Of a stretch of 52,354 bases of DNA, positions 1 through 52,354 are shown piece after piece (within the stretch, counting starts at the first letter, position 1; every line of letters starts with the position of its first letter). The notes beneath the pieces were generated by a model. It made no database searches and was not told the origin of the DNA. It worked only from the letters and a program-made list of their open reading frames with translations. The DNA comes from Clostridia bacterium (lineage in GTDB: Bacteria; Bacillota; Clostridia; Oscillospirales; CAG-272): the NCBI GenBank assembly GCA_017453005.1, contig JAFTKY010000017.1:1-52354 (forward strand). The letters are read 5' to 3'. The translations under genes were made by a program, and so were the position numbers.

Positions 1-1
1 T

Positions 2-31
2 AAAAGCCCGAGCCGAAAGGCTCGGGCTTTT
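2..31. terminator. Intrinsic terminator, probably bidirectional
   Basis: AAAAGCCCGAGCC-GAAA-GGCTCGGGCTTTT perfect hairpin with A/T tracts. Confidence 0.85.
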
Positions 32-87
32 AGATTTCAGAAACGCAACCTTGTCAACAAAAATCTTCCTTTTACCCTCAAATTTCT

Positions 88-135
88 ACCACTTGGAAAA
101 AATATATTTACAAATCGGGAAAATATTGCTATAAT
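88..135 (+). promoter_or_regulatory. Promoter of the LytTR operon with candidate LytTR direct repeats
   Basis: TTTACA(107-112)-17bp-TATAAT(130-135) with TG extension; imperfect 9-mers ACCACTTGG(88-96) and ACAAATCGG(110-118) 22 bp apart. Confidence 0.55.
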
Positions 136-166
136 AAAATCACACCGAGAGAGAGGAGGCGCGTAC

Positions 167-625
167 GTGAAGATAAGGATAGAAATATCGGAGCAGAATG
201 ACGACGAGATAGTAATACGCTGCAGGCAAAAGACCGACAAGATATCTGCAATCGAGACCGCTATCGAGAACGCGCTGAAGAGCAGGGGAGAGCTTGTGCT
301 TTACATAGGCAGCACCGAATATTACGTGCAAAAAAGCGAAATTCTGTTTTTTGAGGCATCGGGCGGCAAGGTGTTCGCGCACACACGCGACGGAATGTTT
401 ACCGCTCAATATAAGCTCTTTGAGCTTGAGGACGTGATGCCGTCGAGCTTTACTCGGATATCAAAATCGGTTATTGCAAACATAAATCTTATAAGCTCCC
501 TGCGGCGCGAGCTTACGGGCAACGGAGAGATAACCTTTAAGGGAAGTGACAAAAAAACCTATTTCTCCCGTGCGTATTATAAAATTTTAAAGGACAAAAT
601 TGAGGAAGTGAGGTTTGGAATATGA
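167..625 (+). CDS. LytTR-family DNA-binding regulator without a receiver domain (LRS type)
   Basis: GTG start after GGAGG; LytTR motifs EILFFEA, LFELE..MPSSFTRISKSVIANI, FSRAYYK. Confidence 0.9.
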   Translation: MKIRIEISEQNDDEIVIRCRQKTDKISAIETAIENALKSRGELVLYIGSTEYYVQKSEILFFEASGGKVFAHTRDGMFTAQYKLFELEDVMPSSFTRISKSVIANINLISSLRRELTGNGEITFKGSDKKTYFSRAYYKILKDKIEEVRFGI

Positions 626-1302
626 AATTTCAGAAGGTATTTTGGGGACTTGCGCTGGTGCTTTGCGCCGTGTTTATCATACTTGACGCGACTGACGTTA
701 TCGCGCCCTTTACAAGTATTTTCGGTGATGTGTCGGTGTTTTTCGTTATATTGGGAATAATGCTTCTGGCTTTGGCTGTTGAGCGTATAGCAAACGGAAA
801 ATTCAATGAGATATTCGTTCCTCTTGCGCTGATATTTATGCTATTTGAGAAAAATATCGCGTTTGCAATGGGACTTGAGAAGACCAACATAATAAATAAC
901 TGGATAGTTCTGCTGTGCGCCGTGCTTTTGACTGTTGGCGTGGGTATGCTTATGCCCAGGAACATAAAAAAGCTCAAGAAGGGCAAGCGTTCAAGGTATA
1001 TAGGCAGCTCGTCCTCCTACATAGACTGCGCGGATTTTTCATCGCGTGAGGTAGAGAACAATATGGGCTCGTGCGTCGTACGCTTTGAAAACACGGACGA
1101 GTACAGCGGAAACGGAGTTTTGACTATTGAAAACAATATGGGCTCGCTTGCTATCTACGTGCCGAATACGTGGAACGTAAGGACTAATATTGAAAATAAC
1201 ATGGGAAGTGTTCGCGTTGACGGAGACGGAGATACAAGCGGCCCCCTCCTTATCATAAACGGTGAAAACAATATGGGCTCTGTTCTGATTGAATACGTGT
1301 AA
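622..1302 (+). CDS. LiaF/DUF2154-like membrane protein, likely partner of the LytTR regulator
   Basis: ATGA overlap with the LytTR gene; about 4 N-terminal TM segments; C-terminal domain with four ENNMGS repeats. Confidence 0.75.
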   Translation: MKFQKVFWGLALVLCAVFIILDATDVIAPFTSIFGDVSVFFVILGIMLLALAVERIANGKFNEIFVPLALIFMLFEKNIAFAMGLEKTNIINNWIVLLCAVLLTVGVGMLMPRNIKKLKKGKRSRYIGSSSSYIDCADFSSREVENNMGSCVVRFENTDEYSGNGVLTIENNMGSLAIYVPNTWNVRTNIENNMGSVRVDGDGDTSGPLLIINGENNMGSVLIEYV

Positions 1303-1310
1303 ATATTATT

Positions 1311-1337
1311 GGCGCGCCTTGCGGCGCGCCTTTTTTT
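1311..1337 (+). terminator. Intrinsic terminator
   Basis: GGCGCGCC-TTGC-GGCGCGCC-T7. Confidence 0.85.
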
Positions 1338-1356
1338 GATTGTTTTGTGAATATTC

Positions 1357-1385
1357 TTGACAAGGGGAATATGTTGTGCTATAAT
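1357..1385 (+). promoter_or_regulatory. sigA promoter of the metal ABC operon
   Basis: TTGACA-17bp-TATAAT consensus with TG extension. Confidence 0.85.
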
Positions 1386-1419
1386 TTAACTTGTAGGATA
1401 ACAAGAAGGGAGAGGGAGC

Positions 1420-1725
1420 ATGAAAAGAAGCGGTATTGCCTTCAAGACTGCCATAGTTGCACTTGCGACGCTTTGCGCCGTGGCTTTTGTCATGTTTTCC
1501 TTTGCACAGATCATGGATTTTGACCATGACTGTTATCTTGAAAGCTGTCCCGTATGTACGGCGGCGGCTGTCCGCGAGAATATTCTCGGCACTTGGGCAT
1601 TTCTTGCTATTTTGCTTTTCACTTTCGCGCTGTCCGTCTGTTTTTACAGTGTCAGCTCCAATGACAAAAAGGCACAAATCGCTACGGAAACTCCCGTGCG
1701 CCTCAAGGTGAAGCTCTCGGATTAA
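1420..1725 (+). CDS. Small two-TM protein with HDCxxxxCPVC motif (DUF2946/ZrgE-like leader)
   Basis: Strong RBS; two hydrophobic helices flanking a His/Cys motif; first ORF of a metal-transport operon. Confidence 0.7.
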   Translation: MKRSGIAFKTAIVALATLCAVAFVMFSFAQIMDFDHDCYLESCPVCTAAAVRENILGTWAFLAILLFTFALSVCFYSVSSNDKKAQIATETPVRLKVKLSD

Positions 1726-1828
1726 AAACTCAGGCCTATCACGTATAGGCTGTTTGGCGTTATGTCCGCGTAGGATAACTGCGCCAATTTATGGGGTAAG
1801 TGTACCCCGTGACGAATGAGTTTTTGAT
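1721..1828 (+). ncRNA. Candidate cis-regulatory four-way-junction RNA
   Basis: Closing stem AAAAACTCA(1724-32)/TGAGTTTTT(1817-25) encloses hairpins at 1734-1750, 1754-1787 and 1791-1810. Confidence 0.55.
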
Positions 1829-1877
1829 TTTTGAGGGCCTTTTTTGCGCCCAAAAATAGATTTTAGGGAGTAAACAA

Positions 1878-2519
1878 ATGATAGAAATAAAGAATTTATC
1901 AAAGAAATTTCAAAACGAACGCGCGATAAATTATAAAGATATGCGCTTTGAGGACGGTAAGTCCTATATGCTTCTCGGCGCGTCGGGCTGCGGCAAATCA
2001 ACGCTGCTTAACATGATTGCAGGCATACTTTCCGCCGATAGCGGTGAGATACTTATTGACGGCGTTGATATGCTCAAAAAGACGCAAAAGGAAAAGGACA
2101 AGTTCAGAATAGAGAAGATAGGCTATATATTCCAGGACTTCAAGCTCATAACCGAGATGACCGTTATGGACAATATCAATATTTTGAGGCTTGAGGGCGT
2201 GAACACATCCGCAGCGGACGATATACTCCGCCGTCTTGAAATGTATGAAAAGAAAAACAAGAAGATAAAGCACCTCTCGGGCGGCGAGCGACAGAGAGTT
2301 GCGATAGCCCGCGCGATAGTCAAGATGCCGGACATCATTTTGGCAGACGAGCCCACGGGAAATCTTAACTTTGAGATAGGCGAGGCGGTCATCCGTCAGC
2401 TTATTGAAATATCAAAGGGAAAAACTCTTATTGCCGTCACACACGACGACAGACTTGGCAAATATTTCGACTGCACCATAGACATGAACAGCATGATAGG
2501 AGGTGGCGAGAATGCTTAA
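1878..2519 (+). CDS. ABC transporter ATP-binding protein (LolD/ZrgB-like)
   Basis: Walker [23 protein letters not shown] signature, [14 protein letters not shown]. Confidence 0.95.
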
Positions 2520-3828
2520 GTTTGCGCTCAAAAACATGGCGATAAAAAAGGTTCAGGTAATTCTTATCATTATATCCATCGTGCTGTCCGCAGGTGTTGG
2601 CGTTCTGGCGTTCAACGTCTCCGAGCAGGTAAGCGAGGGACTTACTAACAACGCGGGTTATTATTCCGCAATTATAGGACCGTCGGGAAGTGCGACGCAG
2701 CTTGCCATGAATACCATGTATTTTACGGACGAGCCCGTGGGAACTATTCCGTATTCCTTGGTCTCCGAGCTGTCGCAGGACAGCAGAGTTAAAGAGGTCA
2801 TACCCTTTGCTATGGCGGATAATTACAACGGCTTCTCGGTCGTTGGAACAACACCGGCATTCCTTTCGGCAAAGACACTCGCAAAAGGACGCATGTTTAC
2901 GGAGGGAGAAGCCTTTGAGGCTGTCGTCGGCTCAACGGTTGCCGAGCTTAATAAGCTCGAGATAGGCGACGAGCTTTATACGAGCCACTCCGTCGGAGGA
3001 GACAAGCACGCGCATCCGCTCAAGGTGGTTGGAATTCTTGAGGAAAGTCACAGCGGATTTGACAAGGTAGTATTCACGCAGATAAAGACTATATGGCAGG
3101 CGCATGACCACTCAGGCGAGCACGACGAGGCAAATATAGGTGTAGACCTGCTCTCCGCGGGACATACGACGGAGGAAGCAACCGAGCAGGCGACTGAGGA
3201 TGGTCACGGGCACGTCACGGAGGACGGCGGTCACGGTGACGAGGAGCATGAGGACGGTGAGCATTCGCATACGTCAAATACCGTATGTGCGATACTTGTA
3301 AAGACCCTTAACCCTACATACGCAATGTCGATAGTCAATGAGTATAACGGCAAGGTCTATATGCACGGCGAGGACAGCTATTCCTTGCAGGCAATAGAGC
3401 CTATGGACACCATGCGCGGCGTGCTTGAGGAGACGGACAACACAAAATATATCGTGTTCGTGCTCTGCGCGATAATACTGATAATGAATATTATCATAAT
3501 CTCGATCATAACGCTTCTGAATATGTATCATTCCGCAAAGGAAATATCCCTTATGCGACTTATCGGTATCAGCATGAAGAAGATAAATATGCTGTATCTG
3601 ATACAGAACAGTCTTATAGGACTTGTATCAACTGCGCTTGCGTTTGGAATATCCCGTGCGTGTCTTGTGCTTATGAGCGATTACGTTGAAAGCATGGGAG
3701 CGGTGCTTAATCTCTCAAAGGTCTACCCGCTTGAGTGGGTGATACTTTTTGCGGTGTTCCTCATCAGCGTAATTCCTACGGTGATATGCACCGTGTCAAT
3801 GTCCAAAAAGGACGGAATAAATAACTAA
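2512..3828 (+). CDS. FtsX/MacB-type ABC permease with a His/Glu-rich insert (ZrgC-like)
   Basis: N-terminal TM, large extracytoplasmic domain with HGHVTEDGGHGDEEHEDGEHSH, three C-terminal TMs, LMRLIGIS motif; ATG at 2512 preferred. Confidence 0.85.
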   Translation: MLKFALKNMAIKKVQVILIIISIVLSAGVGVLAFNVSEQVSEGLTNNAGYYSAIIGPSGSATQLAMNTMYFTDEPVGTIPYSLVSELSQDSRVKEVIPFAMADNYNGFSVVGTTPAFLSAKTLAKGRMFTEGEAFEAVVGSTVAELNKLEIGDELYTSHSVGGDKHAHPLKVVGILEESHSGFDKVVFTQIKTIWQAHDHSGEHDEANIGVDLLSAGHTTEEATEQATEDGHGHVTEDGGHGDEEHEDGEHSHTSNTVCAILVKTLNPTYAMSIVNEYNGKVYMHGEDSYSLQAIEPMDTMRGVLEETDNTKYIVFVLCAIILIMNIIIISIITLLNMYHSAKEISLMRLIGISMKKINMLYLIQNSLIGLVSTALAFGISRACLVLMSDYVESMGAVLNLSKVYPLEWVILFAVFLISVIPTVICTVSMSKKDGINN

Positions 3829-3845
3829 AAAGGTCTGTTTGTCTT

Positions 3846-4823
3846 ATGAAAAATAAATTTCTGATTAAATTTGGCATAGTTGTTTTGACGCTTTCGCTGT
3901 TGCTTACGTTTTCGGCGTGTGACAACGGCTCGGGCGGCGGAAAGCAAAATAATCCCGACGGAGCGACCAAGCTCAGCTTCAAGTCGGCTGCAAGCTATGA
4001 TTATCTCAAAACGCTCAACGGTCAGATGGTGACCATCAACGGATACCTTGCGACAAGCTCGCCCGTTGACGGCTCGTTTATATTCCTTATGAACCTGCCG
4101 CTCCAGAGCTGTCCCTTCTGCGTGCCCAACACGACCGAGCTTTCAAACACTATGGAGGTCTATCCCAAGGACGGAGAAAAATTTGAATATACCAATCAAG
4201 CCGTGCAGGTGGTCGGAACGCTTGAGGTCGCGCCCGACAAAAATCAGCCCTTTACAGATATGTACGGATATCAGTTCAATTTCAAAATCGTTGATGCGAG
4301 CTACACGATTTTGCAGGCGGAGGATCTGTCCGAGGATATGGCACTCTGGCAGAAAATTGCTAACACCGAGGTCATAAACGACGTGTATAAAATGTACGAT
4401 TACGTGCATTTTCTCTGCGCGTGGAATACGTATTCCGTAAAGTCCTGGACGGATGCGGACGGCAACACCCACCCCGGTTATTATCTCTGGGCGGCTGACG
4501 CGATGAATTATATCACGAAGGACGGCGCACAGTGGAATTACGGATATAAGGACGGTTATTTTGACAATCTTATAGCATCAGTCCGCGCGGTAGATGCGAC
4601 GGCGTACGAGGATCTCGTGCAGAACATTGAGGACGCGAAGGCACTGTCCGAAAAGGCATTTGGCGAGCTGAAGGCAGGGAACTATACGTACGAAACAAAG
4701 TACGTTGAAGAGTTTGGGACCACGGACAATATTTATACGATAAACAAGGGCGAGGAGCTCCTTGCTGAGTGGACACAAATTTATACCTTCTTCTCGGATT
4801 GGCTCGGCTCTTGGGAATTATAA
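3846..4823 (+). CDS. Lipoprotein with DUF3299/ZrgD-like CPFC domain
   Basis: Lipobox FSAC; LNGQMVTINGY...FIFLM..QSCPFCVPN OB-fold-like pattern; operon context. Confidence 0.65.
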   Translation: MKNKFLIKFGIVVLTLSLLLTFSACDNGSGGGKQNNPDGATKLSFKSAASYDYLKTLNGQMVTINGYLATSSPVDGSFIFLMNLPLQSCPFCVPNTTELSNTMEVYPKDGEKFEYTNQAVQVVGTLEVAPDKNQPFTDMYGYQFNFKIVDASYTILQAEDLSEDMALWQKIANTEVINDVYKMYDYVHFLCAWNTYSVKSWTDADGNTHPGYYLWAADAMNYITKDGAQWNYGYKDGYFDNLIASVRAVDATAYEDLVQNIEDAKALSEKAFGELKAGNYTYETKYVEEFGTTDNIYTINKGEELLAEWTQIYTFFSDWLGSWEL

Positions 4824-4828
4824 TAATG

Positions 4829-4861
4829 AAAAAGGAACTTCAATTCTGAAGTTCCTTTTTT
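4829..4861. terminator. Bidirectional terminator
   Basis: AAAAAGGAACTTCA-ATTC-TGAAGTTCCTTTTT between convergent genes. Confidence 0.85.
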
Positions 4862-4865
4862 ATAA

Positions 4866-5720
4866 TCAATCGTTTGCGCGCTTGTATTGTGAGAGCTGCA
4901 TTTCCTCCTTGGCGCGGAGCTTTTCAAGCGTTGCCATGTTTTCGATCATGAGCTTGACAATTTTTTCAAGCGTGGAGTTCTGGGAGTAGTCGGCTACGCA
5001 GACGTAATTTATACGGTCATCGTCGACCAGGGGCTTTACCGTCTCGCTCTTGCCCGATGCGTAGAGTGCGATGGACTTGCCGCCCTTCTGCTTTACCATC
5101 TTCATGCAGGGAATGTCCGTCATTCCGTCACCGATGTATATCATATTGCGGTATGCAATACGGCGGAGGCTTTCGTCCTGAAGCCGGTTGAGATTGTAAT
5201 CGTCCGTTACGTCAAGAATACCCTTGGATATTCTGTAAATATACTGCGTTTTGAGCGTGTAGTTTATTGCGAGCGCGGGCCAGACTGCCTCGCCGTTTTC
5301 GTCGTACATATATCTGCACGCGTAAATTCTCTTGAAATACTTTGCTATAGGCGTGCCCTGAATTATCTCGTAAGTGCCCGAGGATATGATATAATGCTCA
5401 ATGTTGACGCCGAGAGACTCGCCGTAGGCGTTGATCCTGTCAAACCATGAAAGCACACCCTTGTAGAGCACGACGTTCTCGCCGCAGCTTCTCAGGTATT
5501 CCTCGGTCAGCGGAATGCCGCGCTTTTTGCACTCGCGTATCATTATCATCATATAAGCGAGTATTTTTTCCACCTCGTGCTCGCGCGTCAGCTTTGCCGC
5601 CTCACCCCAGAATTCGTCCGAGTTCATGCCGAGGTTTTTTATAAAATCGTATTCCTGCATATCTGTCGTGCAGAGAGTTTTATCAAAATCGTATAAAATT
5701 CCAATAGTCGTTTTTGCCAT
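4866..5720 (-). CDS. HAD-superfamily hydrolase
   Basis: YDFDKTL motif I, IISSG motif II, YIGDGMTD motif IV. Confidence 0.9.
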   Translation of the reverse strand: MAKTTIGILYDFDKTLCTTDMQEYDFIKNLGMNSDEFWGEAAKLTREHEVEKILAYMMIMIRECKKRGIPLTEEYLRSCGENVVLYKGVLSWFDRINAYGESLGVNIEHYIISSGTYEIIQGTPIAKYFKRIYACRYMYDENGEAVWPALAINYTLKTQYIYRISKGILDVTDDYNLNRLQDESLRRIAYRNMIYIGDGMTDIPCMKMVKQKGGKSIALYASGKSETVKPLVDDDRINYVCVADYSQNSTLEKIVKLMIENMATLEKLRAKEEMQLSQYKRAND

Positions 5721-5805
5721 AATATTACGCGTTCCTTTCCTTTTGATGTGTCCTCTCTATATTTTACCATAAATTTCTAAAAAATGCAATAGGTATAAGA
5801 ATATC

Positions 5806-5843
5806 AAAAATTCTCTTGCCCACAAATTTGCAGGCAAGAGAAT
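5806..5843 (-). terminator. Terminator after the most distal spo0A tail copy
   Basis: ATTCTCTTGCC...GGCAAGAGAAT stem followed by a T-run on the minus strand. Confidence 0.65.
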
Positions 5844-5851
5844 AAATGTCA

Positions 5852-5918
5852 TTAAAGATTATATTTCAACATCAAATTATCCGCGATCATGTCGATAAAC
5901 TCGCTATTGGTGGGCTTT
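5852..5918 (-). repeat. spo0A 3'-end copy 3 (most distal, most decayed)
   Basis: Translates [21 protein letters not shown]. Confidence 0.9.
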
Positions 5919-5924
5919 GCTATA

Positions 5925-6038
5925 GGCTCCCTTGTGTAAAGGGAGCTGTCACCGTAGGTGACTGAGGGATTGTCTGTTCCGATCTTTACAACCCCTCCGT
6001 CAGCCTTCGGCTGCCACCTCCCCTTGCACAGGGGAGGC
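5925..6038 (+). repeat. REP-like multi-hairpin element
   Basis: GGCTCCC..GGGAGC, GTCACC..GGTGAC, CAGCC..GGCTG and CCTCCCC..GGGGAGG palindromes; same family as 6307-6435, opposite orientation. Confidence 0.75.
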
Positions 6039-6041
6039 TTA

Positions 6042-6107
6042 TTAGTACAACTTGTATTTGAGCCTCAAATTATCCGCAATCATTGCGATAAACTCGCTGT
6101 TTATGGG
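6042..6107 (-). repeat. spo0A 3'-end copy 2
   Basis: Translates [21 protein letters not shown]. Confidence 0.92.
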
Positions 6108-6114
6108 AAATCTC

Positions 6115-6155
6115 TTGACAAATTACACTTTTTGAGATATAATTTCTTTGTCGAA
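6115..6155 (+). promoter_or_regulatory. sigA promoter with a Spo0A box at the predicted start site
   Basis: TTGACA(6115-20)-17bp-TATAAT(6138-43); TGTCGAA at 6149-6155. Confidence 0.75.
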
Positions 6156-6231
6156 ACTGCAGGCGTATTTTTCCTGTCTCTCGCTTTATGCGAGCGTCTT
6201 GGGCACGAGGCAGTTTCGGCTTTTTCTTTTT
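6150..6231 (+). ncRNA. Candidate ~80 nt small RNA
   Basis: Starts about 7 nt after the -10; GTCGAAACTGC(6150-60) pairs with GCAGTTTCGGC(6210-20), followed by a U-tract; internal CAGG/CCTG and CTCGC/GCGAG hairpins. Confidence 0.6.
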
Positions 6232-6306
6232 ATATAATTTGTATTTCAACCTCAAATTATCCGCGATCATCGCAATAAACTCGCTATTTGTGGGCTTTCC
6301 TCTATT
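6229..6306 (-). repeat. spo0A 3'-end copy 1
   Basis: Translates [25 protein letters not shown], identical to the Spo0A C-terminus; only synonymous changes, and the stop has become AAA. Confidence 0.93.
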
Positions 6307-6435
6307 GCCTCCCTCCGGGAGGGAGGGGGACCACGAAGTGGTGGAAGGAGCCGGCGTAAATGTGAGTTTGGATTTACTGCATTGTACCGCACTCTCCCTC
6401 AGTCGCTACGCGACAGCTCCCTCCCGGAGGGAGCC
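6307..6435 (-). repeat. REP-like multi-hairpin element
   Basis: CCTCCCTCC/GGAGGGAGG, ACCAC/GTGGT, GTCGC/GCGAC and GCTCCCTCC/GGAGGGAGC palindromes. Confidence 0.75.
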
Positions 6436-6438
6436 TTT

Positions 6439-7221
6439 TTAGTACAATTTGTATTTGAGCCTCAAGTTATCCGCAATCATCGCAATAAACTCGCTATTCG
6501 TGGGCTTTCCACGATTGTTTTGAATTGTGTAGCCAAAATAACTATTCAGCGTATCCACATCTCCTCTGTCCCACGCGACCTCGATTGCGTGGCGGATGGC
6601 ACGCTCGACGCGGCTGGTTGTGGTCTGATATTTCTTCGCGACGGAAGGGTAGAGGACCTTGGTGACGCTGTTGATGATGTCGCTGTCTTTTATCGTAAGG
6701 AGGATGGCAGTGCGGAGGTATTGGTAGCCCTTGATGTGCGCGGGGACGCCTATCTGATGGATAATGCGCGTGACCTGCGCCTCGATGTCGGGCGTCTCGT
6801 CGGCGGGAAGCTGCGCCGAGTAATATTCGGGCGAGCCCGAGTTCTTTCTCTTTTTGAGGAGATTTTCAAGGTTTTGGATAAGATTTTGCGTGTTTACGGG
6901 CTTGATAAGGCACAAGTCCGCGCCCGCCTCGAGCGACTGCACGAAAATATTTTGATTTGATACGGGAGAGAGCAGAACTATAATGGGCGCTTTGTCCTTG
7001 CCCGACTTTACCGTACGCACCAGCGACAGTCCGTCGATCTTGGAGAGCCATATATCTGCGATAAGAATGTCGGGGCGGGAGCGGTTTATCATGGACAGCG
7101 CCTCCTCGCCGTTTACAGCCTCGTCTATGTATCTGCAGCCCGAACGCGAAAGCGCGTCCCTGAGCATATTTCTTTGAGAGTTATTTTCGTCGGCTATGAG
7201 TATTTTTGTTGTGTATTCCAC
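6439..7221 (-). CDS. spo0A: Sporulation master regulator Spo0A
   Basis: Receiver domain plus signatures [42 protein letters not shown]. Confidence 0.98.
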
Positions 7222-7410
7222 TTTGTTGTATCCTCCTGTAATAGTTTTTTATTGTTTACAGTAATATATTACCATAAATTAGGAGATTTTGCAATATGAT
7301 TTCCAAAAATTCCCAATCGTGATAATAAACAAAGTTTTTTACCAAAAAATGTAAAAAATATCCAATTTGCAAATTTGCGACATTTTGAGGCAATAAAAGA
7401 GGGTGCTATG

Positions 7411-7439
7411 TTGACAGCAGTGATGTGGTATGATATAAT
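7411..7439 (+). promoter_or_regulatory. sigA promoter
   Basis: TTGACA-17bp-TATAAT. Confidence 0.8.
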
Positions 7440-7501
7440 ATAATTGTATACGGTAAATAAACGTTCTGAAACCGTTAAATTATATTTGGGGAGGAGAAAC
7501 T

Positions 7502-7912
7502 ATGAGGCCAACGAAGGAGTTAATTTTGAAATCCGCGACAGACGGAATGATCAGAGGACTGACCTTTTTCCTTGTTATGAATATCTATATTTCAGCTTTC
7601 GCAGCATCAGCTCCGCTTTTGATTTCACTTTGCATTGCAGTTGCTGTTGCTACAATACACGGGCTGTTGTTCTTTGTGTTGTTGCGCAAGGAAACAAAAA
7701 ATAAATACATTTTGCTTTTCTGCCTTATAAGTGCCGCAATATCTATTTTGTGCTTTGCAGTGCTTTTAATCCTGCCGTGGCGGTTGCCCTTGCGTGAGGT
7801 GAATGCGGGAGACGGGTTGATGATAATGCTTCTTTCTCCACTTGCGGTAGGCCTTGGCGCAATCTCAAGGTATGCGATAGCATTGCCTATATTAAAAAAG
7901 AAACAAAACTAA
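7502..7912 (+). CDS. Hypothetical four-TM membrane protein
   Basis: GGAGG RBS, own promoter and terminator, hydrophobic helices. Confidence 0.75.
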   Translation: MRPTKELILKSATDGMIRGLTFFLVMNIYISAFAASAPLLISLCIAVAVATIHGLLFFVLLRKETKNKYILLFCLISAAISILCFAVLLILPWRLPLREVNAGDGLMIMLLSPLAVGLGAISRYAIALPILKKKQN

Positions 7913-7913
7913 C

Positions 7914-7952
7914 AAAAAAACAGTTGTCTACAAATTGTAGACAACTGTTTTT
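7914..7952. terminator. Bidirectional terminator
   Basis: AAAAACAGTTGTCTACA-AAT-TGTAGACAACTGTTTTT. Confidence 0.85.
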
Positions 7953-8154
7953 ATTTATTGTGATATTCCTCAAACAGATCGTTTGGCGTGCATTGTAGAA
8001 TGTCGCAGATTGCTTTTAGATTCTCAAACTTTATGCTTGTGGTCTCATTGTTTACGATGCGGTTGAAATTCTGGTAGCTGAGACCAAGCTGAATATAAAG
8101 CCAATACTTGGTTTTGCCCTTTTCTTCAAGAATATCAAGAATTCGCAGCTTCAT
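7951..8154 (-). CDS. Small XRE/Cro-C1 HTH regulator (YozG-like)
   Basis: IKFENLKAICDILQCTPNDLFE pattern; RBS GAGGTG. Confidence 0.9.
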   Translation of the reverse strand: MKLRILDILEEKGKTKYWLYIQLGLSYQNFNRIVNNETTSIKFENLKAICDILQCTPNDLFEEYHNK

Positions 8155-8165
8155 AATATCACCTC

Positions 8166-8243
8166 TACATTATATAATGTAATAATTATATATTAAAAAT
8201 TCACTTGACATATAGACTTTTACATGATATAATGTATACATTA
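8166..8243. promoter_or_regulatory. Divergent control region with palindromic operators
   Basis: TACATTATATAATGTA(8166-81) and TACATGATATAATGTA(8221-36); TTGACA(8205-10)-17bp-TATAAT(8228-33). Confidence 0.7.
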
Positions 8244-8270
8244 GATATAAACTTATAAAGGGGAAATATT

Positions 8271-9320
8271 ATGAAAAAGATACTTTCGGCGACTTTGGCG
8301 TTGATTACCGTTTTGTGTACGCTTGCGGGATTTTGCGCGTGCGATAAGGAGGACGGTCATACTCACAGCTATCATGTTGAGAGCAAAAGAGCAGAGTACG
8401 TAAAGAGCGAGGCAACCTGTACGACGGGTACTGTCATTTATTACAGTTGTCTTTGCGGCGAGAAGGGCAGCGAGACTTTTGAGCTTGACAACAAGACACA
8501 CAATATATCAAAGACGTATACCGATACCAACTCCCTTTATCACACAACAAAGGCAACCTGCCGCGACTGTTCCGCCGTGGTGTCCGAGACGCTTGAGCTT
8601 CATACCTATTCGGACGGAAAGAATTGCGCATATTGTGACCACAGAAAAAAGAGCAGTGAATTTAAGCCGGGACTTTACCGGTCCGGAACAGAAACACTGA
8701 TTTATTCATGGGAAGAGCTCATCAATGAAGGAATATTGACCGTAACAGAAAAAGCAATATCGGGAAGCGACCGCGAAATGCTTGCGGGCGACCTTGTAAT
8801 CCCCGATTCCATTGAAAAAATATCAGACATGGCATTTATGGATTGCGACAAGCTTACAAGAGTGTCGTTGCCGATATCGCTCAAGGAAATAGCGTCGTAT
8901 GCGTTTGCGGAATGCGATGCACTTGAAAACGTGGTTTTCCCCGCAAGCCTTTATTCTATCGACAGTCATGCCTTTTATAGCTGTGACAGCTTTACAAGCA
9001 TTGAACTGCCCAATTCCGTTAGGACGTTAAACGGCTTTGCATTTGCAAACTGCAAAAACGTGACCGGTCTTGTGCTGTCAAGCAAGGTAGAAACTCTTAA
9101 TCCCTCCGTATTTATGGGAATGAGAAGTCTTACTGAAATCACGATTCCTTCGTCTGTTACATGTATAAGAGAATACGTCATTCTTGCATGCTACAACCTC
9201 GTTTGTGTTGAATACGAAGGAACGGTTGAGGAATGGAATGCGATTGCAAAAAACACCTATTGGGCAGGATATCCCAACGAGTACAGTATTATTTGCTCGG
9301 ACGGAGAAGTGACGGAATAA
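8271..9320 (+). CDS. Surface lipoprotein with Cys/His-rich repeats and BspA-type (LRR_5) leucine-rich repeats
   Basis: Signal peptide ending FCAC; HTHSY..ATC and CxxC units; IPDSIEKISDMAFMDCDKL-type repeats. Confidence 0.85.
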   Translation: MKKILSATLALITVLCTLAGFCACDKEDGHTHSYHVESKRAEYVKSEATCTTGTVIYYSCLCGEKGSETFELDNKTHNISKTYTDTNSLYHTTKATCRDCSAVVSETLELHTYSDGKNCAYCDHRKKSSEFKPGLYRSGTETLIYSWEELINEGILTVTEKAISGSDREMLAGDLVIPDSIEKISDMAFMDCDKLTRVSLPISLKEIASYAFAECDALENVVFPASLYSIDSHAFYSCDSFTSIELPNSVRTLNGFAFANCKNVTGLVLSSKVETLNPSVFMGMRSLTEITIPSSVTCIREYVILACYNLVCVEYEGTVEEWNAIAKNTYWAGYPNEYSIICSDGEVTE

Positions 9321-9327
9321 GATAATC

Positions 9328-9360
9328 AAAAATCCGCAGAGATTTTCTCTGCGGATTTTT
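9328..9360. terminator. Bidirectional terminator
   Basis: AAAAATCCGCAGAGA-TTT-TCTCTGCGGATTTTT. Confidence 0.85.
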
Positions 9361-10093
9361 AACATTCTTTAAGATATTTAACCTCATCATCCGTAAGCCT
9401 TCTCCACTTGCCGGCGGGGAGGCTGTCGAGGGTGATATTACCTATGGCGACACGGGTGAGCCTTTGAATTTTTGCGCCGTGAGCGTCGCACATTCTGCGT
9501 ATCTGGCGATTTCTGCCCTCGTAAAGCTCGAACTGCACAAGGGTGGTCTTGTCGCTCTGTGACAGCTTTTTTACGGTCACGGGGGCTGTCTCTCTGCCGT
9601 CAATGACAACGGGCGCACCAAGAGACGAAACCTCCTGCTCGGAGAGAATACCGCTGAGGGTGACGTGATATATTTTGGGGATAGAGTGGCGAGGGTGCGT
9701 GAGCTTATTTGCAAGCTCGCCGTCGTTCGTCATAAGAAGCAATCCGTCCGAGTCCATGTCGAGCCTGCCAACGGGGTAGAGACGAACCCTTTTGCCCGCG
9801 CTGTCCGTGACGTCACGGCAGAGGTCGGTCACGTCCGCGCGTCCCTTTTCGTCGGACGCGGTGGTGACTATTCCGCGCGGCTTGTTGAGCATAATGCAGA
9901 TTTTTTCGTCCGTGGGCAGACAGACCCGCTTGCCCTTGTATTCAACTATATCCGACGCGGGGTCTATCTTTTGACCGAGAGTAGCGGTAACGCCGTTTAC
10001 CTTGACGTTGCCCTTTTCTATCTCAGCCTCGGCGGCTCGCCGCGACATGATACCGCAGTCGGTAAAATATTTTGAAATTCTTACACTTTCCAT
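9359..10093 (-). CDS. rluB: rRNA pseudouridine synthase (RluB/RsuA family)
   Basis: S4 domain SRRAAE, LNKPRG, VGRLDMDSDGLLL, EGRNRQIRRM; ATG at 10093 likely. Confidence 0.88.
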   Translation of the reverse strand: MESVRISKYFTDCGIMSRRAAEAEIEKGNVKVNGVTATLGQKIDPASDIVEYKGKRVCLPTDEKICIMLNKPRGIVTTASDEKGRADVTDLCRDVTDSAGKRVRLYPVGRLDMDSDGLLLMTNDGELANKLTHPRHSIPKIYHVTLSGILSEQEVSSLGAPVVIDGRETAPVTVKKLSQSDKTTLVQFELYEGRNRQIRRMCDAHGAKIQRLTRVAIGNITLDSLPAGKWRRLTDDEVKYLKEC

Positions 10094-10101
10094 ATTCAAG
10101 T

Positions 10102-11307
10102 TCAGTCGAATAGCGACGCTATCCACTCCAAAAGATTAGTTTTATTCTTTTTGTTTGCTACCGTGTATTCGGCGCGTAGCGGCGTTTCTGCTATTATCTC
10201 GCCGTCAAGGTAGATGACGAGCGTGCCAAGCTCGTCGCCTGCAACAACGCCTCCAAAATGAAATCTCGGCAGCTCCATTACGTACTCAATATTCTCGCAA
10301 TTTCGCGGCAATATGACCGAAACGCTCTTTTTGTTGCTGACTGCGACAGTGTCCTCAGATGCGTTTATAAGCGGCAGGGAATATATGTATTCTCCCTCGG
10401 CGCACAGCTCTCGCAGCTCGTAAAGTGACGAGGCGTAGTCCAGCAGCCGCGTGTGGTCGCTCCAATCCGACGGGGCGTTGAGGGTGACGCAGATGTACTC
10501 CACGCCGTCACGCGCCGCGGCGCTTACAAGACACCGTCCGCTCTTTTTGGTAAAGCCCGTCTTTATGCCTATCGCGCCCTCGTAGGACCGCAGCAGCTTG
10601 TTGTGGTTTATAAGAAGTCTCGCGCCCTCGTCTGTATTCAGCGGAATTGTGGTTTTGTAGGTCGAGACTATCTTGCGGAAGGTCTCGTTTTGCATGGCGG
10701 CTCGGGCTATCAGCGCCAATTCCTTTGCCGTGGTATAGTGATCTTCACCGTCAAGTCCGTGCGGATTTTCAAAGCTCGTGTTCTCAAGCCCGAGGTCGTG
10801 CGCGGTCTTGTTCATCATATCCGCAAAGCCCGATATACTCCCGCCGACCTCAATGGCTATCGCCGCGGCGGCGTCGTTTGCGGATTCAAGGAGCATGGCG
10901 TAGAGCAAATTCTCCATCGTCAGCTCCTCGCCCTCGTACAGATATACAGACGAGCCCTCTACGCCGACGGCGAGAGGGGAGATCTTGACGGTTTTTTGAA
11001 TGTCGCAGGCCTGAAGCGCGACAAGAGCCGTCATTATCTTTGTGGTTGACGCCATGGGCAGCCTTTGGTCACAATTTTTGGACCAAATAATATCTCCGCT
11101 TGACGCCTCGATCACCACGGCGCTTTTAGCGGAGATCTCGCCCTCGCTCGGTCTGTCCGACATCTCCACGGCGGGCAGGGAAAAGCTTTTCTCGGTTGTT
11201 TCATTCTCTTGCACGCCCGAGCACGCGCAAAGACACAGACATAGAAATACAGCCGTCAGCATAGCGGCGGCTTTTTTTATGCGCGAAAAATTTTCAGATA
11301 CAAGCAC
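10102..11307 (-). CDS. dacB: D-alanyl-D-alanine carboxypeptidase (S11), sporulation DacB-type
   Basis: ASTTK, SAND and KTG motifs; follows ytfJ; GTG at 11307 after GGAGG. Confidence 0.85.
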   Translation of the reverse strand: MLVSENFSRIKKAAAMLTAVFLCLCLCACSGVQENETTEKSFSLPAVEMSDRPSEGEISAKSAVVIEASSGDIIWSKNCDQRLPMASTTKIMTALVALQACDIQKTVKISPLAVGVEGSSVYLYEGEELTMENLLYAMLLESANDAAAAIAIEVGGSISGFADMMNKTAHDLGLENTSFENPHGLDGEDHYTTAKELALIARAAMQNETFRKIVSTYKTTIPLNTDEGARLLINHNKLLRSYEGAIGIKTGFTKKSGRCLVSAAARDGVEYICVTLNAPSDWSDHTRLLDYASSLYELRELCAEGEYIYSLPLINASEDTVAVSNKKSVSVILPRNCENIEYVMELPRFHFGGVVAGDELGTLVIYLDGEIIAETPLRAEYTVANKKNKTNLLEWIASLFD

Positions 11308-11348
11308 GACAAACCCTCCGGGCAAATACTTTTTGATGCATTTACAAA

Positions 11349-11378
11349 AGTATATTTGCCCGAAAGGGTTTTTATGAC
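11349..11378 (-). promoter_or_regulatory. Candidate sigE promoter for dacB
   Basis: Minus strand gTCATAAA-14bp-aATAtacT resembles the sigE consensus; dacB is sigE-dependent in B. subtilis. Confidence 0.5.
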
Positions 11379-11391
11379 ATGAGCTCTGCTA

Positions 11392-11808
11392 TTACTCGGC
11401 AGACTCCTCAGCGTCGTCCTTAGCGAAAATTGCCTTTATCTTTGCGATGATCTCGGGGGAGCGGTCAATGAGCTCGGAGATCTGCTCGATGGGATCTGCG
11501 GGGTTCTTCAGACCGATATTTACCATCTCAACTCTGCCCTCGGGGTCAATGCAGAGGAAGCCTACGGGCTGAATGGATATACCCGTTCCGCCGCCTGCGC
11601 CGAAGTTCTGGGGCTTTGTGTGCTCGGACTTGTCGTTGAAGTCAACGCCGCCCGTAGCGTAGCCAACTGCTACCTTGGAGATAGGGATTATCGTCGTGCC
11701 CGACGCGGTGTTGATGGGAGAGCCGATTACTGTGTCGGCGTCAATGATGTTCTTTATCTGCGACAGTGTAGCCGCGATAACTTCCTGGAGCTTGTTTTCA
11801 GATGCCAT
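11392..11808 (-). CDS. ytfJ: Sporulation protein YtfJ/GerW
   Basis: DADTVIGSPI, IIPISKVAVGYATGG, FGAGGGTGISIQPVGFL. Confidence 0.93.
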   Translation of the reverse strand: MASENKLQEVIAATLSQIKNIIDADTVIGSPINTASGTTIIPISKVAVGYATGGVDFNDKSEHTKPQNFGAGGGTGISIQPVGFLCIDPEGRVEMVNIGLKNPADPIEQISELIDRSPEIIAKIKAIFAKDDAEESAE

Positions 11809-11846
11809 AACAAAATTCCTTTCATTTATATAAGTTTATTGTTTTC

Positions 11847-12632
11847 TTATGCTTTTTCGGTTTTGGGGGCTTTGGAGACTTGTACCTCGCCCACCTTGTG
11901 CGCGGGCTTCTTTTCGGGCTGTATCTTTATCCAGCCTGCTATTGCCTTGAACGCTACCTTGAAGAGTACGCAGAGCACACCCCAAAGGTTCATGGAGAAG
12001 GAAAGCTTTAAGTCCGCCTCGATCTTTTCAGAGAGGTAATCGGGGACGATTTCGATGTCTGCACGCGATCTGCCGTGAAGATTTGAGTGCTTGTCGAGCA
12101 GGGCGATCAAAGCACCGCACGCCGCGTATATACCGTACCAGCGCAGGGCAACCTGTGCCGCGTCGGGACCGCCGACCTTTATGTGAAGGCGTGAGGTCTT
12201 TATATGCAGGTGCGAGAAGAAGGTAGAGAAGAACAGCTTTACAATGCCTGTGGCAAGACCTATTGTGTCAGTCAGCTCGGGACGGCTCTCGCGTTTTTGC
12301 TTTTTGAGTGCCTTTTTTTCTTCCTTTGTGAGCTTTGCCTGCTCGGCGCGCTTTGCTTTTTTCTTTGCCTGCTTTTCTGCTTTTTTTGCCGCCTTCTTGG
12401 CTTCAAGCCTTTTGCGTTTTTCCTCGCGCTTGGCTATTTTTTGGGGGGTATAATCAGAGAGCTTGTATTTTTTCTCCTTTTTGGGGAGAATTCTTATTCG
12501 GACGCCGAATGCCCAGACGTTGAGCTTTAACTCGTCCGACAGCTCAAGGTTTACAAAAATGCGTACGGAAAAGAGCAATATAAGTATTGCAAGAACAATT
12601 AAAAATGCAATTATAAATATCACTCCTTTCAA
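11847..12632 (-). CDS. ytfI: DUF2953 protein (YtfI-like)
   Basis: N-terminal TM, Lys-rich segment, GGPDAAQVALRWYG motif; upstream of ytfJ. Confidence 0.7.
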   Translation of the reverse strand: MKGVIFIIAFLIVLAILILLFSVRIFVNLELSDELKLNVWAFGVRIRILPKKEKKYKLSDYTPQKIAKREEKRKRLEAKKAAKKAEKQAKKKAKRAEQAKLTKEEKKALKKQKRESRPELTDTIGLATGIVKLFFSTFFSHLHIKTSRLHIKVGGPDAAQVALRWYGIYAACGALIALLDKHSNLHGRSRADIEIVPDYLSEKIEADLKLSFSMNLWGVLCVLFKVAFKAIAGWIKIQPEKKPAHKVGEVQVSKAPKTEKA

Positions 12633-12647
12633 TGAATTTTACTTGTT

Positions 12648-13313
12648 TTATTCCTCGATGGTCTCGATTGATTCTGCTTTTTCATCGCTTTGCGACGCAT
12701 CAGTAGCCATCGGCGGTATCATCATACCGACCTCGCCGACAAGACCGATGTTCGCGCCCTCAGTCTCACTCTCCGTCGGGGGAGTGAACTCGCACTGCGG
12801 AAGCTCGTCAAGAGAGTTCAGACCAAACACGCGCAGAAATTTCTCGGTAGTCGCGTAAAGCATGGGGCGTCCGGGCGCGTCAAGTCTGCCACAGCAGGCG
12901 ATGAGGTTTTTGTCAATAAGTGACGTCATCGCGTAGGACGAGTCAACCCCTCGCACGGAGTCCACGTATGAACGCGTGACGGGCTGGTTGTATGCTACCA
13001 CCGCAAGCGCCTCCATTGTGGAGTTTGAGAGATTTCCGCCGCGCTTGATACCAAGTGCCTCGCGTATGTAGGGCATGTATTCCTCCTTAGTGGAGAACTG
13101 ACACGACTCAGGGTACATGAGAAGCATTATGCCTCGCGTGGATTTCTTTGAATTGTATTCCTTGGACATAGCCTCTACTATCTGCTTTACGTCGCCAACA
13201 GAGAGCCCGAGCACCTCGGAGAGCTTTTCGTACGTGATGGGATGTCCCGCCGCATAAAGAATAGCCTCAATAGCACCCGATATATTCGTTAAAGTCATAT
13301 TTTCTTCACTCAT
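12648..13313 (-). CDS. scpB: Segregation and condensation protein B
   Basis: IEAILYAAG, LAVVAYNQPVTRS, PGRPMLYATTEKFLRVFGL. Confidence 0.95.
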   Translation of the reverse strand: MSEENMTLTNISGAIEAILYAAGHPITYEKLSEVLGLSVGDVKQIVEAMSKEYNSKKSTRGIMLLMYPESCQFSTKEEYMPYIREALGIKRGGNLSNSTMEALAVVAYNQPVTRSYVDSVRGVDSSYAMTSLIDKNLIACCGRLDAPGRPMLYATTEKFLRVFGLNSLDELPQCEFTPPTESETEGANIGLVGEVGMMIPPMATDASQSDEKAESIETIEE

Positions 13314-14133
13314 ACCAAAGCCTCGCTTTCAGAAAAGATGTCAAGCTGCTTGTCTGCCGCAGCGATTGCCGCACCGAACTCGCCCGGTACGTCCTGGGGG
13401 GGATTTTCGTTTATTATGAATTTTGCCTCGTCACCCATAAGTGAGGAGATACCCGTGTCGTCACCCGCGATGAGTATTTTTCTTACCTTTATAAGCTCAA
13501 GCACGCCGAGGAATATTGCTATCATATCGTTGAGAGATACCGAATCGTCGAGAAGCTCGCGCAGACTGGTTTCCTTTTTCTTTGACATTCTTGAGAGTAT
13601 TCCGACTATCTTGACCTCAACGGGAACTATGGGCTTGCTTATCATGGGGGTAAAGGTCTCGCGGTCGGGAAGGGGACGGTTTTCGTTGTAGGTGATGATG
13701 CGCCTCACGGCAAGCAGCAGGCTTTCAGTTTCCTGGTCTGCGACAAAGGACTTGTCTATTGATATCTCGTCCGTATCCTTTTCAAGTCTGCCCGAGTATT
13801 TCGCGTATTCGGGGAGCAGCTTTTTCGCCGCCTCCTTTGCCTGCTGGTACTTGATAAGCATTTCAGCAAGGGCAGCTCTGGGGTCATCTTCTTCCTCCTC
13901 GACCTTGGGAAGAAGCATCTTGCTCTTTATGAGCATGAGCTCGCTCGCCATGACGATAAACTCGGAGGCAAGCTCCATGTCAAGCGCCTGCGCCGCCGCA
14001 ATATATTCCATATACTGCTCGCAGATGAGGTTTATCTGGATGTCCTCTATATTCATTTTGTTTTCTGTATCAGGCTCAGCAAAAGGTCAAGGGGGCCCTC
14101 AAACTCTTGCACACGATAGCTTAAAGTGTCCAT
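13310..14133 (-). CDS. scpA: Segregation and condensation protein A (kleisin), with a 1-nt frameshift near codon 25
   Basis: ATG 14133 encodes MDTLSYRVQEFEGPLDLLLSLIQKTK*; the rest (MNIEDI..ASEFIVMASELMLIKSKMLLP..FLGVLEL) is in another frame from 14056. Confidence 0.9.
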
Positions 14134-14156
14134 CTGGATCTCCGATCAAGTGATTA

Positions 14157-14870
14157 TTAGATAAATAGAGAAAACAGCATATTAAAGGGATACGAGACGA
14201 GCTCCATGACCTTCTCCGCAATAAACGAGGTAAGGTAAACGCCAAATACTCTTGAAAGCACGAGATTGATTATAAGCACCGCAAAGAAGGTGTATCTTTC
14301 GTACTGCATTATCTTGAAATATATGCGTGTAGGGAGCAGCACTCCTATAAATCTCGAGCCGTCAAACGGGGGGACGGGAATGAGATTGAATACCATAAAG
14401 ATAAAATTATACATTGCCCAGAGGTAGAAGAAGGCGTACAGAACGGAAAACAGACTAAGTAACGTCTCGTTTATCGTGCCCGACATGACCACCTTGACCT
14501 CAATAAACCAGGTAAGTGAGCAGAAAAAAGCTCCGATAATACCCAATATAAGATTTGCAAGCGGGCCTGCAATTCCCGTAATAGCCATGCCCTTTTTTGG
14601 ATTGTCAAAGTTTCGGGGATTTATCGGCACGGGCTTTGCCCAGCCAAATCCAAAGGCAATCATGCAAAGCGTACCCCAAAGGTCAAGGTGCTTTGCGGGG
14701 TTTACCGTCATTCGTCCGAGATTGAAGGCGGTTCGGTCTCCCATTTTGTACGCGGCGTATGCGTGTGCAGCCTCGTGGCATGAGAGAGCAAAAAGCACTA
14801 TCGGTACGGACAGGATAAGCTGTATTATGGTGTTTCTTATATCTCCCGAGGAGAGTAGTGAAATTAGCAT
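14157..14870 (-). CDS. Site-2 (M50) membrane metalloprotease
   Basis: HEAAH, GWAKPVPINP, AGPLAN, FNLIPVPPFDG; ATG at 14870 after GGAGG. Confidence 0.92.
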   Translation of the reverse strand: MLISLLSSGDIRNTIIQLILSVPIVLFALSCHEAAHAYAAYKMGDRTAFNLGRMTVNPAKHLDLWGTLCMIAFGFGWAKPVPINPRNFDNPKKGMAITGIAGPLANLILGIIGAFFCSLTWFIEVKVVMSGTINETLLSLFSVLYAFFYLWAMYNFIFMVFNLIPVPPFDGSRFIGVLLPTRIYFKIMQYERYTFFAVLIINLVLSRVFGVYLTSFIAEKVMELVSYPFNMLFSLFI

Positions 14871-14912
14871 TGTAACCTCCGTTTTTTGCGATGTCAGGGA
14901 CATCGCGCCTTT

Positions 14913-16211
14913 TTAAAGGTCGAGCCTTATAAGGTCCTCGTACGTCTCGCGGGCAACTGCGAGACGAGCCTTGCCGCCCTTTACCATAATCACGGGAGGA
15001 CGGGGAATACGGTTATAGTTTGAAGCCATGGAGTAGTTGTATGCGCCCGTGACGAGTACCGCAAGAATGTCTCCGCGTCGCGCAGGCTGAATATCCATGT
15101 CCTCGCCTATAAGGTCGCCCGACTCACAGCATCTGCCCGCAACAGTCGCTCTGTAGGAGCGGGGCATGTCTGCGCGATTTGCGATAAGGGCTGTGTAGCG
15201 CGACTGATAAAGCGCGTATCGGGGGTTGTCGGGCATACCGCCGTCAACCGAAATGTAATTTTTAAAGCCGGGTATCTCCTTTACCGAGCCGACGGTGTAA
15301 AGAGTTATTCCCGCTGCCGCAACAAGCGAGCGTCCGGGCTCAAGGCGTACCTCGGGCATAGCTATGCCGTTCTGCGCGCAGAAATCCGTTACTACACTTG
15401 CAATATCGGATATAGCCGCGGCGTAGTCTATCTGAGGGTCGTCCTCGGTATAGCGAACACCAAGTCCGCCGCCGAGATTGAGCTCCTTTATTGTATAGCC
15501 GAGTGTGTTTTTTATGTCCGCGATAAATCTTATCATGATGTCAGCCGCGTCGGAGAAGGGCTGAACATCAAATATCTGCGAGCCGATGTGACAGTGAAGT
15601 CCGCACAGCTCAATGTTGTCCGCCGCTATTGCGCGCTTGACTATATCCATAGCCTGACCCGTCTCAATGGCTGAGCCGAACTTTGAATCAACGCTGCCCG
15701 TCACTACCGCCTTGTGCGTGTGGGGGTCAATGCCGGGGGTGATGCGGAGAAGTATCTTTTGTGTGATGCTTCTGGCTTTTGCCTCGTCGCTGACGGCGTA
15801 AAGCTCGTCGATATTGTCAACGACTATTCTGCCAACGCCCATTTCCATAGCGTCGGATATGTCGCGGTCGGTCTTGTTGTTGCCGTGGAAGAATATCTTT
15901 TCTGCAGGGAAGCCCGCCGCACGCGCGGTGTAAAGCTCACCGCCAGAGACGCAGTCTATCCCAAGCCCTTCCTCTGCGGCTATTTTGTATATCTCCTTAA
16001 AGCAGAGCGACTTTGACGCAAAGAGCGGAAGCGCTCCCGCGCCGAAATTCTCGGTCGCAGCCTTGAGATATATTCTCATGTTTTGCCTTATAACGTCCTC
16101 GTCAATGATGTACGCAGGTGTGCCAAATTCACGTGCCAGCTCGACAGTATCAAGCCCGCCTATCGTAAGGTGTCCCTGTTCATTGACGGAAAGATGGGGA
16201 TAAAGTATCAT
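14913..16211 (-). CDS. lysA: Diaminopimelate decarboxylase
   Basis: FASK PLP lysine, HCHIGSQ, EPGRS, GRCCESGD, GAYNYSMASNYN. Confidence 0.96.
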   Translation of the reverse strand: MILYPHLSVNEQGHLTIGGLDTVELAREFGTPAYIIDEDVIRQNMRIYLKAATENFGAGALPLFASKSLCFKEIYKIAAEEGLGIDCVSGGELYTARAAGFPAEKIFFHGNNKTDRDISDAMEMGVGRIVVDNIDELYAVSDEAKARSITQKILLRITPGIDPHTHKAVVTGSVDSKFGSAIETGQAMDIVKRAIAADNIELCGLHCHIGSQIFDVQPFSDAADIMIRFIADIKNTLGYTIKELNLGGGLGVRYTEDDPQIDYAAAISDIASVVTDFCAQNGIAMPEVRLEPGRSLVAAAGITLYTVGSVKEIPGFKNYISVDGGMPDNPRYALYQSRYTALIANRADMPRSYRATVAGRCCESGDLIGEDMDIQPARRGDILAVLVTGAYNYSMASNYNRIPRPPVIMVKGGKARLAVARETYEDLIRLDL

Positions 16212-16228
16212 AATTTTAATCCTTTTAG

Positions 16229-16837
16229 TTAAAGTTTAACTCCCGTAAGCTCGGATATAGCCGCCCAAAGCTCTGCCTTGCCCTCGCCCTTGAGCGAGGA
16301 GAAGGGAATGATGGGCGTACCCTCGCGGATAAGCTCGTCGTTTGATATAACGGAGAGATTGTTTGCTCTCTCGGTCTTGTTGAGCTTATCTACCTTCGTG
16401 ATTACGAGGATGTAGGGAATACCTGCCGCGTTCATCCAGTCAAGCATCATGGCGTCGTCATTCGTGATACCGACGCGGCTGTCAACAAGCTGAACCACGC
16501 CGCGAATAAGGTCTGCATTTTTGTTTTTGGTAAAATAACCATCCGTCAACGCCGACCACTTATCTCTGTCTGCGGGATTTCTCGCCGCAAAGCCGTAGCC
16601 GGGAAGGTCAACGAGAAAGAGCTTTTTGTCAACCTCGTAAAAGTTCACGGTAATGGTCTTGCCGGGGGTAGACGACACTCGCGCGAGTGACTTTCTGCCG
16701 AGAAGCGTGTTGATAAGCGAGCTTTTTCCCACGTTTGAGCGACCCGACAGCGCAATCTGCGGAATGGGGTCTGCGGGGAATTGGCTGGCCAGACCTGCGG
16801 TCATTTTAAGATTTGTATTCTGAATGTTAAGTCCCAT
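16229..16837 (-). CDS. engB: Ribosome biogenesis GTPase YsxC/EngB
   Basis: GRSNVGKSS, TPGKT, DLPGYG, TKVDK; follows lon. Confidence 0.95.
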   Translation of the reverse strand: MGLNIQNTNLKMTAGLASQFPADPIPQIALSGRSNVGKSSLINTLLGRKSLARVSSTPGKTITVNFYEVDKKLFLVDLPGYGFAARNPADRDKWSALTDGYFTKNKNADLIRGVVQLVDSRVGITNDDAMMLDWMNAAGIPYILVITKVDKLNKTERANNLSVISNDELIREGTPIIPFSSLKGEGKAELWAAISELTGVKL

Positions 16838-16851
16838 AATTGAGGCTCCTG

Positions 16852-19287
16852 TTATTTTTTAGAATTTGCGTGAATTTCAGAGCGGGATGAGGGCTGCGGA
16901 ATGTTGTATTGCGTTGGGCTCTGCTTTCTTTCGACGGTTATACACGTCTTGTCGGTCGCGAGCGCGTGGCTGAGCACGTCGGACGCTGTCCTGCAGGGGA
17001 TAAAGGTGATATTTTCCTTGACGAGCGTGTCAAGCTTGTCAATATCCTTGACGTTATCCGCAGGGATAAGCACCGTTGTAACGCCCGCAGAGTACGCCGC
17101 CATAGTTTTCTCACGAAGACCGCCGATGGCAAGGACGTTTCCGCGCAGGGTTATCTCGCCCGTCATAGCCACGTCACGGCGGACGGGAATACCCGACAGT
17201 GCGCTGACGAGTGCTGTGAGCATGGTCACGCCCGCGCTGGGACCGTCCTTGGGAACTGCGCCCTCGGGAACGTGGATATGTATGTCGCGCTTGGAGTAAA
17301 AGTCGGTGGGGATATTGTACTGCTCGGCTATCTGACGGGTGTAGGTGAGCGCCGCCCTTGCGGACTCCTTCATAACGTCACCGAGGCTGCCCGTAAGCTC
17401 CAGCTTGCCCGTGCCGTCCGTGACCGCGACCTCGATCTTGAGCAGGTCTCCGCCCGACTGCGTGTATGCAAGTCCGTTTACCACGCCGATCTCGTCGCAC
17501 GCGGATATTCTTTCGGGGAGGAATTTTTCCGCGCCGAGAAGGGCCTCAAGGTTTTTGAGAGTTACCGTCATGCTCTTGCACTTTCCGTCTACGATATTCA
17601 AGGCGGCGCGTCTGCAAACGCAGGCGATCTCGCGCTCAAGGTTACGCACGCCCGACTCACGGGTGTATGCGTCGATTATCTTTGAGAGTGCCTCGTCGGT
17701 GATCTTCAGTGTTCTCTTATTCAATCCGTGACGCTTGAGCTGACGGGGGATAAGATGATTTTTGGCAATAGACGTCTTCTCGCTCTTGGTATAGGTGTGA
17801 AGCTCAATTATCTCCATTCTGTCTATAAGCGGGCGGGCAACCGTGTCAAGCGTGTTTGCCGTTGCGATAAATATACAGTCGGAAAGGTCAAAGGGAAGCT
17901 CTATAAAATGGTCACGGAAGAACTTGTTCTGCTCGGGGTCGAGTGCTTCAAGCAACGCGCTTGCAGGGTCACCGCGCCCGTCACTTGCCATTTTGTCTAT
18001 CTCGTCGAGAAGTATCAAGGGATTTTTGCTCTCGGCGGAAATGAGCGCGTTTATAATTCTGCCGGGCATAGCGCCGACGTAGGTTTTTCTGTGTCCGCGG
18101 ATGTCCGCCTCGTCACGCACGCCGCCCAGAGATACGCGCACGTATTTGCGGTTCATGGCGCGAGCCAAGGACGAAGCGATAGAGGTCTTACCCACACCGG
18201 GAGGGCCGTAGAGACAGATTATCTGTCCCTTAAGCTCGGGATTTAACTGCTTTACCGCGAGGTATTCAAGCAGGCGCGCCTTGACGTCATGGAGCCCGTC
18301 GTGGTCGGCGTCAAGTATTTTTCTCGCCTCGGATACGTCCGCGCGGTCGTTTGTCTTTTTGCTCCAAGGGAGCTCAAGGCAGGTGTCGATATAGTTTGTA
18401 ATTACCGTAGACTCTGCCGAGCCGAAGGGGGCTTTTGCAAGTCGCTCGTTTTCCTTGAGAAGCTTGTTTCTGACCTCGTCGGAGACGTCAAGCTCCATTA
18501 TCTTATCAAAGTATTCGTCGGTGTCCGAGCCGCCGTCGCCAAGCTCCTCCTGAATAGCCTTCATTTCCTCGCGGAGGTAGTATTCCTTTTGTCCCTTCGC
18601 TATCCGCTCGCGGGTTTTTTTTTGAATGCTTGCCTCATATCCAAGTATCTTGTATTCGTGGAGCAGTATCTCGATAAGGGTCTCAATTCTCGTATAGGGA
18701 TCGAATATAGAGAGAATATCAAGCTTGTCCGCCATTTTTTCAAGTATGTGAGACGCGATAAAATCCGCAAGCTGAGCGGGGTTTTTGATGCTCTTTATGG
18801 TGTTCATCATGTCGCCCTTTGTAAGGTCGGGAATAAGCTTGCCAATTCGCTCAACGGCGTGGATAAGCTCGCGTATGTACGCCTCGCCGCGAATACCGCC
18901 GTTGTCCGCGAGCGTAACGGTCTTTGAGAGCACGTCCGCGATGTTGTATTTTCCCGTGGGACGGTATGAGATAAGAGATGCGCGGGACAATCCCTCCGCG
19001 ATTATTCTCGTGCCGCCGTCTGCGGTCTTTACGAGCTGCTTTATTTTGGCAACCGTTCCCGTGCCGAACAAAACGTCGGTGCCGATAACGTCGCTGTCGA
19101 TTTCGGTGTTGATGGGGACGAGAATGACGTAGCCCGTGCCGCTTGCCGCGTCACGCGCCGCCTCGGGAGAGCCGAAGCTGTCCTTTTTAAGCTCGCAGTT
19201 TATTATCTCGCCGGGAAAGGCGACTATGTCCCTGAGCGCTATCAGGGGAAGGGTAAGGCGTTCTGCCTTTTCAAAAATTTCTGACAT
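16852..19287 (-). CDS. lon: ATP-dependent Lon protease
   Basis: GPPGVGKT, LLDEIDK, PKDGPSAG catalytic Ser; ATG at 19287 likely. Confidence 0.97.
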   Translation of the reverse strand: MSEIFEKAERLTLPLIALRDIVAFPGEIINCELKKDSFGSPEAARDAASGTGYVILVPINTEIDSDVIGTDVLFGTGTVAKIKQLVKTADGGTRIIAEGLSRASLISYRPTGKYNIADVLSKTVTLADNGGIRGEAYIRELIHAVERIGKLIPDLTKGDMMNTIKSIKNPAQLADFIASHILEKMADKLDILSIFDPYTRIETLIEILLHEYKILGYEASIQKKTRERIAKGQKEYYLREEMKAIQEELGDGGSDTDEYFDKIMELDVSDEVRNKLLKENERLAKAPFGSAESTVITNYIDTCLELPWSKKTNDRADVSEARKILDADHDGLHDVKARLLEYLAVKQLNPELKGQIICLYGPPGVGKTSIASSLARAMNRKYVRVSLGGVRDEADIRGHRKTYVGAMPGRIINALISAESKNPLILLDEIDKMASDGRGDPASALLEALDPEQNKFFRDHFIELPFDLSDCIFIATANTLDTVARPLIDRMEIIELHTYTKSEKTSIAKNHLIPRQLKRHGLNKRTLKITDEALSKIIDAYTRESGVRNLEREIACVCRRAALNIVDGKCKSMTVTLKNLEALLGAEKFLPERISACDEIGVVNGLAYTQSGGDLLKIEVAVTDGTGKLELTGSLGDVMKESARAALTYTRQIAEQYNIPTDFYSKRDIHIHVPEGAVPKDGPSAGVTMLTALVSALSGIPVRRDVAMTGEITLRGNVLAIGGLREKTMAAYSAGVTTVLIPADNVKDIDKLDTLVKENITFIPCRTASDVLSHALATDKTCITVERKQSPTQYNIPQPSSRSEIHANSKK

Positions 19288-19473
19288 ATATATAAATTCC
19301 TCTCGTGTCGGAAATAAACGTGTTTTGACAAACACTTCTTCAATTATAGTATTATATCACAAACTCCCGCGCATTTCCATACTTTTTCAAGAATATTTAC
19401 AATTTTATATAATAGTTTATATAATATTTAGCGTATGGCGGCGTGTTCTAGCCGTTGAAATAAAAAATTGCAT

Positions 19474-19593
19474 AAAAAAAGCACAACCGGACCCTCACCC
19501 TGCGCGCTTTGATATCATTAGATTGATATTCCGAAAGGAGACTGCCTGCTGTGCATATTTAGGCGGTCGGGCCCTGCCGGATCCGACCGCTTA
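19474..19593 (-). ncRNA. Candidate ~120 nt two-hairpin small RNA
   Basis: Own promoter; 5' hairpin GCGGTCGG/CCGACCGC; long 3' hairpin GCACAGC..GTTGTGC ending in T7. Confidence 0.6.
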
Positions 19594-19596
19594 TTC

Positions 19597-19625
19597 ATTA
19601 TACAACATTTTCCCGAATTTGTAAA
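19597..19625 (-). promoter_or_regulatory. sigA promoter of the candidate sRNA
   Basis: TTTACA-17bp-TATAAT on the minus strand. Confidence 0.65.
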
Positions 19626-19740
19626 TTATCAAAGTTGACGATTTTTTCTCAAATATTTCGTCGTTTTGAATACAGGGGAGAAAATATCACACAAATGTCG
19701 TAGTGCTTTTTGTGGATTTTTTTGTCGTACTGTGTCGCAG

Positions 19741-19854
19741 ACCGTCGTAAAATTTCCCAATGCCGCGTTGATCCTCAAAGGCAGCTTGACATAGGTAACT
19801 ATGCCTGCGCTTTGCCTTTTCCGGTTCGCCTTGCCTTGAAAAATTTTCCTCGGT
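19741..19854. repeat. MITE-like or intergenic repeat element
   Basis: Imperfect terminal inverted repeats ACCGtcgtAAAATTT / AAATTTTcctCGGT, internal CATAG/CTATG and AAAGGCA/TGCCTTT stems; family assignment is inference. Confidence 0.4.
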
Positions 19855-19860
19855 CTGTTC

Positions 19861-20030
19861 GTGCATAGTGCGGAGTGCAGAGCAGATAAAGTGCAGAGTG
19901 CAGAGTGCAAAGTTGATTTGTAGGGGAGGGGCTGCAACATTTGGTTGCAGCGGAGGGGATTTGCTTGCAAATAATGGCTTGCTCCTCCCGTCAGTGCAGA
20001 GTGCAGAATGCAGAGCGCAGAGTGCAGAGT
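19861..20030 (+). repeat. Two AGTGCAG heptamer tracts flanking an interrupted GTAG-type REP
   Basis: Heptamer tracts at about 19861-19912 and 19993-20030; GTAGGGGAGGGGCT...TGCTCCTCCCG at 19920-19990. Confidence 0.8.
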
Positions 20031-20067
20031 TAATTTTCACACATTAAAAAATTTTTTCAAAAACCTA

Positions 20068-20096
20068 TTGACAACAGACGAAAGTTGTGCTATAAT
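20068..20096 (+). promoter_or_regulatory. sigA promoter of the infC operon
   Basis: TTGACA-17bp-TATAAT with TG extension. Confidence 0.88.
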
Positions 20097-20104
20097 CACA
20101 AGGC

Positions 20105-20225
20105 AAACAAAGAGAAGTCCCGCTTCCACCGTGCCGCAAGGGCGAGCAACGGTTAATATTTTCCTCATTATATAGGTATAGGTGGGGAGACTGTGCGTCG
20201 GGATTTCTGTATTCCCGACTTTTTT
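20105..20225 (+). ncRNA. L20 leader (infC-rpmI-rplT autoregulatory leader) with terminator
   Basis: AGAAG..CCCGCTTC.ACCG..CGGT pattern, then GTCGGGA/TCCCGAC-T6 terminator upstream of infC. Confidence 0.75.
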
Positions 20226-20298
20226 GTTGCGAATACGAATAAAACAGGTTCACAAATATTATAAAATAAACAAAATTTATTTTTTGGAGGTGTTACCC

Positions 20299-20829
20299 AT
20301 AGCAGCAAACAAAGAAAAAGATACTCTTGTCAATGAAGATATCGACTTTCCCCAGATAAGAGTAATCGGTTCGGACGGAGAGCAGCTCGGTATAATGAGC
20401 TCCGAGCAGGCGCTCAAGATAGCGTACGACAAGGGTCTTGACCTTGTGGCAATGTCCGCGCAGGCAAATCCCCCCGTATGCAAAATTATGGATTTCGGCA
20501 AGTACCGCTTTGAGCGTGAAAAGCGCGAAAAGGAAGCAAAGAAAAAGCAGCAAACGGTCGAGCTCAAGGAAATTCAGCTTTCGCCCAGAATCGATACGCA
20601 TGACTTTGAGACAAAGGCGAAGCAGGCGGTTAAATTCCTCTCGTCAGGCAACAAGGTGCGCGTTGTTATGAGATTCAAGGGAAGAGAAATGAGCCACATG
20701 GCAATCGGCCGTGAGATAATCGACAGATTTGCAGAGTTCTGCTCCGAGGTAGGCAACGTAGACAAAAAGCCCGCAGTCGACGGCAGAATCATGAGCATGG
20801 TCATCTCGCCCATAACTCAGAAAAAATAA
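20299..20829 (+). CDS. infC: Translation initiation factor IF-3, non-canonical ATA start
   Basis: GGAGG-8nt-ATA; VNEDI, PPVCKIMDFGKYRFE, RFKGRE. Confidence 0.95.
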   Translation: MAANKEKDTLVNEDIDFPQIRVIGSDGEQLGIMSSEQALKIAYDKGLDLVAMSAQANPPVCKIMDFGKYRFEREKREKEAKKKQQTVELKEIQLSPRIDTHDFETKAKQAVKFLSSGNKVRVVMRFKGREMSHMAIGREIIDRFAEFCSEVGNVDKKPAVDGRIMSMVISPITQKK

Positions 20830-20864
20830 TATTTGTAAATAAAAATTTAAAGGAGTATATAACA

Positions 20865-21059
20865 ATGGGAAAAATCAAGACACATAAGGCTTCTGCCAAG
20901 AGATTTTCCGTTACGGGAACAGGTAAGGTAAAGATGAATCACTGTCATCACCGTCACAATCTCGGACTTAAGAGCCAGAAGAGAAAGAGACATCTCCGCA
21001 CGGGTGCTATCATGAGCGAATCCATGGCTCCCAATATCAGAGTGCTCATTCAGAAGTAA
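20865..21059 (+). CDS. rpmI: 50S ribosomal protein L35
   Basis: KIKTHKASAKRF..TGTGK; operon position. Confidence 0.96.
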   Translation: MGKIKTHKASAKRFSVTGTGKVKMNHCHHRHNLGLKSQKRKRHLRTGAIMSESMAPNIRVLIQK

Positions 21060-21165
21060 TCCACCGCGGTGAAAACACCGCAAACAAGTAAGTCCGCAGA
21101 GGACACCACCACAAAAACATAACGAGCCGCGTCAGTTGACGGCGGCAGATAGAAGGAGAATTAAA

Positions 21166-21519
21166 ATGGCAAGAATTAAGGGCGCTCTTATGACGCGCAA
21201 GAGAAGAAAGAAGATGCTTAAGGCTGCAAAGGGCTACTGGGGTGCAAAATCCAAGCACTTCAAGATGGCTAAGCAGGCTGTACTCAAGAGCGGTAACTAT
21301 GCATTCGTAGGACGTAAGCAGAAGAAGAGAGACATGAGAAGACTCTGGATCACCAGAATCTCTGCTCAGGCAAAGATCTGCGGCATGAACTACTCTACGT
21401 TCATGAACGGCCTCAAGAAGGCAGGCATCACACTCAACAGAAAGATGCTCGCTGAGCTCGCAGTAAACGACAAGGAAGCATTTGCAGCTCTCGCAGAGCA
21501 GGCAAAGGCAGCTCTTTGA
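21166..21519 (+). CDS. rplT: 50S ribosomal protein L20
   Basis: [32 protein letters not shown]; ATG at 21166. Confidence 0.97.
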
Positions 21520-21528
21520 TGACACAAT

Positions 21529-21552
21529 AAAAACCCGCGTATGCGGGTTTTT
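21529..21552 (+). terminator. Intrinsic terminator
   Basis: AAAAACCCGC-GTAT-GCGGGTTTTT. Confidence 0.85.
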
Positions 21553-21598
21553 GTCATATATACAGATAGTTTGAAGCTATAAAATAAGGGTGTTTTTT

Positions 21599-22447
21599 AT
21601 GGAAATTTTGGAAGAGATAATCACGTCAGCCCAAAATAAATACGTCAGTGAGGCGAGGATGTTGGACGAAAAAAAGCGTCGCGACAGCTCTCGTCTTTTC
21701 CGCTTTGACGGGGTAAAATTGCTTTGCGAGGCGGTGCGCCGAGGCGTTGAGCTTGAGTATATTTTAGTCTCAGACGATAAGTATTCATCCGTGTTTGAAA
21801 AGGCAGAGCAGACCTACGGATTGACACGCGCGGATATAAGCTGCAGAGTAATACCTGTAAAGGCGTCTGTTTTTGATAAAATTTCTCAGGAAAAGTCACC
21901 TGAGGGCGTAATATGTGTGGCGAAATATATTGACAAATTACATAAATTTGTTATAATAAATAATGTAGAAAAATTTTTACCCGATTTTTGTGCGGACGAG
22001 AGGATACTCATTCTTGAGTCCGTGCGGGACCCCCAGAATATCGGCGCTATAATAAGAAGCGCCGCGGCTCTCGGAGCGGACAGAATAATCATGAGCTCGG
22101 ATTGCGCGGATATATATAATTCCAAGGCAGTCCGCGCGTCGATGGGAACGCTGTTCGGCGTGCGTGTTGACAGAGTGGACGACCTTTGCGCCGCAATAAG
22201 AGCCCTGCAGACAAGCGGCCGCAGAGTGTTTGCGGCGGCGCTTGATGACAAGGCGCAAAGGCTCGGCAAAGCAGAGGTAAGTCCCGTCGACTGCATACTT
22301 ATCGGCAACGAGGGACACGGGCTTACAGATGAGATAATTTCCGCCTGCGATTCCACCATCTACATTCCCATGAGCATGGGAGTTGAGTCGCTTAACGCGG
22401 CAGTCGCGGCGTCTGTGCTGCTGTGGGAGTTTTTCGGCAGAGGATAA
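21599..22447 (+). CDS. TrmH/SpoU-family RNA methyltransferase
   Basis: DPQNIGAIIRSA, IGNEGHGL, ESLNAAVA. Confidence 0.93.
   Translation: MEILEEIITSAQNKYVSEARMLDEKKRRDSSRLFRFDGVKLLCEAVRRGVELEYILVSDDKYSSVFEKAEQTYGLTRADISCRVIPVKASVFDKISQEKSPEGVICVAKYIDKLHKFVIINNVEKFLPDFCADERILILESVRDPQNIGAIIRSAAALGADRIIMSSDCADIYNSKAVRASMGTLFGVRVDRVDDLCAAIRALQTSGRRVFAAALDDKAQRLGKAEVSPVDCILIGNEGHGLTDEIISACDSTIYIPMSMGVESLNAAVAASVLLWEFFGRG
21930..21957 (+). promoter_or_regulatory. Candidate intragenic sigA promoter
   Basis: TTGACA-16bp-TATAAT with TG extension in an AT-rich patch inside the methyltransferase gene. Confidence 0.55.
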
Positions 22448-22477
22448 AACGGTATAAAAGGAAAGGTTAAGGACGGC

Positions 22478-23878
22478 ATGAGCGAGATCAAATGGATATG
22501 GCTGGCAGAAAAATGCGGTATAGGAAGCTCGGATATTCTGACGCTTATCTCCCGCATGGAGACCATAGAGGCTATATATAACGCGGATTACGAAAAATAT
22601 ATCTCCATAGGAATTAACGAGAGAACTGCGGACAAGCTCTGTGATAAGGACCTTGATGGCGCGTATTCCGTGATGAGCTGGTGCGAAAAGAACAAGGTTG
22701 GGATACTTGCCTTTGACAGCGACAGATTTCCGTCGTCCCTTCGCGCACTGAAAAATCCTCCCGCCGTGCTTTACTATATTGGCAATCTGCCGGATTTTAA
22801 CCGCGAGCTTTGTATCTCGGTGGTAGGAACCCGTAAAATGAGCGAATACGGAATGAAGGCGGCGTATAAAATAGCTTATGAGCTTGCGGCGGCGGGTGCA
22901 GTTACCGTCAGCGGAATGGCGCTTGGAATTGACGGAGTTGCGGCTTGCGCGTCTATCGCCGCGGGCGGCAGAACCGTTGCGGTGCTCGGAAGCGGAATTG
23001 ACGTGGTCTACCCCAAGGAGCATCAAAGACTTTACGATACGATAGCCAAGCGCGGCGCGGTAATTACCGAGTATCCTCCCTCAACGAGACCATACGGCTA
23101 CAATTTTCCGCAAAGAAACAGAATTATAAGCGGACTTGGCGTCGGCACGCTCGTCGTTGATGCACCCGAGGGAAGCGGTGCGCTTATAACCGCAAAGAAC
23201 GCAATAATCCAGGGCAAGGATATTTACGCCGTGCCCGGTAATATCGGTGAGGAAAATACCGCCGGTACAAACAGTCTTATACGCGACGGTGCTACGGCAG
23301 TGCTGTGCGGAAGAGACATAATAAAAAGCTACGCATTTTTATACAGACACAGTATAGATATGCAAAGGCTCACGAGGGCAGAGTCCAACTCGGACTTCAA
23401 CCCCTCCGAGCTTGTCAGAATGAAGATAGGCATGAGGATCGCAAGACCTGAGGCCGACATAATACCCAACGAGAGGATCCGACGCCGCGAGGCAGCAGTC
23501 CCCGTGGGTGAAAAACGCACCCTTGCGGGCGAGGACATCACCTCCGCGAGCAGGGAGTACACGGCTTTTGAAGGCGCTAAATCAAAGCCCTCAAAAGCCG
23601 AAAAGACAAGAACTGAGGCGCAACCGGATAAAAAGTCGGTAAAGGCACAGCCTGCGCCCGCCGAAAAACCCGCAGGAGATAACTCGCAAAAAATACTTGA
23701 CTCACTCAGTCAGCGTCAGCGCGAGATATTTTCCGAGATGCCCATGGACAGACCCGTAACGGTGGACTATTTCACGAAGACGGGATATGCTATGGGAGAG
23801 GTCATGAGCGCGCTTACCGTTCTTGAAATAAAGGGACTGATATCCTCGCTTCCCGGAGCGCTGTATATCAGAAAATAA
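22478..23878 (+). CDS. dprA: DNA processing protein DprA
   Basis: VVGTR, VSGMALGIDG, NFPQRNRIISG, SGALITA; C-terminal winged helix. Confidence 0.95.
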   Translation: MSEIKWIWLAEKCGIGSSDILTLISRMETIEAIYNADYEKYISIGINERTADKLCDKDLDGAYSVMSWCEKNKVGILAFDSDRFPSSLRALKNPPAVLYYIGNLPDFNRELCISVVGTRKMSEYGMKAAYKIAYELAAAGAVTVSGMALGIDGVAACASIAAGGRTVAVLGSGIDVVYPKEHQRLYDTIAKRGAVITEYPPSTRPYGYNFPQRNRIISGLGVGTLVVDAPEGSGALITAKNAIIQGKDIYAVPGNIGEENTAGTNSLIRDGATAVLCGRDIIKSYAFLYRHSIDMQRLTRAESNSDFNPSELVRMKIGMRIARPEADIIPNERIRRREAAVPVGEKRTLAGEDITSASREYTAFEGAKSKPSKAEKTRTEAQPDKKSVKAQPAPAEKPAGDNSQKILDSLSQRQREIFSEMPMDRPVTVDYFTKTGYAMGEVMSALTVLEIKGLISSLPGALYIRK

Positions 23879-23913
23879 TCAGGCTTGAAAACAATGAAAG
23901 GAAACATATATAG

Positions 23914-26241
23914 ATGGCAAATTTGGTAATAGTGGAGTCACCCTCCAAGGCAAGTACAATAAAAGGGTATCTCGGCTCAAACTACAAGGTTATCGCATCG
24001 AAGGGACACGTAAGAGACCTTCCCAAGTCCACCCTCGGAGTTGACATTGAAAACAACTTTGAGGCGCACTACATCAACATCAGAGGCAAGGGCGACCTCA
24101 TAAAGGAGATCAAAAAGGAAGCCAAGGCGGCAAACAAGGTCTTCCTCGCAACCGACCCTGACCGTGAGGGAGAGGCTATTTCGTGGCATCTTGCAACGGC
24201 GCTCGGAATTCCCGTTGAGAAGACGCTGAGAGTTACCTTCAACGAGATAACAAAGACAGCAGTCAAGACGGCGATAAAGAACCCCAGACAAATAGATATG
24301 AGCCTCGTTGATTCACAGCAGACGAGAAGAATTCTCGACAGAATCATGGGCTATAAGATATCCCCCATTCTCTGGAAGGCGGTAAAGAGCGGACTTTCCG
24401 CAGGACGCGTTCAGTCTGTTGCAACGAGAATTATCGTTGAAAGAGAAGAGGAGATAAAGAACTTTATCCCCGACGAATACTGGACTATTGACGCAACTCT
24501 GCTTTCAAGCGACAACAAGCCCTTCACCGTAAGATTTTACGGCGATCGCGCGGGCAAAATCGTGCCCTCGTGTGAGGCGGAGGCTATGAAGATAGTAAAC
24601 GCCGTGGACGGTAAGCCGTTTAAGGTAGAGTCCATCAAGCGCTCGTCACGCCGTAAGCTTCCCGCTCCCCCCTTCACGACCTCCACGCTTCAGCAGGAGG
24701 CTTCCAGACATCTCGGCTTCCAGTCACAGCGTATCATGCGCGTGGCGCAGGAGCTTTACGAGGGTGTAAACGTAGGCGCAGAGAACGGCGGCGTACAGGG
24801 TCTTATCACCTATATGCGTACCGACTCCCTTCGCGTATCCGAAGAGGCGCAGACCGCGGCAAGAGAATTTATCGGCGAGAGATACGGCGAGGAGTACAAC
24901 ACGGAAGCTCCCAGAGTATATAAGGCAAAGTCCGGCGCGCAGGACGCTCACGAGGCTATCCGTCCCGTAAAGGTAGCGCTTGAGCCCGCAAAGATAAAGA
25001 GCTATCTTACAAGCGACCAGTACAAGATATACAAGCTTATCTGGGAAAGATTTATCGCAAGCCAGATGGAGTCCGCAAATCTTGCAACTCTGACGGTTGA
25101 CTTTGAAAGCTCGGGCTATATCTTCCGCACGGGCGGATATACCGTGACCTTCCCCGGCTACATGATAGTCTACGTTGAGTCCGAGGACGACACGCAGAAG
25201 CACGACGAGCACGAAAATCAGAAGGATATCAAGCTCCCCGACCTTCACGAAAACGAGATGCTTGATTCACAGTCCATAGACCCCTCAAAGCACTTTACAG
25301 AAGCACCCCCAAGATATAACGAGGCGTCGCTTATCAAGTTCCTTGAGGAAAAGGGAATAGGCAGACCGAGTACCTACACGCCTATCATCACGACCATAGT
25401 TTCAAGGAACTACGTCAAGCGTGACGGCAAGGCTCTCGTGCCCACGCCCCTCGGTCAGATAACAACGGACATTATGAGAGACTACTTCTCTTACGTCGTT
25501 GACTACAAGTTCACGGCTGAGATGGAGGACAATCTTGACGGAATTGAAAAGTCCGAGTACCCCATGCAGACGGTGCTTGAGGATTTCTGGCGCGAGTTTT
25601 CGGTAATGCTTAAGGACGCTGAGGAAAAGCTCAGCCACGTGGAGATACAGGTGCCCGTTGAGGAGACGGATATTATATGCGACAAGTGCGGCTCCAGAAT
25701 GATAGTCAAGAACGGACGCTTCGGTAAGTTTGCTGCGTGCCCCAACTATCCTCAGTGCAGAAGCACCAAGCCCCTCGTTAAGTTAAACGAGGAGGAGCTT
25801 GACGGCGGCGAGGAAAAGGAAGAAAAGAAGGCTCAGAAGCCCGAGAAGAAGGAGCAGAAGAAGGCTGTCGTTGCGGACTTCAAGTGTGAAAAGTGCGGCT
25901 CTGATATGGTGCTTCGTACGGGCAGATACGGAAGCTTCTACGCTTGCGTAAATTATCCCACCTGCAAGACCACCAAGCCCAGAACGAAGGATATAGGCGT
26001 TCCTTGTCCCAAGTGCGGCTCCAAGGTCGTTCTCAAGTACGGCAAAAACAAGAGCGTATTCTATAGCTGTGAAAAGTATCCCTCGTGCGATTTCTCGTCC
26101 TGGGATATGCCCGTGAACGAGAAGTGTCCGAATTGCGGAGACATTCTCTTCAGGAAGAAGGGCAAGCCCGTGCTTGTGTGCCACAACGAAAAGTGTGGCT
26201 TTACAAAGCAGACGACGGATATTGCACCCGAAGAAAATTAA
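23914..26241 (+). CDS. topA: DNA topoisomerase I
   Basis: LVIVESP, ATDPDREGE, LITYMRTDS, C-terminal zinc ribbons. Confidence 0.98.
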   Translation: MANLVIVESPSKASTIKGYLGSNYKVIASKGHVRDLPKSTLGVDIENNFEAHYINIRGKGDLIKEIKKEAKAANKVFLATDPDREGEAISWHLATALGIPVEKTLRVTFNEITKTAVKTAIKNPRQIDMSLVDSQQTRRILDRIMGYKISPILWKAVKSGLSAGRVQSVATRIIVEREEEIKNFIPDEYWTIDATLLSSDNKPFTVRFYGDRAGKIVPSCEAEAMKIVNAVDGKPFKVESIKRSSRRKLPAPPFTTSTLQQEASRHLGFQSQRIMRVAQELYEGVNVGAENGGVQGLITYMRTDSLRVSEEAQTAAREFIGERYGEEYNTEAPRVYKAKSGAQDAHEAIRPVKVALEPAKIKSYLTSDQYKIYKLIWERFIASQMESANLATLTVDFESSGYIFRTGGYTVTFPGYMIVYVESEDDTQKHDEHENQKDIKLPDLHENEMLDSQSIDPSKHFTEAPPRYNEASLIKFLEEKGIGRPSTYTPIITTIVSRNYVKRDGKALVPTPLGQITTDIMRDYFSYVVDYKFTAEMEDNLDGIEKSEYPMQTVLEDFWREFSVMLKDAEEKLSHVEIQVPVEETDIICDKCGSRMIVKNGRFGKFAACPNYPQCRSTKPLVKLNEEELDGGEEKEEKKAQKPEKKEQKKAVVADFKCEKCGSDMVLRTGRYGSFYACVNYPTCKTTKPRTKDIGVPCPKCGSKVVLKYGKNKSVFYSCEKYPSCDFSSWDMPVNEKCPNCGDILFRKKGKPVLVCHNEKCGFTKQTTDIAPEEN

Positions 26242-26248
26242 GGTGAAA

Positions 26249-27619
26249 ATGGAAAAGACAGTAAATATATACGGCGCGGGACTCGCAGGCTGTGAGGCGG
26301 CGTGGCAGGCGGCGCAGAGGGGCGTAAAGGTCAGACTTTTTGAAATGAAGCCCCACAAGTACACGCCCGCCCACCACTCTCGGGGCTTTGCGGAGCTTGT
26401 GTGCTCAAATTCTCTGCGCTCGGACAGAGTGACCAATGCCGTGGGACTTCTCAAGGAGGAGCTTCACCGCATGGACTCGCTTATAATGGAGGCGGCGTAT
26501 GCGACGCGCGTCCCCGCAGGCTCGGCGCTTGCCGTTGACAGAGAGCTGTTTTCGGCGTATATCACTGAGAAGATAAAAAATCACGAAAATATCGAGGTCA
26601 TTGAGCGTGAGGTGAGTGACGTCGAGGACGGAGTTGTGACGGTCATCGCAACGGGGCCTTTGACGAGTGAGCCCATGGCTGACTATATACAGAATACTCT
26701 GGGCTGTAAGGGGCTGCATTTCTTTGACGCCGCCGCACCCATAGTTGATGCGTCAACGCTCAATATGGACGTTGTCTACGCCGCGTCAAGATACGACAAG
26801 GGAGATGCGGATTATCTCAACTGTCCCATGACACGCGAGCAGTACGACGAGTTCTATAACGCACTCATCACCGCAAAGGAAGCGGAGCTTAAGGAATTTG
26901 ACCGCGAGTCGCAAAAGGACCTGAAGGTCTTTGAGGGCTGTATGCCCGTTGAGGTCATGGCAAAGCGCGGATACGATACTCTGCGCTACGGGCCCTTAAA
27001 GCCCGTGGGACTTGTGGACAAGCGTACGGGTGTTGAAGCATACGCGGTAGTTCAGCTTCGCCGCGAGAACGCGGAGGGAACTATGTATAACCTCGTCGGC
27101 TTCCAGACGCATTTGACCTTCCCTGAGCAGAAAAGGGTTTTTGGAATGATACCCGGACTTGAAAACGCGGAATTTCTGCGCTACGGAATCATGCACAGAA
27201 ACACATACCTCAATTCTCCCGGATTTCTCGATGCAGACTATTCCGTCATAGGTAATCCCGATATATTTTTTGCGGGGCAGATGACGGGTGTTGAGGGATA
27301 TATCGAGTCCGCAGGCTCGGGATTTGTTGCGGGCGTGAACGCCGCGCACAGAGTTCTTGGGAAGGACAAGGTGATATTCCCGTCTACCATGATGCTCGGT
27401 GCTATGGCAAAGTACGTAAGCACGGGTAACATGAGCGGAAATTTCGTTCCAATGAACGCGAATTTCGGAATTATTGACTCTCTTGACAGACGTGTCAAGG
27501 GTGGCAAGGTAGCAAAATACGAGGTAGTGGCGGCGCGCGCACTTGACGCGCTCCCCGAGTACGCCGAAAAAATCGGCGCGCAAAGCTATAAAAAATATAT
27601 TTCAACAGAAGAGAACTAA
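26249..27619 (+). CDS. trmFO: Folate/FAD-dependent tRNA U54 methyltransferase TrmFO (Gid)
   Basis: GAGLAGCEAAWQ, ELVCSNS, FAGQMTGVEGY; ATG at 26249. Confidence 0.96.
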   Translation: MEKTVNIYGAGLAGCEAAWQAAQRGVKVRLFEMKPHKYTPAHHSRGFAELVCSNSLRSDRVTNAVGLLKEELHRMDSLIMEAAYATRVPAGSALAVDRELFSAYITEKIKNHENIEVIEREVSDVEDGVVTVIATGPLTSEPMADYIQNTLGCKGLHFFDAAAPIVDASTLNMDVVYAASRYDKGDADYLNCPMTREQYDEFYNALITAKEAELKEFDRESQKDLKVFEGCMPVEVMAKRGYDTLRYGPLKPVGLVDKRTGVEAYAVVQLRRENAEGTMYNLVGFQTHLTFPEQKRVFGMIPGLENAEFLRYGIMHRNTYLNSPGFLDADYSVIGNPDIFFAGQMTGVEGYIESAGSGFVAGVNAAHRVLGKDKVIFPSTMMLGAMAKYVSTGNMSGNFVPMNANFGIIDSLDRRVKGGKVAKYEVVAARALDALPEYAEKIGAQSYKKYISTEEN

Positions 27620-27648
27620 TTTGATTATATCGGAAAGGTATTAGTGCT

Positions 27649-28368
27649 ATGAGTTTAAGTCCGTTTGGCAAGGATATGCTTGAAGGAAAAACAGGACGTG
27701 ATTTCAAGGATAAAATGCTTTTGCAGAGAGCCTTGACACATTCCTCATATTCAAACGAGTCGGGCGCTCGCAATCATCATCTGCTCTGCAACGAGAGATT
27801 GGAGTTCCTTGGTGACAGCGTGCTTTCCATTATCGTGAGTAAATACCTTTACGAGAAATTTCCCGACTGTCCCGAGGGTGAGCTTACCCGAATGAGAGCC
27901 GAGCTCGTTTGCGAGAGGGCGCTTTCGTCCTACGCGCAGAAAATAGAGCTTGGCGAGTACATACTGCTCGGAGTTGGTGAGGAAAAGAACAACGGCAGAG
28001 AGCGTAAGTCCATTCTTGCGGACGCGTTTGAAGCACTACTCGCGGCAATTTATCTTGACTCGGGCGAGCAGGGCTACGATAACGTAAAGGCGTTTCTCAT
28101 GCCCTTTATCGAGGACGAGGTAAAAAGCCTTGGCAAGACGGGCTTTGCGGCAGACGCAAAGACCAGCCTTCAGCAGTTCGTTCAGCAGGCAGAGGGAGAT
28201 TTCCTTGAATACGTCATCGTCGGCGAGAGCGGTCCCGACCACATGAAGGAATTTTTCGTTGAGGCGAGACTTAATTCCAACGTCATCGGCAGGGGCAGAG
28301 GACGCTCAAAGCGCGAGGCGGAGCAGGCCGCGGCGCGTGAGGCGCTTGCGCTGTTTTCGGTTGAGTAA
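27649..28368 (+). CDS. rnc: Ribonuclease III
   Basis: NERLEFLGDSVL, ADAFEALLAAIYLD, dsRBD. Confidence 0.97.
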   Translation: MSLSPFGKDMLEGKTGRDFKDKMLLQRALTHSSYSNESGARNHHLLCNERLEFLGDSVLSIIVSKYLYEKFPDCPEGELTRMRAELVCERALSSYAQKIELGEYILLGVGEEKNNGRERKSILADAFEALLAAIYLDSGEQGYDNVKAFLMPFIEDEVKSLGKTGFAADAKTSLQQFVQQAEGDFLEYVIVGESGPDHMKEFFVEARLNSNVIGRGRGRSKREAEQAAAREALALFSVE

Positions 28369-28369
28369 T

Positions 28370-29410
28370 ATGCTTGAAAAAAAGAAAAATCACAGAAACA
28401 TTCCCATATTCATACCTCACATGGGGTGTCCGAATATGTGTGTGTTCTGTAATCAGAGAAAAATATCGGGGAAGACCTGCTTTGACAGGGAAGCCGTCAG
28501 GACCGAGATAGAAAACGCCCTGTCCACCATACCGCCCGAGTGCGAGGTGGAGATAGCGTATTTCGGCGGCTCGTTTACCGGAATTGACCGCGAGCTTATG
28601 ATATATCTTTTGGATGTGGCGCAGTCGTTTATTGACAGAGACGGCGACGGACACGCGCACGTGACGGGTATCAGAATGTCGACCCGCCCCGATTATATCA
28701 ACGGCGAGATACTTGATATTTTATCAAACTACACTATAAGCGCGATAGAGCTTGGGCTTCAGAGCATGGATGACAGCGTTCTTGAAAAATCCAAGCGAGG
28801 ACATAACAGCCTTTGCGCAGAAAAAGCCTGCAAAATGATAGCCCAGCGAGGGTTTGAGCTTGTCGGACAGATGATGATAGGACTACCCGCCTCCACACCC
28901 GAAAGCGAGATTTACACGGCGAAAAAAATATGCGATATGGGTGCCGTCGGCGCTCGCATATATCCCACGGTGGTGTTTTACGAGACCGAGCTTGCGGACA
29001 TGGCAAAGAGCGGCGAGTACGAAATGCTTGAGCTTGAGGACGCGGTAAAAAGAAGCGCGGATGTGCTTGAGGTCTTTGAGGCGCGCGGAGTTGATTGCAT
29101 CCGTATAGGGCTGTGCTCGTCGGATAATCTGTCGGACGAGACTTGCGTTATGGGCGGCGCAAACCACCCCGCGCTCGGTGAGCTCGTGCTTGGTGAATAT
29201 CTTTACAAGAGAATGTCCTCTCTTATAGAGCAGAGCGGAGAGGCTGCGGACGGCAGAACGGCCATCTTTACCGTGCCCCGAGGAAGGCTTTCGGCGTCTA
29301 TCGGGCAGAGAGGTAAAAACCGCGACAGATTAAAGGAAAATTACAGACTGAAAAGCGTAATTATCAGGGAGGGAGACGCAAGCGGCGTCACTCTTCGTAT
29401 ACAGACTTGA
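28370..29410 (+). CDS. Radical SAM protein (Elp3/YhcC-like)
   Basis: CPNMCVFC, YFGGSFT, STRPD, ELGLQS; ATG at 28370. Confidence 0.88.
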   Translation: MLEKKKNHRNIPIFIPHMGCPNMCVFCNQRKISGKTCFDREAVRTEIENALSTIPPECEVEIAYFGGSFTGIDRELMIYLLDVAQSFIDRDGDGHAHVTGIRMSTRPDYINGEILDILSNYTISAIELGLQSMDDSVLEKSKRGHNSLCAEKACKMIAQRGFELVGQMMIGLPASTPESEIYTAKKICDMGAVGARIYPTVVFYETELADMAKSGEYEMLELEDAVKRSADVLEVFEARGVDCIRIGLCSSDNLSDETCVMGGANHPALGELVLGEYLYKRMSSLIEQSGEAADGRTAIFTVPRGRLSASIGQRGKNRDRLKENYRLKSVIIREGDASGVTLRIQT

Positions 29411-29434
29411 AAATCGAGAAAGGAAGGGCACAGA

Positions 29435-32400
29435 ATGTATCTTAAATCAATAGAGCTTCAAGGATTTAAGTCATTTCCCGATAAAACAAAGCTGACGTTT
29501 GACTCAAAGGGCGAGGATATGTCCTCGGGCGTTACGGTCATAGTAGGCCCTAACGGAAGCGGAAAGTCAAACATTGCAGACGCGATGCGTTGGGTTTTGG
29601 GTGAAATATCCTCAAAATCTTTGCGCGGAACGAAAATGGAGGACGTTATCTTCGGCGGTGCTGACAGCCGCAGACCTATGGGCTTTGCCGAGGTTTCGGT
29701 AACGTTTGACAATACTGATGAAACAAGCAGGCTCGACTGCCCCTACGACGAGGTGACTGTCACCAGACGTTACTTCCGCGCGGGCGAGAGCGAATACTAT
29801 ATAAACAGACGCCCCGTTCGTCTTCGCGACATCTACGAGCTTTTCATGAACACGGGTATCGGACGTGACGGATATTCCATTATCGGTCAGGGACGAATTG
29901 CCGATATGGTATCCCGTAAGAGTGACGAGCGCCGCGGAATTTTCGAGGACGCGTCGGGTATCGCAAAATACAGACATAAGAAAAACGAGGCGGAGAGAAA
30001 GCTTTCGCAGACCGAGGACAATATGACGCGTGTCAACGACGTCTTTGCAGAGGTCTCGGCGCAGGTTGGCCCTCTTGAGAGAGAGGCAGGCAAGGCAAAG
30101 CGCGCCATCGAGCTTATGGACACGAAAAAGAAGGTAGACGTAAGCCTTTGGCTCTTTGATACCGAAAAGCTCCGCGCGGACATAACCGTAGCCGAGGATG
30201 CGCTCCGTCATTCCGCGTTTGACCTGAAAAACGCAGAGGACTCCCAGCAGTCGCTTGACGCACGCTCAGCAAAGCTTTTTGACGCGTCGCAGAGCGGAAA
30301 GATCGCGTCCTCCCAGCTTCTCTCGGAAATACGCGACGTAACGAATGAAATACACACGCTTGACAGTGAGTTCAGAGTAAGCGAGAGCAATATCGCGCAC
30401 GCGGGCGAGCTTATGCAGAACGCAGAGCAGTCTCGAGCGTCCTTTGAAAAAACTCTTGAAGAGGAAAAGACAAAGGCAGAGGCTCACAAGGGAAAGATAG
30501 ACGAGCTTAACTTGTCGCTTGAAGAGTGGAATCAAAAGCTCGAGGCGGCAGAGGACGAGATATTTGAGCAGAAGTGTGAGATCGCCGAGCTTGATAAGGC
30601 TATTGATACCGCTTTCTCGGACAGCAAGAGCGCGGAGGAGGTCGCGACCGACATTAAGGTGCGTATATCCGTGCTTGAAAACGCGCGCTCCAGCGGAAGC
30701 GACAGAAACGCGAGTATTCTCGTTGACATTGAGGAATACGAGCAGATACACGAGCGTCTTGAAAAGGACAGAGCGTCTGCGGAAAGATCGGTAGGAAATT
30801 ACGAAAAGGCGATTTCCGAGGCGGACGCGGAGATAACCGAGGAGGAAAACAAGCTCTCGGCGGCAAATAACACCTACGGTGAGCTTTACGAAGAAATAAA
30901 CGTCAAAAAGCTGAGAAGGGATTCCGCCGTGCAGAAGGCGGCAACCATCAAGGCGGCAGAGGAGCAGTTCCACGGATATGCAGCCAGCGTAAAATACGTC
31001 ATGAACGGATACGGCGCGGGCAATATCACCGACATTCACGGCAGCCCCTGCGGAACTATTTACGGACCTCTCTCAAAGCTTATTTCGGTTGAGTCAAAAT
31101 TCATTACCGCTATTGAGGTAGCGCTGGGCGCAAATCTTCAGAATATCGTAGTTGAGGACGAGAACACCGCAAAGGCGGCTATGTATTACCTCAAGCGCGG
31201 TCAGGCGGGACGAGCTACGTTTTTCCCGCTCACGTCCATGAAGCCGTCAAACGAAACGCCCGAGATGCGTGACGCAAGGGGCTTTGCGGGATATATTGAC
31301 ACGGCGGATAATCTCTGCCGCAGAGATTCCAAGTTTGACGCGGTAATTTCGTCTCTGCTCGGCAGAACGCTCGTCTTTGATAATATTGACAACGCTACCG
31401 CTATGGCGAAGGCACTCAGATACAAGGTCAGAGTAGTAACGCTTGACGGTCAGCAGATAAACGCGGGCGGTTCGTTTACGGGCGGTTCGGTAAATCAGGG
31501 CGGCAGCGCGCTCTCGCGTGCGGAGGAGATGAAGAACCTCACCGCGGAGGCAGAGAGACTTGAGGGCGAGATAAAGGCTCTTGAGGGCAGACTGTCCGCA
31601 CTCAAAAAGGATATTGAGGAATATACCGAGCGTATTACAGAGCTTTCGGATAAGAAGGAGATACTTTCCATGCTCAAGAGCTCGGAGAACGCAAAGCTTG
31701 AGCAGATAAACGCGAAGTTTGACGCGAACAAGTCCCTTCTTGACAAGATGCGCGACGACTACGAGCAGATAGTCCGCATGAGCGAAAGATACGAGGAGGA
31801 CATAGCGGCACTCAAGGAGGAGGAGCAGGCTCAGAGCGAAAGGGTGCGCGAGATACTCGCCGCAAGAGAGCATAAGCACGAGCAAAAGGTTGACGCCGAG
31901 GAAAAGCTCGACGAGCTTGAAAAGTCCAAGACCGCTATAATCATCAAAATAAGCGAGGTCCAGAAGGACATTGAGACCGCAACGGCGCTGCTTTCCGTAT
32001 CTGAGGAAAGAATTCGTATGTGCAGGGAGGACATTCTCTCCGCCGAGGGCAGAATACAGTCCTACAAAACGCAAATAGAGAATACCACTGTAGCGCAGGC
32101 AGAAAACCGCAAAAAGTATGCGGAGTGCGAAGGGCTGCTTGCGGAGCTGAACGAAAAGAAAAATCAGCTTGACGAGGGCAACCTGGAGTTTGAAAGAAAG
32201 CTCAACGAGATAAACGCGCTTATCCGTGAGAAGATGTCCGAGAAGGAGCTTATTTTCCGCGCACACACGCAAAACGAGGCAAAGCTTAACAGCCTGCGCG
32301 AGAATTACGATAAGCTTGCAGGCAGACTTTGGGAGGACTACGAGCTTACGCGTAACGACGCAGTAGCTCTCGGATATCCTGCGGTAACTCCCGAAAACCG

Positions 32401-33088
32401 TTCGGAATACGTCAGAACGCAGACGGAGTGCAAAAACAAGCTTCGTGCAATAGGACACGTTGACCTTGACGCCGTGAATAAGTACAAGGAGGTCAAGGAA
32501 AGATACGATTATATGTCCGAGCAGATAAAGGACCTTGAAAAGTCCCGGGACGAGCTGAACGGCATAATCTCACAGCTTGAGGGCGAGATGAAGGTCGCGT
32601 TTACCGAGTCCTTCAACAAGATAAACGAAAACTTTGGCAAGACCTTCTCCGAGCTGTTCGGAGGCGGCTCTGCGGAGCTAACTCTGACAGACCCCGAAAA
32701 CGTGCTTGAGTCGGGAATTGAGATAAAGGCGGCGCCTCCCGGCAAGATAATCAAAAATCTTATGCAGCTTTCGGGCGGCGAGCAGGCGTTTATCGGTGTT
32801 GCGCTGTTTTTCGCTATCCTTAAGGTCAACCCCACGCCATTCTGTATCCTTGACGAGATAGAGGCGGCGCTTGACGAGGTAAACGTAGAAAGACTTGCAC
32901 AGTACATAAAGAGATATTCGGACGGCACGCAGTTCATCATGATCACGCACAGACGAGGCACGATGGCGGCGGCAACGCGTCTTTACGGTGTCACCATGCC
33001 CGAGCACGGTATTTCCAAGGTGCTCACGCTTGACGTAAAGGATATCGAGAAGAAGAAGGAGGGTGAGTGGAATGGCCTTTTTGAATAA
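29435..33088 (+). CDS. smc: Chromosome segregation protein SMC
   Basis: GFKSF, GPNGSGKSN, hinge GRATFFPL, LSGGE, LDEIEAALD. Confidence 0.98.
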   Translation: MYLKSIELQGFKSFPDKTKLTFDSKGEDMSSGVTVIVGPNGSGKSNIADAMRWVLGEISSKSLRGTKMEDVIFGGADSRRPMGFAEVSVTFDNTDETSRLDCPYDEVTVTRRYFRAGESEYYINRRPVRLRDIYELFMNTGIGRDGYSIIGQGRIADMVSRKSDERRGIFEDASGIAKYRHKKNEAERKLSQTEDNMTRVNDVFAEVSAQVGPLEREAGKAKRAIELMDTKKKVDVSLWLFDTEKLRADITVAEDALRHSAFDLKNAEDSQQSLDARSAKLFDASQSGKIASSQLLSEIRDVTNEIHTLDSEFRVSESNIAHAGELMQNAEQSRASFEKTLEEEKTKAEAHKGKIDELNLSLEEWNQKLEAAEDEIFEQKCEIAELDKAIDTAFSDSKSAEEVATDIKVRISVLENARSSGSDRNASILVDIEEYEQIHERLEKDRASAERSVGNYEKAISEADAEITEEENKLSAANNTYGELYEEINVKKLRRDSAVQKAATIKAAEEQFHGYAASVKYVMNGYGAGNITDIHGSPCGTIYGPLSKLISVESKFITAIEVALGANLQNIVVEDENTAKAAMYYLKRGQAGRATFFPLTSMKPSNETPEMRDARGFAGYIDTADNLCRRDSKFDAVISSLLGRTLVFDNIDNATAMAKALRYKVRVVTLDGQQINAGGSFTGGSVNQGGSALSRAEEMKNLTAEAERLEGEIKALEGRLSALKKDIEEYTERITELSDKKEILSMLKSSENAKLEQINAKFDANKSLLDKMRDDYEQIVRMSERYEEDIAALKEEEQAQSERVREILAAREHKHEQKVDAEEKLDELEKSKTAIIIKISEVQKDIETATALLSVSEERIRMCREDILSAEGRIQSYKTQIENTTVAQAENRKKYAECEGLLAELNEKKNQLDEGNLEFERKLNEINALIREKMSEKELIFRAHTQNEAKLNSLRENYDKLAGRLWEDYELTRNDAVALGYPAVTPENRSEYVRTQTECKNKLRAIGHVDLDAVNKYKEVKERYDYMSEQIKDLEKSRDELNGIISQLEGEMKVAFTESFNKINENFGKTFSELFGGGSAELTLTDPENVLESGIEIKAAPPGKIIKNLMQLSGGEQAFIGVALFFAILKVNPTPFCILDEIEAALDEVNVERLAQYIKRYSDGTQFIMITHRRGTMAAATRLYGVTMPEHGISKVLTLDVKDIEKKKEGEWNGLFE

Positions 33089-34175
33089 GCTTTTTGGTAA
33101 AAACAAAGATAATGACGAGGTCAAGGACATAGCAGAAGAAATGGAAGCTGCTGTCACCGAGGCAGAGGAAGCTCAGCCCGAGGAGACTGTCGGGGAGACA
33201 GTACCCGAGGCCGGGGAAACAGTACCCGAGGTCGAGGCGATAGTTGAGGAAGACGCGGAAGCAGAGAAGGTATCCTTCTGGAAAAAGCTCAAGAGCGGTC
33301 TTTCAAAGACAAAGAACGCGCTTTTCGGACAGATAGACGATCTGCTCAAAAATTTCGTGCGCGTTGACGAGGATCTGCTTGAGGAGCTTGAGGAGCTTCT
33401 TATCATGGCGGACGTCGGTGTTAATTCTACCGAGTATATCATAGACGAGCTCCGCGAGCGCATAAAGGACGGCAGGCTCAAGGAAAAGGATCAGGTCATG
33501 TCCTCCATTCAGGAGATAATCGAGGACATGATAGGCGAGGGACAGCCCTTAAAGCTTGACACTACGCCCTCTGTCATACTCGTTATCGGCGTAAACGGCG
33601 CGGGTAAGACCACCTCTATCGGTAAGATATCCAAGCGCCTTAAGGCATCGGGCAAAAAGGTCGTAGTTGCGGCGGCGGACACCTTCCGCGCGGCAGCTAT
33701 TGATCAGCTTGCCGTATGGTGCGAGCGCGCGGGAGTTGAAATGGTAAGACAGAACGAGGGAAGCGACCCTGCGGCTGTCGTTTTCGACGCGATAAGCTAT
33801 GCGAAGAAAAAGCAGGCGGACGTTCTTATAGTTGATACCGCAGGCAGACTTCATAACAAGACTAACCTTATGAACGAGCTTGCAAAGATAAACCGCGTAA
33901 TTGACCGCGAGCTGCCCGGGGCAAGCCGTGAAAACCTGTTGGTGCTTGATGCGACCACGGGACAGAACGCTATTCTCCAGGCAAAGGAGTTCTCCAAGGC
34001 GGCAAATATTACGGGAATTACCCTCAACAAGCTTGACGGCACGGCAAAGGGCGGTATCGTCATTTCCATAAAGCAGGAGCTCGATATACCCGTCAAGTTC
34101 ATAGGCGTTGGCGAAAAGATAGACGATATGCGCGAGTTTGACGCCCACGATTTCGTCACTGCGCTGTTTGAGTAA
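33072..34175 (+). CDS. ftsY: SRP receptor FtsY
   Basis: GVNGAGKTT, DTFRAAA, DTAGR, KLDGTAKGG; acidic N-terminus. Confidence 0.97.
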   Translation: MAFLNKLFGKNKDNDEVKDIAEEMEAAVTEAEEAQPEETVGETVPEAGETVPEVEAIVEEDAEAEKVSFWKKLKSGLSKTKNALFGQIDDLLKNFVRVDEDLLEELEELLIMADVGVNSTEYIIDELRERIKDGRLKEKDQVMSSIQEIIEDMIGEGQPLKLDTTPSVILVIGVNGAGKTTSIGKISKRLKASGKKVVVAAADTFRAAAIDQLAVWCERAGVEMVRQNEGSDPAAVVFDAISYAKKKQADVLIVDTAGRLHNKTNLMNELAKINRVIDRELPGASRENLLVLDATTGQNAILQAKEFSKAANITGITLNKLDGTAKGGIVISIKQELDIPVKFIGVGEKIDDMREFDAHDFVTALFE

Positions 34176-34235
34176 CTTGGGGCTCTGCCCCAAGAGCTCG
34201 CTTAAGCCCTTTTTGAAAAACGGTTTAAGACCACA
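34176..34235 (+). repeat. Short palindromic REP-like element
   Basis: CTTGGGGC-TCT-GCCCCAAG hairpin followed by CTTAAGCC..GGTTTAAG stem. Confidence 0.45.
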
Positions 34236-34269
34236 ACCTTCACTAAAAACAAAACGTATATAATCGAAA

Positions 34270-34866
34270 ATGAAGATAGTATTAGCATCAAGAAATAAAA
34301 AGAAAAAAGCGGAGCTTCAGGTGTTGCTCTCGCAGTATATTGAAGGTATTGAGATACTTTCTCTTGACGACGTAGGCATCTACGGAGAGATAGAGGAGGA
34401 CGGCGAGACCTACGAGGAAAACGCGCTTATCAAGGCACGCGTTGCCGCATCGTCGGGATATATCGGCGTTGGCGACGATTCGGGGCTCTCGGTGGACGCG
34501 CTTGGCGGTGCGCCGGGCGTTTACTCGGCAAGATACGCGGGCGAGCACGGTGATGACGAGGCGAATAACAGACTTCTTCTTGAAAATCTCAAAAATATCG
34601 AGGACAGAACCGCAAGATTCGTATGCACTATCGCGTGCGTTTTCCCCGAAGGGGACGGGCGCGCGGACAAAATCGTGCGCGGTGAGGTCAAGGGAAAAAA
34701 CATTGACGAGTACCGCGGAGACGGGGGCTTTGGATATGACCCCATATTCTACTATCCGCCGTTTGACAAAACGCTTGCGGAAATACCTGCGGACATGAAA
34801 AATTCCGTCAGTCACAGAGGCCATGCGATAAAGAAATTAGCAGAAAAACTTTTAGAACGTAAGTAA
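34270..34866 (+). CDS. rdgB: Non-canonical purine NTP pyrophosphatase (RdgB/HAM1)
   Basis: DDSGL, PGVYSARYAG, GFGYDP, SHRG. Confidence 0.94.
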   Translation: MKIVLASRNKKKKAELQVLLSQYIEGIEILSLDDVGIYGEIEEDGETYEENALIKARVAASSGYIGVGDDSGLSVDALGGAPGVYSARYAGEHGDDEANNRLLLENLKNIEDRTARFVCTIACVFPEGDGRADKIVRGEVKGKNIDEYRGDGGFGYDPIFYYPPFDKTLAEIPADMKNSVSHRGHAIKKLAEKLLERK

Positions 34867-34878
34867 CGGAGAAATAAT

Positions 34879-35175
34879 ATGTTGACTTCAAAACAGAGAG
34901 CGTATCTCAAGGGCTTGGCTGCCAACGAGAACGCGATAATTCAGGTCGGCAAGGGCGGCATTACGGAAAATCTTATAAAGACCGTATCCGACGCGCTTGA
35001 GGCAAGAGAGCTTATAAAGATAACCGTGCTTGAAACGGCCGGCGAGTCTCCTCGCGAGATCCAGGAGAGGCTGTGTGAGGCTACGGGAGCGGACGGAGTG
35101 CTCGTCGTCGGCAGAAAGGTAGTAATCTACCGCGAGTCGCAGGACAACAAGCAGATAGTGCTTCCCAAAAAGTGA
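34879..35175 (+). CDS. yhbY: RNA-binding CRM protein YhbY
   Basis: LTSKQRAYL, QVGKGG, ARELIK. Confidence 0.94.
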   Translation: MLTSKQRAYLKGLAANENAIIQVGKGGITENLIKTVSDALEARELIKITVLETAGESPREIQERLCEATGADGVLVVGRKVVIYRESQDNKQIVLPKK

Positions 35176-35176
35176 T

Positions 35177-35782
35177 ATGAGAATAGGAATATACGGCGGC
35201 ACGTTTTCCCCCGTACATATCGGACACGTGCAGGCGGCAAGGGCTTTTATGGAGCAGATGTGGCTCGACGTGCTTTTCGTCATTCCCACGGGCGTTACTC
35301 CCCACAAGGAAATGAACGCGAGCGCGAGCAGTCAGGACAGGCTTAATATGTGCAGGCTCGCCTTTGCGGGGATGGACGGCGTTATCGTCAGCGATATTGA
35401 AATACTTCGTCAGGGAAAGAGCTATACGGTCGACACGCTGCGCGGCTTTTCTGTAAATTCCGAGGACAGACTTTTTCTGCTCTGCGGAACGGACATGATG
35501 CTCACGCTTGACACGTGGCGAGAGCCTGAGGAGATATTCAGGCTCTGTTATCCCGTCTATATAAGACGCGAGAGTGACGCGTCACTTGACGAAAAAATAA
35601 TTTCCAAGATAGCGGAATATAAGAAGAAATACGGCAAGAACGTCGTAAAGCTCACGGTAGATCCCATCGAGGTATCCTCAAGCGAGATAAGAGAGAAGAT
35701 CATGCGCGGTGATGACGTCAGCGACAAGCTACCGCGTACAGTTTATCAATATATCAAGGAAAAGGGGTTGTATCTTAAATGA
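35177..35782 (+). CDS. nadD: Nicotinate-nucleotide adenylyltransferase
   Basis: GGTFSPVHIGH, SYTVDTL, SSSEIR. Confidence 0.95.
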   Translation: MRIGIYGGTFSPVHIGHVQAARAFMEQMWLDVLFVIPTGVTPHKEMNASASSQDRLNMCRLAFAGMDGVIVSDIEILRQGKSYTVDTLRGFSVNSEDRLFLLCGTDMMLTLDTWREPEEIFRLCYPVYIRRESDASLDEKIISKIAEYKKKYGKNVVKLTVDPIEVSSSEIREKIMRGDDVSDKLPRTVYQYIKEKGLYLK

Positions 35783-36414
35783 TATACAGAGAGATTGCAG
35801 AAAGCGAAATAGAGGGGCTCAGGCTGCGGGTCAGTGCGACCATGTCCGAGAAAAGATACTTGCACACGCTTGCGGTTGAGGAAATGGCGGCAAGACTTTC
35901 CGACCTTTATTGCCCCGAAAAAAAGAGCAAGATACGTGCGGCGGCTCTGCTTCACGATATAACCAAGGAGCTGTCCGTCTCGGAGCAGGTGGCTATATGC
36001 AAGGAATACGGCGTACCCTTTACCGACGAGGATCTCGGCGCGCCGAAGGTCTTTCACGCGCGCACCGCGGCAATACTCATTCCCATGAGATTTCCCGAAT
36101 TTTCCGACATTGAGATAATCAACGCGGTAAGATATCACACCACGGGCTGCGCGAGCATGACGCTGTGCGAAAAGATAATATATCTTGCGGACTATATTGA
36201 CGAGACGAGAACGTATTGGGACTGTATAAAGCTTCGCAATATGTTCTGGGATGCAGAGCCAGAACGTATGGATCAGAAGGGGAGACTTGACCACCTTGAC
36301 GCCGTCGTGCTTGAAGCGATAAATATGAGTATAAACTCTCTTATTGAGGAGAGAAAAATAATAAGCTGTGACACGATATCCGCGAGAAACAGCTTGCTTT
36401 TGAATAATAAATAA
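35779..36414 (+). CDS. yqeK: HD-domain Ap4A hydrolase YqeK
   Basis: RYLHT, LLHDITK, YHTTG, IYLADYI; between nadD and rsfS. Confidence 0.9.
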   Translation: MIYREIAESEIEGLRLRVSATMSEKRYLHTLAVEEMAARLSDLYCPEKKSKIRAAALLHDITKELSVSEQVAICKEYGVPFTDEDLGAPKVFHARTAAILIPMRFPEFSDIEIINAVRYHTTGCASMTLCEKIIYLADYIDETRTYWDCIKLRNMFWDAEPERMDQKGRLDHLDAVVLEAINMSINSLIEERKIISCDTISARNSLLLNNK

Positions 36415-36429
36415 GGACAGGTAATAAGA

Positions 36430-36804
36430 ATGAGTGAAAATATGAATAACACACCCGAGGTAAAGTCTCTTGTGGGCGCGACACCCCGCGAGGTAGCAGA
36501 TACGATAGCAGAAATTCTTGACAACAAGAAGGCACGGGACGTCAAGGTCATCGCGGTTGCGGACAAGACGATAATCGCGGACTTCTTCGTGCTTTGCACG
36601 GGTAACTCGTCCACGCAGGTACGCGCACTTACCGACGAGGTAGAGTACAAGCTCGGACTTGCAGGACTTGAGGCGGCGCACGTTGAGGGCAGAGACAGCA
36701 ACTCCTGGCGCGCGCTTGACTACTCCAGCGTCATCGTACACATTTTCGACCGCGAGGCAAGAGAGTTTTATAATCTCGATAAGCTTTACGCGGAGATGCA
36801 GTAA
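36430..36804 (+). CDS. rsfS: Ribosome silencing factor RsfS
   Basis: DNKKARDV, IADFFVLCTG, W..LDY..VIVHIF..REFYNLDKL. Confidence 0.95.
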   Translation: MSENMNNTPEVKSLVGATPREVADTIAEILDNKKARDVKVIAVADKTIIADFFVLCTGNSSTQVRALTDEVEYKLGLAGLEAAHVEGRDSNSWRALDYSSVIVHIFDREAREFYNLDKLYAEMQ

Positions 36805-36817
36805 TGTGTAGATAACC

Positions 36818-36850
36818 AAAAACAGTATCACATCGGTGATACTGTTTTTT
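36818..36850. terminator. Bidirectional terminator
   Basis: AAAAACAGTATCAC-ATCG-GTGATACTGTTTTT. Confidence 0.85.
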
Positions 36851-36867
36851 CTTTGAACATAAATAAA

Positions 36868-38670
36868 CTATATTTTTGTGCCAATTATACTAATATCTAC
36901 ACAATGATAGGTTTCTGATGGGGTTATGGATATATCAAGCAAATATCCACCATAGTTTATGGTGACTGTTTTTTCATACTCTCCGTCGTAAAAACTACTC
37001 ACTAGCGTATTTTTTAATTCGTCATCACTTGTTGTTTTGGTGAATAGCATAGTTATCAATCGAACTATAGCACCATCCTCGTATTTCATATTGTCATAGT
37101 AACATCGGTATATATTTGCTGAAAAATTATTATAATTTGAAAGAGTCATAACCCCATTCTCTTGGTTATCTATGAGAAATGATATATTTATTTCATTATC
37201 GTATATGGTTTTATCTAATACGATAAATTGTGTTGCGGTAAATATGTTATTTGCTTGATTTGCCATATTACAAATGCTTTCAATATATTCCAATCGTTTT
37301 AGCCATTCTGCGCTATCCATGTAATTGATACATTTTTTTAACAATTCTACAGCCTTGCAGTATAATACATACTCAGTACTATTTTCATACGTATAATTGC
37401 GCCCCAGCTCAGAGCCGAAACATTCCAAATATAAATTCACTTCAACCATAGCGCTGTCATAATAATATGGATTAACAATGTCGTCGGTATCTTTATAACC
37501 CCTACAGTTTTCAAAATATGTGAGGGATGCTTCTAGATTTCCAGAGTCTATTAGCTCCTTCCCGTATAAGTAATTCATTTCCACAATCATCTCTTGTGCA
37601 TTTGAGTAATCTTCTGCAATTTTGTAATTTTTTATTGCATTAGTATAATCTTTCGCTTGAGCATATTTTTCTGCTATGCGATAATAAGCCTCATAATATC
37701 GTTCTTGAGAATCGCCATAATTGTATTCGCTTGCCTTTTTAAAATACCCCGCCGCAGTTTCAAACTGACCATTTTCTAATTCATCACATCCGGTCAAATA
37801 ACATGCTTCAAGGTATTTTTGAAATAAATCTTCGTCATCCCAATAAAAAGAATAATAGATTTTTTCTAAATAAATAAAGGCAGTTAAGTGATCCTTTTCT
37901 TTCATTGCCTCTTCTGCAACCAAACGGCAGGATTCTGCGAATTTATCACGTGCGTCGTCGTAATCATTTGCAGCATCGAAATACTCTACCGCTGAATCGT
38001 AAACATGATTATTAAATGCGGTCATACCTTTTTCATAACAAAGTTCTTTATAATTACAATAGACAAGAAGCTGTAGAGGAATATAGTCTTGCCAATCATC
38101 ATATGTGTGTCTATATGCTATGATCTCAAGTGTAAAATCTTCAAATTCAAAAATAAGAGTTTTCCAACCCTGCTCCCAAGGATTTCCATTATCATCGCAC
38201 CCCTTTGGAACACTGTATCTTGGTTCGGGAATATTATCAGTATCTATTTTCAATATCGCTTCAATCAAGGAAGAGACATTTTCATGATAAATCTCAGATG
38301 TAATTCCACCAAATGCATACACAGTATCAAAAATTGTAAGTATACATCCGTCTCCTATTCCGTATGAATCATATGCATTAATGTAATATGCATCAAAGTT
38401 ATAGGCAGAGGTCTGATCAAAAACATCTATATCAAACGGGGTGAAACGCGAAGATGTGAAAAATGAATCTCGATAAGCTGAAGGAATAGATTCTGTTGTG
38501 ATCGAAAGGGTTTCAAGCGTTTTTTGAGCATCATCCCAATTACAATTAATAATTTGAGTCAAACTTTCGGATTCCTGCGTTTTGGTTGTCTGCGTTTTGG
38601 TTGTATTTGTACAGGCAGTCATTGTAATTGCAAGTATACATAATAACAGCACACATATTGTTTTTTTCAT
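36868..38670 (-). CDS. AT-rich lipoprotein with TPR-like helical repeats
   Basis: Lipobox MTAC; repeated Y.DS/A...E.YY..A helical units; visibly lower GC than the flanks. Confidence 0.8.
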   Translation of the reverse strand: MKKTICVLLLCILAITMTACTNTTKTQTTKTQESESLTQIINCNWDDAQKTLETLSITTESIPSAYRDSFFTSSRFTPFDIDVFDQTSAYNFDAYYINAYDSYGIGDGCILTIFDTVYAFGGITSEIYHENVSSLIEAILKIDTDNIPEPRYSVPKGCDDNGNPWEQGWKTLIFEFEDFTLEIIAYRHTYDDWQDYIPLQLLVYCNYKELCYEKGMTAFNNHVYDSAVEYFDAANDYDDARDKFAESCRLVAEEAMKEKDHLTAFIYLEKIYYSFYWDDEDLFQKYLEACYLTGCDELENGQFETAAGYFKKASEYNYGDSQERYYEAYYRIAEKYAQAKDYTNAIKNYKIAEDYSNAQEMIVEMNYLYGKELIDSGNLEASLTYFENCRGYKDTDDIVNPYYYDSAMVEVNLYLECFGSELGRNYTYENSTEYVLYCKAVELLKKCINYMDSAEWLKRLEYIESICNMANQANNIFTATQFIVLDKTIYDNEINISFLIDNQENGVMTLSNYNNFSANIYRCYYDNMKYEDGAIVRLITMLFTKTTSDDELKNTLVSSFYDGEYEKTVTINYGGYLLDISITPSETYHCVDISIIGTKI

Positions 38671-38714
38671 AGAGTATCCCCTTTTTCTTAAGAAATGCTT
38701 TTATCCAATAAGCC

Positions 38715-38770
38715 ATTATAACACCATTTGGTGTTATTGTCAACGCCAATCGGTGTTTTTTTGATAGAAT
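38715..38770. promoter_or_regulatory. Divergent promoters with two tandem operators
   Basis: Minus strand TTGACA(38738-43)-17bp-TATAAT(38715-20); palindromes ATAACACCAttTGGTGTTAT(38718-37) and AACGCCAATCGGTGTT(38742-57); plus strand TGnTAGAAT. Confidence 0.7.
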
Positions 38771-38803
38771 ATTTACATAAAATATCAAAAAAGGAAGAAT
38801 AAG

Positions 38804-39004
38804 ATGTTTGTATATCACAGGGTAAGAGATTTACGCGAGGATCATGATAAAACGCAAAGAGAAATAGCAGACGTATTGCACATGCAATTAACGGTATATC
38901 AAAGATACGAGCGTGGTGAGCGAGAACTTCCGCTTTGGGCGGCAATAAAACTGGCACAGTATTATCGTGTGTCGCTTGATTATTTGGTTGGACTTAAGGA
39001 CTAA
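38804..39004 (+). CDS. Small XRE-family HTH regulator
   Basis: RDLREDHDKTQREIA..YQRYERGERE..LAQYYRVSLDYLVG. Confidence 0.92.
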   Translation: MFVYHRVRDLREDHDKTQREIADVLHMQLTVYQRYERGERELPLWAAIKLAQYYRVSLDYLVGLKD

Positions 39005-39028
39005 ATTTGGAATAATGAAACGAGGAAT

Positions 39029-39086
39029 CGCAGGATGTCAAGTTTGGACACACCCACTTGACATCCTGCGGGTTTTATGTTATTAT
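39029..39086 (+). promoter_or_regulatory. 15-bp inverted repeat (terminator-like) containing the -35 of the next promoter
   Basis: CGCAGGATGTCAAGT/ACTTGACATCCTGCG; TTGACA(39058-63)-17bp-TATTAT(39081-86). Confidence 0.6.
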
Positions 39087-39108
39087 GATATTATAGGAGG
39101 TGGATATT

Positions 39109-39564
39109 ATGTATTGGATAATTTATTACGTAGCTACAATGGCGGTCAATACTTTATGTGTGATAGCATTTCGCGAGAATATCAATATAAATCTTGAGTC
39201 TGTCATACCTGTTGTAATGATTGGACTGTCGATATTTGAGGCTTGCTATCTGGCAAACAAGGACAATTTTGAGAAAAATACACAATATACCTCTCAAAAC
39301 ACGTTGAATGATAAAGAAAAAAGCGAGATGTATCTGTGTATGCGCCGCGCGTTTTTAGTGGCAATACCCTTGTTTGTTCCGTTTATATTCTTCTTTTCAA
39401 AATGGATAAAAATATTATCGGTTTTGGTGCTGTTTTTGACCTTTGTCGGCGGAGGAGTGTATTTCCGTATAAAACACGGAAAAGCTGTTGAGAGCAGATG
39501 GACGGACGAGAGCGAAGAGCTAAAGGAACAGCAGAGAAAAGAAGAGATGGGTAAGTTTAAATAA
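39109..39564 (+). CDS. Hypothetical four-TM membrane protein
   Basis: AGGAGGT RBS before ATG 39109; hydrophobic helices; charged tail ELKEQQRKEEMGKFK. Confidence 0.78.
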   Translation: MYWIIYYVATMAVNTLCVIAFRENININLESVIPVVMIGLSIFEACYLANKDNFEKNTQYTSQNTLNDKEKSEMYLCMRRAFLVAIPLFVPFIFFFSKWIKILSVLVLFLTFVGGGVYFRIKHGKAVESRWTDESEELKEQQRKEEMGKFK

Positions 39565-39599
39565 AAAAAGCCTTCCCCCGCAAAGGGAAGGCTTTTTTT
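39563..39599. terminator. Bidirectional terminator
   Basis: AAAAAAGCCTTCCC-CCGCAAA-GGGAAGGCTTTTTT. Confidence 0.85.
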
Positions 39600-40320
39600 A
39601 TTTATAAAAATCTACCCATCTGTCAAGCGTTGCTTTGTCCTTGCCCGAGAGAGTAGAATAATCTCGCTTGGTTTTGTAATCGTAAATTATGAGTGTGCCG
39701 TAGGCATCCTCGTCGTAATTGATGTCACCAACATAATATACGTCAACGTAGACCGCAAGCACGCTTTCGTCTATCTTGACGCCGTCAAATACGTATTTTT
39801 GGAAGTTATACAGATTTTTCCGGTCTTTTTGCGAGCGAGACGCGTGAACGCGAACGAACTTGACGCTTTCGGGATTATTTCCCGCGTTGTCTGAGGTATC
39901 GTTTGGTGTGAGGTCGTATGCAATCGTCAGGGTAACGTCGTATACGTCCTCGTCACGCGAGGGCACGCTCTCAAGCCCGTAGTCCTCGCGCAGATGCTCA
40001 AGTGTTGACTTGTTGTATCTGAAAACCACCTGCACCTGCTCGGCTTCCTCGTAAAACTTTGCCTCCGAGACGTAAAAATATCCCGAGTTGTTGTCTCCGC
40101 GTGTTATCTTGTCCTGCTTTTGCGTGAATACGTTTATCTGCCCGTGCTCTGCATACGCCTCGCAAAGAGCTTCGTTAGGTATGATACTCTTCATTGAATT
40201 TGGTATTCCCGAGGAGAACATTCTCCAGAGGAGCACGCCTACCACCGCAATTATTATAAGAGAGCACAAGGTCTTGAATACAAAAGAGACTATGTGCGCG
40301 CTGAATTTTCTTTTTATCAT
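39598..40320 (-). CDS. Hypothetical membrane-anchored protein
   Basis: Single N-terminal TM, host-like codon usage, follows ruvX. Confidence 0.75.
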   Translation of the reverse strand: MIKRKFSAHIVSFVFKTLCSLIIIAVVGVLLWRMFSSGIPNSMKSIIPNEALCEAYAEHGQINVFTQKQDKITRGDNNSGYFYVSEAKFYEEAEQVQVVFRYNKSTLEHLREDYGLESVPSRDEDVYDVTLTIAYDLTPNDTSDNAGNNPESVKFVRVHASRSQKDRKNLYNFQKYVFDGVKIDESVLAVYVDVYYVGDINYDEDAYGTLIIYDYKTKRDYSTLSGKDKATLDRWVDFYK

Positions 40321-40332
40321 TTTATTTATCCT

Positions 40333-40797
40333 TTATGACATATTTTTAAGTCTGTCAAGTGCGTTCTGGAGTATTATCTGCGCGGACAGCGTATCGATTA
40401 CCCCCTTACGCTTTGCTCCCTTGGTGTCCGTCTCGTTGAGATATCTTGCCGCCGCCATGGTAGTCATTCTCTCGTCAAGCATGACTATGGGCATCTCGGG
40501 AAGTCCTGCGCGGGTCATTTGTTCGCAGAGGACTGACGCAAATTTTCTCGCGTGCTCGGCTCGCGGGCCCTCGCTTCCGTTCATGTTGACGGGAAGACCG
40601 ACTACGATGCCTCCGCGCACGTTCTGCTCGCGGATTATCTCGCATATCTTCTCGGCGGTCCTTTGCATACCGCCAACGCTTATATAACCTATTCCCGACG
40701 CGAGAAATCTCGTATTGTCGCAAACGGCAAGACCCGTTCGCTTATCGCCAAAGTCGACCCCGAGAATTTTTCCCGTCGTGTTTTTTATTCTCTGCAT
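40333..40797 (-). CDS. ruvX: YqgF/RuvX-family nuclease
   Basis: GVDFGDKRTGLA, VVGLP, DERMTT, ID..SAQIILQ. Confidence 0.94.
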   Translation of the reverse strand: MQRIKNTTGKILGVDFGDKRTGLAVCDNTRFLASGIGYISVGGMQRTAEKICEIIREQNVRGGIVVGLPVNMNGSEGPRAEHARKFASVLCEQMTRAGLPEMPIVMLDERMTTMAAARYLNETDTKGAKRKGVIDTLSAQIILQNALDRLKNMS

Positions 40798-40824
40798 ATT
40801 TTTCTGCCTTTACGTTAAAAATTA

Positions 40825-41313
40825 TCAATCAAACGTGGTGTTATCGTCACTTATTTCGGGCTCCTTGTAGGGACAGCCGCAAATAATACATACGCCCCCA
40901 TAGTAGAAGTGGTCTTCCTTGCCCGTGACTGCAAAGCATACGGAACATTCCTTTGCGTGATGCTCCTCGTCAATGACATAGCCCTCGGTGAGAGTGTGCG
41001 CCGTCTTGTTCTCAATAGCCGTTTTGACCTCGCCGCAGAGCTTACAGGTGTAATTGGTCAGTCCCCGCTCGGTGCAGCTTGGCTCAACTACGACCTTGCC
41101 CTCACCGTACGCGTGACCGAGAGCGGATACGTTCGTCTCCTCGGTATGACCGCAGGCACATTCGCGCACAAGCACGCCTTCCTCATTGCAGGTGGGTTGC
41201 GTCAGAATACTCCACGAGCCGTACGTATGCGTGTGGATATTCGTTTTACTGCTACACGCGCAGAGCGTGAGCAGAGTGACGGTGATAATACAAATAAATC
41301 TGAATATCTTCAT
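40825..41313 (-). CDS. Lipoprotein with His/Cys-rich PTC..CxxC repeats
   Basis: ATG 41313 overlaps the upstream stop (ATGA); lipobox LCAC; HTHTY..PTC..C.CG repeats. Confidence 0.8.
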   Translation of the reverse strand: MKIFRFICIITVTLLTLCACSSKTNIHTHTYGSWSILTQPTCNEEGVLVRECACGHTEETNVSALGHAYGEGKVVVEPSCTERGLTNYTCKLCGEVKTAIENKTAHTLTEGYVIDEEHHAKECSVCFAVTGKEDHFYYGGVCIICGCPYKEPEISDDNTTFD

Positions 41314-41639
41314 ATTTCCGCTGCCGTGAGCTTGATGAGAAGCTGAAGATTGTCGGGCTGAACGGTTGCTTCGTGCGCCGCTTTGTTTCGGTGTATCTCT
41401 CCGCACCTCTGACACTTGTGCAGAATAATATATCCCTTTTTCGCGTCGTAGACAACCTTAACGGGCTCCATTTGTCCCTGACATTCACACGCTCTGTCTC
41501 CGGGGTTTATGTCAAGATGAAGCGACCACAGGCAAAACGGACAGTGATTGCGCGAGGTGTATCCAAGAGGCTTTACCTCGCTGCCGCAATGCGCGCAGAC
41601 AAAGCCGCTGTCATTCTTTGAAAATCTTTTCTGCTCCAT
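41310..41639 (-). CDS. RNHCP-domain protein
   Basis: FVCAHCG..SRNHCPFCLWSLHLD..PGDR. Confidence 0.92.
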   Translation of the reverse strand: MEQKRFSKNDSGFVCAHCGSEVKPLGYTSRNHCPFCLWSLHLDINPGDRACECQGQMEPVKVVYDAKKGYIILHKCQRCGEIHRNKAAHEATVQPDNLQLLIKLTAAEI

Positions 41640-41640
41640 A

Positions 41641-42492
41641 TTACTTGACCTTGACCGTCTCGCCGGGCTCGACCTTTATAAGTCTGCCGTCGCAGTCAAA
41701 CCAGACCGTCTGGCAGGACGGGTTTTTGACGAGACTGCCGTTCATGGAGAACTGAAGGGAATTGTATGCGGCAACGTAATCGTATATTTCAATATTCGTT
41801 GCGTACCAGACCTCGTCGTGTCCGCCCGCCTTTTCGCAGAACTCCTCAATTCGCTCCCAGTTGTTATCGTTTTCAAACTCGTATGCGTGTCCCCAAACGT
41901 AGAAAAGATAAGTCTTATTCCAAAAATCAAGCTCGGGTGCGAGAAATCTTTCAAGATATACGAAAAGGTTGGGGTCGTTGTGGTGGCAGGTTGCAGGCAT
42001 ACGCAGCCATCTGTCCGAGGGGACGACGAAATTGCCCGTACACTCGGTCGTGCGCGCGTATACTATTCCCGCGCCGCCGAGCACCTCGGCGGTCATTTCG
42101 CTTGACGTTCCCATGGGATACGCACAGCCGCGTACTATTCTTCCGAAATATCCCTCAAGAAGCTCTCTGTCCTTGACTACCTCGTAGGTCGCAAGAGTGC
42201 GGGGAAGTCTGTCAAGGAAGGGGTGAGTGTGACAGTGTATAGCTATCTCGTGGTTTTTGCCAAGCTCACCGTTGTACGCCTCAATAGCCTCGCGGCGCGC
42301 CATAGGTCTGTGTATCGCGCCTGCGGGAAATTCGCGCTCCTCTGCAAGCAGATGTATGCTGTTGAGGTTGAACGTGCCTTTAAGTCCGTTTTTATTTAAA
42401 ATCTCCATCAGGCGCTTGTCCTGCTGGACGCCGTCATCATAGCTGAAGGTCAGAGCCTTGGCTCTGCCGCCGGGATATCTCATGAAAATCAT
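41641..42492 (-). CDS. Polysaccharide deacetylase family (CE4/NodB-like)
   Basis: TFSYDDG, HEIAIHCHTHP, AYPMG, FYVWGHAYEF. Confidence 0.88.
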   Translation of the reverse strand: MIFMRYPGGRAKALTFSYDDGVQQDKRLMEILNKNGLKGTFNLNSIHLLAEEREFPAGAIHRPMARREAIEAYNGELGKNHEIAIHCHTHPFLDRLPRTLATYEVVKDRELLEGYFGRIVRGCAYPMGTSSEMTAEVLGGAGIVYARTTECTGNFVVPSDRWLRMPATCHHNDPNLFVYLERFLAPELDFWNKTYLFYVWGHAYEFENDNNWERIEEFCEKAGGHDEVWYATNIEIYDYVAAYNSLQFSMNGSLVKNPSCQTVWFDCDGRLIKVEPGETVKVK

Positions 42493-42708
42493 ATAGCTTC
42501 TCCTTATATGTTACTCCAAATTCAATTATATACTTTTTACACAGAAAAGTCAATATTTTTGTGTGCAAAATAGTATACAAAACAAAAAAATAGTGTAGAA
42601 AAAAAGACGAAATATATTGACTTGAATGGATAAAAATGTTATAATAAATAAAATTGTGTTTTAACCTACTAAAGTGCACGAAACACACAATCGGAGGTCC
42701 CCCTAAAA

Positions 42709-44781
42709 ATGAATATCCCTTTTTGTAACGAGCAAAAAACCGAATGGTATCTTAAAGGCCTTGACTGCATGGACGGTGTCTGCGGTCTTAAGGTCAGCTT
42801 TTCAAACAGCAGCACGTGGAACTGTCACAAGGCGGTAGTATACGCAAACGGCGAGCCTGTCGGATGCGCCATGCTGGCAAACGCAAACGCCACGGACGAG
42901 GTGTGCTTTGAAATCCAGGAAACCAAAGGTATCGTTGATATATGTATAAAGACGAATGAGCCCACGCGGATACACAGTATATCCGTCGCCGCTCCCGAGG
43001 AGTACAAAAATCTGTCACCCGAGACGGCACAGACAAGCTATATTGACAACGGCATCAGCTCGTGGGAGGCAGTCGATATGCTTGGCAGACGCGTCGCCAC
43101 CGCCGAGGAGGTTGGAGAGAGACGCCCCGACAAAAAGGTTGGAATATTCTATTGGACGTGGAGAGACGCGCACCGCAACCTCCGTCCCATAAATCTCACA
43201 AAGCTTTTGGCTGAGTGCCCTGAGGCGGAGTTCGACCCGGACCATCCCGCATGGGGAACGCCTGACCTGCAGTGTCATTGGAACGAGCCGGGCATGGGAT
43301 TTTATCTTAACAGCGACCCGTACGTATTGCGCAAGCACGCGGTAATGCTTGCCGATGCGGATATAGATTTCGTGGTGTTTGACTGCACCAACGGAAGCTT
43401 TTTGTGGAAGGACGGCTACGAGCCGTTGCTTCGCGAATTTGCTAAGGCGCGTGAGGACGGAATTAAAGCTCCACAGGTCGCGTTTATGCTCAACTTCGCG
43501 GCGATGGAGTTCAGCGAGCACATGATACGCGCGCTCTATCAAGACCTTTACCGTCCCAGCAAATATAAGGACTTGTGGTTTACGCTTGACGGCAAGCCCC
43601 TTATTATGGCTTATCCCGACAGCCTTCCCAAGGAGGGTGTATGCGAGCAGGATACAAGACTTCTCGACGAGATAAGAGAATTTTTCGCATTCCGTCCCGG
43701 TCAGCCGCTTTACTACGGCGGACCTAACGGTCCTCACAAGAATACGCAGTGGGGCTGGCTTGAAATGGCGCCCCAGCATAAATACTGTGAGCGCGAGGAC
43801 GGAGGATGCGAGATGATGACTGTTGGCGTTGCGCAGAACGCGCGCGACGGCAGAATATGCACCTACTTCAACGACGAGGGAACGTACGGCAGAAGCTACA
43901 CCAAGGCAGACGGACATTCAAAGCTCACAAGTCAGTCCTATAAGTACGGATATAACTTTGAGGAGCAGTGGAAAAACGCCCTTGAGGCAGATCCCGACAT
44001 CGTATTTATCACGGGTTGGAACGAATGGCAGATGGGAAGATGTCACGATTGCTGGATACTTGACCCCGATTCCAAGCAGATAGCCTTCGTTGACCAGTAT
44101 GACCGTGAGCACAGCCGTGACATTGAGCCTGATATAGACGGCTACCTTGACACATACTATCTCCAGATGATAAACAGCATTCGCAAATTCAAGGGCGCTG
44201 CGCCCCGCGTCAATGCCTCGGCGGAAAAGAGTATTGCTCTTGACGGCGGTAAGGCAGAGTGGGACGGCGTGCTTCCCGCGTATGAGAATACAAGGGGAGC
44301 TGTAAACCGCGACTTTGACGGATACAAGGGCTGTCATTACGTAAATGACAGCGCGAGAAACGAGATAATCAGCTCCCGCGTTGCGCGTGACGAGAGCAGT
44401 GTTTATTTCTACGTTGAGTGTGCCGATAAGCTCACAAGCCCCTCGGATAGCGGCTGGATGACGCTTTATATCGACGCGGACAGACAAAAGTCCACGGGCT
44501 GGGAGGGCTACGATTTCAGAATTTGTCACACTGTTGACGGCGCTGTGGTTGAGGCGTGCGTTGGTGACGGCTTTGAGTGGAAGACAGTAGGCACTGCAAA
44601 GAGAGTTATAGGCGAGGACTATCTTGCCATTGAGGTCGACAGAGCAGCTCTCGGACTTTGCGGCAGCCTTGATTTTGAATTTAAGTGGAGCGACAATATG
44701 CAGACTGCGTCCGTTATGGATTTCTACTACAACGGCGACTGCGCGCCTCACGGAAGATTTAATTACCTGTATAAAGAATAA
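42709..44781 (+). CDS. Putative glycoside hydrolase (GH99/GH71-like) with flanking beta-domains
   Basis: VGIFYWTW, DPYVLRKHA.ML.DA.IDF..FDCTN, FITGWNEW, E.SRDIEP; no signal peptide. Confidence 0.65.
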   Translation: MNIPFCNEQKTEWYLKGLDCMDGVCGLKVSFSNSSTWNCHKAVVYANGEPVGCAMLANANATDEVCFEIQETKGIVDICIKTNEPTRIHSISVAAPEEYKNLSPETAQTSYIDNGISSWEAVDMLGRRVATAEEVGERRPDKKVGIFYWTWRDAHRNLRPINLTKLLAECPEAEFDPDHPAWGTPDLQCHWNEPGMGFYLNSDPYVLRKHAVMLADADIDFVVFDCTNGSFLWKDGYEPLLREFAKAREDGIKAPQVAFMLNFAAMEFSEHMIRALYQDLYRPSKYKDLWFTLDGKPLIMAYPDSLPKEGVCEQDTRLLDEIREFFAFRPGQPLYYGGPNGPHKNTQWGWLEMAPQHKYCEREDGGCEMMTVGVAQNARDGRICTYFNDEGTYGRSYTKADGHSKLTSQSYKYGYNFEEQWKNALEADPDIVFITGWNEWQMGRCHDCWILDPDSKQIAFVDQYDREHSRDIEPDIDGYLDTYYLQMINSIRKFKGAAPRVNASAEKSIALDGGKAEWDGVLPAYENTRGAVNRDFDGYKGCHYVNDSARNEIISSRVARDESSVYFYVECADKLTSPSDSGWMTLYIDADRQKSTGWEGYDFRICHTVDGAVVEACVGDGFEWKTVGTAKRVIGEDYLAIEVDRAALGLCGSLDFEFKWSDNMQTASVMDFYYNGDCAPHGRFNYLYKE

Positions 44782-44787
44782 AAGACG

Positions 44788-44817
44788 GCTCGGGAGCGTT
44801 GCGCTCCCGAGCTTTTT
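44788..44817 (+). terminator. Intrinsic terminator
   Basis: GCTCGGGAGCG-TTG-CGCTCCCGAGC-T5. Confidence 0.85.
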
Positions 44818-44869
44818 GTATTTTATTATTGTAAATTTGTATTTTAATATTCCAAATTTTTTATATCTA

Positions 44870-44898
44870 TTGACAAAGCACAAAAACTAATGTATAAT
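44870..44898 (+). promoter_or_regulatory. sigA promoter of pflBA
   Basis: TTGACA-17bp-TATAAT. Confidence 0.8.
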
Positions 44899-44911
44899 TA
44901 TCTTGTAAAAA

Positions 44912-45015
44912 AACATCGTATGACTGACGGGGCACGCGGATAACCGCGGGGGAATGCGGTGAATATTTGCCGACCGTCTGGGCGATTCAATGTTTTGGTT
45001 GAATTGTCCTTTTTG
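44912..45015 (+). ncRNA. ZMP/ZTP (pfl) riboswitch with terminator expression platform
   Basis: CGTATGACTGACGG..GCGGATAACCGC..GCCGACCGTCTGGGC consensus; GGGCGATTCAA/TTGAATTGTCC-T tract; upstream of pflB. Confidence 0.93.
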
Positions 45016-45072
45016 TTTGTATATAGACATAGAGATATACCGATATGAAAAATAATAGAAAGGAAGAGATAT

Positions 45073-47304
45073 ATGGAACACAAGAACTGGAACGGATTTA
45101 AAAAGGGCGTATGGCAGGATGAGATAAACGTACGCGACTTTATTCAGCAGAACTATAAGGAATATCTTGGTGACGGCAGCTTTTTGTCGGGACCCACGGA
45201 CAGAACGAATAAGCTCATGGAGAGAGTGAACGCGCTCTTTACGCTTGAGCGTCAGTGCGGAGGCGTGCTTGATATAGATACCGCAACGGTATCCTCGCTT
45301 ACGAGCTACAGCCCCGGATACGTAGATAAGGAAAACGAGATAATCGTAGGACTTCAGACCAACCGACCCTTAAAGCGCGGAGTAAACCCCTTCGGCGGCA
45401 TGAGAATGGTGCGTCAGGCGTGTGAGGCGTACGGATACAAGCTCAGCGAAAAGGTGGAGGAGGAATTCCGCTACCGCACTACGCACAACGACGCCGTTTT
45501 CCGCGGATATACCGAGGAGATGCGCGCGGCGCGTAAGTCTCACGTTATCACGGGACTTCCCGACGCGTACGGCAGAGGAAGAATTATCGGTGACTACCGC
45601 AGAGTTGCGCTTTACGGTGTCGATAAGCTTATCGCAGAAAAGAAAAACGACAGAAAAAAGATAGCAGAGGGCAATTTCACCACCGAGCTTATCCGTCTTA
45701 ACGAGGAGGTATCAAAGCAGATAACCTTCCTTGGCTACATGAAGGATATGGCGGCTATGTACGGCTATGACATCAGCCAGCCCGCAGAGAACGCTCGTGA
45801 GGCTATTCAGTGGACGTATTTTGCATATCTTGCATCCATCAAGGAGCAGAATGGCGCGGCTATGTCGCTTGGACGCGTCAGCACCTTCTTTGATATTTAC
45901 ATTGAGAGAGATATTCAGAGCGGCATTCTTACCGAGGCGGGCGCGCAGGAGCTTATAGACGATTTCGTTATCAAGCTCCGTCTTGCAAGACATCTCCGCA
46001 CGCCCGAATATAACGAGCTTTTCGGCGGCGACCCCATGTGGATAACCGAGGCTGTCGGAGGAATGGGCGAGGACGGAAGAACGCTTGTCACCAAGGGAAG
46101 CTTCCGTATTCTCAACACACTCTATACGCTCGGCTCGTCTCCCGAGCCTAACCTCACGGTGCTCTGGTCAACGGCTCTTCCCGAGGGCTTTAAGAAGTTC
46201 TGCGCGAAGGTGTCCAAGGATACGGACTCCATTCAGTATGAAAACGATGACGTTATGCGTCCCATTTACGGCGACGATTACGCTATAGCCTGCTGCGTAT
46301 CGGCTATGAAGGTCGGTAAGCAGATGCAGTTCTTCGGCGCAAGATGTAACCTTGCAAAGCTTCTTCTTATCGCAATAAACGGTGGCTACGATACGAGCAG
46401 CGGTATGCACATCGGACCTCAGATGCCCGTGCTTGACGGCAGCAAGCTTGACTATGATACGGTCATGGAGAGATACGATATTTATATCTCCTGGCTCAGC
46501 CGTCTGTACGTAAACACCATGAATATCATTCACTATATGCACGACAAGTATGCGTACGAAAAGACGCAGATGGCTCTCCACGATACAGACGTAGGACGCT
46601 TTATGGCGTTTGGTATCGCGGGACTGTCCGTTGTTGCGGACTCGCTCAGCGCGATAAAGTTCGCAAGCGTTACTCCCGTGAAAAATGACAGCGGATTTAT
46701 TACCGACTTCGTGACCGTGGGTGATTTCCCCAAGTACGGAAACGACGACGACAGAGTTGACCTTATCGCAAAGGAAATGACCCACAAGGTTATATGTGAG
46801 CTTCGCAAGACCCCCGCATACAGAAACGCGGAGCATACGCTTTCCGTGCTCACCATTACGTCAAACGTAATGTACGGTAAGAACACGGGCGCAACACCCG
46901 ACGGCAGAAAGGCTTGCTCGCCCTTTGCCCCCGGTGCAAACCCCATGCACAACCGTGAGGAAAACGGCGCGCTTGCGTCTCTTAACTCGGTAGCGAAGAT
47001 AAGCTATGACGATTGTCGCGACGGTATCTCAAATACCTTCTCGATAACCCCCGAGGCGCTCGGCAGAACGGACGGCGAGAGAATTGACAACCTCGTATCT
47101 ATTCTTGACGGATATTTCTCAAAGGGCGCGCATCATATAAACGTAAACGTGCTCAATCGCGAGACGCTCATGGCGGCGTATGAGAACCCCGAGGCATACC
47201 CCAACCTCACGATAAGAGTTTCGGGCTACGCCGTAAACTTCAATAAGCTTTCCCGTGAGCAGCAGCGCGAGGTCATCAGCCGTACCTTCCACGAAAGCTT
47301 ATGA
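45073..47304 (+). CDS. pflB: Pyruvate formate-lyase
   Basis: [24 protein letters not shown], glycyl-radical motif RVSGYAV. Confidence 0.98.
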
Positions 47305-48008
47305 GCGAGATAAAGGGATATATACATTCCATACAGAGCCTTGGAACTCTGGACGGCCCGGGCGTTCGCTTCGTAGTCTTTTTGCAGGGCTGCAATCTTC
47401 GCTGCAAATGCTGTCATAATCCCGACACGTGGGAATGTGGCGGCAAGGAATACACACCCGAGGAGATTGTCAGCCGAGTGCTGCGATTTCGCGAGTATTT
47501 CGGACGTGACGGAGGAATAACGCTTTCAGGAGGCGAGCCGTTGCTTCAGGCTGACTTTGCCCGCAGAGTTTTCGAGATGTGTCACGGAGAGGGAATAAAC
47601 ACCTGCCTTGATACGTCGGGAAGTGTTTTGAATGAAAAGACAAAGAGCCTGCTTGAGCATACCGACCGCGTGCTGCTTGACATCAAGTACACAAACGACG
47701 CAGACTACCGCGAAAACGCAGGCTGCTCTATGCGAGCACCGATGGATTTTCTCAAATATCTGAATGAGAAAAGCATCCCCACCACGCTCCGTCAGGTTAT
47801 TATACCGACGGTGAACGATGGAGAGGAGAACATTCTCGCACTCAGGGACATAGTAAAGGCTCACGCTTGTGTGGATAAGGTGGAGCTGTTGCCGTTCCGC
47901 AAGATATGTCAGGTCAAATATGATAATATGGGAATTGAATTTCCGTTTGGACATCTCCCCGAGCCCACGCGAGATAAAATGGCAGAGCTTGAGGGTATGC
48001 TCAGATAA
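47301..48008 (+). CDS. pflA: PFL-activating enzyme
   Basis: [32 protein letters not shown]. Confidence 0.96.
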
Positions 48009-48038
48009 AAAATCCGACCTTTTAAAGGTCGGATTTTT
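48007..48038. terminator. Bidirectional terminator
   Basis: AAAAATCCGACCTTT..AAAGGTCGGATTTTT. Confidence 0.85.
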
Positions 48039-48039
48039 G

Positions 48040-48708
48040 TTATTGTTGATCTGTTGTGCCTTTGTCCTCGGAGGATGCTTCTGTGACTTCCTGCTCGTTG
48101 TTTGCAGTATCCTGCACAGGCTCGGAGCTGTCAAACGTGCTGTTGTATACGTCAGAGAAATTCTGTCCTTGTGCATCGACTGCAGGCTCTTCCTCGGGGA
48201 GATTTTTGAGCTTACCTTGAGCAACGAGACCGATTATAAGGTAGATGAGTACCCAGATATGGAACAGAATGTCAACTATCATTTCAATGTTGAAGCCGTA
48301 CAGATAGAACATACCGAGGGTATCAATTCCGAAAAGCACGGTTGCACCTACAAGCCATCCGGAGCTCTTTTTTGATGCCACCCAGCAAAGCAGATATATA
48401 AGGATAAGCACCACTGCAAGCACGACCATTATCCAATAGAACGTGGGGTTCATAAATTCAAATGCTTCGGCGTCCTCGTAGTATTCCGCAGGCATCCTGC
48501 CGCACATTACGGCGCCGAGGCTTACGAAATAATAGGGAATAGCTGCCGAGAAAAGAAAATACGTGGCGCTGCCAAGTGAAATAAAGAGGATGTTTACCGC
48601 AGTGAATATTATCATCATAAGAAGGTTCATTCTTGCGGTGTTGTACTTTAATTCAAGCTGTGCCTTTTGCGGCAAGACCTGAAAATTGTTGTTTCTGAAA
48701 AGTCCCAT
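48040..48708 (-). CDS. Hypothetical membrane protein
   Basis: About 5 TM helices, acidic tail, AGGAG RBS. Confidence 0.8.
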   Translation of the reverse strand: MGLFRNNNFQVLPQKAQLELKYNTARMNLLMMIIFTAVNILFISLGSATYFLFSAAIPYYFVSLGAVMCGRMPAEYYEDAEAFEFMNPTFYWIMVVLAVVLILIYLLCWVASKKSSGWLVGATVLFGIDTLGMFYLYGFNIEMIVDILFHIWVLIYLIIGLVAQGKLKNLPEEEPAVDAQGQNFSDVYNSTFDSSEPVQDTANNEQEVTEASSEDKGTTDQQ

Positions 48709-48719
48709 AGCAGTCTCCT

Positions 48720-49232
48720 TTATTCGTTAATTATTTTTATCTGACACATTTTCATAGCGTCAAGTGCGGTCTTGTGGCTTTCGGGGGTCACGCCCGCGCA
48801 AGCCCGGGCATCAACTATGACGGGAATTTCGGGGAAATACGCCTTCACTATCATTGCGTTTGAGATGACGCATATATCCGTGCAAAGTCCTGCAAAGGTG
48901 ATACTCTCAATATCAGCTTCTTTTGCAAGCACGTCGGGGAGCTGACTTGAGCCAAAGGTTATTTTGTCAATAGCATCGGTTTTACGCAAAGCATCAAGCT
49001 CGGCGCGTATCTCCCAGCCGTGAGTACCCTTTATACAGTGCGGAACGGGAAGATTTTTGCCCTCCTGCGTGTCCATGTAATTTTCCGTGTGCGTGTCACG
49101 TGTGAAGATCACCTTTCCGTCAAAGCTCTCGATCAGACCTTTAACGTACGGCACTATCGCCACCGCCTCGGGCGTGCCCAGAGCGCCGTCGATAAAGTCG
49201 TTTTGCATATCTACCACAACAAGAATTTTCAT
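48720..49232 (-). CDS. Isochorismatase/nicotinamidase-family cysteine hydrolase
   Basis: VVDMQNDF, TRDTH, PHC, DK.TFGS, GLCTDICV; ATG at 49232 after GGAGG. Confidence 0.92.
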   Translation of the reverse strand: MKILVVVDMQNDFIDGALGTPEAVAIVPYVKGLIESFDGKVIFTRDTHTENYMDTQEGKNLPVPHCIKGTHGWEIRAELDALRKTDAIDKITFGSSQLPDVLAKEADIESITFAGLCTDICVISNAMIVKAYFPEIPVIVDARACAGVTPESHKTALDAMKMCQIKIINE

Positions 49233-49398
49233 GTGAGAAAACCTCCGTCTTAATCTATGCTTTATTTTACCACAAAATTCTATACCCGTCAAGTGGTGAG
49301 AGAAAAGCATTTTCAGTATTTCACGTCTTAATTTATACTGTGAGCTTTAGCGATTTTATTTTAATTTACGAGAAAAGTTCTTGAAAGAGGGAGGGGGT

Positions 49399-49448
49399 AA
49401 AGGGGGAGGGAGAGAACTTCTTTTAAGAAGTTCTCTCCCTCCCCCTTT
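49399..49448. repeat. 24-bp perfect inverted repeat (terminator or REP-like)
   Basis: AAAGGGGGAGGGAGAGAACTTCTT-TT-AAGAAGTTCTCTCCCTCCCCCTTT. Confidence 0.8.
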
Positions 49449-49450
49449 TA

Positions 49451-49657
49451 TCACTTACCCTTATTCAATTTCTTCTTCGTGCCGTCGGGGTATTGAACCG
49501 TGGTGTTGTTGAGAGTTGCTCTCAGGTCGCCAACGTATGACTCAATATACTCACGGCGGAGAGCGTCGCGTTCCGCGAGCTCCTCGGGTGTAAGCGTTTC
49601 GCCTGCCTTGACACGGCGGGCGTATTCGTTTATCTTATCAATTTTTTCTTGTGTCAT
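49451..49657 (-). CDS. DUF896 (YnzC/UPF0291) protein
   Basis: IDKINE.AR..K....LTPEELAERDALRREYI. Confidence 0.88.
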   Translation of the reverse strand: MTQEKIDKINEYARRVKAGETLTPEELAERDALRREYIESYVGDLRATLNNTTVQYPDGTKKKLNKGK

Positions 49658-49730
49658 GTTACGTTTCCTTTATACTTGATAGCGTTTTGCGCTCGCGCAA
49701 AAGGCGGGCTTTGAGGTGAGCCTCAAAGCA

Positions 49731-52127
49731 TTATTCTCTGATACCGATACCGAGCTTGAACTTGAGGTCATTGAGTATCTTGCTCGTCGCCTTGTCAGCC
49801 TCTTCAACGGTAAGAGTGCGGTCAGACGCGCGGAGGGTTACACGGAAGGATACCGACTTCTTGCCCTCGCCGATCTTCTCACCGCGGTAGATGTCAAAGA
49901 GCTTTACACTCTCGCAAAGCTTACCTGCCGCGCGGCTCATAACAGCCTCTATCTCACCGACTGTGAGCTCCTCACCGCAAACAAACGAGAAGTCACGGGT
50001 GGTTGCGGGGAACTTGGGAAGGGGCTTGTAGTCTATCGTCATATCAGATGCGCCAAAGATCTTGTCAAATGACAGCTCAGCCGCGTAAACGGGGATATTC
50101 ACACCGTAGTTTTCACAAACGAGGGGGTGAATCTGACCGAATAAGCCAAGGCAATACCCGTTTGCGTCAACTACTCTTGCGCAACGTCCGGGATGGTAGG
50201 AGGGATTATCCGATACCGCCTTGTAGGTCACGCCCTTGATACGAGCGGACGCGAGAATGTTTTCAACAACGCCCTTGAGCGCATAGAAATCAGCGTCACC
50301 GTATGCGCCGAGAACTATCATCTTGGGCTCGTCGGGAAGCTCGTTTTCTCCGTCCTTGGGCAGATATACGTTTGCCATCTCAAAGAGACTTACGTTCTCG
50401 TTTGAGAAGTTGATATTACGTGTCAGAACCTCAAGCATGGAGGGGAGAGCGGTTGTGCGCATTACGCTTGTGTCCTCACCGAGAGGGTTGGTAATGACTA
50501 CGGACTTGCGAAGAATAGAATCCTCGGGAAGTCTTATCTTGTCATAACACTTGGGACTGATAAACGAGAAGGTCTGTATCTGGTCAAAGCCAAGTCCGTA
50601 CAGAAGATTTTCCGTGTCAACCTCAAACTTCTGCTTGGGTGTGCGTCCGCCCTGCGTGGTCTCCGCCTTGATGCAGGTGGACTTTATCTTGTTGTAGCCG
50701 TAGATACGGATAACCTCTTCTGCGATGTCGTTCATGCAGGTGAGGTCTGCGCGGAAGGAGGGAACTGTAATCTTGCCGTCCTCAACCTTGCACTCAAGGC
50801 GCGTGAGAACGTCGGTAACGTATTCCTCCGTCAGTTCAACGCCGAGGAACTTGTTGTATCTCTCAACCTCAAGGGGAAGGACTGTGGGTGCTGCCTTTGT
50901 GGGATAAACGTCAATGACACCGTCAACAACGTCACCTGCGCCGAGCATCTGCACGAGCTCGCAAGCGCGGAGAAGACCGCCCATTGCGTTTTCAGCGTCA
51001 AGTCCCTGTTCAAAACGGGCGCTGGACTCTGTTCTCATGCCGTTTTTCTTTGCGGTAACACGCACGCTGGGACCAGAGAAGCAAGCCGACTCAAATACGA
51101 CGGTTGCCGTATTCTCCTTGATCTCGCTGTTTGCTCCGCCCATAACACCCGCGAGAGCAACAGCCTTGTTGCAGTCTGCGATAACGAGCATAGAGCTGTC
51201 AAGCGTGTGGTCCTTATCGTCAAGCGACTTGAAGTTTTCACCGTCAAGCGCGCGACGGACGTTTATAGCCGAACCGTCAAGGCAGGAATAGTCAAACGCG
51301 TGCATGGGCTGACCGTATTCGAGCATGACGTAGTTTGTAATGTCAACTATGTTGTTTATGGGGCGCACGCCTGCCGCACGGAGTCTCATTCTGAGCCAGA
51401 GGGGCGAGGGCGCGATCTTTACGTTCTTTACAACCTTTGCCGCATATCTGAAGCAGAGGTCGGGGTCGCTTATCTTGACAGAGAGATAGTTGTCTATCTT
51501 GTCGCCGTCGTTTGCGTCTGCAACCACGGGAGTGGGGATATTGAGAGGCTTATCGAAGGAGATAGCCGTCTCGCGAGCAAGACCGATAACGGAGAGACAG
51601 TCGGGGCGGTTGGAGGTTATCTCAAATTCAACTACGGTGTCGTTGAGCATGAGAGCTTCCTTGATATCCATGCCCACCTTGTCGGAGAACTCCTCGCCGA
51701 GAATGAGGATTCCGTCCTCAATAGCATCGGGCATATCGTGGAGCGTGAGGTTGAGCTCGGCGATAGAGCAGAGCATACCGTTTGACTCAACGCCGCGGAG
51801 CTTGCCTGCCTTAATGGTAACGCCGCCGGGAAGGTGCGCTACGGGAATAGCCGCGGGAACGAGGTCGCCAACGCGTACGTTCTGCGCGCCCGTTACTATC
51901 TGCGTTGTCTGTGTGCCGATGTCTATCTGGCATATCCAGAGATGGTCGGAATCGGGGTGTCTTTCCATTTCAAGCACCTTACCGATAACTACGTTCTGTA
52001 TATCCTCGCCAAGGACCTCGTAGCCCTCAACCTTGGAGCCCGTGTCTGTCATTCTGTCGCAGTATTCCTTAACGGAGATACCGTCTGTGTTTGTGAAATC
52101 GTGAAGCCAATTAAGTGAAAGATTCAT
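49731..52127 (-). CDS. pheT: Phenylalanine-tRNA ligase beta subunit
   Basis: HPDSDHL, GVESNGMLCS, ITSNRPDCLS, EEVIRIYGY, FDX-ACB tail. Confidence 0.98.
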   Translation of the reverse strand: MNLSLNWLHDFTNTDGISVKEYCDRMTDTGSKVEGYEVLGEDIQNVVIGKVLEMERHPDSDHLWICQIDIGTQTTQIVTGAQNVRVGDLVPAAIPVAHLPGGVTIKAGKLRGVESNGMLCSIAELNLTLHDMPDAIEDGILILGEEFSDKVGMDIKEALMLNDTVVEFEITSNRPDCLSVIGLARETAISFDKPLNIPTPVVADANDGDKIDNYLSVKISDPDLCFRYAAKVVKNVKIAPSPLWLRMRLRAAGVRPINNIVDITNYVMLEYGQPMHAFDYSCLDGSAINVRRALDGENFKSLDDKDHTLDSSMLVIADCNKAVALAGVMGGANSEIKENTATVVFESACFSGPSVRVTAKKNGMRTESSARFEQGLDAENAMGGLLRACELVQMLGAGDVVDGVIDVYPTKAAPTVLPLEVERYNKFLGVELTEEYVTDVLTRLECKVEDGKITVPSFRADLTCMNDIAEEVIRIYGYNKIKSTCIKAETTQGGRTPKQKFEVDTENLLYGLGFDQIQTFSFISPKCYDKIRLPEDSILRKSVVITNPLGEDTSVMRTTALPSMLEVLTRNINFSNENVSLFEMANVYLPKDGENELPDEPKMIVLGAYGDADFYALKGVVENILASARIKGVTYKAVSDNPSYHPGRCARVVDANGYCLGLFGQIHPLVCENYGVNIPVYAAELSFDKIFGASDMTIDYKPLPKFPATTRDFSFVCGEELTVGEIEAVMSRAAGKLCESVKLFDIYRGEKIGEGKKSVSFRVTLRASDRTLTVEEADKATSKILNDLKFKLGIGIRE

Positions 52128-52144
52128 GTCGTTATCTCCCCTCC

Positions 52145-52354
<210 letters not shown>

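Follow-up and report, generated by a model that had tools for sequence, protein, structure and literature searches.

We identify a 101-codon open reading frame at the head of an ABC transporter operon in the window (the whole 52,354-nucleotide stretch of DNA analysed), and on balance we favour the view that it is a cis-acting regulatory leader whose nascent membrane peptide senses metal and so controls a zinc-importer operon. The reading frame is a real gene and part of a large family. An initial annotation had proposed a leader of this kind from the sequence; taken as a whole, its observation is partly confirmed and its interpretation partly supported by the analyses presented here. The reading frame and its operon are laid out as follows:

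1357..1385, forward strand: promoter with TTGACA, 17 nt and a TG-extended TATAAT, 12/12 matches to the sigma-70 consensus, without a candidate Zur box
1390..1405, forward strand: inverted repeat CTTGT/ACAAG in the 5'-UTR, just 3' of the -10 element, absent from the leaders of relatives
1420..1725, forward strand: leader or small membrane-protein ORF of 101 aa, predicted topology N-in, loop-out, C-in
1525..1557, forward strand: codons for H36-x-C38-x4-C43-x2-C46, a putative extracytoplasmic metal (zinc) site that is invariant in the family
1690..1725, forward strand: codons for the conserved tail TPVRLKVKLSD plus stop, a candidate arrest motif
1878..2519, forward strand: ABC ATPase (ABC_tran)
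2503..3828, forward strand: MacB_PCD/FtsX permease with a His/Asp/Glu-rich insert
3846..4823, forward strand: lipoprotein of 325 aa, the conserved third gene of MacB-type operons

Two features pointed out in the initial annotation are readily recovered, namely the consensus promoter and a protein in which two transmembrane (TM) segments flank HDCxxxxCPVC and which ends in TPVRLKVKLSD. The ATG at 1420 lies 5 nt downstream of a GGGAG, the hydrophobic stretches span residues ~10-32 and ~58-78, and the metal motif reads HDCYLESCPVC (residues 36-46). One RNA library holds a single 178-nt contig (1450-1627) inside the ORF, a type of evidence that cannot show 3' ends. Neither the leader protein, which has nothing at or above cut-off in Pfam, nor the lipoprotein, searched against Pfam, NCBIfam and PDB sequences, resembles a described family in these collections.

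First, we find that the leader protein has many homologues, in which the metal site and the tail are the parts held constant. A profile search returned 3094 representative clusters at E <= 1e-3 (207 at <= 1e-10), and in nearly all of the 150 listed matches, from which the details given here are drawn, the alignment reaches the final residue of the protein. Every cluster member that was looked up is annotated 'hypothetical protein', and the sources examined hold no name for the family; two scans of metagenomes turned up no close relative of the window protein, whose genus comprises 39 genomes only. The family architecture consists of two TM helices, a predicted outward-facing H-x-C-x4-C-x2-C loop and a near-invariant C-terminus with the consensus [TS][PL][VI]xLKVKL[SLT][ND]-stop. 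Among 153 small proteins (the listed profile matches plus five found earlier), 151 match a permissive form of the tail and 146 the H-x-C-x4-C-x2-C pattern, which contains an invariant CxxC and is replaced by near variants in the other seven. With a tail-less profile (residues 1-80), the strict tail is still present in 107 of the 120 matches listed, with a one-residue variant in four more and three further matches that look frameshifted or truncated. Only the metal site and the tail are conserved, the tail most of all, and sequence in the TM helices is free to change. The distance from the last cysteine to the C-terminus has a median of 55 residues (5-95% range 53-55, extremes 48-56, n = 146; 55, 53, 55, 55, 55 and 55 in six loci found by HMM), and the residues between the last cysteine and the tail vary in sequence despite this near-constant length.

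The tail appears to be selected as a peptide, since its codons vary synonymously at invariant positions: across 41 non-redundant loci, all synonymous codons are used at T, P, V, L, K, V and K, including the six Leu codons. The strain variants P92L and D101N correspond to the family's two commonest alternatives, and D101N changes a G.U pair of the RNA helix described below to A-U. We regard TPVxLKVKLS[DN] as a candidate arrest motif; it has no proline pair and, to our knowledge, resembles no known arrest motif. The literature searched contains no description of this tail or of a bacterial zinc-responsive leader ORF, and the string KVKLSD in a Helcococcus paper is part of an unrelated enzyme.

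The metal motif and the tail are predicted to lie on opposite sides of the membrane. An AF2 model of the leader shows a helical hairpin (helices 4-32 and 44-89, mean pLDDT 76), in which the conserved tail residues 90-101 form coil (pLDDT 46-58). Helix 4-32 is preceded by K/R residues, as in an N-in TM segment or export signal, and the mean net charges in the family are +3.9 for the N-tail, -3.1 for the loop and +2.5 for the C-tail, so that the acidic Cys/His loop is predicted to face outward.

Second, the genomic context of the family consistently points to zinc uptake. In all 54 loci with a determinable downstream gene (47 pattern-found, five HMM-found, L007 and the window), the leader is followed by the first gene of a zinc-type ABC importer. 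The pattern-found loci, 51 in total, were chosen by the tail itself; 47 of them have a Pfam-verified zinc-type ABC gene next (20 ABC_tran/MacB-type, 26 ZnuA including one ZinT-ZnuA fusion, and one ATPase), and the remaining four are cut by contig ends, so that none has an unrelated neighbour. In the HMM-found loci of a class-wide sample, ZnuA is next in 5/5 scanned. These importers fall in two unrelated classes, ZnuA/ZnuCB or MacB-type, and the window belongs to the latter. The initial annotation had named Zn, Cu and Ni as candidates for the sensed metal; zinc is the most likely of these, rather than Cu or Ni.

In addition, the promoter of the leader operon carries no candidate Zur box. Zur/Fur repression of znuABC has the same physiological target as the leader operon, and the host genome carries a candidate Zur box, TGAGAATNNTTCTCA, in two perfect palindromic copies at its fur-znuA promoter. 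This box has no match in 1330-1420 even when up to 3 mismatches are allowed, in line with the earlier remark that no Zur/Fur-type operator is recognisable at the leader promoter. Control of the window operon would act after initiation. A further candidate box, at 16064-16078, falls within a long ORF and is probably a chance match.

Could the small protein instead have a job of its own? It might sense zinc, act as a chaperone or form an accessory subunit of the importers, with its tail as a short linear motif for a cytoplasmic partner or for proteolysis, and with the RNA helix as a device for ordinary translational coupling or stoichiometry. A product of ~100 aa with two TM helices, a confident hairpin model and an invariant metal site is what such a protein would look like, and the lack of order in the modelled tail is typical of linear motifs. 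Moreover, a FUR-family gene lies directly upstream of the leader in 5 of the 20 upstream ORFs scanned, and where Fur-family genes adjoin leader loci, ordinary Zur control may suffice. Yet conservation confined to metal site and tail, with TM helices free to vary, is not readily accounted for by an independent function, and the association with two unrelated transporter architectures makes a specific subunit unlikely. The fixed 55-residue length of a sequence-variable spacer is left unexplained, as are the intergenic spacers, which are 50-300 nt long, structured and terminator-like and have too little room for a second promoter. We therefore consider an independent protein function unlikely, and return to the regulatory leader as our preferred reading.

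Third, we show that across the family the end of the leader ORF is tied to the RNA that follows it. In minimum free energy (MFE) folds, the tail lies opposite the Shine-Dalgarno (SD) region in most loci, and the 3' arm facing the last codons is the SD of the next gene or an SD-like element, with co-variation between the two. Compared with 300 synonymous recodings, natural tails pair more stably (mean z = -1.6; 18/37 loci below -1.64; Wilcoxon p = 1.2e-6), and matched tail/SD arms reach -9.50 kcal/mol versus -7.66 kcal/mol for mismatched ones, with 0/10000 permutations as low, although the loci are related to one another and these p-values are thus overstated. The SD is less than 0.3 unpaired in 29/41 loci and mainly paired with the tail in 25/41. 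In an ensemble model, a ribosome at the stop codon lifts SD accessibility by more than 0.3 in only 11/41.

A three-way junction followed by a U-run is found after the ORF in 15 further loci. In the junction alignment, 96% of the cells are paired and 11/19 pairs show a compensatory change; its covariation score of 0.406 versus 0.211 in shuffles (0/500 reach it) was obtained with an alignment fitted to the model, the junction covariance model itself having been built from two sequences. RNAalifold on a plain MAFFT alignment recovered the P1 stem only, and the covariance model designated R1 gave no match to the window's own spacer. The covariance model designated R2, run over 150 genomes of the class with 33 candidates scored per genome, produced a single match, an ordinary terminator without a leader ORF, so that the junction RNA was not found apart from the leader in this sample. 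Rfam searches gave only matches far below the gathering thresholds in 1250-2000 of the window (best E = 0.15-0.6) and two tRNAs in 12 homologous loci. The intergenic element is single-copy in its genome and is accordingly not a repeat or MITE.

In the window itself, the relevant RNA elements are:

1713..1732, forward strand: R1, the 5' arm of a long closing helix, covering the last three sense codons, the stop and 7 nt more
1733-1751, 1754-1787 and 1789-1812 (within 1733..1812), forward strand: three internal hairpins of a four-way junction
1817..1838, forward strand: R2, the 3' arm of the closing helix, ending in an SD-like UGAGGGC
1840..1845, forward strand: U6 run, directly 3' of the GC-rich base of the R1:R2 helix, terminator-like
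1843..1874, forward strand: local hairpin R3:R4 (-7.6 kcal/mol), in which the ATPase SD GGGAG (1866-1870) is sequestered

Folding of 1680-1895 gives an MFE of -76 kcal/mol (z = -5.0; 0/200 shuffles as stable). The initial annotation had proposed three nested pairings between the end of the leader and the downstream RNA, and all three complementarities are literally present: ACTCCC (1690-95) with GGGAGT (1866-71), CCTCAA (1701-06) with TTGAGG (1831-36), and AAAAACTCA (1724-32) with TGAGTTTTT (1817-25). The last of these stands, since the 9-mer belongs to a 20-bp helix (1713-1732 with 1817-1838) closing the four-way junction. The two 6-mers fare less well, being unconserved and outside the best fold: GCUCUCG (1713-19) pairs with UGAGGGC (1832-38) in place of CCTCAA/TTGAGG, and a CCUC/GAGG pairing emerges only under an imposed ribosome footprint; the ACUCCC:SD pairing forms only when the fold begins at 1690, longer 5' context leading the SD to pair locally with 1846-51; and the T-P codons of the ACTCCC region differ among relatives. 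By our own estimate, about one perfect 6-mer is expected by chance between these stretches. The SD-like UGAGGGC also occurs in L009, L010, L011, L016, L044 and L045, and R3 (1846-1851) can alternatively pair with R2 (-7.7 kcal/mol). The window tail does not pair significantly better than its synonymous recodings (z = -0.94 and -1.09).

Folding of the window under ribosome footprints does not reproduce the earlier suggestion that a stalled ribosome frees the SD: whether or not a ribosome occupies the tail, the SD has the same unpaired fraction, 0.29, in each of the four states. However, the tail helix is followed by the U6 run, which points to transcription attenuation, and we consider a terminator-like helix plus U-run the likelier output of the window leader, over SD release.

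Because the anti-SD sequence is carried at the end of the tail, that end could be conserved for RNA reasons, and translation of the leader might act without any peptide-specific arrest, any ribosome at the stop opening the helix by plain coupling or attenuation. In support of this, nucleotide choice in the last three codons is restricted (Leu CTC/CTT in 35/41 loci, Ser TCG in 24/41 and a final NAU in 38/41), and an S-to-L change in L007 preserves the pairing. On the other hand, T-P-V-x-L-K-V-K, encoded 5' of the paired codons, does not vary as a peptide although its codons do so synonymously, and both the metal motif and the 55-residue ruler would be left without a role. Arrest-free coupling seems to us improbable.

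The final codon suggests another route by which zinc could be read. NAU codons are decoded by queuosine-modified tRNAs, and several of the enzymes that make queuosine need zinc; a queuosine-dependent pause at the last codon (almost always GAU or AAU) under zinc starvation would then keep the ribosome on the tail and report intracellular zinc through tRNA modification. The share of NAU at this position (38/41 versus a background of 0.456) and the acceptance of D or N alone fit such a pause, and a review states that NAU decoding is weakened when queuosine is lost and that ribosomes can then stall (PMC11672702). Nevertheless, the U of this codon forms a base pair within the helix, and in L059, where the codon is AAC instead, the opposite arm carries a compensating change, so that RNA pairing explains the NAU bias, and the outward-facing Cys/His loop would again have no role; we regard the queuosine reading as very improbable. 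Least credible of all is a bacteriocin- or RiPP-type precursor or immunity peptide exported by the MacB-type transporter, to which the small, Cys-rich peptide and the ATPase's top NCBIfam match, a putative bacteriocin-export subfamily (189.6 bits against a cut-off of 254.85), might point, but which is contradicted by a gene context in which most family members sit 5' of ZnuA/ZnuCB importers, by the absence of modification enzymes nearby and by two TM helices and a cytoplasmic tail that are unfit for a secreted precursor.

In the regulatory-leader reading that we favour, a ribosome translating the leader would pause on the tail TPVxLKVKLS[DN], at the stop codon or next to it. The paused ribosome would block the helix, which in the window is R1:R2, the closing stem of the four-way junction before U6, and the blocked helix would allow transcriptional read-through, exposure of the SD or both, and the importer would be made. 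When available, zinc would bind, outside the membrane, to the H/C3 loop of the nascent chain during its translocation, and folding of the loop or insertion of TM2 would pull on the chain and relieve the pause; the ribosome would leave, the helix close and the operon be attenuated. The direction of this switch, with scarce metal leading to expression, is taken from the logic of uptake operons and by analogy with CruR. A more specific and more ambitious version, which we advance tentatively, is that this is the first zinc-responsive regulatory nascent chain, in which a zinc-knuckle-like H/C3 loop, exposed outside the membrane, sits exactly 55 residues behind the peptidyl-transferase centre, zinc-induced folding frees a stop-codon arrest that needs no proline pair, and the outcome is read out via an undescribed terminator/anti-SD RNA with a three- or four-way junction and a U-run, gating ZnuABC- or MacB-type importers in thousands of gut-Clostridia lineages as well as a few further anaerobes, either alongside Zur or in its place.

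If true, these proposals would assign a role to a family without a name that comprises at least 3094 protein clusters, and would reveal that zinc control in the abundant Clostridia of gut and rumen has a layer so far overlooked. Ribosome biology would gain a further stalling motif, perhaps one acting at termination, and the MacB-type transporter with its unassigned lipoprotein would stand out as a candidate zinc importer.

Finally, the proposed leader can be compared with known regulatory systems. MifM-yidC2 of Bacillus subtilis and SecM-secA of E. coli are membrane-targeted arrest leaders in which the pulling force of insertion or export relieves the arrest and a stalled ribosome opens an SD-sequestering hairpin, as proposed for the leader family. 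MifM in particular is a Firmicute precedent for non-proline arrest near a stop codon; both, however, monitor the insertion or secretion machinery and not metal, and their sequences are unrelated to the family. In trp-type attenuators, as here, the last part of the leader ORF shares sequence with the first strand of alternative RNA pairings, but the window leader lacks a run of regulatory codons. The arrangement of intrinsic terminators, a GC-rich stem base and then a U-run, is matched by 1832-1838 and 1840-1845 of the window, although the stem here closes a multi-branch junction, four-way in the window and three-way in ZnuA-type loci.

The closest parallels are the DUF2946 leaders, of which the initial annotation had suggested a Firmicute analogue with a non-RAPP tail. 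The parallel in layout, CxxC and fixed spacing holds, but the family is not DUF2946: none of 121 members matches PF11162 at E <= 0.01, and the PF11162 model has no match in the window's genome. DUF2946-like clusters are the nearest named ones in the ESM Atlas (0.84-0.86), which is a lead only, and word-based searches near the queries found no RAPP, RGPP or PPP ending among 88 plus 120 further homologues. CruR (Bp2923, a DUF2946 protein of Bordetella pertussis; PMC9426467), like the leaders of our family, is the first gene of a metal-uptake operon, has an N-terminal export or TM signal and is followed by a long structured intergenic region. Its CXXC-RAPP spacing is conserved to within 1-2 residues, with 45 residues between the Cys motif and the C-proximal motif compared with 44 to the tail start here, and its arrest is modelled to keep the operon on under metal scarcity until metal relieves it (PMC9426467). 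CruR has no sequence relation to the family and differs in using RAPP in place of TPVxLKVKLS[DN]-stop, in not sharing the H-x-C-x4-C-x2-C motif followed by a second TM helix, in its context, which here is zinc importers of Gram-positive anaerobes, in an output through Rho as opposed to an intrinsic-terminator-like or anti-SD RNA, and in the sensing of cytoplasmic copper in its authors' model, whereas the family loop is predicted to face outward. Its authors also state that neither Cu nor Zn has a known riboswitch (PMC9426467).

CutF (DUF2946, Rhodobacter capsulatus; bioRxiv 10.1101/2025.02.05.636593) resembles our proposal in that a nascent exported chain senses extracytoplasmic metal and a C-terminal stall melts a stem-loop shielding the ribosome-binding site of the next gene. 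It relies on a PPP motif and EF-P, unlike the family tail, has a cleaved signal peptide in place of a two-TM hairpin, and follows the opposite logic, copper inducing the stalling that turns on a detoxifying oxidase. Post-transcriptional metal sensing by nascent peptides has so far been shown for copper only, by CruR and CutF; if our reading is correct, it evolved more than once, with a zinc version that has an unrelated peptide, a new candidate arrest sequence and a new structured RNA.

The leader ORF heads a metal ABC operon, whose elements and upstream neighbours are as follows.

Features at the leader locus
167-1302, upstream of the leader: genes for a DNA-binding protein of the LytTR type and a membrane protein resembling LiaF
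1311-1330, ahead of the leader promoter: strong terminator of the LytTR/LiaF-like pair
1357-1385, + strand: extended sigma-70 promoter that matches the consensus perfectly (TTGACA, 17 nt, TG-n-TATAAT)
1420-1725, + strand: leader ORF of 101 codons, preceded by a GGGAG Shine-Dalgarno (SD) sequence
1878-2519, + strand: ABC ATPase
2503-3828, + strand: MacB_PCD/FtsX permease with a (periplasmic) insert rich in His, Asp and Glu
3846-4823, + strand: lipoprotein of 325 aa without a family

Because a strong terminator intervenes, we place the LytTR/LiaF-like pair outside the leader unit. The leader peptide has two hydrophobic stretches, the motif HDCYLESCPVC at residues 36-46 and a C-terminal end, or tail, reading TPVRLKVKLSD-stop, and a gap of 152 nt separates it from the next three genes. 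No Pfam or NCBIfam family matched the leader ORF, nothing in Pfam, NCBIfam or the PDB sequences matched the lipoprotein (300-330 aa across loci), and the spacer behind the leader, a single copy in its own genome, had no Rfam match. The 10-mer GTAGGATAAC occurs twice in the window, in a 5'-UTR inverted repeat (1394-1403) and in the second spacer hairpin (1771-1780).

We find that the leader is real and richer than was visible from the sequence alone. Homologues, roughly 30% identical, occur in 6 of 36 same-genus genomes versus none of 24 drawn from the order's other families, and a class-wide sample contained a true member in 6 of 398 other genomes; a seventh, weak match was rejected as there is no such ORF there. 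Invariant residues are H36, C38, C43 and C46 and, in the tail, T91, P92, V93, L95, K96, V97, K98 and L99. When 1.84 billion representatives were searched with a profile, 3094 clusters scored E <= 1e-3, of which 207 reached <= 1e-10, and among the 150 matches listed nearly all are 92-107 aa long, with the alignment reaching the last residue. A permissive tail pattern fitted 151 of the 153 small proteins collected (consensus [TS][PL][VI]xLKVKL[SLT][ND]). Because the first query profile contained the tail, the search was repeated with residues 1-80 only, and 107 of the 120 matches listed then carried the strict tail, 4 a one-residue variant, while 3 looked frameshifted or truncated. In one 1166-aa protein (P0066), profile positions 23-57, which hold the Cys motif, match 18 times over; it is probably an unrelated Cys-rich repeat protein. 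Family members are annotated only as 'hypothetical protein' in the sources examined, and neither DUF2946 nor any other Pfam family rose above noise in any of 121 members; the literature searched yielded no description of the tail motif or of a bacterial zinc-responsive leader ORF. The 51 loci found by the tail pattern come mostly from Clostridia MAGs, with single cases labelled Fretibacterium, Treponema and Erysipelotrichales.

The spacing of the two motifs is held while the residues separating them are unconserved: the last Cys lies a median of 55 residues from the C-terminus (5-95% range 53-55, extremes 48-56; n = 146), and 55, 53, 55, 55, 55 and 55 residues from it in the six loci found by HMM. 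With a mean net charge of +3.9 in the N-tail, -3.1 in the loop and +2.5 in the C-tail, the predicted topology is N-in, loop-out, C-in. AlphaFold2, run with 121 sequences, places helices at 4-32 and 44-89 with the His/Cys loop between them and leaves the tail as coil (pLDDT 46-58). In addition, every synonymous codon is used at the T, P, V, L, K, V and K positions in 41 non-redundant loci, which were collected by the tail pattern and are thus informative on synonymous variation, not on conservation; judged by this codon usage, selection at these positions is acting on the peptide.

A Pfam-verified zinc-type ABC importer gene comes next in 47 of the 51 pattern-found loci, the other four end at a contig edge, and none has an unrelated neighbour. 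In 20 of the 47, ABC_tran is followed by MacB_PCD/FtsX and a lipoprotein without a family (MacB-type loci); in 26, ZnuA is next, usually followed by ABC_tran and ABC-3 (ZnuA-type loci); in one, the ATPase comes first. ZnuA is also next in locus L007 and in all five scanned HMM-found loci. His-rich loops in the ZnuA proteins and ZinT domains (ZinT-ZnuA fusions in L019 and L063) point to zinc as the metal. Since the MacB-type permease and the lipoprotein (2503-4823 in the window) recur as a unit behind the leader, the pair is probably an uncharacterised zinc importer.

The genome also encodes a separate fur-znuA operon (contig C31, about 30190-31680; L071-L074), which is without a leader ORF and has two perfect TGAGAATNNTTCTCA palindromes in its promoter, a candidate Zur box of this organism. 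The initial annotation had recognised no Zur/Fur-type operator at the leader promoter, and indeed no TGAGAATNNTTCTCA box lies at 1330-1420 even allowing 3 mismatches. Among 20 scanned ORFs directly upstream of leaders, five are FUR-family genes and six DUF134 genes, the latter possibly regulators, and near-consensus promoters without a shared operator occur at many other loci. The DUF134 genes directly upstream in L021, L024, L026, L034, L046 and L050, a clade with short spacers (about 50 nt), encode a Cys-rich C-terminus.

At the RNA level, 1680-1895 folds at -76 kcal/mol (z = -5.0; none of 200 shuffles equally good) around a 20-bp helix of arms R1 (1713-1732) and R2 (1817-1838), which closes a four-way junction of three hairpins. 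The helix base pairs GCUCUCG, from the Leu-Ser-Asp codons, with UGAGGGC, and U6 (1840-1845) comes straight after. All three complementarities proposed earlier between the last leader codons and downstream RNA are present in the sequence, but only the 9-mer (1724-1732 : 1817-1825) sits in the core of the best fold, contained in the 20-bp helix; this helix displaces the CCTCAA/TTGAGG pairing, and ACTCCC : SD is seen only in a fold begun at 1690, so that the earlier observation holds in part. Once the fold includes more 5' sequence, the SD (R4) finds its partners nearby, in 1846-1851 (R3) and through AAAA/UUUU. The R1:R2 junction is worth -57.7 kcal/mol; the alternative for R2, GAGGGCC with GCGCCC of R3, -7.7 kcal/mol; and the other option for R3, the SD, -7.6 kcal/mol. 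Strain-level contigs from public gut and bovine metagenomes carry P92L (1694 C>T) and D101N (1720 G>A), the two commonest alternatives across the family, and 1720 G>A and 1733 G>A each turn a G.U into an A-U pair. The sole RNA-library contig spans 1450-1627, inside the leader ORF, and is uninformative.

A ribosome held on the last codons would have to break R1:R2, which could remove the terminator-like stem and U6, and could also let R2 capture R3 and free the SD. Release of the SD by a stalled ribosome was the original proposal; upon constraint folding, the window SD was 0.29 unpaired in free, monosome and disome states alike. Because no SD release was obtained, we rank putative transcription attenuation above putative SD unmasking at this locus. 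For the leader as a whole, comparative evidence makes a regulatory role the best explanation, with a likelihood slightly better than even.

Pairing of the tail codons recurs across the family. In MFE folds the K-L-S-D/N codons and stop lie opposite the SD region of the next gene, as CUUUCG : CGAAAG(GA) in short MacB-type loci, as CUUUCGGAUU : AAUUCGGAGG in ZnuA-type loci, and in long MacB-type loci, including the window, as GCUCUCGGAUU : (A)UUCGAGGGC, the latter an SD-like element located 39-65 nt ahead of the start codon. Compared with 300 synonymous recodings, natural tails pair better with the 32 nt preceding the next start (mean z = -1.6), with 18 of 37 loci below z -1.64 and a Wilcoxon p of 1.2e-6 whose significance is overstated because the loci are related; the window's own tail reaches only z = -0.94. 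Against the whole spacer, seven long loci gave z -0.9 to -3.3 (window, -1.09). Matched tail/SD arms of 26 loci scored -9.50 versus -7.66 kcal/mol when mismatched, a value as low in 0 of 10000 permutations, which again overstates for related loci. Compensations occur in L059, with AAC paired with G, and in L035 and L038, with CUG-UCC-GAU : AUCGGACA. Ensemble modelling of 41 loci leaves the SD <0.3 unpaired in 29 and makes the tail its main partner in 25, and a ribosome placed at the stop raised SD accessibility by >0.3 in only 11 of the 41. The last sense codon is NAU (GAU or AAU) in 38 of 41 loci versus a background share of 0.456, a bias whose significance is overstated by relatedness. GAU and AAU are read by queuosine-modified tRNAs, and queuosine synthesis needs zinc enzymes; the NAU excess may reflect chance, a constraint of RNA pairing or a second input.

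The ZnuA-type spacer forms a three-way junction of P1 (CAAGGGG/CCCCUUG, then U5-7), P2 (GUCUGCC/GGCAGGC) and P3 (CGGC/GCCG). Built on two loci, a covariance model matched 15 other loci at E below 1e-3, always directly 3' of the leader ORF.

Junction RNA examples
L019:5318-5384, L020:5212-5281 and 13 other loci: located 3' of the leader ORF and ahead of znuA

With the alignment fitted to the model, pairing covers 96.1% of cells (41-52% in slid controls), 11 of 19 pairs show compensatory change, and the covariation score is 0.406 versus 0.211 +/- 0.022 in shuffles, none of 500 of which reached it. Too little sequence follows the U-run for a promoter to fit, so that the importer genes would depend on read-through, an attenuator-like design. 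The model found no match in the window spacer and nothing genuine over 150 class genomes, and no Rfam family covers the junction RNA, which may be an independent, undescribed motif with a cis-regulatory or terminator role.

Finally, the leader family has the same layout as the DUF2946 copper leaders CruR and CutF. CruR heads copper-uptake operons and combines CXXC and RAPP motifs 45 residues apart, a spacing kept to within 1-2 residues, with a long structured spacer and an export signal; in its authors' model, arrest holds the operon on until relieved by copper (PMC9426467). The CutF nascent chain senses periplasmic copper and stalls at a PPP motif, melting a stem-loop that covers the next gene's ribosome-binding site (bioRxiv 10.1101/2025.02.05.636593). 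The leader family keeps 44 residues between its last Cys and the tail motif. In word-based searches, which stay close to their queries, none of 88 and a further 120 homologues ends in RAPP, RGPP or PPP. Because it falls outside the sequence definition of DUF2946 and is without a RAPP or PPP motif, the family is not a member of the CruR/CutF group but, as far as its sequences indicate, would work like it.

Follow-up and report, generated by a model that had tools for sequence, protein, structure and literature searches.

Stacked copies of the spo0A 3' end suggest repeated C-terminal displacement at a master regulator of uncultured Clostridia

The spo0A gene of an uncultured Clostridia bacterium is followed, on the same strand, by three copies of its own final 17-25 codons, with 121-132 nt of other DNA (cargo) between them. 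We read this array as a record of repeated C-terminal displacement by homologous recombination, and give that reading a probability of roughly 60%. The window, meaning the whole stretch of 52,354 nt that was analysed, is the entire contig C3 of a genome (coded G000) that is 68% complete. Within it, spo0A is intact and its product carries a Response_reg domain at residues 7-118 (Pfam, E 2.9e-21) and a Spo0A_C domain at residues 150-253 (E 6e-47). A repeat search returned one direct-repeat family of four 81-nt copies (5847-5927, 6040-6120, 6227-6307 and 6437-6517), spaced by 193, 187 and 210 nt and 73-88% identical to the reference copy; the three extra copies in the gene's orientation that a preliminary description had reported are thereby recovered, with codon counts that agree within one codon. 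The same description knew of no account of such an array at spo0A, and the literature searched contained nothing on it. The features are as follows, in the direction of spo0A transcription.

6439..7221, minus strand: spo0A, intact open reading frame of 260 amino acids (open reading frame list; Response_reg and Spo0A_C Pfam domains)
6439..6516, minus strand: tail 0, the working last 25 codons and stop (repeat search, translation)
6307..6438, minus strand: cargo 1, type A, 132 nt (end-to-end fold, inverted repeat)
6229..6306, minus strand: tail 1, displaced copy with the stop TAA changed to AAA (translation, codon comparison)
6108..6228, minus strand: cargo 2, type C, with an antisense promoter, a predicted RNA and a terminator inside
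6150..6232, plus strand: predicted small RNA, a branched hairpin at 6150-6220 and a T run at 6221-6232 (fold)
6149..6155, plus strand: TGTCGAA, 6 nt past the -10 box, the single exact copy in the 52-kb window
6115..6143, plus strand: perfect sigma-70-type promoter TTGACA-17 nt-TATAAT, antisense and directed toward spo0A (12 of 12 matches)
6042..6107, minus strand: tail 2, displaced copy (translation, codon comparison)
5919..6041, minus strand: cargo 3, type B, 123 nt, one long imperfect hairpin (fold -64.2 kcal/mol, z -6.4)
5852..5918, minus strand: tail 3, the most decayed copy (codon comparison), directly followed by the terminator
5810..5843, minus strand: terminator-like hairpin of 15 pairs with a loop of 4, then the T run TTTTGATATT

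All genomes compared here are uncultured metagenome assemblies, and three look-alikes among them (G023, G020 and L216) are artefacts or strain variants; both facts would suit an assembly artefact in which the spo0A ends of co-occurring strains had been strung together. Nevertheless, this explanation is highly improbable. A 256-nt contig from the public run X1 spans positions 6048-6303 (tail 2, cargo 2 and tail 1) with 0 mismatches, and contigs from run X2 span 5600-5951 and 6014-6158; X1 and X2 may represent the source sample of the window assembly. In run X3, which belongs to a separate study, a 909-nt contig reads tail 1, cargo 2, tail 2, 105 other letters, tail 3 and downstream DNA, that is, the same order in a strain where cargo 3 is replaced by the 105 other letters. 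Among the Logan contigs listed, none clearly bridges the junction of tail 0 and cargo 1, where depth is low. The architecture is common to six separate assemblies, and neither the decayed arms nor the cargos are spo0A variants from other strains. The X1 and X3 contigs, which bridge tail, cargo and tail, dispose of the objection that the array is chimeric.

The codons of the displaced copies carry the history of the array. Over codons 244-260, nine displaced tails in six genomes (see below) differ from the working tail by 46 synonymous and 6 non-synonymous codon differences, and four of these six sit in the oldest copy; over codons 236-243, the same nine tails show 12 synonymous and 36 non-synonymous differences. 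When an equal number of substitutions was placed at random in 5000 trials, non-synonymous counts as low as those seen came up in no more than 0.04% of trials for eight of the nine pairs; the ninth, tails 0 and 1 of G010, which differ by 3 nt, gave P = 0.10. Since the changes in codons 244-260 are almost all synonymous, the displaced copies appear to have once worked, and their sequences support the earlier claim that each bears the mark of a functional spo0A end. The mostly non-synonymous changes in codons 236-243 imply that the 5' arm drifted freely, with the 3' part coding until recently. All displaced tails open with what remains of codons 236-243 and continue into the conserved block 244-252. 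In all units, the starting points of the arms fall inside a span of about 12 nt (codons 236-240), and arm sequences differ strongly between units. Each displaced copy is a hybrid: the first 3-8 codons are a decayed arm that rides with the upstream cargo, and the view of the copies as old ends holds for the 3' part only. In G016 and G052, a serine is encoded by TCG in the resident gene and by AGC in the displaced copy, and the AGC-bearing arm is, judged by this codon, foreign.

Read outward from the gene, the tails can be assigned to their cargos. The 3' end of tail 0 (..TTGTACTAA) may have arrived with cargo 1, by analogy with G052. Counted by eye, the ending TACTAA occurs in all six tails that lie before a type A or B cargo and is absent from the tails of the 32 other genomes compared. 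Tail 1 differs from the working tail by 7 synonymous codon changes and 0 missense changes over 25 codons, after which it reads K, and has a run of 23 identical nt in common with tail 0; the arm of cargo 1 forms its 5' part, and an earlier working end, brought by cargo 2, forms its 3' part. Tail 2 has a decayed 5' arm (..FPI), which resembles the arm behind type C in G016, and a 3' part with 4 synonymous and 0 missense changes, whose ending is identical to that of the G010 tail preceding a type B cargo; the arm goes with cargo 2, and the 3' part with the ending ..AAGTTGTACTAATAAGCC goes with cargo 3. Tail 3 has three missense changes and an early stop, and over codons 244-260 it counts 6 synonymous and 4 non-synonymous differences, the premature stop included. 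It is presumed to be the oldest copy and the original spo0A end of the lineage, and the hairpin at 5810..5843 is presumed to be the native spo0A terminator. The growth of decay with distance and the terminator behind the most distal copy (the 15-pair hairpin and T run, read from 5843 to 5810 on the minus strand) had both been described before and stand. From this increasing decay, we infer a newest-to-oldest order within the window itself.

Comparison of the regions downstream of spo0A in relatives identified tail arrays in 6 of the 39 species genomes of the genus, namely G000 and five other species (G010, G016, G042, G046 and G052), with units of 180-213 nt and cargos of 105-135 nt. Outside the resident gene and the arrays, tails in these 39 genomes occurred only at a G023 contig end, which belongs to a variant strain and is no array, and at G020:C60, where a contig break within the tail has separated the end of spo0A from the rest of the gene. 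A pattern scan across the order matched 296 of 401 genomes (G000 included) and gave no further array, with a pattern that could miss displaced tails with very decayed arms. Besides G000, eight genomes in that scan had two tail matches, on one strand or on both; five of them were inspected, and G369, G397 and G027 were judged by the positions of their matches. In each of the eight, the two lie on different contigs, and the matches were therefore set aside as paralogues or contig ends. In a scan of genome contigs, the best 80 of 592 confirmed stretches included one double tail, L216, which is a scaffold gap with a repeated edge. Among the 120 metagenome loci retained, similarity to the six array-bearing genes did not exceed about 83%, and strain-level empty and filled sites were absent among them. 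Two of these 120 loci showed extra tail-like matches.

The relatives also indicate which end of an array is native. The distal tail and terminator of G052 match the region directly behind spo0A in G051 and G006; those of G016 match G041 and G045, and G042 matches G007. Over the 3' part, the distal tail matches the nearest relative better than the proximal one does: 39 versus 35 of 42 in G052 (against G006), 40 versus 32 in G046 (against G047) and 39 versus 33-34 in G042. The evidence is a comparison of filled with empty sites in G052, G042 and G016, and tail similarity only in G046. In all four, the final codons of the working gene differ from the native sequence of relatives. These comparisons show the far tail and terminator to be native, whereas the working gene is foreign in its last 8-9 codons, as are the cargo and the decayed arm behind it. 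With a foreign near end and a native far end, the order therefore runs from newest, by the gene, to oldest. The proposals that incoming DNA supplied a replacement tail plus cargo and pushed older tails downstream, and that the order is chronological, are thus borne out by the three filled and empty sites and the G046 similarity.

The position of the exchange can be narrowed in G042, G052 and G016: native-like sequence reaches codon 252-254 in the resident gene and sets in at codon 244-247 in the displaced copy. The preliminary description had placed recombination near the GKP codons; homology starts there, but the switch lies further 3', within codons 244-254. Identical runs between the two copies measure 18-33 nt in five of the six genomes, and at most 9 nt in the G046 tails; as a reference, 465 cross-species pairs of native tails have a median run of 11, and 3.2% reach 23. 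Codons 244-254 are also the longest stretch conserved between species, and homologous exchange would therefore favour them too. Within the gene body, sliding-window comparison gave no clear signal of foreign tracts, at a resolution that is poor for 10-20% divergence.

The mechanism that we propose is as follows. A unit of about 180-213 nt would comprise replacement last codons with a stop, 105-135 nt of non-coding cargo and a decayed arm resembling codons 236-243. One reciprocal exchange between this unit and the gene end, within codons 244-254 (..EFIAMIADN..), would leave native sequence before the crossover point in the gene and foreign sequence after it, with the protein unchanged; the displaced end would lie silent behind the cargo, headed by the decayed arm of the unit and followed by the native terminator. 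Repeated exchanges would stack units with the newest next to the gene, and in the window type B would have entered first, then type C and then type A. The general homologous recombination of the cell would act on DNA from array-bearing relatives, and no dedicated integrase would therefore be needed; circular DNA that has looped out, or a tandem copy, may serve as the donor, as proposed for rhs tips. Unequal crossing-over between tails would enlarge arrays, as in G010, and the cargo is probably a selfish or neutral passenger. The 18-33 nt identical runs fit homology-dependent exchange, and the single copy of type A in the 96%-complete G052, located at spo0A, argues for import rather than local transposition. 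Nevertheless, several points count against this mechanism, among them the short identical runs of the G046 tails (at most 9 nt), the equal likeness of tails before the same and before different cargo types, and the three that follow. The first is that a 200-bp double-stranded circle is physically awkward. The second is that linear entry by two crossovers should often carry foreign sequence into the gene body, where no such tract was seen. The third is that the uniform start of the arms (codons 236-240) is not predicted by random founding and could suggest a site-specific enzyme. The displacement model covers stacking, and the origin of the first tail-cargo-tail arrangement lies outside it. These organisms are not known to be naturally competent or to sporulate.

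The third point leads to an explanation that we regard as rather unlikely, in which a site-specific recombinase acting in trans gives the same outcome, the units being miniature integrase-less att cassettes comparable to very small cis-mobilizable elements, the gene tail attB and the unit tail attP. The switch falls in one zone (codons 244-254) in three of three well-resolved genomes, all arms start within codons 236-240, and the unit size is uniform (180-213 nt), as this explanation would have it; integrative elements that replace gene 3' ends, and their tandem accretion, are well known, and four tyrosine recombinase genes (Phage_integrase matches) lie elsewhere in the 68%-complete genome. 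However, the window contig has no Phage_integrase, Resolvase or Y1_Tnp match, in keeping with the earlier remark that the window holds no recombinase; all four matches in G000 are on other contigs, and Resolvase gave 0 matches genome-wide. The other five array genomes offer nothing consistent, either in their 1.5-kb array flanks, read by eye, or in whole-genome Y1_Tnp searches of four of them: across G000, G010, G052, G016 and G042, Y1_Tnp gave 0 matches on the window contig and one weak match beside the G010 array. DUF559 and Y1 transposase were rejected as mobilising enzymes, neither being consistently present in the array genomes searched. The 39 genomes of the genus contained no stand-alone attP-like tail, and viral contigs gave 0 matches to an exact degenerate tail pattern; no donor molecule, circle or extrachromosomal tail was found. 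In a blastn comparison of the whole array with phages and plasmids, only short pieces of type B matched unannotated faecal 'Bacteriophage sp.' records and Sphingomonas plasmids. The record MT835737, which has a tail match, was rejected as a phage carrier: it holds a complete spo0A beside spoIVB-like and rpmE-like genes and looks bacterial. In addition, strongly differing arms fit poorly with a protein-binding arm, and the 18-33 nt identical blocks carry host-specific codons that a short core would not need.

A further explanation is that arrays are made on the spot, by tandem duplication or by target duplication at a hairpin insertion, after which the spare end decays and the resident allele is later replaced or converted. 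Tandem duplications are common, elements of types A and B are repeated in some genomes, and two cases look local. G010 has two near-identical units with a 199-nt period, in which the middle tail combines the arm of the distal tail with a 3' part identical to that of the resident tail; this array is best read as having grown by unequal crossing-over or local duplication. The other case came from a self-comparison of G000 for close direct repeats, which gave 112 pairs, nearly all within repeat-rich genes; among four candidate regions read by eye, C103 alone resembles the spo0A case, with a DUF559 gene tail, type A, a partial tail and type A again, the two elements being identical at all but 1 of 134 nt. 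As a general explanation, however, local duplication is disfavoured and seems distinctly unlikely. It predicts many non-synonymous changes in the spare, against the strong synonymous bias counted above, and the end that departs from the native sequence of relatives is the resident one rather than the spare; these two findings also meet the objection that one old duplication might suffice. The far tail is followed by a second cargo copy in 0 of the 6 array genomes. Related elements elsewhere have no long flanking repeats: at the 11 of 13 G046 loci whose flanks allowed comparison, none is longer than 12 nt, and in G000 long ones stand out at the spo0A and C103 loci only.

The cargos had been described simply as cargo. 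They do separate the tails, but each can be characterised: judged by folds and motifs, types A and B are repeat elements that form hairpins, and type C holds a small antisense transcription unit. Cargo 1 folds into a 17-bp closing stem with inner hairpins (-67.6 kcal/mol, z -5.4); copies of type A occur elsewhere in G000 on C103 (two), C7, C42 and C97, and type A lies behind spo0A in G052 at 83% identity. Type B relatives lie behind spo0A in G010 (twice), G046 and G022, with 0 copies outside the array in G010. Types A and B are repeats in some genomes, with several copies in G000 and partial matches in G046, and such hairpins are very abundant in animal-gut metagenome contigs, with summed depth in the thousands. 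The tails that precede the same cargo and those that precede different cargos are equally alike (21.1 versus 21.0 of 27 nt). Cargo 2 has no further copy in G000 or in any retrieved locus; its architecture of promoter, RNA and terminator recurs in the type C cargos of G016 and G042, which have an equally perfect promoter in the matching position. The segment 6150..6232 (fold -29.2 kcal/mol, z -3.4) is predicted to be transcribed as a small RNA ending at the intrinsic terminator. The TGTCGAA at 6149..6155 matches the Spo0A-box consensus of Bacillus subtilis; the window has 1 such match where 8.6 +/- 2.8 are expected, and conservation of the motif does not extend to the type C cargos in G016 and G042. 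A derivation of type C from the native spacer plus the first part of the HAD gene downstream, via the microhomology AAGCCNAC present in both genes, was dropped because blast gave no native relative of any type C cargo. The cargos contain no credible open reading frame; an Rfam scan of 5000-8000 with E up to 1 gave three chance-level matches, 0 of them in cargos, and ARAGORN gave no tRNA and no tmRNA. Tentatively, and with less confidence than for displacement itself, the units may represent a new kind of mobile cassette of about 200 nt, enzyme-less, with the synonymous end of an indispensable, highly conserved gene as its sole mobility device and a spread between species that is costless to the host. 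The borrowed end would supply the homology for entry into any related genome while sparing the host gene, and each entry would add to a dated stack of displaced ends; one type may carry a small RNA gene with a consensus promoter, possibly under Spo0A control, antisense at the spo0A 3' end.

Among known systems, the closest logic is the C-terminal displacement put forward for rhs genes, not that of integrons or CRISPR. Orphan cdiA-CT modules are similar to the dissociated tips of rhs loci. For rhs loci with arrays of dissociated tips, C-terminal displacement by homologous recombination with a circular intermediate has been proposed (Jackson et al., 2009; PMC2935791). The likeness is threefold: silent copies of the 3' end lie behind an intact gene on its own strand (here four copies in register, and arrays in five other species), each copy is headed by a short piece of conserved upstream sequence, and the attached end is acquired laterally (here in G052, G016 and G042, and by similarity in G046), with older ends shunted downstream. 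There are also differences. The spo0A ends encode one peptide, so that nothing diversifies, whereas rhs tips differ in toxin domains and immunity genes; the target is a single-copy master regulator rather than a polymorphic toxin; the units are about 200 nt with non-coding cargo rather than kilobases with immunity genes; and the homology stub here measures 18-75 nt.

Integrative elements of the ICE, IME and CIME types likewise bring a replacement 3' end, are flanked by direct repeats of the gene end and stack in tandem. Tandem accretion at a gene 3' end is known from ICESt1 and ICESt3 at fda. A genomic island of Dehalococcoides is reported to be integrated at ssrA (PMC3146451). These elements, however, are of kilobase size, with a tyrosine or serine integrase and a fixed core, whereas at spo0A the cargo is 105-135 nt, the locus has no integrase, and the identical blocks suggest homology-driven exchange. 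The array had also been likened to integrons and CRISPR, a comparison that does not hold. An ordered stack of small units at one site is integron-like, and long imperfect palindromes of attC-like size make up two of the three cargos. The core sites of attC are GTTRRRY and RYYYAAC. These motifs, mutual reverse complements that together cover both strands, gave 0 matches in 5800-6520; moreover, the array has no intI and no attI, and its units, unlike integron cassettes, are bounded by coding-sequence copies. CRISPR arrays alternate short identical repeats of about 23-50 nt with unique spacers, whereas the spo0A repeats are coding-sequence copies of 66-81 nt that are 73-88% alike, and two of the intervening pieces of 121-132 nt belong to repeat families rather than being spacers. 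Cargos A and B resemble MITEs and REPINs in their 120-135 nt length, end-to-end inverted symmetry and multicopy state in some genomes; at spo0A, however, they sit between host-foreign duplicated gene ends, type A is single in G052, and no linked transposase, target-site duplication or Rfam family was found.

C-terminal displacement, known from polymorphic toxin genes, would thus also act on a single-copy master regulator while leaving its protein unchanged. If the mechanism holds, very small pieces of DNA cross species borders using only a borrowed gene end, a transfer that is invisible to protein-based annotation and to integrase searches. The stacked ends would then provide a relative timeline of insertions and a read-out of recombination among uncultured gut Clostridia, and synonymous copies of a gene end behind the gene are a signature that can be searched for at other conserved genes. 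Assuming transcription to the distal terminator, the array would give spo0A a 3' untranslated region of about 600 nt, and spo0A expression may be affected in those species in which a strong convergent promoter lies just beyond the stop codon. If the units are indeed mobile cassettes, their traffic could rewire the regulation of entry into sporulation.

The window, which is the whole of contig C3 in a metagenome-assembled genome of 1.56 Mb (68% complete) with uncultured Clostridia or Oscillospiraceae of animal-gut origin as its closest named records, carries an intact spo0A gene followed by three additional copies of its 3' end, as the preliminary description had set out accurately nearly to the codon:

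6439-7221, minus strand: spo0A, intact, 260 aa, with receiver and Spo0A_C domains
6307-6438: cargo 1, type A, folding end to end into a very stable hairpin (z -5.4)
6229-6306, minus strand: displaced tail 1, a copy within the range of the last 17-25 codons
6108-6228: cargo 2, type C; on the strand opposite to spo0A, a promoter, a branched hairpin and a T run, in that order
6042-6107, minus strand: displaced tail 2, same range of codons
5919-6041: cargo 3, type B, folding end to end into a very stable hairpin (z -6.4)
5852-5918, minus strand: displaced tail 3, same range of codons
5843-5810: terminator-like hairpin after tail 3
4866-5720: HAD-family hydrolase gene, next after the hairpin

All copies lie on the same strand, downstream of the gene, and successive tails are separated by 132, 121 and 123 nt. 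A 256-nt public contig spans cargo 2 together with tail 2 and tail 1 sequence on either side of it, with 0 mismatches, and a 909-nt contig from a second study keeps the order of the window, with cargo 3 replaced by 105 other letters and tail 3 diverged. For the junction of the working tail and cargo 1, no clean bridging piece was found among the public contigs listed. A degenerate-pattern search over 39 species genomes of the genus found more than one tail copy in seven; G023 was rejected, as its second tail stands at the end of a contig that comes from a variant strain. Six genomes share the layout, with a spacing of 180-213 nt: the genome of the window has three extra tails, G010 two, and G016, G042, G046 and G052 one each. 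The contigs of two studies, which cover parts of the array, and, more tellingly, the equal layout in six genomes show that the array is not a chimeric assembly, a concern raised at the outset. Neither 401 evenly sampled genomes of the order (this one included) nor 80 named relatives, the best loci among 592 confirmed stretches, gave a further tandem array, and no comparable stack occurred in 120 metagenome contigs of more distant relatives, one of which has a single decayed tail copy beyond the next downstream gene. In that contig (JAEIGA010093486.1), from a distant relative, the decayed tail (..TRFSTMIADHLKLKYKLY) lies at 4360-4425, beyond the HAD gene that follows spo0A and at a distance of some 1.1 kb from the real tail, with a terminator after it; here a whole gene would be the cargo. 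Another metagenome contig (locus L158, 1890-2660) has an extra ORF between spo0A and the HAD gene, encoding a tandem pair of Spo0A_C-like DNA-binding domains but lacking a receiver domain.

The origin of the tails can be read from sites with and without an inserted unit: G052 was compared with G051 and G006, G016 with G041 and G045, and G042 with G007. In G051 and G006 a terminator directly follows the spo0A stop; in G052 the same terminator stands behind the distal tail, whose last codons match those of G051 and G006. The distal tail and the terminator behind it likewise correspond to the relatives' spo0A end in G016 and G042. The working gene is native-like to codon 252-254 and departs beyond. 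In G046, 40 of 42 nt of the distal tail agree with the nearest relative, against 32 for the proximal tail, and in G016 and G052 a serine codon is TCG in the working gene and AGC in the displaced arm. From these sites and codons, the inserted DNA therefore comprises new last codons, cargo and a decayed arm resembling codons 236-243. This sequence comparison confirms that the native end was pushed behind the inserted DNA and that the newest unit adjoins the gene, in agreement with the earlier proposals that incoming DNA brings a replacement tail with cargo and that the order is chronological.

Between nine displaced copies and their working tails, codons 244-260 differ by 46 synonymous and 6 non-synonymous changes, four of the latter in the oldest copy of the window. 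Random substitutions would be expected to be mostly non-synonymous, so the excess indicates that these parts were working gene ends while they diverged, as had been claimed. In these copies the first eight codons show the opposite bias (12 synonymous versus 36 non-synonymous), and by this measure every displaced copy is a hybrid, its 5' arm long decayed and its 3' part in use until recently.

In five of six genomes, the two copies on either side of a unit are identical over a run of 18-33 nt, always inside codons 242-254; native-tail pairs from different species have a median run of 11 nt, and 3.2% reach 23. The identical blocks carry host-specific codons, and in all three well-resolved genomes both limits of the foreign DNA fall inside the one block. 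A single reciprocal crossover with a partner that is circular or in tandem would place both limits there; a linear fragment entering by two independent crossovers would not be expected to. The middle tail of G010 joins the arm of the distal tail to the 3' part of the working tail, the pattern expected of unequal crossing-over. Profile searches of the window contig for Phage_integrase, Resolvase and Y1_Tnp were negative, in line with the preliminary statement that it holds no recombinase; beside the G010 array there is a single transposase-like match, weak and below threshold. Given the identical blocks, the hybrid tail and the lack of a recombinase match on the window contig, we favour general homologous recombination as the probable route of exchange. 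Four observations leave some room for a site-specific enzyme supplied in trans: the arms all begin at almost one position, the unit size is uniform, G046 has no long identical block and no donor molecule was seen. We consider such an enzyme unlikely, yet worth keeping in mind. Homologous recombination, our favoured reading, is also the mechanism that Jackson and colleagues propose to explain C-terminal displacement at the rhs loci (PMC2935791). C-terminal displacement should replace the integron and CRISPR analogy of the preliminary description, which was otherwise largely right. The weak Y1 match (E 2.9e-4, under the cut-off) lies in an opposite-strand ORF directly after the G010 array (contig C48, 65722-65970; about 2700-3290 of the extracted locus L003), within which are GC-rich palindromes of the form GGGGCGACGTCCTCGACGCCCC; such palindromes also form the native terminator region after spo0A in G042 and G007. 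DUF559 was rejected as a mobilising enzyme, its genes being missing in two nearly complete array genomes.

Gut metagenome contigs contain cargo types A and B in extremely high abundance. Further type A copies occur in the genome of the window; G052 (96% complete) has a single one, at spo0A. Related elements elsewhere show no long flanking repeats, so the gene end was not duplicated as a side effect of their insertion. On contig C103 of the incomplete genome to which the window belongs (3100-3815, outside the window), a minus-strand DUF559 gene runs into a type A element; about 55 nt beyond lie a second copy of its last 11 codons (GVC[M/E]YIDAVVK, differences mostly synonymous) and a second type A element differing at 1 of 134 nt. 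This small parallel to the spo0A array is the only other hint of the phenomenon in that genome. A type B element directly follows the spo0A stop in G022 (contig C35, L019) with no displaced tail behind it. The element may simply have inserted there, or it may mark a precursor state or an array from which the old tail was lost. Several Sphingomonas and Sphingobium plasmids carry matches, at about 88-92% identity, to 47 nt of the type B hairpin (query positions 484-530). Either this Clostridia repeat is surprisingly widespread or GC-rich palindromes have converged.

Type C has a perfect TTGACA-17-TATAAT promoter on the strand opposite spo0A. G016 and G042 carry type C cargos with the identical perfect promoter and layout but hairpins of no shared sequence, and type C looks like a putative small transcription unit under selection. 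Its predicted RNA matches no Rfam family. TGTCGAA, which we take to be the Spo0A-box consensus, seems to be avoided in the contig: one exact copy occurs in the 52-kb window against 8.6 expected, where the antisense unit of cargo 2 begins (6149-6155, plus strand, 6 nt past the -10 box). In G016 and G042 the type C cargo does not conserve it, so the motif is a lead only. Five genomes (G023, G047, G015, G024 and G011) have a common motif, CAAATTTTGATTTGTCG(A/G), just past the spo0A stop, in the 40 nt that follow it, and that of G023 contains TGTCGAA.

Tail 3 would then be the original spo0A end of the lineage. The type B unit would have entered first; the end that it brought would be the one now in tail 2, and this matches the G010 end that precedes type B; the type C unit would have come second, with the end now in tail 1, and the type A unit last, with the present working end, whose final TTGTACTAA is common to the G052 end that precedes type A. 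The array is of real interest for work on mobile DNA and recombination in uncultured Firmicutes.
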